DNA of 55,809 bases from Octopus bimaculoides. Taxonomy: Eukaryota. The position numbers were made by a program, and so were the translations under genes. The notes under the pieces were generated by a model. That model was not told the DNA's origin, ran no database searches, and saw only the letters and a program-made list of their open reading frames with translations. Every line of letters starts with the position of its first letter. Positions within the stretch are counted from its first letter, which is position 1. The stretch covers positions 95,668,803-95,724,611 of the forward strand of contig NC_068985.1 of assembly GCF_001194135.2 (NCBI RefSeq). Reading direction: 5' to 3'. Positions 1-55,809 of this stretch are shown here, piece by piece.

Positions 1-21
1 ATTCCTGTCTTGTTTGAGACA

Positions 22-187
22 TATGCGGGTGTGTTTACGTCCCCGTAACTTAGCGGTTCGGCAAAAGAGACCGATACAATAAGTACTAGGCTTACAAGGA
101 ATAAGTCCTGGGGTCGATTTGCTCGATTAAAGGCGGTGCTCCAGCATGGCCACGGTCACATGACTGAAACAAGTAAAAGAGTAAAAG
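22..187 (+). mobile_element. SINE family A, 3' half
   Basis: Matches the 3' half of the other A copies (gtgtttacgtccccgtaacttagcggttcggc...gactgaaacaagtaaaagag). Confidence 0.9.
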
Positions 188-223
<36 letters not shown>

Positions 224-234
224 ATACATATAAG

Positions 235-405
235 TGCAGGCATGTGATAAGAAGGCTGCTTCCTATTCACATGGTTCTGGGTTCAGTCCCACTGCATGGC
301 ACCTTGAGCAAATGTCTCCTACTATACTCTTGTGAGTGGATTGGTAGATGGAAACTGAAAGAAGTCTATCGTATATATGTATCTCTCTCTTTCTCTCTCT
401 CTCTC

Positions 406-443
<38 letters not shown>

Positions 444-655
444 TTTGTGTCTGTGTTTGTCCGCCATCATTGCTTGACAACCAGTGCTGGTTTGTTTACA
501 TCCCCATAACTTAGCGGTTTAACAAAAGAGACTGATAGAATCAGTAGCAGGCTTAAAATAAAAGCAAACACTGGTGGTCGATTCATTCGACTAAAAATTC
601 TTCAAGGTGGTGCCCCAGCATGGCCACAGTCTAATGACTGAAACAAGTAAAAGAT
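235..655 (+). mobile_element. SINE family A (tRNA-derived), near full length, older variant
   Basis: tRNA-like head with B-box-like GGTTCAGTCCC, accttgagcaa core, internal (TC/TG)n, gactgaaacaagtaaaaga tail. Confidence 0.85.
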
Positions 656-1033
656 AGAAGAGACGTATTGCTCTTAGTATATTTATTTATTCATTTTCTT
701 GTTTTGTTTATAAATATTAATTGATCCATCGCTTTGTCATCACTGTTGTCATCATTGTCATTGCCCCTGTCGTCACCGTCATCATTATTATAATTTGCCC
801 TAGATTCCATTCTCAACACTCAAGCATCTCTCATGTATGTTTCTCTCTCCCACTCTCTCTCTCTGTCTCTCTGACACATGTATACACACATTACATGTCT
901 CTTCTCCACATTAAACAAACACCCACTTCATCTACACACAGTGCATGTGCACGCGTGCACACGCACATACACACACACACACACCATGTACACATCATAA
1001 AATATACCACAACTTACCCCACCATTCATACAC

Positions 1034-1380
1034 GCATGGCTGTGGGGTTAGAAGCTTGTTTCCCAACCACATGGTTTTGGGTTCAATCCCTTTGAGTGAC
1101 ACCTTGGGCAAGTGTGTTCCACTATAATCTTGGGCTGACCAAAGCCTTGTGAGTGGATTTGGTAGACGGAAACTGAAAGAAGCCTGTTGTTTATATATAT
1201 ATATATATATATATGTTTGTATGTGTGTATGTATGTATTTGTTATTTGTGTCTGTGTTTTTTGCCCCCACCCACCATCGCTTGACAACCAATGTTGGTGT
1301 GTTCATGTCCCCGTAACTTAGGGTTTTGACAAAAGAGACAAATAGAATAAGTACTAGGCTTACAAAGAATTAGTCCTGGG
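1034..1380 (+). mobile_element. SINE family A
   Basis: Head GGTTCAATCCC, core, internal microsatellite, 3' part up to gtcctggg. Confidence 0.85.
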
Positions 1381-1467
1381 ATTTACAGAATTGTGAAAAT
1401 CAACACTGCTTACCGAAAAAAGCCATTGCACACATATACATACATATACATATATACATATATACAT

Positions 1468-1516
<49 letters not shown>

Positions 1517-1578
1517 TTAGGAGTATCATCACTTCTATTTTCAGTGAAGCAGGTGCTCTTGTTGTACCTTAGTATACA

Positions 1579-1807
1579 CTTTTACTCTTTTACTTGTTCC
1601 AGTCATTTGACTGTGGCCATGCTGGAGCACCACCTTTAGTCGAGCAAACCGACCCCAGGACTTATTCTTTGTAAGCCTAGTACTTATTCTATCAGTCTCT
1701 TTTTGCTGAATCGCTAAGGTACGGGGATGTAAACACACAGCATCGGTTGTCAAGCAATGTTGGGGGGACAAACATAGACACACAAACACAGACACACACA
1801 AACACAT

Positions 1808-1877
<70 letters not shown>

Positions 1878-2040
1878 GACGGGCTTCTTTCAGTTTCCGT
1901 CAACCAAATCCACTCACAAGGCTTTGGTCGGCCCAAGGCTATAGTAGAAGACACTTGCCCAAGGTGCCACGCAGTGGGACTGAACCCGGAACCATGTGGT
2001 TGGTAAGCAAGCTACTTGCCACACAGCTACTCCTGCGCCT
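1579..2040 (-). mobile_element. SINE family A, full length
   Basis: Reverse complement runs from aggcgcaggagtagctgtgtgg through long (TA)n to the aagtaaaagagtaaaag tail. Confidence 0.92.
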
Positions 2041-2989
2041 ATATATAAATATGTTTATATATCTTATATATAATTATTAATTTGCTCTACGGCTTTTACG
2101 TTCATGGCTATATAACATTATTATTTTTAGGAAAAATATCATTCTTTTATATATATATATACATATAAAACGGAATATCAGTGAATATGGAGGAGAGATG
2201 GAAAAAGAAGGAGTGAAGGAGAAGAGGTGAAGTGAAAAATATTATAAATAGGTTGGGTGGCAGCGGGGGTTGATGGAATCGGTGGATCATCAGAGCAAAG
2301 AGATAACAAGGAGGAAACTATTGAAACAATACCCTATTAAGAAGATGGAAATTTCCAGAGGGAGTTGATAAGGAGTCAATGTAGGTGGAGCAGCTATGAA
2401 TATTCCGAATATGTTTATGAGCTGGGTTTTTTCTTTTTTTTTTTTGTCTTTTGTGTTGCATCTATTTTCTAAAGGGTTTGCTTTAGAGAGAGAGAGAGAG
2501 AAGCAGGAGGGAGACAGAGAGAGAGGAGAGAAGGAGAGTGGTGTGTGTGTGAGCGTGTGTGTGTTTGTATGTGTGAGTGAATGCTAGGATCTGTGTACAG
2601 AGAAATGTGTGATTAAGAAGGTCACTTTGCATCCATAATGGTTTTGGGTTCAGTCCCACTGTGCGACACCTTGGATAGATCTCCTATCATTGCCTTCTGG
2701 CCTCGAGTGACCCATACCTTGTGAGATGAAAACTGTGCGGAAGCCCAACACATTTTTTTTTTTTACTTGCTTCAGTCATTGGACTATCAACACCATGGAC
2801 AGTGTAAGCATAAGGGGCACTTAACATGGATAGAGTGGTCAAAAAAGTAAGAAATCAATGGATCACCAAAGCGGAGAATAGTGAGCTGACAGAATCAGAA
2901 GAGCTTCAGATAAAATGCTTTGATCCTTTTCTCATCTACTTTATCCCAATAAGGGGCTGACAGAGGAAGTAGACATTGTATGTAACAAC

Positions 2990-3150
2990 CCTCATCAAGC
3001 AGTCATGATCAAAGCTATTCCACCCATGACCATCCTATCAGGGAATCCAGAAACACATTAAACAACAAAGTAGGGAGGAATTTTTTTCTTTAAAGAGGGA
3101 ATATTAACTGCTATTTCTAGTAGATCAATGACTACATAGAGGCCTTCATA
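2990..3150 (+). mobile_element. Interspersed repeat family G, old copy
   Basis: Shares tgatcaaag..attcca..catgaccatc and ctgctatttctag motifs with copies at about 4090-4320(-), 18735-18825, 35720-36125 and 48695-49135. Confidence 0.6.
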
Positions 3151-3693
3151 TTGGCTCAGTTGGTCAGTAATTCTTGGTCGAGGTATATTGGCCTCTCTCA
3201 TTTGGCTACTCCTTTGATATTTAATCTTCAAAAACACAAACTTCTAATGTAATCTATACTCTCCCCACCCAGCCACCCCGAAAAAGAAAGAAAGAAAGTT
3301 ATATACTTCAGTGTACGATGGTTTATTTCTTTCTTTCTTAATTTCTTTTCTCAATCTTTCAAAGAGACTGTATCATATTCTCTTTCATTTTGCATCGTCT
3401 ATTAATATTGTCTTCGACTTCAAAAGATAAAATATCACCAATGAATATATTTATTCATTGCCTAATTTTTTTTTTTCTTCTTCATTTATTTTATATTTCA
3501 TTTTTTCTATTTTGTGTCATTGTTATTTATTGTCATCGTCATTGCTTTTTAACCCTCTCGCTCCCACAACCCCACCTACCGAACACAAGAACACATACAA
3601 CATACACCCTCTTTTCTTCTTTCTTCTACAAAACAAAACAAACATTTAATAGCATTCCAGATAAAGATGACCTAACTTACCTGACTATTAGAG

Positions 3694-3712
3694 ATATTAT
3701 TATTATTATTAT

Positions 3713-3771
<59 letters not shown>

Positions 3772-3832
3772 TTATTACTATTATTATTATTATTACTACT
3801 ACTACTACTATTATTATTATTATTATTATCAT

Positions 3833-3867
<35 letters not shown>

Positions 3868-3920
3868 TTATTATTATCATCATTATTGTTGATGTTGTTG
3901 TAATCATTATTGTCATTGTT
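3694..3920. repeat. (ATT)n/(ACT)n compound trinucleotide microsatellite
   Basis: Direct reading. Confidence 0.95.
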
Positions 3921-4355
3921 GTATTGTTTTTTTCTTTGGTAGCTTCAAAAGTTTCCTTTTGACTGCTAACAAAAGATGTTTACATGAGTTCACATTGTTT
4001 CATAGAATGGTATTGGGTTGCATGTTCTAAGCCATCTATGCGTTAACCTTATCAGGCATGGCAATTTAAACCACCAAAACAAATAGATGATCAGAGAAGC
4101 AGTACCAGCTATAGAGAGACCTCTATGTAGCTGCACAACCTGCTAGATACAACAGCTGATCTCCCTCGCATCACACCCCAACTGGCTTCACATAAAGATA
4201 GACATATTGGATAATGTAGTCCTAGATTTAGAATGCCTGTAAAACACAAAGTTGGGATGGTCACAGCTGGAAACCTATTGATCGCAAATCTATTTAATGA
4301 GGAGTGAATACCAACAACAACATGGTCAGAGGTGCAAGCAAACGAGTCTCTATGT

Positions 4356-4629
4356 CAGTGATTCTCAAACTGGGCGGTATTGCCCCCTGGGGATGGTGGA
4401 AAGTTCCAAGGGGGTGTTGAAGGAAAGTGGGGTGATAATGGGATAGCGATTCATGTAAAAGTAACAAAATAATGGGTTCGTTAGGTTAAGTTTTATTTGT
4501 GAAACACAATCGCTTTGAATTTGCTTCAGAAAGAGGTCCATGTTTGTGATGGTAAGTTGGGGTGGTGGCGCTAAGAATGTGGCCTGGGTGTCAAGGAGAC
4601 AGCAGCCCGAAAAAAATTGGGAACCACTG
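4356..4629. mobile_element. hAT (Charlie-like) MITE, 274 bp
   Basis: TIRs cagtgattctcaa / ttgggaaccactg; perfect 8-bp TSD ctctatgt at 4348-4355 and 4630-4637. Confidence 0.9.
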
Positions 4630-4765
4630 CTCTATGTGATCTTTTAACATGCAAGAAAAAGTACCCAAACCTACTTCTTGTCTTAAAAGTAAAGGATATA
4701 TTACTGCATGAGATAGTCTCAAATATACAAACATACTTTGTAATTTTTTTTTTTTAATTTCAATT

Positions 4766-5119
4766 CATCATCAACATCTTCATCGTTTAATGTCCGCTTT
4801 CCATACTAGCATGGGTTGGACGATTTGACTGAGGACTGGTGAACTGGATGGCTGCACCAGACTCCAATCTGATTTGGCAGAATTTCTACAGCTGGATGTC
4901 CTTCCTAACGCCAACCACTCCGAGAGTGTAGTAGGTGCTTTTACATGCCACCAGCACGAGGGCCAGTCAGGTGGTACTGGCAACGGCCATGCTCAGAATG
5001 GTGTATTTTACGTGTCACCTGCACAGGAGCCAGTCCAGCGGCACGGGCAACGACCTCGCTCGAATGTTTTCTAACATTCCACTGGCACAAGTGCCACTAA
5101 GGCGACGCTGGTAACGATC
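4766..5119 (-). mobile_element. Family C non-autonomous retroelement (RTE-type 3' tail)
   Basis: Reverse complement ends tggttggcgttaggaagg..catccagctgtagaaa...ggaaagcggacattaaacgatga with (GAT)n tail. Confidence 0.88.
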
Positions 5120-5448
5120 TGAAACAAGTAAAACAAAAGACATAAACGATATCATCTTTAGAAATGGCTTGAGAAAGAAAAGGTATGGAAAGATGATACC
5201 TATGATGAGGATGTCTTTATCCCTCTGGGGAGGTCTAGCTTGTTTCTAGTTTATAAATATTAAATAACAAGTAAGCTTATGGATTATATGAATCAGGTCA
5301 TTGGACAATTTGTCTTGTGACATTCAGTTGTGTCCCTCCATATTGATCCTTACCATCAACCACACCTCCACCATTGTTCATGGCTAACCACAGTCTTCTC
5401 TCTTGTAGCAGGAGTACTTAACTTAGAAATCAAACCCAGATCACTATA

Positions 5449-5787
5449 TCATCATCATCATTCAGTGCTTTAAATCCAGGTTTTGTCCCCATTAACGGGG
5501 GTAGCCGGATCGACCTCAATACCATAGCAACCGCCCTCACACCATCCCGCCATCTTGCCTGGTTTGGGGCGTCCTCCCTTCTCAAGCCCACCATCCCAAT
5601 CTCCTCCTCCACCTGTCCCCGCAACATTTTCCTTGGTCTACCTCACTTTCAGGGTCCATTTACCTCAAACTCAAACATCCTCCTCAACACATGCCCGTAC
5701 CACCGTGATCCATTTGCCCTTGCCAGCCACTCCACTGATTCCTCCGACCCCAGCATCCCCATCAAATCCTCAGTCCTCCCCTTATTA
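5449..5787 (-). mobile_element. RTE-clade LINE 3' fragment (decayed ORF C-terminus plus (GAT)n tail)
   Basis: Minus frame DLMGMLGSEESVEWLARANGSRWYGHVLRRMFEFEVNGP*K*GRPRKMLRGQVEEEIGMVGLRREDAPNQARWR; RWxGHVxR and RGRP-like motifs are typical of RTE C-termini. Confidence 0.8.
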
Positions 5788-5790
5788 AAC

Positions 5791-5953
5791 ATTGACCCCA
5801 GTTCTCAACTGGTACTTATTTTATTGACCCTGAAAGGATGAAAGGCAAAGTAAACCTCAACAGAATTTGAACTCAGAATGTAAAGGTGAACAGACAAAAT
5901 AACCGCTAAGGATTTTCCCTGGTGAACCAACGATTCTGCCACCTCACCAACTT
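5791..5953 (-). mobile_element. SINE family B (tRNA-derived)
   Basis: Reverse complement has B-box-like GTTCAAATTC and core ctttgcctttcatcctttcagggtcaataaa. Confidence 0.85.
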
Positions 5954-6235
5954 AAAAAGGGTCCAATATTGCTAATCGTTGAAATATGTCCAAAGTTATC
6001 ACCATAGCTACCAAAGATCAAACTCACCACCACACACAACACACACTCCACCACACTCTGCCAACACCTCCCTTTTTCATAACTCCACTTAAATGGTGGT
6101 CAATTGAAATTCTGGAATTCCTTCCATTGTCCATTTTCGAGAGGAATTCTCATTAATGCTAATGACATTTTTTTTTCCTCATTATGGGTTTAATTTCAAG
6201 TGCATGTAACTGTATTTACACACACACATACAATA

Positions 6236-6458
6236 TCATCATCATCATCATCATCATTATCATCATCATCATCATCATCATTATCATCATCATCACCACC
6301 GTCATCGTCAACATCATTATTTAGTGCCCAGGTTCCAGACTGACATGGGTTACAGAGTCTGACAGGATTCAATGGTGCCAAGGAGTGCAGTGTGTCATGC
6401 TACAGAATCTGGTGCCTACTTTGACATGGTTTCTGTAGCTGGATGTCCTTCCTAACAC
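6236..6458 (-). mobile_element. Family C, old 3' fragment with (CAT)n tail
   Basis: tagctggatgtccttcctaac motif; tail array at 6236-6318. Confidence 0.65.
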
Positions 6459-6654
6459 ACCTATATATGTGTGTGCTTCCATACAGTTTCATCTGCCAAT
6501 TCCACAAAGCATGGGTTGGCTCAAGGCTATAGGAATCAGACTAAAATCAAAACCACTTGGTTGTGAAGCAAAACCCTTAATCATACAGCCATGCTTGCAC
6601 ATTCAAATATATGTAAGTCAATAAATAAATACACATACACACATATATGCACAT

Positions 6655-6700
<46 letters not shown>

Positions 6701-7357
6701 ATCAAAATAAGCAACAGGATATCCAGAGGCGATGCAGTGCAACCGTTTCAAGCAGCTCCATTTAATTGAACAATGCAATCATTACATCAATTTAAATGCA
6801 GGGCTATCCTTAGGTGCATTAATAAATAAATAGAATTTTTAATCAGTTGGACACATTGATATAATTTTACTTGAATACTCTAATAGAGCAAGAAGATAGA
6901 CAATTCCATGCTACCACTACTGTAGCTTAGCATATACAAGACTTCAAGAAAAATACGAGAGTTTGTTGAGGCTGTAGCTTGTAAGGGATTTTGATTAAGT
7001 TTTAATTTATTAGTTTTGTTTATCAATTACCAAAATAAGTCTAGAGGACTGTGTCGGGGCAGGAGTGAGTTGACACTACATAGTTGGGTATGGTCATAAG
7101 TATTGTCAAGATTTTTTTTGAAATAGTATAAAGTAACTGTCTATAAAGGTTGGGTAGTGGAAGACCTCAAATCAAGATGTTAATTACCAGTTAAAGGGGC
7201 AATACACTAATAAAACCAATGATATATATATATATATAAAAGTAGAGTGGTGTAATCTGAATGAACAGGAACTGGTATCTCCAAAGAAACTGGTATATCC
7301 AAGATCAATCAGAAGGTCAGGGTCCGTGTGAGCGTATATATATATATATATATATAT

Positions 7358-7550
7358 GGAGATACCAGAGTAAACACATGAATGTGAAACAAGGTGAGAA
7401 AAATAGTACTCAAATACTAAAGGTAGAGTAATATGCTTTATTATTAAAGCTGAAAAAACATCATAAAAAACGGCTACTCAGAATTCTGAATCACAATTGT
7501 CCAACGAACAGGAATGTGAAACTCTGAGTAGCAGTTTTTTTGTGATGTTT
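7358..7550. mobile_element. Head-to-head inverted Penelope-like terminal repeat remnant
   Basis: 7456-7486 is the inverted copy of 7518-7550; the plus arm carries a hammerhead-like motif; right end abuts SINE A. Confidence 0.55.
7495..7536 (+). ncRNA. Degenerate minimal type I hammerhead-like motif
   Basis: AAUUGU-CCAACGA-ACA(GGAA)UGU-GAAA-CUC(U)GAG-UA-GCAGUU; all three stems pair but the core deviates (U4C, G5A). Confidence 0.5.
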
Positions 7551-7725
7551 AGTCAAGCAAATCAACCCCAGGACTTATTCTTTGGAAGCCTAGTACTTAT
7601 TCTGTCAGGCTCTTATTGCCGAACTGCTAAGTTACAGGGACGTAAACACACCAGCATCGGTTGTCAGGCGATGTTGGGAGGACAAACACAGACATACAAA
7701 CACATACACACACATATATATATAC

Positions 7726-7756
<31 letters not shown>

Positions 7757-7915
7757 CGACAGGCTTCTTTCCGTTTCCGTCTACCAAATCCACTCACAAG
7801 GCTTTGGTCAGCCCGAAGCTATAGTAGAAGACACTTGCCCAAGGTGCCACACAGTGGCAATGAACCCGGAACCATGTGGTTCGTAAGCAAGTTACTTACC
7901 ACACAGCCACTCCTA
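7550..7915 (-). mobile_element. SINE family A
   Basis: Colinear with A consensus, 3' tip missing. Confidence 0.9.
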
Positions 7916-8294
7916 TATATATAGAATCAAAGTGTTAATCCTCTTTGAAATTTTCCATGTACCCATCCCCTACTCCATTCTCATCTACCTTAAACTGTTA
8001 CAAAGCAAAAATGTCAAAGAAACAATATATAACAAAAACAATAACATACAATAATTTACAAATAAAAATTGAATATCATAAAATATTGACCAGTTTTTTT
8101 GTTTTTTTTATGATTAACAAAAAATAGATGTCTTAAAACAGCAAATGGCAGCAGATTTTTTGGTAAGGTGTAGTGAATTTGAAACAAATTCCTATTTGAA
8201 TGGTACTTATTTTATCGACCTTCATCCCTTGAGGGTGAAAAGCTGAATTCAGAGTGAGTAAAGGCATGAGAAAATAATTTTAAAAGGTGACTAT

Positions 8295-8620
8295 GCAGGA
8301 GTGGCTGTGTGGGAAGTAGCTTGCTTACCAACTACATGGTTCTGGGTTCAGTCCCACTGCGTGGCATCTTGGGCAAGTGTCTTCTACTATAGCCTCGGGC
8401 CGACCAAAGCCTTGTGAGTGGATTTGGTAGACGGAAACTGAAAGAAGCCTGTCGTATATATGTATATATATGTGTGTGTGTTTGTGTATCTGTGTTTGTT
8501 CCCCCTAGCATTGCTTGGCAACCCATGCTGGTGTGCCTATGTCCCCGTAACTTAGCGGTTCGGCCAAAGAGACCGATTGAATAAGTACTAGGCTTACAAA
8601 AGAATAAGTCCTGGGGTTGA
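8295..8620 (+). mobile_element. SINE family A (runs into gap)
   Basis: gcaggagtggctgtgtgggaagtagc head through gtcctgggg. Confidence 0.9.
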
Positions 8621-9059
8621 NNNNNNNNNNNNNNNNNNNNNNNNNNNNNNNNNNNNNNNNNNNNNNNNNNNNNNNNNNNNNNNNNNNNNNNNNNNNNNNN
8701 NNNNNNNNNNNNNNNNNNNNNNNNNNNNNNNNNNNNNNNNNNNNNNNNNNNNNNNNNNNNNNNNNNNNNNNNNNNNNNNNNNNNNNNNNNNNNNNNNNNN
8801 NNNNNNNNNNNNNNNNNNNNNNNNNNNNNNNNNNNNNNNNNNNNNNNNNNNNNNNNNNNNNNNNNNNNNNNNNNNNNNNNNNNNNNNNNNNNNNNNNNNN
8901 NNNNNNNNNNNNNNNNNNNNNNNNNNNNNNNNNNNNNNNNNNNNNNNNNNNNNNNNNNNNNNNNNNNNNNNNNNNNNNNNNNNNNNNNNNNNNNNNNNNN
9001 NNNNNNNNNNNNNNNNNNNNNNNNNNNNNNNNNNNNNNNNNNNNNNNNNNNNNNNNNNN

Positions 9060-9706
9060 CATCAGTCTAACTATCACTCTTCTTTCTATCTCTCTCTCTC
9101 TCTCTTCCACCTCTCTCTCTCTCTCCCACCTCTCTCTCTCTCCCACTTCTCTCTCTCTCTCCCACCTCTCTCTCTCTGTCTCTCCCACCTCTCTTTCTCT
9201 CTCTCTCCCACCTCTCTCTCTCTCCCACCTCTCTCTCTCCCACCTCTCTCTCTCTCCCACCTCTCTCTCCCAACTCTCTTTCTCTCTCTCTCCCACCTCT
9301 TTTTCTCTCTCTCTCCCACCTCTCTTTCTCTCTCATCTCTGACACTCTTTCTCTATCTTTCTCTTTCTGCTATTCCTTCTCTTTTTACTCTTTCTCCTTC
9401 TTTCCTATTTCTCCCCTCTCTCTCTCTATCTCTCTCTCCTCTCACTCTCTCTCTCTCTCTCTCTCTCATTTCTGTCAGTTTTTCTCTCTCTTTTTCTTTC
9501 TACTATCCCTTCTGTTTCCCCTCCATCTGTCTCTCTATTTCTCTCCTTCTTTCCTATTTCTCCCCTCTCTCTCCTCCCTCTCTCCTCTCTCTTTCTCTCT
9601 TCTTCCTTTTATCAGTCTCTCTATGTCTCCCACAATTCCTCCTCTTATCCTTTCCATACTACATCACCCACCTCTCTCCTCCCTCACTTTCTCTCCCTAA
9701 TCTATA

Positions 9707-9746
<40 letters not shown>

Positions 9747-9871
9747 CTCTCTTCCTTCTCCTGTCCCTTTTACTCTTACATCTGTGAGCCTCTCTCTCAC
9801 TCTCCCTCATTCTCACTCTCCCTCTCCCTCATATGCATCAATCTCTCCCTCTTTATCTTCCTCTCTCTCAA

Positions 9872-9931
<60 letters not shown>

Positions 9932-10269
9932 ACTGTCTCCTTTACTCCTATATCAGTCTTTCTCTCTCTCCCCCTCACTTTCTCTCCTGAATTTATATCA
10001 GTCTCTCCCTCATTTTCTATCTCTCTCTCAATCATTCTCTCTCTCTCTCTCTCCCTCACACTTCTCGTTTTATAACTCCCACATCAGTAAGTCTCTCTCT
10101 TTCACTTTCTCACTCACTTTCCCTCTCTCTCCTTAATTTCTATCCGTCTCACCCACTTTTTCTCCCCCTCTCTCTCTCATCCTGCTATCTCTTTCACTCC
10201 TATATCAATCTTTCTCTTTAACCCCTCTCACTCTCCCTCTTTCTGCTGCTGCCTCTTTCACTCCTATAT

Positions 10270-10308
<39 letters not shown>

Positions 10309-10380
10309 CTTAGCTGTCTCTCCACCTCTCTGCCAGGCACTGTATTCCACCATCTCTCTCCCTCTCTCCCTCTCACTAAC
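9060..10380. repeat. (CT)n-rich polypyrimidine low-complexity tract
   Basis: Direct reading; explains the poly-ER/SL ORFs. Confidence 0.95.
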
Positions 10381-10524
10381 CCTCACCGTTAAATGCTTCC
10401 ATGTAATCATGTGTTCACTGCTTTGTTTAAATCATAAAAGGGAAACAGAATAGGATTGCTGCTTCGCTTCAGAGAAACCCATCAATGGAGCATCTGCAAG
10501 AAACGCTCGGTGCAGGCAGGCGCG

Positions 10525-10525
10525 C

Positions 10526-10573
<48 letters not shown>

Positions 10574-11015
10574 ATATGTGTGTGTGTCTGTGCATGTGTG
10601 TGTGTGTGTGTATTTGTGTACATGTGTGTGTGTATTTGTGTACATGTGTGTGTGCATGTGATATTGTGCCTGTGTGTGTGCACATGTGGTTGCATGCTTG
10701 TGTGAGTGTGTGCATGAGTGTGTGTGTGTGTCTGTGCATGTGTATACACTGTGTGTCTGTGTGCATGAATGTGTATGTGTGTGCACACGTGTGTGTGCGC
10801 ATGTGCGTGTATGTGTGCATGTGTCTATGTATTTGTGTAGGAGTGTGTCTGTGTTTGCATGTGTGTGTGTCTGTGTGCATGTCCATGTGTGTGCACATGT
10901 GTGTATTGCATATATGTACATGCATGTTGCATATGTATAAATGTGTTGCATATACACATGCATTTATATGTTGCATACATGTGTGCATATTGCATATACA
11001 TGTGTATGTGCTTGT
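10525..11015. repeat. Cryptic (TG/CA/TA)n dinucleotide tract
   Basis: Direct reading; explains the CV/HT ORFs. Confidence 0.95.
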
Positions 11016-11034
11016 GCAGGCATAACTTTAATCG

Positions 11035-11296
11035 TTTACCTGTTTCAGCCATTTGACTGCGGCCATGCTGGGGCACTGCCTTTTTAAAATCTGGTACAAA
11101 TTCTACTGACCTCTTTTGCTGAACTGTTAAGTTACAGGGATGTAAACAAACTAACATTGGTTGTCAATTCATGTGAGACACACACACACACACACACACA
11201 CTATCTACCAAAGTCACTCTCAAGGTATTGGTTGACCTGAGGCTATCTATAGTGGAAGATGCAAAACAAAGATGCCACGCAATGGGACTGAACCAG
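11035..11296 (-). mobile_element. SINE family A, internally deleted
   Basis: Tail tgtttcagccatttgactgcggcc and head cacgcaatgggactgaacc. Confidence 0.8.
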
Positions 11297-11552
11297 TGGA
11301 CAAACAGACAGACGGCATGAAGACTAAAAGTTTCAATAAGTACAGAAAAAAGTAGGGGACCCTGTTACCATCGAATTTGCAGTTTTTTCACTCCCTTTTC
11401 AAATTGCTTTTAATTGTTGCAACTGGTTTCACCGCCTTCACCATTTCTATTTTTAGTTCACCACCCAGTAATCTGCACGTCTTCCCACCCAGGTGCATTT
11501 CTCTGGTATTCAATTTTAGCTTTTGTTTTACGCATATGCACTCATATACATC

Positions 11553-11897
11553 AGCATCGTCATCGTCGTCGTCATTTAATGTCCGCTTTCCATGCTGGCA
11601 TGGGTTGGACGATTTGACTGAGGACTGGTGAACCAGATGGCTACACCAGGCTCCAATCTGATTTGGCAGAGTTTCTACAGCTGGATGCCCTTCCTAACAC
11701 CAACCACTCCGAGAGTGTAGTGGGTGCTTTTATGTGCCACCGGCACGAGGGCCTGTCAGGCGGTACTGGAATCGGCCACGCTCGAAATGGTGTATTTTAC
11801 GTCTCACCTGCACAGGAGCCAGTCCATCAGCACTGGCAACGATCTCGCTCAAATGTCTTTTCACATGCCACTGCCACAAGTGCCAGGAAGGCGACGT
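11553..11897 (-). mobile_element. Family C element
   Basis: Close match to 4766-5119. Confidence 0.9.
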
Positions 11898-11934
11898 TAT
11901 ATATATATATGCGTGTGTGTGGTGTGTGTATGAA

Positions 11935-12155
11935 TGCGAGAGTGCAGAAAAAGTTCCTGGTTTTGGGCAAAAGAAGATACAGAAGGATCAGTTAATAATG
12001 ATTTTGTTCAACATATTTCCCTCTCAGATTCACACACCTATTTGCAGCGGTCCTTCAGTTTTTCTATGCTCTGTGAAAGAACTCAGAAGGTTTGGCCTCC
12101 AGCCAGGTCTTTCACAATAGCCTTCAAGCCAGGAACTTTCCAGCACCCCCTCGTG
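11935..12155. mobile_element. Tc1/mariner-type MITE
   Basis: Imperfect ~30-bp TIRs tgcgagagtgcagaaaaagttcctgg / ccaggaactttccagcaccccctcgtg; (TA)CGAGG-type ends. Confidence 0.7.
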
Positions 12156-13298
12156 TGTGGGGTGGGGGTGCACACGTGTGTGTGTGTGTGTGTGTGCGTG
12201 TGCGTGTGTGTGTGTATTAACAAGCAGTCTACTTGATCTATAAAATGCTTTCCTGTCTTAAACCCCATTGATGCAACATATTTCATAATGTTTTCATAAT
12301 CCATTCTGGTATCCGTCTGTCGGTCTTTCCCCCACCCCACCCCCACCGTTGCACAGTCACACACACACACACACAAACACACACACATGCACACACACAA
12401 ACACACACACACACTTGCTCCCATCTACAAAGAACCACCAGAAACTCTAAACAAATATCTCTATGCCATTCAGTGCTCAGCCTTCCTCCAGCTCTACTGT
12501 ATCTCTCTCTCTCCGCAGCCGCCTCCAGTATCACCACCACCACCACCACCACCAAACCACTAATTCCAGCATGCATACGTGTACCCCATTTCTCCACCAC
12601 CACCATCGTGTCTGTCCCATGCATGTAATGAGCTCTTCGTAATGAATTTTATAGAAAATCTACACAGAAGTGTTGGCGGTGGCAGTGGCGGTGGTGAAGA
12701 ATATGAATAATTGAAAAATCCCANNNNNNNNNNNNNNNNNNNNNNNNNNNNNNNNNNNNNNNNNNNNNNNNNNNNNNNNNNNNNNNNNNNNNNNNNNNNN
12801 NNNNNNNNNNNNNNNNNNNNNNNNNNNNNNNNNNNNNNNNNNNNNNNNNNNNNNNNNNNNNNNNNNNNNNNNNNNNNNNNNNNNNNNNNNNNNNNNNNNN
12901 NNNNNNNNNNNNNNNNNNNNNNNNNNNNNNNNNNNNNNNNNNNNNNNNNNNNNNNNNNNNNNNNNNNNNNNNNNNNNNNNNNNNNNNNNNNNNNNNNNNN
13001 NNNNNNNNNNNNNNNNNNNCATGTGTGATCAAGGGGTGGGGGAAAATATTTTTGATTTTATTTATTACTTTTCTTTTGGTTTTGTTTTTCTTCCTTCCCT
13101 CCCTCCTTCCCAACCATCCATCCATCCACCTATGGAACATGAAAAGCAAAAAAATGTTAAATATTTCAAAAAAAAATAGGAAAAAATATATATATAAAAA
13201 AGGAAAAATAACAACAAAAATTCAACTAAAAGAATGAAATTAACAAAAGAATGAAAAATAATAGAAATTTGAATAATTTCTTTCAAATATGAAACAAT

Positions 13299-13792
13299 AG
13301 GCACAGGCATGGCTGTGCGGTTAAGAAACCCGTTTTGAAACCATGTGATTCCAGGTTCAATCCCAATGTGGGACACATTGGACAAGTGTCTTCTACAAGG
13401 CTGACCAATACCTTGTGAGTAAATCTGGTAGATGGAAACTGAAAGAAGCCTGTTGTATATATATAGATATATATATATATCTTCTTTTATCTTTTATATT
13501 CATTTACTTGTTTCAGTCATTTGACTGTGGCCATACTGGAGCACCGCCTTTAGTCGAACAAATCAACCCCAGCACTTATTCTTTGTAAGCCTGGTACTTA
13601 TTCTATCAGTCTCTTTGCCCAAACTGCTAAGTTACAGGGATGCAAACACAACAACATCGGTTGTCAAGCAATGGTGGGGGGACAAACACAGACACAAATA
13701 TATACATATATATAATATACATATACAAGGGGCTTCTTTCAGTTTCCTTTTACCAAATCCACTTACAAGGCTTTGGTTAACCCGAGGCTATA
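13299..13792. mobile_element. Two convergent SINE A copies (+ 13299-13455; - 13495-13792)
   Basis: Both align to the A consensus. Confidence 0.85.
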
Positions 13793-14145
13793 GTTATGTT
13801 AAAACTGACCAGATCCACCCTCTCACTCCTACCCTACAATGTCAGTCTAAAAATAAACAATCACACCATTGAAATCTTGACGCTACAAGATAATCTGTGA
13901 TTATCTTGTGAACAATGTGAATAAATAAACAACACATTTAACAAAGAAATCTGAATGTCAAAGAGTTAAACAAAGTTAATTACTTTGTGTGTTTTTGCAA
14001 GACTAATACAAATCTTCTGTGCCACAATTGTTTTAATTGCGAAACAGTCTCAGATCACATCACTCGTTAGACAAGTAAATACATCTCCGGCAATTACAGA
14101 TGGACATACTTTTATATTTTTCAGGGCAACAGGTTCTATGTCCAT

Positions 14146-14224
14146 TCATAGTTCGGTGCATAAAAGAGAAGCTAACTGTAAAAAAGACAATTGCTCAAGC
14201 AAACATCCATTATTGTAACTAGAG
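14146..14224 (-). CDS. Candidate terminal coding exon, unidentified (SSYNNGCLLEQLSFLQLASLLCTEL*)
   Basis: Acceptor tttctcttgatttcatgtag, non-repeat sequence, ends in an xTEL motif; no homology recognised. Confidence 0.2.
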
Positions 14225-15091
14225 CTACATGAAATCAAGAGAAACTAGTTAAAAGAAGAATTTAGTTTCTCTTTTGTTTCTTTTTGGCCTGAATACATTT
14301 TCTGTTTTTTTTTTGTTTTGTTTTTTTTCATAGAACAAATCTGACATGGGGAGGTGGGTAGATAAGGAGTGAAGGTCTCTGTAATGGTCAGTGTACATAA
14401 CAATTAGGTCAGGTAGTTGAGCAGTTTGTGAGTTGAGATGTTAAGTAGTGAACTACATTCATGTAATAATAATGATGATAATAATAATAATGCTTTAGAT
14501 CTGGTGTTTTACTCACAACCTTGCAAAAATATGTCTTTAAGTAAATAATTATTACATATGGCTTTCTGTGTCCTAGAACGTACATACAACACTCTCTCTT
14601 TCTCTCTCTATCTCTCTCTCTTTCTCTCTCTCTCCTTCTATCTCTGTATCTCTGTGTCTCTCTTTGTTTCTATCTGCCTGTCTCTCTGTGTTTCTGTATA
14701 TCTCTCCCTTTCACTCTCTTTCTGTCACTTGCTCTCTCTATCTATCTATTTCTATCTCCTGCTATCCATTTCTCTCTCTTTCTCTTTCTCTCCTTCTCTC
14801 CCTCTCTTTCTCTTTCCCTCTCTCTCTCTCTCACTCTCTTTCTCTCTCACTCTGAAATGCATTCCAACTTATTATACCTAGCCTTTGACAAAACTATTTA
14901 CAAATACTTATAACAGCAAAGTAAGTCAGCCAAAGAGTTGTTGATCAAATATTCATAATAAGTCACTAATTACTTATTTGTCCAGTAACGTACACATTAT
15001 AGTCTTTAATTCAGGTTATTTTCATCTTTTCAATGGTCCAGTTACATTGAGCACCCAATGAGGTTGTCCGAAAATTTAGTTCAACATTTCC

Positions 15092-15446
15092 AAAAAGCAC
15101 CATTTGAGCGTGATTGATCGTTTCCAGCTTTGCCTTACTGGCACTTGTGCCAGTGGCATGTGAACAAAACATTGGACTGACTCCTGTGCAGGTGGCACGT
15201 AAAAAACAACATTTGAGCGTGGCCTTTGCCAGTACCGCCGGACTGGCCCTCATGCTGGTGGCATGTAAAATGCACCCACTACACTCTCAGAGTGGTTGGT
15301 GTTAGGAAGGGCATCCAGCTGTAGAAACTCTGCCAAATCAGATTGGAATCTAGTGTAGCCATCCGCTTCACCAGTCCCCAGTCAAATTGTCCAACTCATG
15401 CTAGCATGGAAAGCGGACGTTAAACGATGATGATGATGATGATGAT
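15092..15446 (+). mobile_element. Family C element
   Basis: Internal modules plus ggaaagcggacgttaaacgatgatgatg end. Confidence 0.9.
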
Positions 15447-15492
15447 TTCCAGTGTCACTGTCATCAAGAATATTCCTTGACATACATCATTA

Positions 15493-16050
15493 CGTGGTAC
15501 CATGTAAAAAGAACTGGTAATGGCTCCATGTAAAAAGTACTGATGATGGTGTCACATAAAAAGTATTGGAGGTTGTACCATGTAAAAAGCACTGGTTTTG
15601 GTGCCATGTAAAAAGCATTGGTGATGATGCCACATGAAAATCACTGGAGATGATGCCACATGAAAATCACTGAAGATGGTGCCACATGAAAATCACTGGA
15701 GATGGTGCCACATGAAAATCACTGGTGATGGTGCCGCATGAAAATCACTGGAGATGGTGCCACATGAAAATCACTGGAGATGGTGCCACATGAAAATCAC
15801 TGGAGATGGTGCCACATGAAAATCACTGGTGATGGTGCCATGTAAAAAGCTCTGGGGTTGGTGCCACATGAAAAGCACTCTGTAACGTGGTTAGCATTAG
15901 GAAGAAGAGCATCCAGCTATAGGAACCCTGCCAGAACAGACAATGGGACCTGATGCAGCTCCTGGCCTTGCCAGCTCTTGTCAAACCATCCAACTCATGC
16001 CAACATGGAAAATGGACATTAAATGATGATGATGATGATGATGATGATGA
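15493..16050 (+). mobile_element. Family C variant with 26-bp minisatellite (about 15493-15878)
   Basis: Unit ggtgccacatgaaaatcactggagat runs directly into the C 3' end (ggttagcattaggaag...ggacattaaatgatgatg). Confidence 0.85.
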
Positions 16051-16057
16051 ATGAAGA

Positions 16058-16200
16058 ATGATAGGGCAGGAAGTATACTGTGCTTGTGATGGAATGGTAA
16101 GGGACAGACATGGAAGAGGTAGACCAAAGAGGAGTTGTGAAGTAAAGTCGTATATAGAGTCTGTTGCAGAGGACAAACAAAGCAGAGCTTGTAACGCAAG
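16058..16200 (+). mobile_element. RTE-like LINE C-terminal fragment
   Basis: DGMVRDRHGRGRPKRSCEVK resembles the RTE G-x-R-x-RGRP-K motif. Confidence 0.45.
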
Positions 16201-16949
16201 AATTCTCACATGCTCAATCAACATGCATGATAAAATATATTGCAGATTAATAAAATGCATGGCTGATTAAGGGAAAAATAATATCAAGTGTTGAATTCAT
16301 GGTGGTGGTGGTGGTGGTGGCAGCAGCAGCAGTGGTGACAGCAATGATGATGATGGGGAAGCGAGGGGGGATGATGACGATGGTGGTGGTAGTTGTGGTG
16401 GTGNNNNNNNNNNNNNNNNNNNNNNNNNNNNNNNNNNNNNNNNNNNNNNNNNNNNNNNNNNNNNNNNNNNNNNNNNNNNNNNNNNNNNNNNNNNNNNNNN
16501 NNNNNNNNNNNNNNNNNNNNNNNNNNNNNNNNNNNNNNNNNNNNNNNNNNNNNNNNNNNNNNNNNNNNNNNNNNNNNNNNNNNNNNNNNNNNNNNNNNNN
16601 NNNNNNNNNNNNNNNNNNNNNNNNNNNNNNNNNNNNNNNNNNNNNNNNNNNNNNNNNNNNNNNNNNNNNNNNNNNNNNNNNNNNNNNNNNNNNGGTGGTG
16701 ATGGTGGTGATGATGATGATGATGATGATAGTGAATGTGGGTGATGATGATGATGATCAATATAATTATCTTGTTGCTGACGACGACCATGGTAGAGATG
16801 ATCACGATAGTGATGATGATGACGATGAGACAAGAGGAATAAAACGATGATTAAAACCAGATTATATCTAACTCCTTTTTTTTATTTTTTTTAAATTCAT
16901 TTATTTATCCAAGCTGTCCACATATCTAAAACGAACTACCTGTATGCTG

Positions 16950-17110
16950 CACAGGACCATCATAGAAGAGACTCTGTCTGACAAACAAAGGGGCCTTTCT
17001 GTCTGCTCCAGAGCAAGTCATCTGCATCGTAAAACAGTTTGGGAAACGTAATGAAAGAGTAATAAAAGAGGGTTGGAGAGTAAATGCAGATGTGCAAGAT
17101 AAGCAAAAAC
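16950..17110 (+). mobile_element. Decayed LINE reverse-transcriptase fragment
   Basis: TIIEETLSDKQ / frameshift / GAFLSAPEQVICIVKQ resembles the Q-x-GF...DQIF-x-LRQ RT subdomain. Confidence 0.35.
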
Positions 17111-17199
17111 CGAGATGAGTCTGTTCCATTGCATAAATGGTAAATGGTAATTCTGGAAGATAAAAATGGCTTTAGATCAGTATGGGAGATTGCTGAGAG

Positions 17200-17790
17200 G
17201 AGAAAGTGAATGAGAGAGTGAGAGAGGGAGGAGGAGGGAGGGAGAGATAGATAGATAGATAGATAGATAGCTAAGTAGATAGATAGATAGATAGAGAGGG
17301 GGTAGATAGATAGAGAGGTAGATAGATAGATAGAAAGAGAGGGGGTAGATAGAGAGAGAGTGAGAGGTAGATCGAGAGAGAGAGGTAGATCGAGAGAGAG
17401 AGGTAGATCGANNNNNNNNNNAGATCGAGAGAGAGAGGTAGATCGAGAGAGAGAGGTAGATCGAGAGAGAGTGAGAAGGAAAGAGAGAGAGATAGAGAGA
17501 TAGACAGACAGACAGACAGATAGACAGACAGACAGACAGACACACAGAGAAAGAGATAAACAGAGAGAGACAGAAAGAGGGAGAGAAGGAGAGAGAGAAG
17601 AAAGAGAAGGTGGAGATGAGGTGTCAGGACATACCCTCAATGTAAAGAGAGAGAATAGGTACAGAGAATCAAGGAGAGAGAAAGAGAAGTAAGATAGAAA
17701 GAGAGAGAGAGAGAGAGAATAGGGAGTGAGAGATAGATATATAGACAGAGAGAGGGGGAGTATTAAAGTAGAGTAGAGGTGGGAGATCAT
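17200..17790. repeat. (AGAT)n/(AG)n/(AGAC)n tract with an 18-bp gaggtagatcgagagaga minisatellite
   Basis: Direct reading. Confidence 0.9.
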
Positions 17791-18266
17791 TGTCTGTAAT
17801 AGAGAAAGAAAACTAATTCGACGACACTAGTTGAAATGTGAGCGGAGACCAGACGATGATGTGAAGTAGATAAGGAAACAACCCAATCGACCAATGAGAA
17901 TCAATGGAATATTAGCTGCAGAGAGTTAGATTTAGTCTGGTGAGATTCTTGTATCAAGGAATTGTTAATGTCTACGAGTTGAAGGGTGATGGGAAGAAAG
18001 GGGAAAAAAAGTGAAGATTTTGGGGAATTTAGCGAGTTTTGGGGAAAGAATTGTATAAATCAATCTATAGCAAGCAATGTTAAAAAGGAAACCAGATCTA
18101 TAAACCAGTGATGATTAGGTTATAGATCAGGTGTTGTGTAGTATTGATCTCATTGATCGATCAGTATGAATTACTGATTTGAAATGATGCAAAGTTTCTC
18201 AATAAACTGATGAAAGTCTTGTTGTTGTTGTTGTTGGTGGTGGTGGTTGTGGTTTTTTTTTTTATA

Positions 18267-18693
18267 AGGTACAGGCATGGCTGTGTGGTAAGAAGCTTGC
18301 TTCCCAACCACATGGTTCCAGGTTCTGTCTCACTGCATGGCACCTTGGGCAAGTGTCTTCTACTGTCACCTTGGGCCAACCAAAGCATTTATGAGTGGAT
18401 TTGGTAAATGAAAACTGAAAGAAGCCCATCGTGTGTGTATGTGTGTGTGTGTGTGGGTGTGACTGTGTCTGCATTTGTCCCCCACCCCCCACCACCACCA
18501 CCATCATCACTGCTTGACGATAGGTGATGGTGTGTTTACGTCCCTGTGACCTAGCAATTTGGCAAAAGATACCAACAGAATAAGCACCAGATTTTAAAAC
18601 TGGATAAGTACTGTGATTGATTCATTCAACCGAAAATTCTTCAAGAAGGGGCCCTAGCATGGCCGCAGTCTAATGAATGAAACAAGTAAAAAG
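18267..18693 (+). mobile_element. SINE family A, full length, older variant
   Basis: Head to tail colinear with 235-655. Confidence 0.9.
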
Positions 18694-19268
18694 AAAAAAT
18701 AATAATGACTACATTGTCTAATATATCACTCTTTATTTGAGACAGCAGAGTATGATGTGAGGGGATATCTAACTGATATTTCTAGTATTTTGAGCAACCA
18801 TGTGCAGGTTCCCTCATTAGCATATCTACTTCACAGTTGAGTGGTTAACAGTATGGAAGAGTAGTCTGTTGTATAAACACTGCTTCAACAAAATAAACAC
18901 AGAAACATGGGAAAATGAATATTAAACAGCAAAAAAATATATATATTTGGGAAAACAAATATTTTATAAATTGAGAAAATCTGAGTGAAAAGCTGTTTTA
19001 GATTGCTAAAATAGATAAAATTTAAATTAATCTAATGATAACAATAATTATTTAAATAATTCCAGAATATTCTAACACAAAGGAACAGAAGCAGTCTTGT
19101 TAAGAGTGGAGATATTGGACTTGGAGTTGAAGTCTCTAAATTTTAGAATCCCAAGAACTTAGAGGCTATTTTTAAATGTTTGTACTTAGGTTTTGTAAAG
19201 AACACATCTGGACTAGATGATATAAGAGTGGCTTCATTTTGCTAAAACAGTTGAAATGTTTTGCTTAA

Positions 19269-19559
19269 CCCATTACTTACCAGTGATCTCATATGAGATC
19301 ACTTAAAAATTACAAATTTCGTAATTATCTGTCAATATTTACACATATCTAACCTTTTTGCTATATCTACTAGATATATTTCTCTGATATTCAAATGAGG
19401 TTTGCTAATTTTTCCACCCAATATCTCGCTTATTTCTATTTAAAATGTTATTTTGAAATGTTATTTTGATCATTCCAGCGTGTTTCTAAGGCTGTTTTAT
19501 GCTAGAAATCAAAGTTTCATTAAAAAATTTCAGTTAATAGAATTATGGGAGTTAATGGG
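19269..19559. mobile_element. piggyBac-type MITE, 291 bp
   Basis: TTAA on both sides (19265-68, 19560-63); termini CCCATTA...TAATGGG. Confidence 0.65.
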
Positions 19560-19627
19560 TTAAAACTGGAAATGAAATTAATATTTTTAGCTAACCAAGC
19601 ACATAACCGAAAAATTAACTCTTATTG

Positions 19628-19842
19628 CAGCAGCTTCCCAACGATTTTGCACTCGTGAGTCCTTACCCAAAAGCTTGAAACCCATGTGACCCCCTACTAT
19701 CAGCAGAGCATAAAAAAAATGTAATTGATATTAATATTATCCCAAGCCACTTCTAGCAAGGCAATGCGACCCCACTGCCAAGGCTTTGTGACACCCCCCA
19801 CCCACCCAGGGGGGGTCGGGAACCACCAGTTGGGAACCTCTG
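19628..19842. mobile_element. hAT (Charlie-like) MITE, 215 bp
   Basis: TIRs cagcagcttcccaac / gttgggaacctctg; perfect 8-bp TSD tcttattg at 19620-27 and 19843-50. Confidence 0.88.
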
Positions 19843-19891
19843 TCTTATTGCAAGGCAACATTTCTAGGGGACAAGAATAATAAGGCTATAT

Positions 19892-19998
19892 GCACTAATG
19901 CATAGCCTAGTGGTTAGGGTGTTGCACTCTCAATTGCTAGATTGTGGGTTCAATTCCTGGTCTAGGCACAGTGTTATATTCTTGAGCAAAACACTTCA
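19892..19998 (+). mobile_element. tRNA-derived SINE head related to family F
   Basis: tagcctagtggttaggg (A box), GGTTCAATTCC (B box), ttgagcaaaacac shared with F. Confidence 0.65.
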
Positions 19999-20249
19999 TA
20001 CATTATTTACATCATTTACATTTGACGGATATTTGTCTTCATCATGTTTGTTGTTAACACAACGTTTCAGCTGATATACCCTCTAGGTGTCTTGGGGAAA
20101 TTTCAAACCTGGGTTCTCGTTCCTAAGGTATTTTTTGATGATATTATTATCATTATTATTATTATTATTATCATTATTATTCAGGTCACTGCCTTGAATC
20201 AAACTCAGAATGTTGAGGTTAGTAGCCTGCACTCTTAACCACTACGCTA
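19999..20249 (-). mobile_element. SINE family D, hammerhead core deleted
   Basis: Colinear with 46586-46878 except for ~11 nt removing GATGAAGGC and the last 31 nt. Confidence 0.9.
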
Positions 20250-20398
20250 CATCCAGCTGTAGAAACTCTGCCAAATCAGATTGGAGCCTGGTGTAGCCAC
20301 CTGGTTCACCAGTCCTCAGTCAAATCGTCCAACCCATGCTAGCATGGAAAGCGGATGTTAAACGATGATGATGATGCTGATGATGATGATGATGATGA
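20250..20398 (+). mobile_element. Family C 3' fragment abutting the D head
   Basis: catccagctgtagaaactctgcc...ggatgttaaacgatgatg. Confidence 0.9.
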
Positions 20399-21168
20399 AC
20401 AATAATAATAAAACATATCAGCAGAAATCGGCATGTACACAAAAGAACAACTTAGACAAAAGGGAATATTTACCCAACAACACATATTTGCACAGAAAAT
20501 ACATACAATTGAAAAACAACTTAAATGGCAAATCATCAGACATTGTAATTTAGACAATAAAACAATAGGAGGCCTGGNNNNNNNNNNNNNNNNNNNNNNN
20601 NNNNNNNNNNNNNNNNNNNNNNNNNNNNNNNNNNNNNNNNNNNNNNNNNNNNNNNNNNNNNNNNNNNNNNNNNNNNNNNNNNNNNNNNNNNNNNNNNNNN
20701 NNNNNNNNNNNNNNNNNNNNNNNNNNNNNNNNNNNNNNNNNNNNNNNNNNNNNNNNNNNNNNNNNNNNNNNNNNNNNNNNNNNNNNNNNNNNNNNNNNNN
20801 NNNNNNNNNNNNNNNNNNNNNNNNNNNNNNNNNNNNNNNNNNNNNNNNNNNNNNNNNNNNNNNNNNNNNNNNNNNNNNNNNNNNNNNNNNNNNNNNNNNN
20901 NNNNNNNNNNNNNNNNNNNNNNNNNNNNNNNNNNNNNNNNNNNNNNNNNNNNNNNNNNNNNNNNNNNNNNNNNNNNNNNNNNNNNNNNNNNNNNNNNNNN
21001 NNNNNNNNNNNNNNNNNNNNNNNNNNNNNNNNNNNNNNNNNNNNNNNNNNNNNNNNNNNNNNNNNNNNNNNNNNNNNNNNNNNNNNNNNNNNNNNNNNNN
21101 NNNNNNNNNNNNNNNNNNNNNNNNNNNNNNNNNNNNNNNNNNNNNNNNNNNNNNNNNNNNNNNNNNNN

Positions 21169-21213
<45 letters not shown>

Positions 21214-21347
21214 AGTTTACATATATATATTCTCATATAAATATTCTCACATATATATATTCTCATATATACACACATACATATATATACATATATATAT
21301 TACCATCATCATCATCATTTAACGTCCATCTTCCATGCTAGCATGAT

Positions 21348-21379
<32 letters not shown>

Positions 21380-21574
21380 GGATATATATTTACGTATATA
21401 TATCTATATATATATATGTCTATCTATATATATATATATCTATATATATATATATATGTCTATGTATATATATATATATATATCTATATATATATATATG
21501 TCTATGTATATATATATATATATATATAGATAGATAGATAGATANNNNNNNNNNGTATATATATATATATATAT

Positions 21575-21649
<75 letters not shown>

Positions 21650-21660
21650 TAGATATAGAT
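21169..21660. repeat. (TA)n/(GATA)n microsatellite cluster
   Basis: Direct reading. Confidence 0.95.
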
Positions 21661-22498
21661 ATGCATTTTCATGTAAGTATATGTAAATGTGAACTGGTTT
21701 TCCTTTATTCATTCTTCTGTGTGCTTTCATCCTGATTGCAAAATATCGCTAATTATTTTGATATCTAATTTAAAACGAAACAACCAAATATTTTAAAAGA
21801 AATTTTTTTTTTTTTCTAAATCCCCACTACATTCTTTTAAAAATCAAATATTTTATCGAAGATGTTCCAAAACAGCTGGATTGAATGAATCATACTAAAA
21901 AAAATGTCAACAATCTTTTAATGATTATCAGCAAAACAATTCTAATCCAAGAAAAAAACAAATAACAAGAGTGAAAATACTTGAGTTCATAACTTTAGCA
22001 AACATTTCTGATTGCCCCATTTTCAACCTTTTCTGGGGTTTTTCTGTTTTTAACATTTTGGAATATTATTTATTCTGTATTTAGTTACTTATTGATATCA
22101 ATCTTTATGTGTCACACTTAAGATGATCCAATCTCACTAGAAATATATATTCCAAGCTAGCTCTATCTGTATTTATTGTCATGTGACTAACACATGATAA
22201 CATCTAATCTCCATGTTTCATCCCAAAATAGCTGTTATGTTATTACTGCGAGAAATGAGCCTGTTTTACAATAACTTCAGACTGAATACAAACACTAGTT
22301 CATTCTACTTTTCCACCCAGCATATATTCTTTCTTCAACATATCCCACACACTATATCTTCTAACCTCTGTATATCTCTGTCTGTTTCTCTATTAACCCC
22401 AATATAAATGTGTGTGTGTGTGTATGTGTGTTAAATAAAATGATATAACAAGGCCAAGGCAGTGTGGTATTTCTAAGACATTTATAAAGAGAAAGGTA

Positions 22499-22543
22499 GT
22501 CTTACAGCTGTTTCAAGGACATAAAGGATATCCCATCAGAGAC
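22499..22543 (-). ncRNA. Hammerhead motif, damaged copy (3-nt core deletion)
   Basis: GUCU-CUGAUG-GGAUAU(CCUUU)AUGUCC-UU-GAAA-CAGCUG-UA-AGAC. Confidence 0.65.
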
Positions 22544-22686
22544 AATATGAGAGAGTTAAATAGAGTGAAATAATAGAATTCAGTATAAGAAGTTATTTTG
22601 GAAAGAGAGAGATACAAGATTCCCTTTATACTTCTTGTAGCTCTCCTTTTCCATATAATTTCCTTCTATTGAAACTCTCTCACACT

Positions 22687-22734
22687 GTCTCTGATGATGG
22701 GATATCTTTTATGTCCCTGAAACAGCTGTAAGAC
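22687..22734 (+). ncRNA. Minimal type I hammerhead ribozyme, canonical core
   Basis: GUCU-CUGAUGA-U-GGGAUAU(CUUUU)AUGUCCC-U-GAAA-CAGCUG-UA-AGAC; 4-bp stem I, 7-bp stem II, palindromic loopless stem III, GUA site (cut after 22730). Confidence 0.82.
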
Positions 22735-22738
22735 TATG

Positions 22739-22891
22739 ACATGGCTCCAGATTCAGTCCCACTGCGTGGCACCTAGGGCAAGTGTCTTCTGTTATAGCCT
22801 CAGGCCAACCGAAGTTTTGTGAGTGAATTTGGTAGATGGAAACTGAAAGAAACCCATTGAGTGTATATATATATATATGTATATATATATC

Positions 22892-22927
<36 letters not shown>

Positions 22928-23160
22928 TGTATGCATGTATGTATGTACTTGTGTGTCTATGTTTGTCCCCCCAACATTGCTTGACAACTGACGTTTGTGT
23001 GTTTTTGTCATCATAACTTAGCAGTTTGGCTAAAGAGACCAATAGAATAAGTACCAGGCTTACAAAGAATAAGTCCTGGGATCGATTTGTTCAACTAAGG
23101 ATGGTGCTCCAGCATGGCCCCAGTCAAATGACTGAAACAAGTAAATGAGTAAAAGAAAAA
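22739..23160 (+). mobile_element. SINE family A, slightly 5'-truncated
   Basis: Colinear with A consensus. Confidence 0.9.
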
Positions 23161-23238
23161 AAAAAGAATATGGTTGCATGTGTGCATACATATAGCTGTG
23201 TGTATACAGAAACGTCAGTGTGTATATATATATATATA

Positions 23239-24216
23239 TCACGCCGGTGTTAAAACGTGGGTAGCTGATGAAGTAGAATGTTCTCTATGTGGCTTACGTG
23301 TTTTCTCGTCTACGTTTTGTTTGCAATGCCCTGTACCCAGATATGCACCTATACATACAGGTGGATGTCAGTATGCACATACCTGTACGTATATATGCAT
23401 ATACTCATTTACTATTTGTTTTTACATGACTTGAACGCAGCGTCTCCAATTGTAAGTAGTTTTCGTAACCTTATATCTTCTGACGCTACTCTATGTCTTT
23501 CTCTTCTCTTCTTCTATCTTTTTTCCCCCTCTCGTTCTTCCTGTTTACTACTATGTATCTCGCTTTACCCCTCTCGTTCTTCCTCTGTTAATATTACGTA
23601 TCTCTTTTTTCCCCCTCGTACCTCCTCTCTTTCTCTTTTCCTCTCGTTGCTCACCTATTCTTCTACTTCCTCCCTTTGTTTCTCCCTTTACCACTCTCTC
23701 TCTTCCCCTTACACTGGCATGGTCACATGCTTCCGGTCAATAATCCTTTTCTTCCTTGGCTATCGCCGAGCAAACACGCGAACCTTCGTCCCTTTCAAGT
23801 TCGTGCCTCACAGCGTTCATACACACATAATTTTTCTCGTCTGGCCGTAAAGCCTTTTCTGTTTGTTTTCCTGTCTTNNNNNNNNNNNNNNNNNNNNNNN
23901 NNNNNNNNNNNNNNNNNNNNNNNNNNNNNNNNNNNNNNNNNNNNNNNNNNNNNNNNNNTGCGTATACAAATTTAATCTGCGGTCCATGGGATGAGCCGTT
24001 TTAACGATGTGTATATATATATATATATATATATCACGCCGGTGTTAAAACGTGGGTAGCTGATGAAGTAGAATGTTCTCTATGTGGCTTGCGTGTTTTC
24101 TCGTCTACGTTTTGTTTGCAATGTCCTGTACCCAGATATACACCTATACATACAGGTGGATGTCGGTATGCACATACCTGTACGTATATATGCATATACT
24201 CATTTACTATTTGTTT
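23239..24216 (+). repeat. 183-bp direct repeat pair (23239-23421, 24034-24216) flanking a pyrimidine-rich, CpG-retaining interior
   Basis: Copies differ by 4 transitions; an N gap lies between them. Confidence 0.9.
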
Positions 24217-24539
24217 ATATACATATATATATGTGTGTGTGTGTGTGTGTGGTTTCATGTATACATGCTTCATGTATACATGTTTCATGTATACATGTGT
24301 CAATGTATGCATATATATTACTCTGTGTGTGTATGTGTGTTTGTAACCGTCTCTTGAGTGTATAATAAAATAATGAGCACGATTTCGTCTCAGACTATGT
24401 ATAACAATGTATGTGTGTGTATGTGTGCATGTATGTGTGTGTGTTTGTGTGTATATGTGTGTGTATCAGTAGACTTTCTGTTTGTGTATGTGTGTAAATT
24501 TTCTTTCTGCATATGTATATGCATGTAGATTTTACGTAT

Positions 24540-24640
<101 letters not shown>

Positions 24641-25025
24641 TGTGTGTGTTTGTGTGTGTGTTTTTAAACGAAATAATCTATTTATCAGATATTTCAGTGT
24701 GGAAAAGTGCTAACTTATCAGGTGACCAATGTGAAAATTAGAAGATGAGGCAGTTGCTAATATCGTATGTTGCTATATTATTTTTTCTGACATGACTCAA
24801 CCTTAGCAACCAATGAAAACAATAAGGTGAAAAAAAATATACGAATAAATTATTCGTCTTTTATGAAATATATTCAATATCGAAGTCAAAGCACTGAATG
24901 CCAATTTTATAAAACCAAAACACATATGTACATGCATTCACACACACACATACACGCACACATCCATGCATGCACACACACGTTCACATATGCATGCTCA
25001 TGTACACACACATACACACACATAT

Positions 25026-25190
25026 AGGTGCAGGCATGGCTGTGTGGTAAGAAGCTTGCTTCCCGACCACATGGTTCTGGGTTCAGTCCCACTGCGGAGC
25101 ACCTTGGGCAAGTGTCTTCTACTATAGCCTTGGGCTGAGCAAAGTCTTGTGAGTGGATTTGGTAAATGGAAACTGGAAGAAGCCTGTTGT
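25026..25190 (+). mobile_element. SINE family A, 5' half
   Basis: Head and core. Confidence 0.9.
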
Positions 25191-25232
25191 ATATATATAT
25201 GTATATGTATGTATGCATATATNNNNNNNNNN

Positions 25233-25430
25233 GGAGAATTTACGAAAAAAAACAACAGACGAAGACAGGTGGTGTAAACAACAAATGGATGTATTAGTTT
25301 AACGCTCAGGAATAGAGAAAGTCTTTGACGTTTCGAGCCTACACTCTTCAACAGAAAAGAACACAGAAAGAAATAAGGAGAAAAAAAATATAAATGTAGT
25401 GGTCAGCGATCTATCATGGCGAATGGAGGG
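25233..25430 (-). mobile_element. Penelope-like terminal repeat remnant with hammerhead-like motif
   Basis: Contains the motif at 25322-25360; downstream part shared with 52166-52352. Confidence 0.55.
25322..25360 (-). ncRNA. Hammerhead-like motif, variant core (A6U)
   Basis: UCUUUU-CUGUUGA-A-GAGU(GUAG)GCUC-GAAA-CG-UC-AAAGA. Confidence 0.55.
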
Positions 25431-25606
25431 AGGAGCCAGTCAATTAGACTGACTCCAGTATGCAACTGGTACTTAATTTATCAATCCTGAAAGGATGAAA
25501 GGCAAAGTCGACCTCGGTGGAATTTGAACTCAGAACATAAAGACAGACGAAATACTGCTAAGCATTTCATCCGGCATGCTAACATTTCTACCAGCTCGCC
25601 ACCTTA
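25430..25606 (-). mobile_element. SINE family B
   Basis: Reverse complement starts aggtggcgagctggtagaa, B box GTTCAAATTCC. Confidence 0.9.
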
Positions 25607-25924
25607 TAAATTATATAATATTAACACGTGTTTCACTCACATATACTAGTATATAGTGCAGTAATCATTGCAATGTATATTCACATTGAAATGCCAGATC
25701 TTCAGAAAAAAATAGTAATTTAATCCATTGTTAATGACCAACCTCAGGTAATAGGCAGAGCTGATGGGCTTCTTTCAGTTTCCATCAACTAAATTTCACA
25801 AAAAAGGCAGCAGTCAGCTCAAAATTTTGTAGAAGACACCAGATAATAGTTTACATAAGAGGAATGAACTCAAAGCCACATGATTCTGAAACAAAACTTT
25901 CTAACCACACAGCTATAGTTGTTC

Positions 25925-26095
25925 TTATTGTCTATATTTGAACCACTGCCTATATTTCATCTAATGTCTATATTTGACCAACTTTCTATATTTGAATCAG
26001 TGTCAATATTTTGTCCATCATTCATACTTGACCCACTGCCAATATTTGAACCATGGTCTATATTTGATCTGTTGTCTATATCTGATATAATGTCT
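25925..26095. repeat. Degenerate 18-bp minisatellite (~9 units)
   Basis: Recurrent tctatatttga at 18-nt spacing. Confidence 0.75.
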
Positions 26096-26163
26096 AAAAA
26101 CTGTTTGTATTTAAGAGATACAACGCTGTTGTTTTATGGGAATTGAAACTTTGAAAATATAAT

Positions 26164-26534
26164 TCTTTCTACTATAAGCACAAGGCCTGGATTTTTTGTG
26201 GGGAGGGGACCAGTCAATTACATCAACCCCAGTGCATAACTGGTACTTGATTTATCGACCCCGATAGGATGAAAGGCAAAGCCGACCCCGTCAACATTTG
26301 ATCTCAGAACGTGAAGACATGAAATACTGCTAAGTATTTCACCCATCATGCTAATGTTTCTACCAGATCACTGCCTGAAGCATTGAAAATATAATCTTTT
26401 TTTTTTTCTACTCTAGGCACAAGGTCCAAAATTTTGGGGGAGGGGGGCAGTTGATTAGATCAACCCCAGTATGCAACTGGTACTTAATTTATCAAACTAG
26501 AAAGGATGAAAGGCAAAGTCAAACTTTGTGGAAA
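26164..26534 (-). mobile_element. Two tandem SINE B copies (26164-26380; 26396-26534)
   Basis: Separated and flanked by three copies of ttgaaaatataat. Confidence 0.88.
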
Positions 26535-26563
26535 CATTGAAAATATAATACCATCATGCTGAT

Positions 26564-26854
26564 TATTTACATTATTTACATTTGACAGATATTTGTCCTC
26601 ATCCTATTTGTTGTTGACACAACGTTTCAGCTAATATACCCTCCGGCCTTCATCAGGTGTCTTGGGGAAATTTTGAACCTGGGTTCTCATTCCTAAGGTA
26701 TTTTTCAATATTATTATTATTATCATTATTATTATTATTATTATTCAGGTCACTGCTTGGAATCGAACTCAGAAGATGAGGATAAATATCCGTCAAATGT
26801 AAATTATGTAAATAATGTACATAATTCCGCATCTCTTAAATATAGAACTGACAG
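26564..26854. mobile_element. SINE D inverted composite (minus 26564-26774 plus plus-strand 3' end 26773-26850)
   Basis: 13-bp TSD ccatcatgctgat at 26551-26563 and 26855-26867. Confidence 0.9.
26616..26661 (-). ncRNA. Minimal type I hammerhead motif in SINE D, intact core
   Basis: GACAC-CUGAUGA-A-GGCCG(GAGGGUAUAU)UAGCU-GAAA-CG-UU-GUGUC; perfect 5-bp stem I, weakened stem II. Confidence 0.75.
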
Positions 26855-27324
26855 CCATCATGCTGATGCAAAAAGATTTTAAAAACATATAACCATTCCA
26901 ATTCCTCTCAACATCACTTGCTATTTCTGCCATCTCTAAACATCTCCCCTCATACACTTATGGAACATCCTCTCTATCCCCTTGGTGCTATGTATACTAC
27001 CCCCACTGCTCCCTGTGGGCAGGTCCTCTCTCTCTCTCTCTCTCACTCTCTCTGTCTTTCTATTTCTCTCTTTAACTCTCTCCTGTTTTCCTCTCTTTCC
27101 TTGTCCTCCTGGGGCAGCCAAGTATCTTTTTGGTAGTAAAATAACTGCTTCTGTCCCTCTATCATACTCTAATCTTTCGGTTCTGCTCCCTCTCCCTGCT
27201 GAAGAAGCCTTTGCCTATTGATCTCGTAGGTGCTGGTATGAAAGGCAACTGTATTGGGGACCACATACAAAGTACCCTTGCAAGTGACACATGAAAAATA
27301 AAAAACAAAAAACAGTACACTCCA

Positions 27325-27972
27325 TGAAGTGGTTTGCATTAGGAAGGGCATCCAACCATTAGAAACTAGGCCACAACAGTCAAGCGGGGCCTGGTGTAGC
27401 TCTCAGCCTTACCAGCTCCGGTCAAACTGCCCAACCCATGCCAGCATGGAAAGTGGTCATTTGATGATGATGATGATGACGATGATGACGATGATGATGA
27501 TGACAATGATGATGATGATGACGACGACGATGATGACAATGATGATGATGACGATGATGATGATGACGATGATGATGACAATGATGACGATAATGATGAT
27601 GACGATGATGACGACAACGACGACGACGACAACGATGATGGCAATGATGATGACAATGATGATGACGATGATGACAATAATGATGACGACGATGATGATG
27701 ACGATGATGACGATGATGAAGACGACGATAATGATGACAACAATGATGACGACGATGAAGATGATGACGATGATGATGATGATGCCGCCGCCGCCGCCAC
27801 CGACGACGACGACAATGACAATGACGACGACGATGATAATGATAATGACAACGACGATGATGATAATGATGACGACGACGACGACGACAACGACAACGAC
27901 GACAACGACAACGACGACAACGACAACGACGACAACGACAACAATGACGATGACGACAACGACGATGATGAT
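27325..27972 (+). mobile_element. Family C 3' end whose tail expands into ~510 bp of (GAT/GAC/AAC)n
   Basis: gtggtttgcattaggaagggcatcc...ggaaagtggtcattt followed by the array at 27461-27972. Confidence 0.85.
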
Positions 27973-28137
27973 TTCAAGAAAGAATAACAGCTGTTAGCAA
28001 ACACATAACTATGTCCTTTAAGTTCTTGACTTGAGATGAAGGCAATGCAAAAAATGTGGACAAATATTCACATATGATCGTCTCGCCAGGTTTTCTTCTC
28101 TGATCTTTCTCCTCTTATTCTTTATCACACTTCCTTT

Positions 28138-28189
<52 letters not shown>

Positions 28190-28577
28190 CCTCTCTTTCT
28201 CTTCTCCATCATCACACTCGAAGCAGACACTTTCTTCAAACCATCAGAATTAAGAATTTAAATTAAAATGTCAAAGTATGTTTTAGCAATCTTCAACATC
28301 CTTGAAATTAGATGTTTTCATTTCAAATTGCTCTTTGAAATAATGATTTATTTTGACTGGACATAAGGTCAAGTCGGCGTTACGTCTGTTATTTTCCTCC
28401 AGGTCATCCTTGATAAAGAAAATTCATGATCAAAGATATTCTTTGATCAATCTGTTCTTGTTATTTTTTTAATTTCATATCTTGTTTTGTTTTGTTTTTT
28501 TTTTTATTCAGACGTGGAGCCTCAAGAACCACATTATGAAATGTTTCCTTTATTTTATAAGAAGGTAGGGTCTAAAG

Positions 28578-29465
28578 TAGCTGTTCTCAACCAGGGTCCG
28601 TATCACCCTTGGGGGTACACAAAGGATTTGTTAGTGGCTATGTGGTAAGTAGCTTGCTTACCAACCACATGGTTCCGAGTTCAGTCCCACTGCGTGGCAC
28701 CTTGAGCAAGTGTCTTCTACTATAGCCTCGGGCCGACCAAAGCTTTGTGAGTGGATTTGGTAGAAGGAAACTGAAAGAAGCCCGTCGTATATATGTATAT
28801 ATATGTATGCATGTGTGTGTATATGTTTGTGTGTCTGTGTTTGTTCCCCCAGCATCGCTTGACAACCGATGGTGGTGTGTTTACATCCCTGTAACTTAGT
28901 GGTTTGGCAAAAGAGACCGATAGAATAAGTACTAGGCTTCCAAAGAATAAGTCCTGGAGTCGATTTGCTCGACTAAAAAGGTGGTGCTCCAGCATGGCCG
29001 CAGTCAAATGACTGAAACAAGTAAAAGAGTAAAAGAGTAATAAATTGGCTGCACTTCTACACCACACCAAATATTTTAACAATTTCTTTGAATGCAATTC
29101 CTAATAATATTTTATTATTTTATTCTTTTACTTGTTTCAGTCATTTGACTGTGGCCATACTGGAGCACCACCTCAAATGATTTTTTAGTCAAAGAAATCA
29201 ACCCCAATGATGGACTTCTTTCAGTTTCCATCTACCAAATCCACTCACAACCCTTTCGTTGGCCTGAGGCTATAGTAGAAGACACTTGCCCAAGGTGCCA
29301 TGCAGTGGGACTGAATCCTGAGTTACTACACGGCCACACCTGTGCCAATTATTTGAGAATACAAAATATAAGATCTTTCTTAAACATCAAATGGCTACGA
29401 GGGTCCAGTTGAATAAAATAGGAATCAAAGAGGTCCATAGGCCAAAATATAGATGAGAACCAAGG
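28578..29465. mobile_element. Old hAT-type MITE split by two SINE A copies (+ 28634-29040; - 29118-29345)
   Basis: Ends tagctgttctcaac / gatgagaaccaagg resemble cagtggttctcaac TIRs; no TSD found. The SINE copies themselves are clear. Confidence 0.55.
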
Positions 29466-29986
29466 GCCCAACACAAGGGAAATCTAGCTGTTATTTGTTG
29501 CAGGTTAAGCAACAGCATACAGGCTCTCTAGTTACCCAGCAAGGCCAAGAGGAGTGGATAAAATCAATTATCAGGCATAGGAGTGGTTGTGTGGTAAGTA
29601 GCTTGCTTACCAACCACATGGTTCCAGGTTTCCATTGTTCACTATTTTCCTCTTGTTCTGGTCTAACGACCCTCCATGTTTGTTTTTGCTTCGTTCGGTT
29701 TCCTTGTCTGTCTTCACTGTCATTTTTTAGTTCCCAACTTTGACCCTTCATAAATCCTAAATTTTATTTTAGAATTTATAGGAGCAACTGTCTTTGAATG
29801 CTCAAAATGAGGAGTAGATAGACAGCCAACAACTGATGAAGGGTCCTTTCTCTGTGTTAACTTGTCCTGTTTTCCATTTTTTTTTTTGTTTCTGTATTTC
29901 ACTCGTTTTCCTTCATTTGTTTATATATTTCATGTTATCTGCACTGTTGGTGACAGCCTGTACCCATATATGCATGTGTATATGTA

Positions 29987-30025
<39 letters not shown>

Positions 30026-30959
30026 NNNNNNNNNNNNNNNNNNNNNNNNNNNNNNNNNNNNNNNNNNNNNNNNNNNNNNNNNNNNNNNNNNNNNNNNNNN
30101 NNNNNNNNNNNNNNNNNNNNNNNNNNNNNNNNNNNNNNNNNNNNNNNNNNNNNNNNNNNNNNNNNNNNNNNNNNNNNNNNNNNNNNNNNNNNNNNNNNNN
30201 NNNNNNNNNNNNNNNNNNNNNNNNNNNNNNNNNNNNNNNNNNNNNNNNNNNNNNNNNNNNNNNNNNNNNNNNNNNNNNNNNNNNNNNNNNNNNNNNNNNN
30301 NNNNNNNNNNNNNNNNNNNNNNNNNNNNNNNNNNNNNNNNNNNNNNNNNNNNNNNNCTGCTGCAATAGCTCATTAGACAAGATTTTTAGTTAGTCTTGGA
30401 GACATTTGAATACAGAAACCAGAGGAAGGGTACAAAATACCATATGTTCCACTCCTTTCTCTATTTTTCTTGAATTCATCATCTCACAACTTTTGTCTGA
30501 GAAATAATAAATCAAGAATTTTCTTATGTTTTACAAGAATTTGTAAGGCATTTGTTTTTGCTTTTTGGGGGGTATTTTTCATTTTTTTTTTTTTTGGTCT
30601 TCTTTTTATTCTTTCCAGCCCATTGTTGGCGCTAACCATCTCCAGAAATACTTTCAATAACATTTTTAATGAACCAATAACATTATAACGAAATGTCAAC
30701 AGTTTAATTAAATATTGAAGCACTGCTAAAATCATGGCTGACAGGATGGCAATGACATTTGCAGACAAATCAAGTTTATTTTCAATTACTGTTTAATCAA
30801 TAGTTCGACAGATCTCCAGTGTATTCTTTATCTATTGTCTGGAAAATTGAGAGAACAGCTTTCTTCCCATAGACTTGTGCTACATACACAGCATTCTATC
30901 AGATGTCCTTTGTATTGCTCTTACAATCACAGTTCTTTACTAAATGAGATGCTACGAGT

Positions 30960-31500
30960 CATCATCATCATCATCATCGTCGTCATCATCGTCATCGTCA
31001 TCATCATCATCGTCGTCATCGTCATCGTCATCATCATCGTCATCATCATCATCGTTGTCATCATCATCGTCATCATCATCATAGTCATCGTCATCATCGT
31101 CATCATCATCATCATCACCACCATCTACTCTCTGTGTTTCCAGAATTTGTTGAAGTGGGTTTTTTTTTTATACAGCTGGATGCCTTTCCTGTCATCAACA
31201 CTCACCAGTTTGCAAGTAAGGGAATATACCACCACCACCCCCTTCATGAGCAGAGACAGGTTTTCACAGTCTTCAATACTATATCCCTGCTCAGTTGAGG
31301 GGCCCGTCTTGCAAATATTTTGGGTACCACAACAAAAGCCCCCAGTACAATCCGTAAAGTGGTTGGCATTGGGAAGGGTATCCAACAGTAGAAACCATAC
31401 CAAAGCAGACCTTAGGGCTTGGCACAGCTCTCTGGCTCATCAGTTCCTGGCGAGCTATCCAACTCATGTCCACATGGAAGAAAAGACATTAAGTGATGTC
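30960..31500. mobile_element. Two old family C fragments (- with (CAT/CGT)n tail; + 31355-31500)
   Basis: cagctggatgcc and gtggttggcattgggaagggtatcc motifs. Confidence 0.65.
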
Positions 31501-32081
31501 GTTGATACATACATATATACACACAGAATCTCGAAAAACTTTCTCTTCATTGCATTCTAAGACAGAGGGGAGAACACTTCAGGTGGGGAGGTATGCTATG
31601 TGGTAGAAATGAAGGCAGGACAAGGGATGTGGATGGGGAGAAGAAAATTGTGGTTTATGCAAATAATTTGCGGCAACAGACACAGATGATGTGAATAATG
31701 CATAGATTGGCGGTGAGAAGTTAGAGAGAGAAGTATCTGGTAATGGAAACAGTAGAATATTATTGTAATTGGAATCAATATAGGATTTGCATATTTTGTT
31801 TCATAATATTGATCTTGGATGATGATGGTAATATTGGTGCCAGGAAATTACAGAACATTAGGCAACAGGAGGAGAAGAAAGATAAAGATGGTGTAATGCT
31901 AATAGGAATCGGTGTTGTTTTATTTTTTTTTTATTATGGGATAAACATTACAGATGTTAAACACAAGCAGACGTCTGTGACACAGATGCTGCCTTACCTG
32001 TAATTTTACCATTAAAGAACATGAAGAAACATCTCGGCAGTCACTCAACATGCTAGAAATAACAATCAAATCTTCCTCAAT

Positions 32082-32240
32082 TTGGAAAGTGGTTAGCATT
32101 AAGGGGAAACATCCAGTTGTATATACTATAACGAAGCAGACATTGAAGCTTGACAGCATTCTCTGGTTCATTGGTACCCGTCAAACTATCCAACCCATGC
32201 CAGCATAGAAAAGCAGATGTTAAATGGTGGTGGTGGTGGG
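32082..32240 (+). mobile_element. Family C 3' fragment
   Basis: gtggttagcattaagggg...aacccatgccagcatagaaaagcagatgttaaa. Confidence 0.7.
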
Positions 32241-32410
32241 TGGTGGATGGTGGTGGTGGTGATGGTAGTAGTTGTGGTGATGGTAGTGATTGTGGTGGTA
32301 CTGATTGTGGCGGTGGTAATTGTGGTGGTAGCAGTGGCGGTGGTGGTGGTGTTAATGTGTGTGTATGTGAGTGTGTGAGTGTGTATGTGAGTGTGTGTGT
32401 GTGTATGAAT

Positions 32411-32449
<39 letters not shown>

Positions 32450-32611
32450 NNNNNNNNNNNNNNNNNNNNNNNNNNNNNNNNNNNNNNNNNNNNNNNNNNN
32501 NNNNNNNNNNNNNNNNNNNNNNNNNNNNNNNNNNNNNNNNNNNNNNNNNNNNNNNNNNNNNNNNNNNNNNNNNNNNNNNNNNNNNNNNNNNNNNNNNNNN
32601 NNNNNNNNNNN

Positions 32612-32663
<52 letters not shown>

Positions 32664-32864
32664 TGTATATTCACTGAAAGACATAAATATTGGCAAAAAA
32701 GCTGGAAAACTCGTTGCTATTTGGATGAAGTCATTTCTGACATTTGTTCTCCTCCAAGTTACCCAGAACTTTCTCGTCCCTGTTCTTGTTAGAAATGCAG
32801 TGGACCAATGAGTGGTCTATTTGGAAAATGGAACCATTAATGGTATTCTCCCCTAATTGCAATA

Positions 32865-33010
32865 TCATCATCATCATTGTCATCTTTTAACATCCGTTTT
32901 TCCATCCTAGCATGGGTTGGACAGTTTGACAGGAACTGAAAAGCCAGAGAGCTGCACCAAGCTCCAATCATCTGTTCAGGCAAGGTTTCTACATCTGAAT
33001 GCCTATCTTA
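32865..33010 (-). mobile_element. Family C 3' fragment
   Basis: tttaacatccgtttttccatcctagcatgggttgg. Confidence 0.75.
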
Positions 33011-33222
33011 ATGATATAAACAAATAAATATACATTGGCCCCTGTAGATGAAGGGCCCACAGATTTCTTGCTGAACAAGCTGCACAGACAATTCCTTTAT
33101 GGTGATCAAATGTTTCTATAGTATCTTAGCTCCCTCCCGCATTTTAACTCGACACTGCTTGTACAGATCTATCTATCTATTTATCCATCTATCTGTACAT
33201 ACACACACACACATATATATAT

Positions 33223-33379
33223 AGGCGCAGGAGTGGTTGTCGTAAGTAGCTTGCTTACCAATCACATGGTTCCAGGTTGAGTCCCACTGCGTAGCACCTT
33301 GGGTGTCTTCTACTATAGCCCCTGGTTGATCAAAACCCTGTGAGTGGATTTGGTAGATGGAAACTGAAAGAAGCCCATC

Positions 33380-33452
<73 letters not shown>

Positions 33453-33462
33453 NNNNNNNNNN

Positions 33463-33502
<40 letters not shown>

Positions 33503-33698
33503 GTGTCTGTGTTTGTCCCCCCATCATTACTTGACAACTGATGTTAATGTGTTTATGTCCCCGTAACTCAGTGATTCAGCAAAAGAGACTGATAGAATAA
33601 GTACTAGGGTGACAAACAATAAGTCCTGGGGTCGATTTGTTTGACTAAAGGCAATGCTCCAGCATGGCCACAGTCAAATGACTGAAACAAATAAAAGA
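33223..33698 (+). mobile_element. SINE family A, full length
   Basis: aggcgcaggagtggttg head to gactgaaacaaataaaagaa tail. Confidence 0.92.
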
Positions 33699-33727
33699 AT
33701 ATATATATGTATATATATATATATAAT

Positions 33728-33942
33728 CTTTTCTACTCTAGGCACAAGGCCCGAAATTTTGGGGGAGGGGGCAAGTCAATAAGATTGACTCCAGTATGCA
33801 ACTGGTACTTAATTTATCGACCCCAAAAGGATGAAAGGCAAAGTCGACCTCGGCCGAATTTGAACTCAGAACATAAAGACAGACAAAATAGCGCTAAGCA
33901 TTTCACCTGGCATGTTAAACTTTCTGCCAGCTCACCACTCAT
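33728..33942 (-). mobile_element. SINE family B, full length
   Basis: ttctactctaggcacaaggccc...ctgccagctcaccac. Confidence 0.92.
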
Positions 33943-35448
33943 ATNNNNNNNNNNNNNNNNNNNNNNNNNNNNNNNNNNNNNNNNNNNNNNNNNNNNNNNN
34001 NNNNNNNNNNNNNNNNNNNNNNNNNNNNNNNNNNNNNNNNNNNNNNNNNNNNNNNNNNNNNNNNNNNNNNNNNNNNNNNNNNNNNNNNNNNNNNNNNNNN
34101 NNNNNNNNNNNNNNNNNNNNNNNNNNNNNNNNNNNNNNNNNNNNNNNNNNNNNNNNNNNNNNNNNNNNNNNNNNNNNNNNNNNNNNNNNNNNNNNNNNNN
34201 NNNNNNNNNNNNNNNNNNNNNNNNNNNNNNNNNNNNNNNNNNNNNNNNNNNNNNNNNNNNNNNNNNNNNNNNNNNNNNNNNNNNNNNNNNNNNNNNNNNN
34301 NNNNNNNNNNNNNNNNNNNNNNNNNNNNNNNNNNNNNNNNNNNNNNNNNNNNNNNNNNNNNNNNNNNNNNNNNNNNNNNNNNNNNNNNNNNNNNNNNNNN
34401 NNNNNNNNNNNNNNNNNNNNNNNNNNNNNNNNNNNNNNNNNNNNNNNNNNNNNNNNNNNNNNNNNNNNNNNNNNNNNNNNNNNNNNNNNNNNNNNNNNNN
34501 NNNNNNNNNNNNNNNNNNNNNNNNNNNNNNNNNNNNNNNNNNNNNNNNNNNNNNNNNNNNNNNNNNNNNNNNNNNNNNNNNNNNNNNNNNNNNNNNNNNN
34601 NNNNNNNNNNNNNNNNNNNNNNNNNNNNNNNNNNNNNNNNNNNNNNNNNNNNNNNNNNNNNNNNNNNNNNNNNNNNNNNNNNNNNNNNNNNNNNNNNNNN
34701 NNNNNNNNNNNNNNNNNNNNNNNNNNNNNNNNNNNNNNNNNNNNNNNNNNNAACAGGAACTAAACCACAGTTATTTTGTGTTCTTTGCTACATTGGTTTC
34801 TATTAACTCATTTATTCTATCCGAAGAATTTTTATTCATTAAGATAGAAGAAATACACATAATTATATATATATATATATTTGTGTTTCTAAGCGTTTTT
34901 TGACATATATCTTTTCTATATGTTTGCATGTCCCACATGCTATACCTTCATTTATGTATTCTTTTTTACTACTATTATTATTTTTTCCTCCTGTACCCTT
35001 ATTTGTATATTTTATTTTTATTTTTATTTATATTTTGATTTCAATTGTATTTTTATTTTTATTTCTATCTTATTNNNNNNNNNNNNNNNNNNNNNNNNNN
35101 NNNNNNNNNNNNNNNNNNNNNNNNNNNNNNNNNNNNNNNNNNNNNNNNNNNNNNNNNNNNNNNNNNNNNNNNNNNNNNNNNNNNNNNNNNNNNNNNNNNN
35201 NNNNNNNNNNNNNNNNNNNNNNNNNNNNNNNNNNNNNNNNNNNNNNNNNNNNNNNNNNNNNNNNNNNNNNNNNNNNNNNNNNNNNNNNNNNNNNNNNNNN
35301 NNNNNNNNNNNNNNNNNNNNNNNNNNNNNNNNNNNNNNNNNNNNNNNNNNNNNNNNNNNNNNNNNNNNNNNNNNNNNNNNNNNNNNNNNNNNNNNNNNNN
35401 NNNNNNNNNNNNNNNNNNNNNNNNNNNNNNNNNNNNNNNNNNNNNNNN

Positions 35449-35488
<40 letters not shown>

Positions 35489-36159
35489 GCAGATGATGAT
35501 GATATGCATGTATATATAACACACACACACACATATATATATACACCGTATTGAGGTTATAGGTGATGAGTCACTCACACTGAGGTCCATTGATGTGTCA
35601 ACCCCACAATATTGATTATTTGGCAATAACCAGGAAAACTGTCAGAAGATTCTCTGTGTGTTTATATAAAGATTACTGAAATCTATATTAACTTCAAATG
35701 AATTGCAACGATTCTTCTAACTGTTTTTGCTGTTTAGCCCCAGGCAACCTCAGATGAAGCAGACCTGTGATCAAAAGATTTCATTGATTGACCATTCACT
35801 TTTGTTTTGAGAAATTGTGAAGAACTTACATTAATCAATATATCCTTCCAATTTTTGTAACAGTTTGATTTGAGGCAGATATAGTTGCTATTTCTAGCAT
35901 GTCATGTGATCACGTATAAGCTCCCATGATAGCTTTATCTTCAACTGTTATTTCTGTTGTTGTTTAACACCAGGCCAGCTCTAACTGAGCATGCCTATGA
36001 TCAATGGGATTTTGAACCACAATCACATATCCATTACATATCTAGAACATTTCCACAGTATGTCCTTCTTTAATTGAGATTGTAAGGCAGATTTAGCAGC
36101 TGTTTCTAGTGGCTTGAGTGACTACTTGGAGTCTTCCTGGCTAAATTCTTTATCTTCTA

Positions 36160-36398
36160 CCTTCTATTTGTTCCAGTCAATGGAATGTGGCCATGCTGGG
36201 GCAGTGTCTGAAAGGATTTTAGTCGAACAAATTAATCTCAGACCTAAATTTTTTTTTTCAAGACTGGTATTTATTCTATTGGTCTCTTTTGCTGAACCAC
36301 TAAGTTACAGAGACATAAACGAATGAACACTGGTTGTCAAACAATTCGAGAAAGAAACACAAGCAGAAATGCATTCATGCACACACATACATGCACAT

Positions 36399-36430
<32 letters not shown>

Positions 36431-36524
36431 CCATTATCATCATCATCATCATCATTTAACATCAATGTTCTCTGCTGACATGGGTTTTGAACAGTGTGTG
36501 TGTGTGTGTGTGTGTATATGTATG

Positions 36525-36577
<53 letters not shown>

Positions 36578-37205
36578 TTTTATTCTTTTACTTGTTTCAG
36601 TCATTTGACTGCAGCCAAGCTGGAGCACCGTCTTTAGTCAAATAAATTAACCCCCAGGACTTATTCTTTGTAAGTGTAGTAGTTATTCTATTGGTCTCTT
36701 TTGCCAAACCGCTAAGTTACGGAGATGTAAACACACCAGCATTCGTTGTCAAGCAATAGTGGGAGGACAAACAGATACACACAAATGTATACATATATAT
36801 ATATACATATATACATATATATATATATGTGCCAAGCTTCTTTCAGTTTCCGTCTAGCAAATCCACTCACAAGGCATTGGTTGGCTTGCGGCTAGACTTG
36901 CCCAAGGTGCCACACACTGGGACTGAACCCGGAACCATATGGTCTGGAAGCAAGCTTCTTACCACACACCCACACCTCTGCCTATGTATGTATATATATA
37001 TATATATATATATGAGTGTATGCGTGAAGTTATGCAACTATATGTATGTGATGAACTTCCACACAGTTTCCATCTACCAAATTCACTCGCAGGGCATAGG
37101 TCGGCCCATGGAGCTACAGCAGATAACACTTGCTCAAGCTGCTATGCAGTGGGACTGAACCCCAAACCATGAAGTTTCTAAACAAGCTCCTTAACCACAC
37201 AGCCA
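36160..37205 (-). mobile_element. Cluster of three SINE A copies (36160-36345, 36577-36985, 37055-37205)
   Basis: Each aligns to the A consensus. Confidence 0.85.
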
Positions 37206-37420
37206 TATCTTGTGTATGTGATCGTTATTTGAATAGATTTTCCAGTAATAGCCATCAGCATCTAATAACTGAAAGAGATTGCATTGTTATGTATTGTTAT
37301 GTACCTGTTTGCCTGAATGTATTTTTATTATTCAACATTGTGTAATTCTTTTCATTTGCTGTTTAACTGCAAACTAACCCATTGTATGCCATGTTGAACA
37401 CGGCTGGGTCAAGGACCTAC

Positions 37421-37483
37421 CATTTCAATACCTCGATAACAGTGCAACATTTCAAAAGTAACATTAGTTTTGTGCTTCGTAAT
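37421..37483 (-). CDS. Candidate internal coding exon, unidentified (ITKHKTNVTFEMLHCYRGIEM)
   Basis: Strong acceptor tttttttttcattatctcag, strong donor ATG|gtaggt, 63 nt, open frame, unique sequence. Confidence 0.45.
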
Positions 37484-37811
37484 CTGAGATAATGAAAAAA
37501 AAAACATTAACATTCTAACTTTTCAGCTTTTAAGATATCAGAGAAAACACTCCAGAAANNNNNNNNNNGAGAAAGATAAAACTCTCAAGATAGAAAAGAC
37601 ACTCAAGATAGAGAGCATAAGATAGAGAAAATACTCCAAACAGAGACGACACTTAAGACAGAGAAGGGACTACATATAAAACACTTGAATAGTCAATCAT
37701 AGAAACCAGCTTTAAACAGTTGCATCTTATCTCTTGGATGTGTCAGTTGTTATTGTTTAAACCCAGGTCAGCTCATATAATAATGAAATTATTGTGTATA
37801 GTACTCAGGTA

Positions 37812-38565
37812 GTTTTATTTATGCGTCCTTTTAAAGCCTAGCCAAGCTCATGGGCCCGGTTTCCCCGGTTTCTATGGCGTATGTGTTTCCCCCCAGCTGG
37901 ACGGGACACCAGTCCGTCACAGCGTTACTCAAGAAACAGGAAGAAAGAGTGAGAGAAAGTTGGAGCGAAAGAGTACAACCGGAGTCGCCACCACCCCCTG
38001 CCAGAGCCTTGTGGAGCTTTAGGTGTTTTCGCTCAATAAACACACACAACACCCAGTCTGGGAATCGAAACCGTGATCCTCCGACCGCAAGTCCGCAACC
38101 CTAACCACTGGGGCCATTGTGCCTCCTAATAATAAATGCNNNNNNNNNNNNNNNNNNNNNNNNNNNNNNNNNNNNNNNNNNNNNNNNNNNNNNNNNNNNN
38201 NNNNNNNNNNNNNNNNNNNNNNNNNNNNNNNNNNNNNNNNNNNNNNNNNNNNNNNNNNNNNNNNNNNNNNNNNNNNNNNNNNNNNNNNNNNNNNNNNNNN
38301 NNNNNNNNNNNNNNNNNNNNNNNNNNNNNNNNNNNNNNNNNNNNNNNNNNNNNNACCAGTCCGTCACAGCGTTACTCAAGAAACAGGAAGAAAGAGTGAG
38401 AGAAAGTTGGAGCGAAAGAGTACAACCGGAGTCGCCACCACCCCCTGCCAGAGCCTTGTGGAGCTTTAGGTGTTTTCGCTCAATAAACACACACAACACC
38501 CGGTCTGGGAATCGAAACCACGATCCTCTGACCACAAGTCCGCTGCCCTAACCACTGGGCCATTG
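37812..38565 (-). mobile_element. SINE family F head-to-tail dimer (tRNA head; central motif resembling Deu/Nin-type domains)
   Basis: Head tggcccagtggttaggg / GGTTTCGATTCCC; gacggactggtgtcccgtccag core; 12-bp TSD agtactcaggta at 37800-37811 and 38566-38577. Confidence 0.88.
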
Positions 38566-38697
38566 AGTACTCAGGTATACTACAACTTATTGAAGGTGCA
38601 TGTACAGTACATAGAATTATGTACAAAAGCCAGGAAAGTGAACAGTGTATGAGTCATGATATACATGTGTGCATGCGTATGGAGGGGTGGGGGTATA

Positions 38698-38863
38698 TCA
38701 GGTGTGGTGTTGGTGAATTTCAGGAAGCATGGAGGTTTTAAAGGATGCAATGTCTCAGCAACTAGCAACTGATGCAGGTCGTTTGTTCCATGCTTCAGCA
38801 ACTCTGAATGCGAAAAAAATGTTTCCGAAAGTCATGGGAGCTGTGCTGTTTTCTGACATTGTA
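38698..38863 (-). mobile_element. CR1-clade LINE 3' ORF2 fragment
   Basis: With one frameshift: VRKQHSSHDFRKHFFAFRVAEAWNKRPASV, matching the RxxFFxxRVxxxWNxLP motif; bordered by SINE A at 38863-39030. Confidence 0.8.
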
Positions 38864-39057
38864 GGCACAGAAGTGGCTGTGTGGTAAGAAGTTTGCTTCC
38901 CAACTACATGGTTCCAGGTTCAGTCCCACTGCGTGACACCTTGAGCAAATGTCTTCTACTATAGCCTCGGGCCGACCAAAGCCTTGTGAGTGGATTTGGT
39001 AGACAGAAAATGAAAGAAGCCCATCGTGTATGTATACAGAGCTGAGTTGCACTACAA

Positions 39058-39472
39058 CATCATGGACTCAAGATGACAGAATGCAATATGAAGATTTAGC
39101 TGCTATTTCTAGTCTATCAAACAACCACACACAGACAACATCATTGACTCTTCAAGATGACAGAATGTGATATGATGAAGATTTAACTGCTATTTCTAGT
39201 ATATCAAACGGCCGCATAAAGGCTACATCATGGACTCAAGATGACAATGTAATATGAAGATTTAGCTGCTATTTCTAGTATATCAAACGACCACACATAG
39301 ACAACATCATTGACTCTTCAAGGTGACAGAATGTGATATGATGAAGATTTAACTGCTATTTCTAGTATATCAAACGGCTGCATAAAGGCTACATCATGGA
39401 CTCAAGATGACAGAATGCAATATGAAGATTTAGCTGCTATTTCTAGTATATAAAACGACCACATAAAGGCTC
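39058..39472 (+). repeat. Five 79-87-bp units derived from the family G core, alternating A/B
   Basis: Units start at 39058, 39139, 39226, 39305, 39392; each has gaagattta(g/a)ctgctatttctagt. Confidence 0.9.
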
Positions 39473-40044
39473 TGTTCACTCTTATAAATGAAGGAAAGGA
39501 TTGTTGTGGAAATGTTGAACCAAATTAGCAGATGACTTAATTGTGCTTTGAATATAACGACCGAAAGGTTGTAAATAACATGAATTAATGATAATAGAGA
39601 AGATAAAGTATTAAGGCTTAGATAAATATCCATTGTAGGGCAGATAGATATTTAGTGGACTTTGATAGGAATTTGGTCAGTAGTACTTCTGTTGGTTACT
39701 TGTTTGTTTTTACAATAATTACTTCTAAATAGTTTTGTCAACTATGGGACATGATAAATGTGGATTTACAGAAAGGAGAAAAGAAGAAAAGAGAGAGAGA
39801 TGGAGAAAGACAGAGAGGAACCGGAACGTAAAGAGAGAGACTAAGGAGAATAGAGAATGACAGAAAGAGAGAGATGAAGACAGAGAAAGAGGGGGAGGGA
39901 GAAAGAAAGGTAGACCAAGAGAGAGAGAGATTAACCTCTAGTCACTCCATTTGTTTCCTTTGATTATGAACAGTGTATCTAGGACTACATTATCCAATGG
40001 GCTCGTTTTTATGAGACATTCCATTTTTAAGGTCCTTAATTTTA

Positions 40045-40684
40045 GTCCAGCAAATCGACCCCAGGGCTTATTCGTTACTTATTCTATCGGTCTGTCTTGC
40101 CGAACAGCTAAGTGACGGGGACGTAAACACACCAGCATCNNNNNNNNNNNNNNNNNNNNNNNNNNNNNNNNNNNNNNNNNNNNNNNNNNNNNNNNNNNNN
40201 NNNNNNNNNNNNNNNNNNNNNNNNNNNNNNNNNNNNNNNAGCAAGCTACTTACCACACAGCCACTCCTGCGCCTATATATATATTTATTATTTATATTCT
40301 TTTCTTTTATTCTTTTACTTGCTGGAGCACCGCCTTTAGTCGAACAAATCAACCCCCAGGACTTTTTCTGTAAGCCTAGTACTTATTTTATCGATCTCTT
40401 TTGCCGAACTGCTAAGTTATGGGTATGTAAACACTCCAACATCAGTTGTCAAGCAATGGTGGGGAGACAAACACAGACATGCAAATACACACACACACAC
40501 ACACACTCACATGTATATGTGTGTGTGTGTTTGTGTGTGTGAGATGGCCTTCTTTCAGTTTCTGTCTACCAAATCCACTCACAAGGCTTTGGTCGGCCCA
40601 AGGCTATAGTAGAAGACACTTGCCCAAGGTGCCACGCAGTGGGACTGAACCCGGAACCATGCGGTTGGGAAGCACTCCTGTGCC
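40045..40684 (-). mobile_element. Two SINE A copies (40045-40274 with gap; 40312-40684)
   Basis: Align to the A consensus. Confidence 0.88.
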
Positions 40685-41132
40685 TATATATATATATATA
40701 TAGTGAGAGAGGGAGAGAGAGAGAGGGTAGATGCAAAGGAAGAACTGTGTATTGTTGTCTTCTATGGGCAACTCATACCCCATTGTTTTCCACAAATATA
40801 TACAAGAGTTGATGATAAAAACTTAATGGCTTTGCATGATGGGAAATATAAAATAAAAAAAAGTAAGAAAATAGATAAATACATAGAAAAACCAAACAAA
40901 GAAATGTGTGAAGAATGTTGAGCTCACATGGAAACTGAGACTGGTGACATGTGAAGCGGGTGTGTGGAGGGGTAGTTTATAATTAGCTCTGTAGCAAACA
41001 AGATACCCCTCATTTGATTGCAATTACCCTAATTGATCAGATGATTGCAGATTTTGAGCTGAGATAATAAGCTTGGACTGTGTGTGTGTGTGTGTGTGTG
41101 TGCATGTGCATGTGTGTGTGTATACATGTATA

Positions 41133-41175
<43 letters not shown>

Positions 41176-41289
41176 TAAATGGATGTCTTATAAAACTATT
41201 CTGCACATAAAATAACAGCCATACCAACCTAACACCCCCTGCCATCATCAGCTGCCCCATAGATATCATTATGGTTTCGACACCTGGGC

Positions 41290-41941
41290 TGTACCATGTG
41301 CTGGTGCCACATAAAAAGGACCTGTGCTGGTGCCATGTGAAAAGCACATGTGCCAGTACCACATAAAAAGCACCCATGCTGGTGCCATGTGAAAAGCACA
41401 TGTGCTGGTACCACATAAAAAGCACCGATGCTGGTGCCATGTGAAAAGCACCCATGCTGGTGTCATGTGAAAAGCACATGTGCTGGTACCACATAAAAAG
41501 CACCCATGCTGGTGCCATGTGAAAAGCACCCATGCTGGTGTCATGTGAAAAGCACATGTGATGGTACCACATAAAAAGCACCCATGCTGGTGCCATGTGA
41601 AAAGCACCNNNNNNNNNNNNNNNNNNNNNNNNNNNNNNNNNNNNNNNNNNNNNNNNNNNNNNNNCCACATAAAAAGCACCCATGCTGGTGCCATGTGAAA
41701 AGCACCCATGCTGGTGTCATGTGAAAAGCACATGTGATGGTACCACATAAAAAGCACCCATGCTGGTGCCATGTGAAAAGCACCCAGTACACTCTGTAAA
41801 GTAAATCGCATTAGGAAGGGCATCCAACCATAGAAACCTTGCCAAAAGAGATAATTGAACCCTGGTGCAGTTCTCAGGCTCGCTAGCTTCTGTCAAACTG
41901 TCCAACCCATGCCAGCATGGAAAACAGATGCTAAGTGATGG

Positions 41942-41972
<31 letters not shown>

Positions 41973-41995
41973 AACGATGACGACGACGATGACGG
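41290..41995 (+). mobile_element. Family C variant with 26-bp minisatellite in a 78-bp higher-order repeat
   Basis: Array at 41299-41785 continues into the C 3' end and (GAT)n tail. Confidence 0.88.
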
Positions 41996-42191
41996 TAGTT
42001 CTTCGACAATTGCTGTTGCATTTGCTGTTACTATCGTCACTGCAATTGTCGTTGCTATTCTGACAATTGCACTTACACATACAGCTATTGTGGTTGAGGT
42101 TATCGCTGTTGCTACTTATTGTTACTACTATTATTTCTAAGTTTACACTTGTTGCTTTCTTTACTGTTGCAACTGTGCGACTATTATTCAT

Positions 42192-42403
42192 GGCGGCGAG
42201 CCAGCAGACTTGTCAAAGTGCCCGGGAAAAATTCTCAGTGGCATATCCTATGGCTTTTTACGTTCTCAACTCAAATTACACCAAAGTCAACCTGACCCCT
42301 CATCCTTTCACGGCCAATAAAATAAGTACCGGTTAAGTTCTGTTGTTGATGTAATCAACTAAACATCTCCTCTAAAATTGCCAGATTTGTACCGAAATTA
42401 GAA
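42192..42403 (+). mobile_element. SINE family B, old copy
   Basis: ggcggcgagccagcaga head; catcctttc..aataaaataagtacc core. Confidence 0.75.
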
Positions 42404-42884
42404 TGAATGGTGTAAATACTGCTGCTGTTGCTTATATTAACAATGACAATGACAATGACAGAATTGATGTTTTATTTGCATAATAGCAGAGACTGAGAAG
42501 TTACAATAAAAAAGTTTCAAGTGATAAGACAAAATAAGAATTAAAGAAAAAATAAAAGTATTCTAATAAAAAAACATTGTTTTTTGTTTTAGCATTAAAA
42601 TTTATGAAATGAAAGCATTTTACTTTTGTTTTTACAAAAGTTTGAAAATTTAAGTAAAATATTAAAAAAAAAAAAAAAGTATTTTAATATCTGAACAGAA
42701 AATAGCAATATTTGAAAAGTGAGTGGAATGAAGGAAGAGAAGAGAGATGGAATGGAGGAATATGGGGATGAATATTCTCGAGAAGAAAGTTAAGATGAAA
42801 GGAAAAAAAAAAAATGAAAGAAAAGAGAAGAAAAATAACACAAAATTAAAGGTTTTCTTATTGAGTTGTTAAACATCAGGGACT

Positions 42885-43062
42885 ATTTGACGTCAATCGA
42901 ATTGCCACTTTTCTGTTGTTTCCATAGAAATCAGACAACCATGTTCGCAACTATGCGAAATATAAAAAAGACTGCTATAGATATTGGTTCCTGCCTATTA
43001 CCATGGAGACGGAAGTGGCAAGTTGGGGATGGGGGGATAGAGATTGGACAGCAAAGGTAAGA
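42885..43062 (+). promoter_or_regulatory. Promoter-like island / candidate first exon
   Basis: TGACGTCA (42888-95), two RFX X-box-like 14-mers (42918-31, 42997-43010), CGGAAGTG (43010-17), retained CpGs, ACCATGG, donor AAG|gtaaga at 43056/57. Confidence 0.4.
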
Positions 43063-43477
43063 GAGAGAGAGAGAGAGATGGGCCGAGCTTCTGCTCTTTC
43101 ATTATGTATTAAACAAGCAGAAGTCAATGATGGTGTGCTGTGAGAATTTACTTTAGATTATCACAACAGAGCTGCCAAGAACAGTAAGAATGAAAGAAAT
43201 TTAAACCAATATAGAGATGGTTCCAAGTGAACTCATTTCAATAGTATTCAATGACACATGGAAAAGTATGGCCTCCTTGTTACCGTAGTGAAAACTGCAA
43301 TATTTTGCTTAAATTTTCATTTATAACTTTTGTCTAAATATCTAAAGATTGGTGTGCTCAATTCTTCCTTGAAACAGCATGAAATTGTTTGAAGACTCAG
43401 CGACTATTTCTTATCTAATGCTGGCGAGCAAATAAAACAGCCTATGACAAATGCCATTTAGTGTCCAAGCTAAGGTA

Positions 43478-43695
43478 GCAAGCTAGCAGAAATGCTAGTA
43501 TGTCAGAAAAAATGCCTAGCTGTATTTTTCAGCCCTTTCCATTCTGAGTTCAAATTCTGTCATAGTTGAACTTTGCTTTTTATCCATTTAGGGGTGATAA
43601 AAAAAGTTCCAGTAAAGTGCTGTGGATTGATGTAATCAACCTGCCTCCTCCCCTCAAAATTGCTGGCTTTGTGCCAACATTCGAACAAATTAGAA
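43478..43695 (+). mobile_element. SINE family B, old copy
   Basis: gcaagctagcagaa head, ttctgagttcaaattc B box. Confidence 0.75.
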
Positions 43696-43709
43696 TCAGT
43701 CTAGTATCC

Positions 43710-43743
<34 letters not shown>

Positions 43744-44019
43744 TCTAGAGTTCCTACAGAAAGTTGTCTCTTAGGGACAACAAGGATTATCGGGAGGGTT
43801 CTAAGCACTTGAAAGACTATTGAAAACTTGTGGGTACCTGAGGTACATGGAACAAATACGGACTTTAATAAGGGTGGAGCACTTGCAGAAAACAACATTG
43901 CTTGGAACAGTTCTAATACTCCGAAAGGTGCTCGAAAAAGAAGGGGTGTTACCTTAGTTCACAGGTAGTGAACAGCTGACACTGTGGTACATCTCCAGCA
44001 TTAGAAGCTGTGCAAAGGC
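43744..44019 (+). mobile_element. R4/Dong-like (RLE) non-LTR retrotransposon 3' fragments within (AAT)n
   Basis: EFLQK/CLLGTTRIIGRVLST* then YMEQIRTLIRVEHLQKTTLLGTVLILRKVLEK; (AAT)n on both sides. Confidence 0.7.
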
Positions 44020-44049
44020 AATAATAATAATAATAATAATAATAATAAT

Positions 44050-44270
44050 CCTTTCTACTATATGCACAAGGCCTGAAATTTGGGGAGAAGGATAGTCGAT
44101 TACATCAATTCCAGTACTTGACTGGCACTTAATTTATTGACCCTGAAAGGATGAAAGGCAAAGCTGACCTTGGTGGAATTTGAACTCAGAACTTAAAGAT
44201 GGACAAAATACCGCTAAGCATTTCAAAAATACCGCTAAGCATTTCAAAAATACCGCTAAGCATTTCATCC
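44050..44270 (-). mobile_element. SINE family B with internal 21-bp triplication (44205-44266)
   Basis: aaaataccgctaagcatttc x3. Confidence 0.88.
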
Positions 44271-44344
44271 ACCTTCATAATGATGAGATAAACTCGACTG
44301 CTCTCATAAATGAGAACACTGAAAATGAACCTGACCGCTCTCAA

Positions 44345-44552
44345 AAATTAAGTAAAAAAACAGGAAAAATAATCCAGAATCATTGTCCAGTACCAGATCG
44401 ATCCCAAAATTTAATCAGTTCGTGGTAGTTACAAGGCCAAACATTGCTGAAAGTTTCAGCCAAATCCATGCATCGGTTCTTGAGATATCTTGTCCACGGA
44501 CAAACAAACAAGACTGGAAACAATACCTCTGCATTCGCTAAGGTGGAAGTAA
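44345..44552. mobile_element. Possible Helitron/Helentron-type non-autonomous element
   Basis: Decayed subterminal hairpin acctctgcattcgctaaggtggaagt after (CAAA)n; family resemblance from memory only. Confidence 0.3.
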
Positions 44553-44927
44553 TCATAATTTCTTTTATTTCTTAACAGGGCAAAGGATGAGGTGGACAGT
44601 AGAAAGACAGGCGCAATGTGTGGGTGTTTACATACAATGAAATGAGAGAAAATAATAATAGTAATAATAATAATAGTAATAATAGTAATAATAATAATAA
44701 TAATAGTAATAATAATAGTAATAATCATGATGATGATGATGATGATGACAACGATGAAGATAATTATACTGTAAAATTATTTTGCTATTAAAATAGAAAG
44801 TAAGTAATTACAAAAAACTAAAAACTGAAGAATTACACACTCACGCAAGAAAAATGGAAGTCAATTAACGACAGGAAAAAGGAGCGAAAGTGTACTTGTT
44901 TATAAGAATCTAACAGCAACACACTAG

Positions 44928-44964
<37 letters not shown>

Positions 44965-45491
44965 CTGGAGAAATAAAGCAGCCAGAGGAAAACAAATAGT
45001 TCCCATCAGCTTTACATGCAAACAAAACATTATACTAAACTATTATAAGAACTAAATTAACTTTTAAGGCTTTTTAATGGCTTCAATTAGCACGAATAGA
45101 GAGTAAAATGTTATTGAAGACTTCCTTCTTGAGGAAACTACTCAGAAATGAATCAATGCTGAATAGCCATAAATAATGGTTTTTGTTTAGTTCTTTTAGT
45201 CTTTTAATGATTTCAATCATTCAACTGTGGCCATATTGGGGTCAATGCAGTCATAATAAAACCCGGTACTTAGAACTGTTTTATTGATCTTTATTTATGG
45301 ATGGAACCAGCTAAGTTTATCTTTTAGGTGAAGGTTTATAAGTGAACAAGCTGTTTTAGTCTGGCGTATATAAACAGCAACAACACAGATGCATGCACAC
45401 ACACATATTTCCTTTCTTTCACTTCCTCTTCACAGCGTTCACCACGATCCCTGTTTCTAAGCATCTGTCACACTCTTTTCACTCCTTTTTT

Positions 45492-45970
45492 TTTTTCTAC
45501 TCTAAGCACAAGGCCCGAAATTTTTGGGGAGGGAGCCAGTCGATTAGATCGACCTCAGTATGCAACTGGTACTTAATTTATCGACCCCGAAAGGATGAAA
45601 GGCAAAGTCGACCTTGGTGGAATTTGAACTCAGAACATAAAGACAGACGAAATACCACTAAGCATTTCACCCAGCGTGCTAACATTTCTGCCAGATCACC
45701 ACCTTCAAATATTTTTTTCAAGGCCTGAAATTTTGGGGGAGGGGACCAGTTGATTAGATTGATCCCAGTACGCAACTGGTACTTATTTTATCAATCTCGA
45801 AAGGATGAAAGGCAAAGTCGACCTCGGCGGAATTTGAACTCAGACTGTAAAGACAAACAAAATACTGCTAAGCATTTCGCCCAGCATGCTAACAATTCTT
45901 ATTTCTTTATTGCCCACAAGGGGCTAAACACAGAGGGGACAAACAAGGACAGACAAAGGGGTTAAGTCGA
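45492..45970 (-). mobile_element. Tandem SINE B copies (45492-45705, 45718-45895) plus a variant tail
   Basis: Both align to the B consensus. Confidence 0.9.
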
Positions 45971-46375
45971 AGGGGGGGAGCACACACACACACCTCTTGG
46001 GTCCACCCTTGATGATGATGATGATGATGATGATGATATATAAAACCATAATGATATCCATTAGCATATGATGGGTTGTATGCATTTGATGTGCTTGTTT
46101 ATATGTATGTGTTGTAAGGGTTCCAGTAAGGGTTAAACTTATTTAACAAGTTCTTAGTCTATAGAGATTTTTGTTGCACACACACACATATATATACATA
46201 TATATACTTTAGTTCTGGATTAACAAGGTAACCAACCATTGGTCTTATGTGAAGAGATCTTCACAATTGTTCAAGTGTGCCACATGAAAGTGTTGGTACC
46301 TATTTCCATTTTGGATGGGAATACCATTCAAAATGGAGATGAATACAAGCATTGTCATGTGGACAGCTATTATTG

Positions 46376-46512
46376 TTTACATTTGACGGATATTTGTCCT
46401 CATCTTGTTTGTTGTTAACACGTTTCGGCTGATATACCCTCCGGCCTTCATCAGGTGTCTTGGGGAAATTTCGAACCTGGGTTCTCATTCCTAAGGTATT
46501 TTTTGATGTTGC

Positions 46513-46544
<32 letters not shown>

Positions 46545-46580
46545 TCACTACCTGGAATTGAAGTCGGAATCTTGGGGTTA
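46376..46580 (-). mobile_element. SINE D, inverted partial copy
   Basis: Reverse complement of 46586-46878 lacking the last 38 nt and part of the head; hammerhead at 46417-46459 has a 3-nt deletion at the cleavage site. Confidence 0.92.
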
Positions 46581-46585
46581 AGAGT

Positions 46586-46878
46586 GGGCATATGGTGTAG
46601 TGGTTAAGAGCGCTGGCTACTAACCCCAAGGTTCCAAGTTCAATTCCAGGCAGTGACCTGAATAATAATAATAATAACAATAATAATAATAATAATAATA
46701 ATAACACCGAAAAATACCTTAGGAATGAGAACTCAGGCTTGAAATTTCCCCAAGACACCTGATGAAGGCTGGAGGGTACATCAGCCGAAAAGTTGTATTA
46801 ACAACAAACAAGATGAGGACAAATATCCGTCAAATGTAAATAATGTACATAATTCCTCATCTCTTAAATATAGAACTG
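46586..46878 (+). mobile_element. SINE D, full length (tRNA-Ser-like head, (AAT)n, hammerhead, no simple-repeat tail)
   Basis: A box TGGTGTAGTGG 46593-603, B box GTTCAATTCC 46638-47, hammerhead 46754-99, ends tatagaactg. Confidence 0.92.
46754..46799 (+). ncRNA. Minimal type I hammerhead motif in SINE D (stem III C mutated)
   Basis: GACAC-CUGAUGA-A-GGCUG(GAGGGUACAU)CAGCC-GAAA-AG-UU-GUAUU; perfect 5-bp stem II. Confidence 0.7.
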
Positions 46879-47045
46879 ACAGTCATCATGTTATCATCAT
46901 TGGTCTGATGTCCTTGTTGCCATCACACATCTGTTTCCAAGCAAGGTAATGTTTCCTATAACCAAAACTATTTTTCATGGAAGACTGGAAAGGAACGACA
47001 TGCTCATTTATAACCAAGTGATGTCAAGACAAGGGTACACACAAA

Positions 47046-47099
<54 letters not shown>

Positions 47100-47101
47100 T
47101 A

Positions 47102-47255
47102 TGATGGGCTTCTTTCAGTATCCGTATACCAAATCAATTCACAAGGCTTTTGTCAACCTAGAGCTGTGAAAGACACTTGCCCAAGGTTCCACACAGTGAG
47201 GCTGAACTCAAGACCACAGGGTTGGGAAGCAAGCTTCTTAACCACACAGCCACAA
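47102..47255 (-). mobile_element. SINE family A, 5' half
   Basis: Head and core. Confidence 0.85.
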
Positions 47256-47950
47256 CTGAATCTAAACTCTACGAGACATTGCCCCAGGATGGCCACTGTC
47301 TGATAAATGAAAAACACAGAGAGAATAAAGAGTAATTCAAAAGATTTCTCAAGAAAACAAAAAGATCAACTTTTAGTAAACCACGCAGATGTTCTGACCA
47401 TCTTTGTTTAGCATATGGCAGAAAATGATAGGAACCAATACAAGCATATACTAAAGATATGGTAGAATGATAACAGCTGGTAGCAGAAACAGAGTCGCCA
47501 AAAAACTTGTTAGAATGACCTACAATATGTAAAAGAGCAAACGGAAATTCAAAACCAACTGACATAGAACACAGAGAAACGTAGAAGAGAAAATCACAGA
47601 GAAACGAAAAATAATTCCATCATTACAACTATTGAAATGGTCATTCACTCAGTCGCTTCCATCTGGCCAACTCTGGAAGTCACAAGATAGGAAATAAATA
47701 TGAATTAGGAGAAATGGTTGTGAGATAACAAACACGCACAAGAAAGAAAAAAAGAAAAAAGAGACAGAGAGAGAGAAAGCATGAAAGAATTATCGCACAT
47801 CGCCATAATGGTGTCGGCGTTGATGTGTAAATGGTGCTATTTGGCAGTGAATGAAAAGAGAAGAAGAAGAAAAAAGAAAACAAAACCTGTCTCTAGCCTG
47901 CCATTGATAGAACACTTCTTCTTTATCTTGTTGATCTTCGTCTTCTATCT

Positions 47951-48023
47951 TTGACTACTACTTCTACTACTACTACTACTGCTACTAATACTACTACTAT
48001 TACTACTGCTGCTGCTGCTATTG

Positions 48024-48054
<31 letters not shown>

Positions 48055-48081
48055 CACTTCTGCTACAACTATTACCACCAT

Positions 48082-48135
<54 letters not shown>

Positions 48136-48520
48136 CACAACTTCTGCTACTGCTACAACTACTACCACCACCACCACCATTACTACTACCATAACACAAC
48201 TTCTACTGTTACTACTACTATCACTACCACTACCACCACTACAACCATCACCTCTGCTATGGCTACAACTACCACTACCACTACCACCACCACTACCACC
48301 ACCATCACTACTACTACTACTTGTACTACTATTACTATTACTACTATTACTACTACTACTACCACCACCATCACTACTACTACTATCACTACTACTACTA
48401 TTGCTACTACCACCACCACCACAACAACACCACTTCTACTACTACTACTACCACCACCACCACCACCACCACCATTACCACCACCATCACAACCACGACC
48501 ACCACCATAACCTTTACTGT
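47951..48520. repeat. Cryptic (ACT/ACC)n tract
   Basis: Direct reading. Confidence 0.95.
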
Positions 48521-49280
48521 TACTTCTCCTCCTACTTCTATTTTTTCTTCCATCTTCTTCTAATCCTTTCTTCTTTGTCTTCTTTTCATCTTTCTTTTCC
48601 ACGTTCTTCTGATTCTTGTGTCTTCTTCCATTCTTCTTCTGCCATTCTGCTGCTAATACGATATCCATCTGTTCTGTTCTACCATTTTTCTTCTAGACAT
48701 AACAGCCAAGTCTCCCTCAAATAACAGCAGAGAAGTCAACCATGGAACCAGATCCAATGTTCACATATCGGAAGCCCATACATGGTCGTTTGATCTGCTG
48801 GAAATATCAACCAAATCTCCCTCGGGTTACAGCGAACAGTCTGGGGGCGGGGAGAAGGGGAAAAATTAAGGAAACATTGGATAATATAATCCTAGACATA
48901 TTCTTCAAAAGACAGGATCGTCATGGTCAGAATGCCCTTCCTTGCAGACATCTGCTCAATCAGTGTTGATTTGGAGCTTAAACATCAACAGTAACAGCAG
49001 AAATCAGCCAGGGAACCAGATCTATTTCTAGCAGGTCAAACGACCTTGTATTGGAAACCTCTTCATGGTCAACTGACCTGCTAGAAATAGCAACCAAATC
49101 TTTCTCTCAAATCAAATACGAGCATCTTTTAAATCAAAGCTTCTCAACCCATTTTGGCCAAAAGCCCCCTTTTTGACTCTTGGAGTCACAAATGGCACAC
49201 CCCCCCACCTAGAAATATTTTTATTTTTCAATATACTTATTTTGATATCAGCAGATAATGATTAAAAAATGAAGGATGTT

Positions 49281-49930
49281 CATCATCATCATCATTGTTT
49301 AACGTCCACTTTCCATGCTGGCATGGGTTGGACGGTTTGACTGAGGACTGGCGAACCAGAAGGCTGCACCAGGCTCCAATCTATTCTGGCAGAGTTTCTA
49401 CAGCTGGATGCCCTTCCTAACGCCAACCACTCTGAGAGTGTAGTGGGTGTTTTTACATGCCACTTGGCATGAGGGCCAGTCACGCAGTACTGGCAACGGC
49501 CATGCTCAAAATGGTGTTTTTTACATGCCACCTGTACAGGAGCCAGTCCAGCGGCACTGGCAACGACCTCGCTCAAATGATTTTCTAACATGCCACCAGC
49601 ACAAGTGCCAGTAAGGCGACGCTAGTAACGATCATGCTCAAATGGTGCTATTTACGTGCCACGAGCACGGAAGCCAGACAGCTGCTCTGGCAATGATCAT
49701 GCTCGGACGGTGCTGTTAGTGCCCCAGGAGAGGTTGGCATGGGTGCCAGTCGTCAAATTTGGTTCGATTTCGATTTCGATTTCAATTCAGTTGCCTCAAC
49801 AGGTCTTTGGAAGCAGAGTTTAGTGTCCCATGAAGTAAAGATACGAATAAGTGAGCTGGCTACACTTCAGGCAGAGGCCACAGATTATGCTCTCACTTGG
49901 CTTGCCGGGTCTTCTCATGCACTGCATGTT
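49281..49930 (-). mobile_element. Family C, longest copy (~650 bp) with ~66-bp internal modules
   Basis: acRtgccac recurs at 49455, 49523, 49588 and 49654; no tRNA A/B boxes seen at the 5' end. Confidence 0.88.
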
Positions 49931-50249
49931 GTTTTACATATATGCTTGTACACAGTCAGGTGTACAGACGAACAAATTGAAATGCAAAAACTGAAATAAT
50001 AAATTGAAAGTTTGGTAATTGCGTTTATTTCCACCACGCGACACTTATGAGATCAACGTGTTGTCTATTGAAAGAGTGCTCTTTGGTATATGAGAGCCCC
50101 TATACTCCAAAACGCCTCCCCCCCACCTTGAGCTCCAAATGGCCCCTGTTGAGAACATTTGTTTTAAATAAAAAAATAACACATTGGTTACTGGAAAAAC
50201 AGATGCCTCAAAATAACAAGGCTGGTCATGTTTGGAAAGTATCAATTGA

Positions 50250-50330
50250 CCTGGGGACGGGGGCAGTCGATTAGATTGATCTCCAGTATGACACTGGTAC
50301 TTAATTTATTGACCCCCCCCNNNNNNNNNN

Positions 50331-50386
<56 letters not shown>

Positions 50387-50572
50387 CCCCCACCATCGCT
50401 TGACAACCGATGTTAGTGTATTTACCTCCCAGTAACTTAACGGTTCGGCAAAGGGGCTTTGATAAACACGTACTAGGTTTACAAGGAATAAGTCCTGGGG
50501 TCGATTTGTTCGACTAGAAAGCGGTGCTCCATCATGGCCGCAATCACATGACTGAAACAAGTGAAAGAGTAA
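50250..50572. mobile_element. SINE B fragment (-, 50250-50318) and SINE A 3' half (+, 50385-50572)
   Basis: Align to their consensuses. Confidence 0.8.
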
Positions 50573-50675
50573 ATGTGTAATATATATATATATACTTACA
50601 TTTTGTATGTCATCACCATCATCGTGCTGGACATTAAATGATGACAATTGTAGCAGTGATGATGTTGATAATGAT

Positions 50676-50712
<37 letters not shown>

Positions 50713-50801
50713 GCATACATGCATACACACACTTATATACAGGTATACAGACACACGAACAACAAACACACATACACACACGTGTGTAAGTGTAAACATA
50801 A

Positions 50802-50858
<57 letters not shown>

Positions 50859-51357
50859 CATAATAAGGTTGGCGAGATAAGCACACACGTACTAAATGTA
50901 TATACGCAGTCAGCAGATGTCAGTCAGCGATAATGTTTCTAGATTTATTTTCTATTGAGGTTCATTCATAAATCTTTTACACTACTGCTTTAATCTCCAC
51001 ATCTGTTTGCGCACATATATTTGTATGGAGGTCTATGTGTACAGCCTCGTGTGTTAGTAATAGTCAGGCTATATACATATATATACATATAAACATAATT
51101 AAAATTAGGGTTCGTCTGGGTGATATATTATGGTAGTGAAATAGTAGTTTTAACTGCTATTTCTAAATTTCGGTGTGTCGTGAAGCAATTTTTTGCTGAA
51201 CCATAATTTTAATTATGTTTATAATTATAAAACTTTTGTATAAGTTTACCGATAATGGTTTTTTAACACACTAAACTACTTGGCAAAATTATTAATTATT
51301 AATTAATTATTACCCTATATCTGTAAGAATCATATATATATATATATATATATATAT

Positions 51358-52158
51358 TTATTTATTCTTTTATTTGTTTCAGTCATTTGACTGCGGCCAT
51401 GCTGGAGCACCGCCTTTGGTCGAACAAATCCACCCCAGGACTTATTCTTTGTAAGCCTAGTACTTATTCTAGCGGTCTCTTTAGCCAACCAAACTAAGTT
51501 ACGGGGACGTAAACACACCAACATTGGTTGTCAAGCGATGGTGGTGGGGACAAACACAGACACGCAAACATACATACATACATACATCATCATAGTTTAA
51601 CGTCCATGCTAGCATGGGTTGGACGATTTGACTGAGGACTGGCAAGCCAGAAGGCTGCACCAGGCCCCAATCTGATCTGGTAGAGTTTCTACAGCTGGAT
51701 GCCCTTCCTAACACCAACCACTCTCAGAGTGCAGTGGGTGCTTGCCACCGGCATGAGGGCCAGTCACACGGTACAGGTAACGGCCACGCTCAAAAAGGTG
51801 TTTTTTATGTGCCACCTGCACAGGAGCCAGTCCAGCGGCACTGGCAACGACCTCACTCGAATTTTTTTCTAACGTGCCACCAGCACAAGTGCTAGAAAGC
51901 AACGCTGGTAACGATTACGCTCAAATGGTGCTATTTAGGGGCCACTAGCACGGAAGCCAGACAGCTGCTCTGGCAATGAACACGCTCGACAGTGCTGTTA
52001 GTGCTCCACTGGCGCGATGTCAGTCATCGGGTATGGTTCAAATACGATTTCACTTGCCCCAACAGGTCTTCGCAAGCAGAGTTTTAGTGTCTTCAGTCAA
52101 ATTGTTCACTCCATGCTAGCATGGAAAGCGGACGTTAAACGATGATGATGATGATGAT
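51358..52158. mobile_element. SINE A 3' half (-, 51358-51562), family C (-, 51588-52090) and inverted C 3' end (+, 52093-52158)
   Basis: Align to their consensuses. Confidence 0.88.
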
Positions 52159-52165
52159 ATATATA

Positions 52166-52352
52166 TCCTTTTCTCTTGGACTTTCCTCTGTCTCCTGTTT
52201 TTGAATTAGAGCTTTGTGCCCAAAATGTAAAACTACCTTTCTTTCCTTCCCTGAGCGTCTGCTAATACTTTGCATGTACCACGTCTTCGCGTTGTTGTTT
52301 TTTTCTTGTGTTTTTTCTTCGTTTTTGGGGAATTAACTATATATATATATAT
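52166..52352 (+). mobile_element. Decayed relative of the 25233-25430 hammerhead-bearing repeat
   Basis: Shares cctgagcgt..ctaatac..gtcttcg..gttgttttt; eroded motif at 52197-52233. Confidence 0.45.
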
Positions 52353-53308
52353 ATCGACTTTAAAAAGAGTTCAAAACTGATCCATTGAAAATACTTTATT
52401 ATAATAATAATAACAATAATAATAAAAATGACCTATGCAATATCCAGAATGATTAATACATATTATAAAATATTATAAAATGTCATAAAATATGGGATAC
52501 TCCATCTCCTCGGGGTTCCACATATATATATGNNNNNNNNNNNNNNNNNNNNNNNNNNNNNNNNNNNNNNNNNNNNNNNNNNNNNNNNNNNNNNNNNNNN
52601 NNNNNNNNNNNNNNNNNNNNNNNNNNNNNNNNNNNNNNNNNNNNNNNNNNNNNNNNNNNNNNNNNNNNNNNNNNNNNNNNNNNNNNNNNNNNNNNNNNNN
52701 NNNNNNNNNNNNNNNNNNNNNNNNNNNNNNNNNNNNNNNNNNNNNNNNNNNNNNNNNNNNNNNNNNNNNNNNNNNNNNNNNNNNNNNNNNNNNNNNNNNN
52801 NNNNNNNNNNNNNNNNNNNNNNNNNNNNNNNNNNNNNNNNNNNNNNNNNNNNNNNNNNNNNNNNNNNNNNNNNNNNNNNNNNNNNNNNNNNNNNNNNNNN
52901 NNNNNNNNNNNNNNNNNNNNNNNNNNNNNNNNNNNNNNNNNNNNNNNNNNNNNNNNNNNNNNNNNNNNNNNNNNNNNNNNNNNNNNNNNNNNNNNNNNNN
53001 NNNNNNNNNNNNNNNNNNNNNNNNNNNNNNNNNNNNNNNNNNNNNNNNNNNNNNNNNNNNNNNNNNNNNNNNNNNNNNNNNNNNNNNNNNNNNNNNNNNN
53101 NNNNNNNNNNNNNNNNNNNNNNNNNNNNNNNNNNNNNNNNNNNNNNNNNNNNNNNNNNNNNNNNNNNNNNNNNNNNNNNNNNNNNNNNNNNNNNNNNNNN
53201 NNNNNNNNNNNNNNNNNNNNNNNNNNNNNNNNNNNNNNNNNNNNNNNNNNNNNNNNNNNNNNNNNNNNNNNNNNNNNNNNNNNNNNNNNNNNNNNNNNNN
53301 NNNNNNNN

Positions 53309-55240
53309 CACCTCCACCACCTCCACCACCTCCACCACCATCACCACCGACCACACCTCCACCCCACCCACCCCGTTTTATTCAATTCTCTCTTTTCTTT
53401 TATTTACCACTCCCCTTCTCAATCCACCCTCCCTCCCTCTTCTCTTACCTCTCCCACCACCACCACCACCACCACCATACCATTCATATCTCAATATATT
53501 TGTCATTTACAAAGAATTGCTCCTTTGATGTTTTTTTTGTTTTGTTTTGTTTACTGTTTTGTGTTTTTTTTTGTTGTTAAAAGCATCTAGAACGACCTGA
53601 CCTGCACATGTTTACTATTACCTCAACCACAACCATCACTACTACTACTACTACCTCAACCACCACCATTACTACTACTACTACCACTACTACAACTACC
53701 ACCTCGACCATCACTACTACAACTACCACCTCGACCATCACTACTACTACTACTACCTCAACCACCACCACTACTACTACTACCTCAACCACCACCACTA
53801 CTACTACTACTACTACAACAATTACTAACTCTCTCACTACTACCACCTCAACCACCACCACTACCACCACTACCACCACTGCTACTACTACCTCAACCAT
53901 CACCAACACCATTATTACTACTACCTTAACCATCACTACCACACCTACTACTACTATCACAACCACTATCATTATTACTACTATAACCATTACTAACACA
54001 ACTACTACCACTGCAACACCTACTACTAGCACCACTACACCACCTTTACTACTGCCATCACAACCTCCAAAATCCACCCTACAACAACACCACCACCACC
54101 ACCTCTACCATCATAAGTTTGACCACTGCTCCTCCACTGGTCATGCGTTGGTCAAGATTAAACCTCCAGCCACAACCACAACCACCACTACTACTACTAC
54201 CTCAACCACCACCATTACTACTACTACTACTACCACTACTACAACTACTACTGCTACAACTACCACTTCGACCATCACTACTACTACTACTACTACCACC
54301 ACAACTACCACCACCACAACTACCACCACCACTACTACTACAATTACTACCTCTATCACTACTATTACCATCACTACTACCACCTCAATCCAACAACAGC
54401 AACAACAACAAAAGGAACCAGTTCAGGCCACTTTTACAACCCTGGTAATCACCACCATCACCACCGCTACCACCGCTACCACAGCAACCACTACCACCAC
54501 TACAACTATGTCAATACTATCATCTTTATGGAATTGTTTCAGAATGACAATGGAAAGCACTCACCACCCCTGGTGTTCGATCTTACCTCCTGGCCCCACA
54601 CACACACCACACTCCCACCCCGTTTTCATACCCGACCCCAGAGTCACTCCTTCCTACACTACCACCACAGCTACTACAGCATACCACCAAAAACTTTCTT
54701 TACTACCACCACCACCTTATCACTTACACTATTGCAGCATATAACACCACCATTACCACCACTTCTACCATCATCGCTACTACCGTGACCACCACCACCT
54801 TCTCTGCCATCACCACCACACCACCACCTCTACCATCATCACCACCACCTCTACTATCACCACCACCACAACCTCTACCATCATCACCATCACCACCACC
54901 TCTACCATCATCACCATCACCACCACCACTACCACCTCTACTATCACCACTACCACCACCGCCACCACCATCATCACCACTATCACCGCCACCACCACCA
55001 CCACCATCACCACTGCCATTACCACATTCACCACCACCAGTACAACTGCCATCATCACCATCAGCATCACCACTTTCACTAAAATCAACCAATACCACCA
55101 TCTCAACCATTAAAACTATTACCACTACTACTACTACTACCACCGAAACCATCTTCACTGCCACCACATACCACATTCTGTACTCACCACCACCACCACC
55201 AACAACAACAACATCATCATCATCATCTCACGCACAGCTC
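53309..55240. repeat. Long cryptic (ACT/ACC/CAT)n low-complexity region
   Basis: Direct reading; source of the Thr/Pro/Val-rich ORFs. Confidence 0.92.
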
Positions 55241-55389
55241 TTCAAACTGGGGCATTCATCTGCATCTATGAAGCATTGTATAATATGTCTGATTTGTCAG
55301 ATGTTCTATGAGGAAATAGGTGGAAGGGGGGAGTGAGAGAGAGGCACACAGAGATAAAGGGAGAGGGAGAGAGATAGAGAGAGGGAGAG

Positions 55390-55430
<41 letters not shown>

Positions 55431-55809
55431 TTTTAGGGTGGGGGTGGAAACTAGACTGATTGAGAGACAATTGACAGGAAGAGAGGTAGGGAGAGGAGTA
55501 GAGTATATATATATATATATAAAGAGGAGAGAGAGATGTGAAGAAGGGAGAATGCCTAATGCCTAATGAGAAGACAAACATACCCACATGCATACATACA
55601 CACACATGCACACCATACACATACACACACATGCACACCATACACACACACACATACATACATGCATAATACATACATACATATATACATACACACATAC
55701 ACACCACATACATAGATATATATATGCATTCATGCATGCATACATACATTCACACACATACATACTGATAGATGCACACACATACAGACACACACACACA
55801 CATACATGC

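Follow-up and report, generated by a model that had tools for sequence, protein, structure and literature searches.

The insertion scar of a short octopus repeat suggests copying in the manner of Penelope-like elements

The window, that is, the whole stretch of DNA that was analysed, comprises 55,809 nucleotides of the Octopus bimaculoides genome (NC_068985.1, positions 95,668,803 to 95,724,611 of the forward strand), and coordinates below are positions within it. Among its repeats we identified a short non-coding element of ~290 nt, here called D, which is present at three loci (20k, 26k and 46k) as five arms. The 26k locus (26551-26867), in which an inverted and a direct D arm are joined head to head, was investigated as a possible product of one insertion event. 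The window comes from a draft with gaps and contains 4578 N, none of them in 26300-27100. The features of the three loci are collected in Table 1.

The head of D bears A- and B-box-like motifs of RNA polymerase III type; the element also has an (AAT)n run and, on its 3' side, a module of ~170 nt. The A-box-like motif (TGGTGTAGTGG) lies at +8 and the B-box-like motif (AGTTCAATTCC or AGTTCGATTCC) at +52, and no tRNA was identified in D by the Rfam tRNA model or by ARAGORN, the latter run on the window and five loci. The element ends in ...atatagaac, without poly(A), A-run or simple repeat/microsatellite; in the same window, family B carries a poly(A) tail and family C a (GAT)n tail. Partial head-to-tail tandems (pseudo-LTRs) were absent among the window copies of D, which are dispersed as singles or pairs.

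The module carries a minimal type I hammerhead-like motif, which at 26k reads GACAC-CUGAUGA-a-GGCCGG-AGGGUAUA-UUAGCU-GAAA-CG-U-U^GUGUC. This was identified with a hand-built relaxed descriptor allowing one helix II mismatch, which matched the 26k minus copy and the family consensus and gave 0 matches in 400 shuffles of the window. An architecture for the minimal hammerhead of Penelope-like elements has been published (PMC4209133), and the D motif has the same one: helix II has 6 bp and an unpaired 5' base, helix I has 5 bp, and helix III is replaced by a palindromic insert of 2 nt. A strict descriptor was passed by no extant copy. All window copies have a C.A mismatch in helix II, and the CUGAUGA box is deleted in the 20k copy. 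Rfam detected no hammerhead, either at gathering thresholds on the whole window or in E-value mode on both pair loci, and the hammerhead shape was not obtained in minimum-energy and cofold predictions. Over 11 motif copies, 78% of cells pair, compared to 16-50% when the 3' partners were slid, and covariation was not above that of shuffled controls. The only Rfam matches were weak snoRNA and miRNA look-alikes caused by the inverted repeat.

Table 1. Positions of D arms, duplications and motifs in the window.
Feature	Position	Strand	Remarks
Solo D copy (20k)	20004-20258	-	Near full-length, tail-less, ends ...gtaaataatgta
Left copy of 13-nt target-site duplication, ccatcatgctgat (26k)	26551-26563		Must be target DNA
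Inverted D arm (26k)	26564-26774	-	Family positions roughly 48-259; tail-less end ...gtaaataa(t)
Minimal type I hammerhead-like motif (26k)	26616-26661	-	Relaxed descriptor; predicted cut between 26621 and 26620
B-box-like motif AGTTCGATTCC (26k)	26759-26769	-	Truncated 5' end of the inverted arm
Direct D arm (26k)	26773-26848	+	Last ~76 nt of D including tail; ends ...atatagaac
16-nt stretch tgacagccatcatgct (26k)	26849-26864	+	Common to the 46k locus, absent from other tailed copies
Right copy of 13-nt duplication (26k)	26855-26867		
Inverted D arm, second pair (46k)	46372-46581	-	Tail-less, 5'-truncated
Direct D arm, second pair (46k)	46586-46876	+	Full-length, with tail
A-box-like motif of direct arm (46k)	46593-46603	+	
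B-box-like motif of direct arm (46k)	46637-46647	+	
Hammerhead-like motif of direct arm (46k)	46754-46799	+	
16-nt stretch tgacagtcatcatgtt (46k)	46877-46892	+	After the direct arm

At 26k, the 5' truncation of the inverted arm falls inside its B-box region, and at its 3' end 34-35 nt, counted to gaactg, are missing; the two arms overlap by 2 nt, 'aa' (26773-26774). The earlier note had described a minus arm joined through 'aa' to a plus arm, with a single 13-nt repeat around the pair; the extent of the minus arm, the start of the plus arm and the overlap were reproduced, and the repeat was found at both of the positions given in Table 1. The repeat is perfect, with a chance expectation of ~2e-6 when 11x11 offsets are allowed. 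It brackets the whole composite, and neither arm alone is so flanked. In a 13-mer repeat listing, which was dominated by satellite, the two duplication copies were the only unique 13-15-mers near the site. The arms have ~35-40 nt of D in common and differ at 4 of 42 overlapping positions. This pair is best read as one insertion, and the core observation on it holds, with two details corrected below (the arm ends and the length missing at 46k). A near-copy of the repeat, ccatcatgctaat, at 26345-57 was considered as part of the event and rejected, as it sits in the head of an unrelated family B SINE. Two copies of family B sit, like the D composite, within 14 bp of a single AT-rich site.

The 3' terminus of D is missing from each of the three minus copies in the window. 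Counted by alignment to gaactg, the loss amounts to 31 nt for the 20k copy, 34-35 nt for that at 26k and ~34-36 nt for that at 46k; the 38 nt proposed for 46k did not survive realignment. The arms at 46k are each other's closest relatives (92.6%), and a 9-nt unit occurs twice in each 26k arm and once in each 46k arm, so that at both loci the arms of one pair carry common subfamily markers. We rejected a segmental duplication linking 26k and 46k, since the likeness of their flanks ends 16 nt past the element and their subfamily markers differ. Among the D loci of the window, a clean duplication was present at 26k only; no flanking duplication of at least 7 nt was found around the 46k pair, only a doubtful degenerate one.

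The 3' ends were compared further in a small sample, made up of the window D loci and 12 related loci (L numbers below) that were recovered from public assemblies and ascertained via chance open reading frames. The 3' ends of its 19 D-like arms fall at two sites only, separated by 31-38 nt. Nine arms are tail-less and end at one homologous site (20k, 26k, 46k, L003, the plus arm of L005, L012, L013 and the inverted arms of L014 and L015), while ten are tailed (26k, 46k, both arms of L001, L004, L009, L010, L011, L014 and L015) and read ...agaac or ...agac(aac). The probability that three end points placed at random lie no more than 4 nt apart is ~6e-4. Primers abutting the tail-less ends have only 1-2 nt in common with D. 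The tail had been expected on the direct copy only, and one arm alone carries it in five of six pairs; the exception is L001, with tails on both arms.

Both plus copies had also been thought to end exactly at gaactg, which they do not. Both window plus arms read TCTCTTAAATATAGAACTGACAG identically, and they run on alike for 16 nt past the usual end ...atagaac, where tgacagYcatcatgYt can be aligned in register with 14 of 16 nt the same; related copies elsewhere end in ...atagaac and continue into unrelated sequence. Four nucleotides (acag) separate gaactg from the right repeat copy at 26k, and the shared stretch takes in the first 10 nt of that copy. Because gaactg is not the end of the element, the exact length of the duplication is blurred. 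We considered acag or gacag as the true 3' end of the family and rejected it because it is absent from nine other tailed ends.

Head-to-head pairs were present at six of nine assessable loci (26k, 46k, L001, L005, L014 and L015, not 20k, L004 or L010). Inverted pairs, which the earlier note required to be commoner for D than for families A-C, are so within the window: they occur at 2/3 D loci and 1/44 loci of families A-C (Fisher p = 0.008). A sister family, represented by L014 and L015, has a module 81% identical to that of D, a score reached by 0/1000 shuffles. L014 consists of a full-length tail-less inverted copy and 2.7 direct tandem units of 129 bp, the whole flanked by a 10/11-nt duplication (CTTAAAAAYTG). 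The array of L015 is similar, with a tail-less inverted arm and tandem units, and its composite is flanked by a perfect 12-nt repeat, TTACATTTTTTT (12/12). No flanking duplication of at least 6 nt was observed at L001, L004 and L010.

These features support a likely origin of 26551-26867 as one insertion of D by target-primed reverse transcription on both strands of a staggered break, in a Penelope-like manner. Observed directly were the build of the composite, the confinement of 3' ends to two sites, the excess of pairs, the one duplication around the unit, the motif, and the reappearance of the pattern in relatives. Under this model, the 3' end of the bottom strand would prime cDNA synthesis from a downstream start site, giving the direct arm with its 31-36-nt tail, and this cDNA would stop after ~76 nt. 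The 3' end of the top strand (...ccatcatgctgat) would prime a second cDNA at an upstream start site ~34 nt further in, giving the inverted, tail-less arm. Both cDNAs would then be joined head to head at the 2-nt microhomology, and fill-in of the 13-nt stagger would leave the duplication. We infer that a Penelope-like element provided the enzyme, a reverse transcriptase with a GIY-YIG nuclease, in trans; the sequence of steps, the transcription of D by polymerase III and any ribozyme activity are likewise putative.

The footprint known from Penelope-like elements comprises an inverted arm, a direct arm, a head-to-head join and one short duplication (PMC3846280, PMC8557442, PMC11167929), and the 26k pair has this anatomy, its last ~31-36 nt being present on the direct arm and missing from the inverted one. 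Published sizes are a tail of 30-40 bp, a duplication of 8-10 bp and an inverted repeat 37 bp shorter (PMC3846280, PMC8557442), and those of D are in line with them. The attribution of the 26k pair to such a footprint stood for the arms, the tail, the junction and the single duplication, a combination that recurs in relatives, but not as an absolute rule on the tail. Counting against a Penelope-like reading are the absence of a clean duplication at 46k, L001, L004 and L010, the two tails of L001 and the 16-nt stretch, together with the negative partner searches described below, the negative Rfam, tRNA, folding and covariation results, the C.A mismatch in helix II and the smallness and ascertainment of the sample.

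Other origins of the composite were weighed. In twin priming by L1, both strands of a staggered break prime cDNA, leaving an inverted and a direct segment in one duplication; internal priming occurs at variable points that microhomology determines, and the direct arm has a terminal poly(A). A LINE reverse transcriptase could similarly have copied D starting at the 3' end, with the second nicked strand annealing internally to the same RNA and priming the inverted arm, the way L1 5' inversions arise. The product would have the same layout, with one copy of a duplication on either side of an inverted and a direct arm that meet at a microhomology, and the 26k arms overlap by just the ~35-40 nt of D that such a process allows. 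LINE-dependent SINEs fill the window, family C has one head-to-head pair, and RTE-like LINEs lie near the sister-family loci. However, twin priming starts wherever microhomology permits, whereas here the start site is fixed: nine independent arms begin at one site on 1-2 nt of microhomology, and this tail-less site is also that of solo copies. The arms at 46k, L005 and L014 overlap over almost their full length, which is impossible from a single RNA. D also has no poly(A) or microsatellite tail, its module carries a Penelope-type hammerhead-like motif and its relatives form partial tandems. We consequently regard a LINE-type origin as unlikely. Two independent insertions, with a truncated plus D arriving first and a minus D landing at its exact 5' edge, or the reverse, are made conceivable by the very high SINE density and by the clustering of the family B copies and the composite within 14 bp. 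The only repeat brackets both arms, though, the same arrangement is present at 46k, L001, L005, L014 and L015, and the arms of a pair carry common subfamily markers, and we consider this history very improbable. It is hardly credible, in turn, that an existing D was duplicated in inverted orientation at the DNA level (by fold-back repair or a replication template switch) or that the structure is a misassembly. The window is a gapped draft and inverted repeats are prone to artefacts, but the sequence around the site is free of N and a perfect duplication surrounds the unit. The differences between the arms at 4/42 overlapping positions indicate that they are old and not collapsed reads, and the same asymmetric structure is found in independent assemblies of other samples.

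The short plus arm had further been proposed to be cDNA of the RNA fragment freed by hammerhead self-cleavage. The 26k direct arm does begin 15 nt downstream of the predicted cut on the minus strand, as had been described, and the direct arms of L014 and L015 begin ~10 nt upstream of it, so that three of six direct arms start within 15 nt. The cut-site position is nevertheless included in 11 of the 12 arms of the six pairs, the exception being the 26k direct arm, and the templates of those 11 were thus uncut. Direct arms vary in where they begin: two are full length, two start 10 nt upstream of the cut, one ~70 nt upstream and one 15 nt downstream, and no arm starts at the cut itself. Helix II is mismatched in the copies of the window, one of which has no core box, and in published in vitro assays cleavage was dispensable and no RNA ends were found at the cut (PMC11167929). 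The data do not support the cleavage product as a template, and we hold this origin of the arm to be quite improbable.

The presence of a partner element was also investigated. The window held no reading frame for a reverse transcriptase or GIY-YIG nuclease and no long ORF. A profile search with the open frame of the module found no long protein containing it among 1.84 billion representatives; it returned 160 short ORFs and no reverse transcriptase. A peptide search with the sense frame gave a single match, to a chance ORF of Octopus bimaculoides, and a second module frame had no protein match. Metagenome scans with a D 23-mer and with the sister-family motif each gave 0 matches. The reverse transcriptases near L014 and L015 were RTE-like LINEs, as judged by eye from their motifs.

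Several known systems resemble D in part. As in Pen2a of Adineta vaga (PMC3846280; also PMC8557442, PMC11167929), the inverted 5' copy is joined head to head to the direct one and is ~31-37 bp shorter at its 3' end, and, as in elements of that type, there is one short duplication and a small overlap or microhomology at the junction; the repeated part of D carries a minimal hammerhead-like motif where theirs has a minimal hammerhead. Partial tandems are a further likeness, found in the sister family (L014, L015) but not in window D. Unlike the Pen2a type, D is ~290 nt long and non-coding, has a polymerase III box-like head and flanks no reverse transcriptase/GIY-YIG frame. The 13-bp duplication at 26k also differs from the 8-10 bp reported for Penelope-like elements. 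Sm-alpha and Sj-alpha of schistosomes are similarly short and non-autonomous, with a polymerase III-type promoter region and a type I hammerhead motif; they are very abundant and have been tied to Penelope-like elements via ribozyme similarity (PMC6765202, PMC4209133). By its published description, Sm-alpha has a canonical hammerhead with loop-loop contacts and is largely tandem, whereas the motif of D is minimal, without a stable helix III, and D is dispersed.

Metazoan non-LTR retrozymes, proposed to be non-autonomous derivatives of Penelope-like terminal repeats (PMC7229834; bioRxiv 10.64898/2026.07.22.740005), are likewise non-coding repeats and bear a hammerhead, and the 129-bp units of the sister family are arranged head to tail. 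Retrozymes differ in having tandem 170-400-nt units, circular RNA and no polymerase III head, while window D is not tandem. MRC1 and other non-autonomous Chlamys elements of Chlamydomonas reproduce Penelope-type repeat structures, as D does, and have only the 3' end in common with their Penelope-like partner (PMC8557442); they belong to another lineage and have neither a hammerhead nor a tRNA-like head. In the literature searched, we found no description of a tRNA-headed SINE mobilised in a Penelope-like manner.

The match between the insertion scars suggests that D borrows Penelope-like copying machinery. A wider reading, to which we give only tentative credence, is that D and its sister form a conserved, polymerase III-headed and Penelope-dependent class of SINE with the full integration signature, and that the 16-nt stretch, which overlaps the target duplication at 26k, reflects a read-through RNA 3' end pairing with the nicked target in a telomerase-like way. 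Such a class would hold the whole signature (two internal start sites, both-strand priming and partial tandems) in <300 nt. A telomerase-like alignment step is not yet described for endonuclease-positive Penelope-like elements.

Penelope-like integration is still largely unsolved. In the sole biochemical study, both strands were cut and extended, and two internal start sites explained the 'tail' (PMC11167929). D copies are abundant natural products of insertion, from which junctions, stagger, microhomology and the choice of start site could be read genome-wide, and the small size of the element suits it as a substrate for assays in vitro or in cells. If Penelope-like dependence is confirmed, part of the large 'unclassified SINE' fraction in genomes of octopuses would move from LINE to Penelope-like dependence.

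The 13-mer ccatcatgctgat was found twice in direct orientation, bracketing both arms of the head-to-head D pair, and the two arms overlap by 2 nt, 'aa' (see table). A perfect 13-mer at both boundaries has ~2e-6 expected occurrences (11 × 11 permitted offsets). The earlier note's view of the pair as one insertion with a single 13-nt direct repeat and an 'aa' joint holds. Among all exact 13-mers repeated 100–700 nt apart, only two repeats lay in unique sequence near this locus: ccatcatgctgat and a 15-nt duplication of an unrelated neighbouring poly(A)-ended SINE (26396–26535). A near-copy of the 13-mer at 26345–57 was rejected as unrelated to the D event; it sits within the head of another copy of the same SINE. 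Upstream lies a tandem double insertion (26163–26371 and 26396–26535) with one common target (26151–26163, 26383–26395, 26537–26549), and the D duplication begins 1 nt past the third target copy, so that a single AT-rich site was hit three times. The window is eukaryotic draft sequence with 4578 N, dense in short interspersed repeats and microsatellites, and no convincing coding ORF was found in it.

The D features agree with the footprint published for endonuclease-positive Penelope-like elements, in which a 5'-truncated inverted copy adjoins a direct copy, a 30–40-bp tail is present at one end only, and duplications are short (8–10 bp); one case has been described in which the inverted repeat was 37 bp shorter and shared a 15-bp overlap with the direct copy (PMC3846280; PMC8557442). 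Because of this match, 26551–26867 is read as one event. The Penelope-like protein cuts and extends both strands, and reverse transcription begins at two adjacent internal sites without homology to the target, the stretch between them being the tail (PMC11167929). At this locus, the bottom strand would be primed at the downstream site, giving the short tailed arm, and the top strand (...ccatcatgctgat-3') at the upstream site, giving the long tail-less arm. The two cDNAs would then be joined at 'aa' and the 13-nt stagger filled in, yielding the duplication. We infer the enzyme, since no partner element was found; protein searches recovered no long protein carrying either frame of the D module.

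All informative 3' ends (19/19) fall at two sites 31–38 nt apart, nine tail-less and ten tailed, that is, without or with the last stretch of D. Head-to-head pairs were present at six of the nine loci with a visible 5' neighbour, and the tail was confined to one arm in 5/6 pairs. Clean duplications around the whole composite were seen at the three best-preserved loci (13 nt, 12 nt and 10/11 nt); none that is clean was found at the 46k pair. Both arms of a pair have subfamily markers in common, and the DNA ends abutting tail-less arms have only 1–2 nt in common with D. The expectation that inverted pairs are commoner for D than for the other SINE families, A–C, was upheld in the window at 2/3 D loci vs. 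1/44 (Fisher p = 0.008), with p = 0.06 against family C alone. The family C pair keeps its (GAT)n 3' end on both arms and so has no tail asymmetry; its flanks are a microsatellite and another SINE, which makes any duplication unreadable. At 20245–20380, the solo minus D copy overlaps at its 5' end, by 5–8 nt (catccagc), the start of a 5'-truncated plus family C copy; either chance adjacency or a two-template event could account for this mixed head-to-head arrangement.

Alignment showed that all three inverted arms in the window lack the nucleotides before gaactg, as the earlier note had described; by this alignment the missing stretch is 31 nt at 20k, 34–35 nt at 26k and about 34–36 nt, rather than 38, at 46k. 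The tailed arms do not end exactly at gaactg. They are identical over TCTCTTAAATATAGAACTGACAG and remain alike through tgacagYcatcatgYt (14/16 nt in register), with 11 of the 12 nt right after gaactg agreeing (p about 2e-6). Nine other tailed ends in relatives stop at ...agaac or ...agac, followed by unrelated sequence, and alignment with the sister family places the homologous D end at agaac; the 16-nt stretch is therefore peculiar to the 26k and 46k loci. At 26k, the right duplication copy begins with the last 10 nt of this stretch, and because the left copy must be target DNA, the target already resembled the stretch. Three readings are available: the RNA may have read through from a shared source copy and annealed by its 3' end to a target that matched; (CAT)n-like targets may be preferred; or the resemblance may be chance. 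The direct repeat holds in each case; the readings differ in how many of its 13 nt derive from duplication of the target (3 to 13).

Coordinates of D features, relatives and associated elements (window coordinates unless a contig is named)
Feature	Position	Strand	Description
13-mer ccatcatgctgat	26551–26563; 26855–26867		direct orientation
26k inverted arm	26564–26774	−	D copy between the 13-mer copies
26k direct arm	from 26773	+	last ~76 nt of D, between the 13-mer copies
16-nt stretch	26849–26864; 46877–46892
Full-length D copy	46586–46876	+	reference for the next three rows
A-box-like	+8 of the D copy		TGGTGTAGTGG
B-box-like	+52 of the D copy		AGTTCAATTCC
(AAT)n run, then 3' module			module ~170 nt
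Open frame	46372–46488	−
Open frame	46743–46883	+
46k head-to-head junction	46547–46654		~33-bp hairpin with 40-nt loop
Family C pair, long arm	51585–52091	−
Family C pair, 3' fragment	52089–52157	+	69 nt
L001/L002			head-to-head pair, tails on both arms
L005 (also L006–L008)			head-to-head pair, two near full-length arms; one tail-less end, the other enters the tail before the contig end
L004, L010			solo, tailed
L003, L013			tail-less ends at ...gtaaataat
L012			tail-less end at ...gtaaataatgta
L009, L011			tailed ends
L014 inverted arm	10029 to 9716		full-length copy without last 35 nt
L014 flanks	9705–15; 10382–92		CTTAAAAACTG; CTTAAAAATTG
L015 flanks	6068–79; 6512–23		perfect 12-nt TTACATTTTTTT
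L014 RTE-like ORF	2061–2959
L015 RTE-like ORF	1–1564

Relatives were sought with the D-module peptide and a profile as queries, loci being reached through short chance ORFs. The peptide matched one Octopus bimaculoides chance ORF and the profile 160 short ORFs among 1.84 billion representatives; 11 of the latter led to 12 distinct loci on 15 contigs. The octopod set (L001–L013) consists of short-read contigs from one sequencing project. One profile match was the N-terminus of the predicted O. bimaculoides dystrobrevin beta isoform X1 (XP_052825882.1), in which residues 1 to ~33 (...GEGWRVYQPKCCVNNKQDEDKYPS...) correspond to the D hammerhead module translated in its sense frame. An alternative first exon of this predicted isoform appears to come from a D copy. 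With this O. bimaculoides match, an octopod origin of the window is very probable.

The sister family comprises two young composites on long contigs of another organism (L014, L015), its module being 81% identical to D over 135 columns, a score reached by 0/1000 shuffles. In L014, a 3-nt overlap joins the inverted arm to 2.7 direct units of 129 bp ending in ...aaatttagac. In L015, a tail-less inverted arm is joined to direct tandem units, with the helix II hairpin at the junction centre. Helix II is perfect in the L014 units (GGCCGG/UCGGCC) and partly degraded in L015 (GGCCGA/UUGGCC; GACCGG/UCGGCA). At L015 6081–6165, a near-perfect palindrome is centred on this hairpin, ccacaatgttt-(hairpin)-gaaatgttgtag, which fits the snap-back self-priming proposed for rotifer Penelope-like elements. 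The reverse transcriptase ORFs a few kb from both composites (...NYRGITLTSIAAKIY...FVDF[ST]KAFD...YADD...) resemble RTE-type LINEs and are not Penelope-like.

LINE-type twin priming yields the same geometry as the 26k pair, but its start points should vary with microhomology, and two nearly full-length arms are impossible from one RNA; we consider it unlikely. Independent nested insertions are very improbable, and a DNA-level inverted duplication or misassembly is scarcely credible, given the single flanking repeat, the recurrence in independent assemblies and the four differences in 42 nt between the arms.

The earlier note had also proposed that the short arm is cDNA of the ribozyme's 3' cleavage product. 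The 26k direct arm does start 15 nt downstream of the predicted cut, as stated there. However, every other arm includes the cut-site position, and direct-arm 5' ends are scattered around it rather than clustered (two full length, about −70, −10, −10 and +15; none at the cut). Cleavage was moreover dispensable in vitro (PMC11167929), and the proposal is not supported.

Neither ARAGORN nor Rfam recognised a tRNA in D, so the label 'tRNA-derived' rests on the box motifs. The D module carries the motif GACAC-CUGAUGA-a-GGCCGG-(8 nt)-UCAGCC-GAAA-CG-U-U^GUGUY. Helix II has 6 bp, with one base unpaired at the 5' end, and helix I has 5 bp; helix III is replaced by a palindromic insert of 2 nt (ACGU). 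Minimal hammerheads of this architecture, presumed to function as dimers, have been published for Penelope-like elements (PMC4209133). A descriptor permitting one helix II mismatch matched both the family consensus and the 26k copy, and nothing in 400 window shuffles. The helices pair in 78% of cells (11 copies) vs. 16–50% in slid controls. Because Rfam reported no hammerhead in D, minimum-energy folds favour other pairings, covariation is not above shuffles, all window copies have a C.A mismatch in helix II and the CUGAUGA box is gone from the 20k copy, the hammerhead-like motif serves here to mark the family and is not taken to prove ribozyme activity. An open frame of about 60 codons, unusual in AT-rich non-coding DNA, begins at an ATG (MRTQV...) in the 3' module and continues across the tail; it may be what is left of a coding region's 5' end. 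A weak Rfam hit of the 46k junction to the plant microRNA precursor MIR7723 (E = 0.018) was a false lead from the inverted repeat.

The closest known systems to the D composites are the Penelope-like insertion structure itself, the SINE-like, polymerase III-type, hammerhead-bearing Sm-alpha/Sj-alpha of schistosomes (PMC6765202), MRC1-type non-autonomous Chlamys elements (PMC8557442) and metazoan non-LTR retrozymes, for which descent from Penelope-like elements as non-autonomous derivatives has recently been argued (bioRxiv 10.64898/2026.07.22.740005). The concept is already in the literature; no paper in the library searched reports mobilisation of a tRNA-headed SINE by a Penelope-like route. 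D behaves as would be expected of a non-autonomous passenger of a Penelope-like element, whose enzyme we infer.
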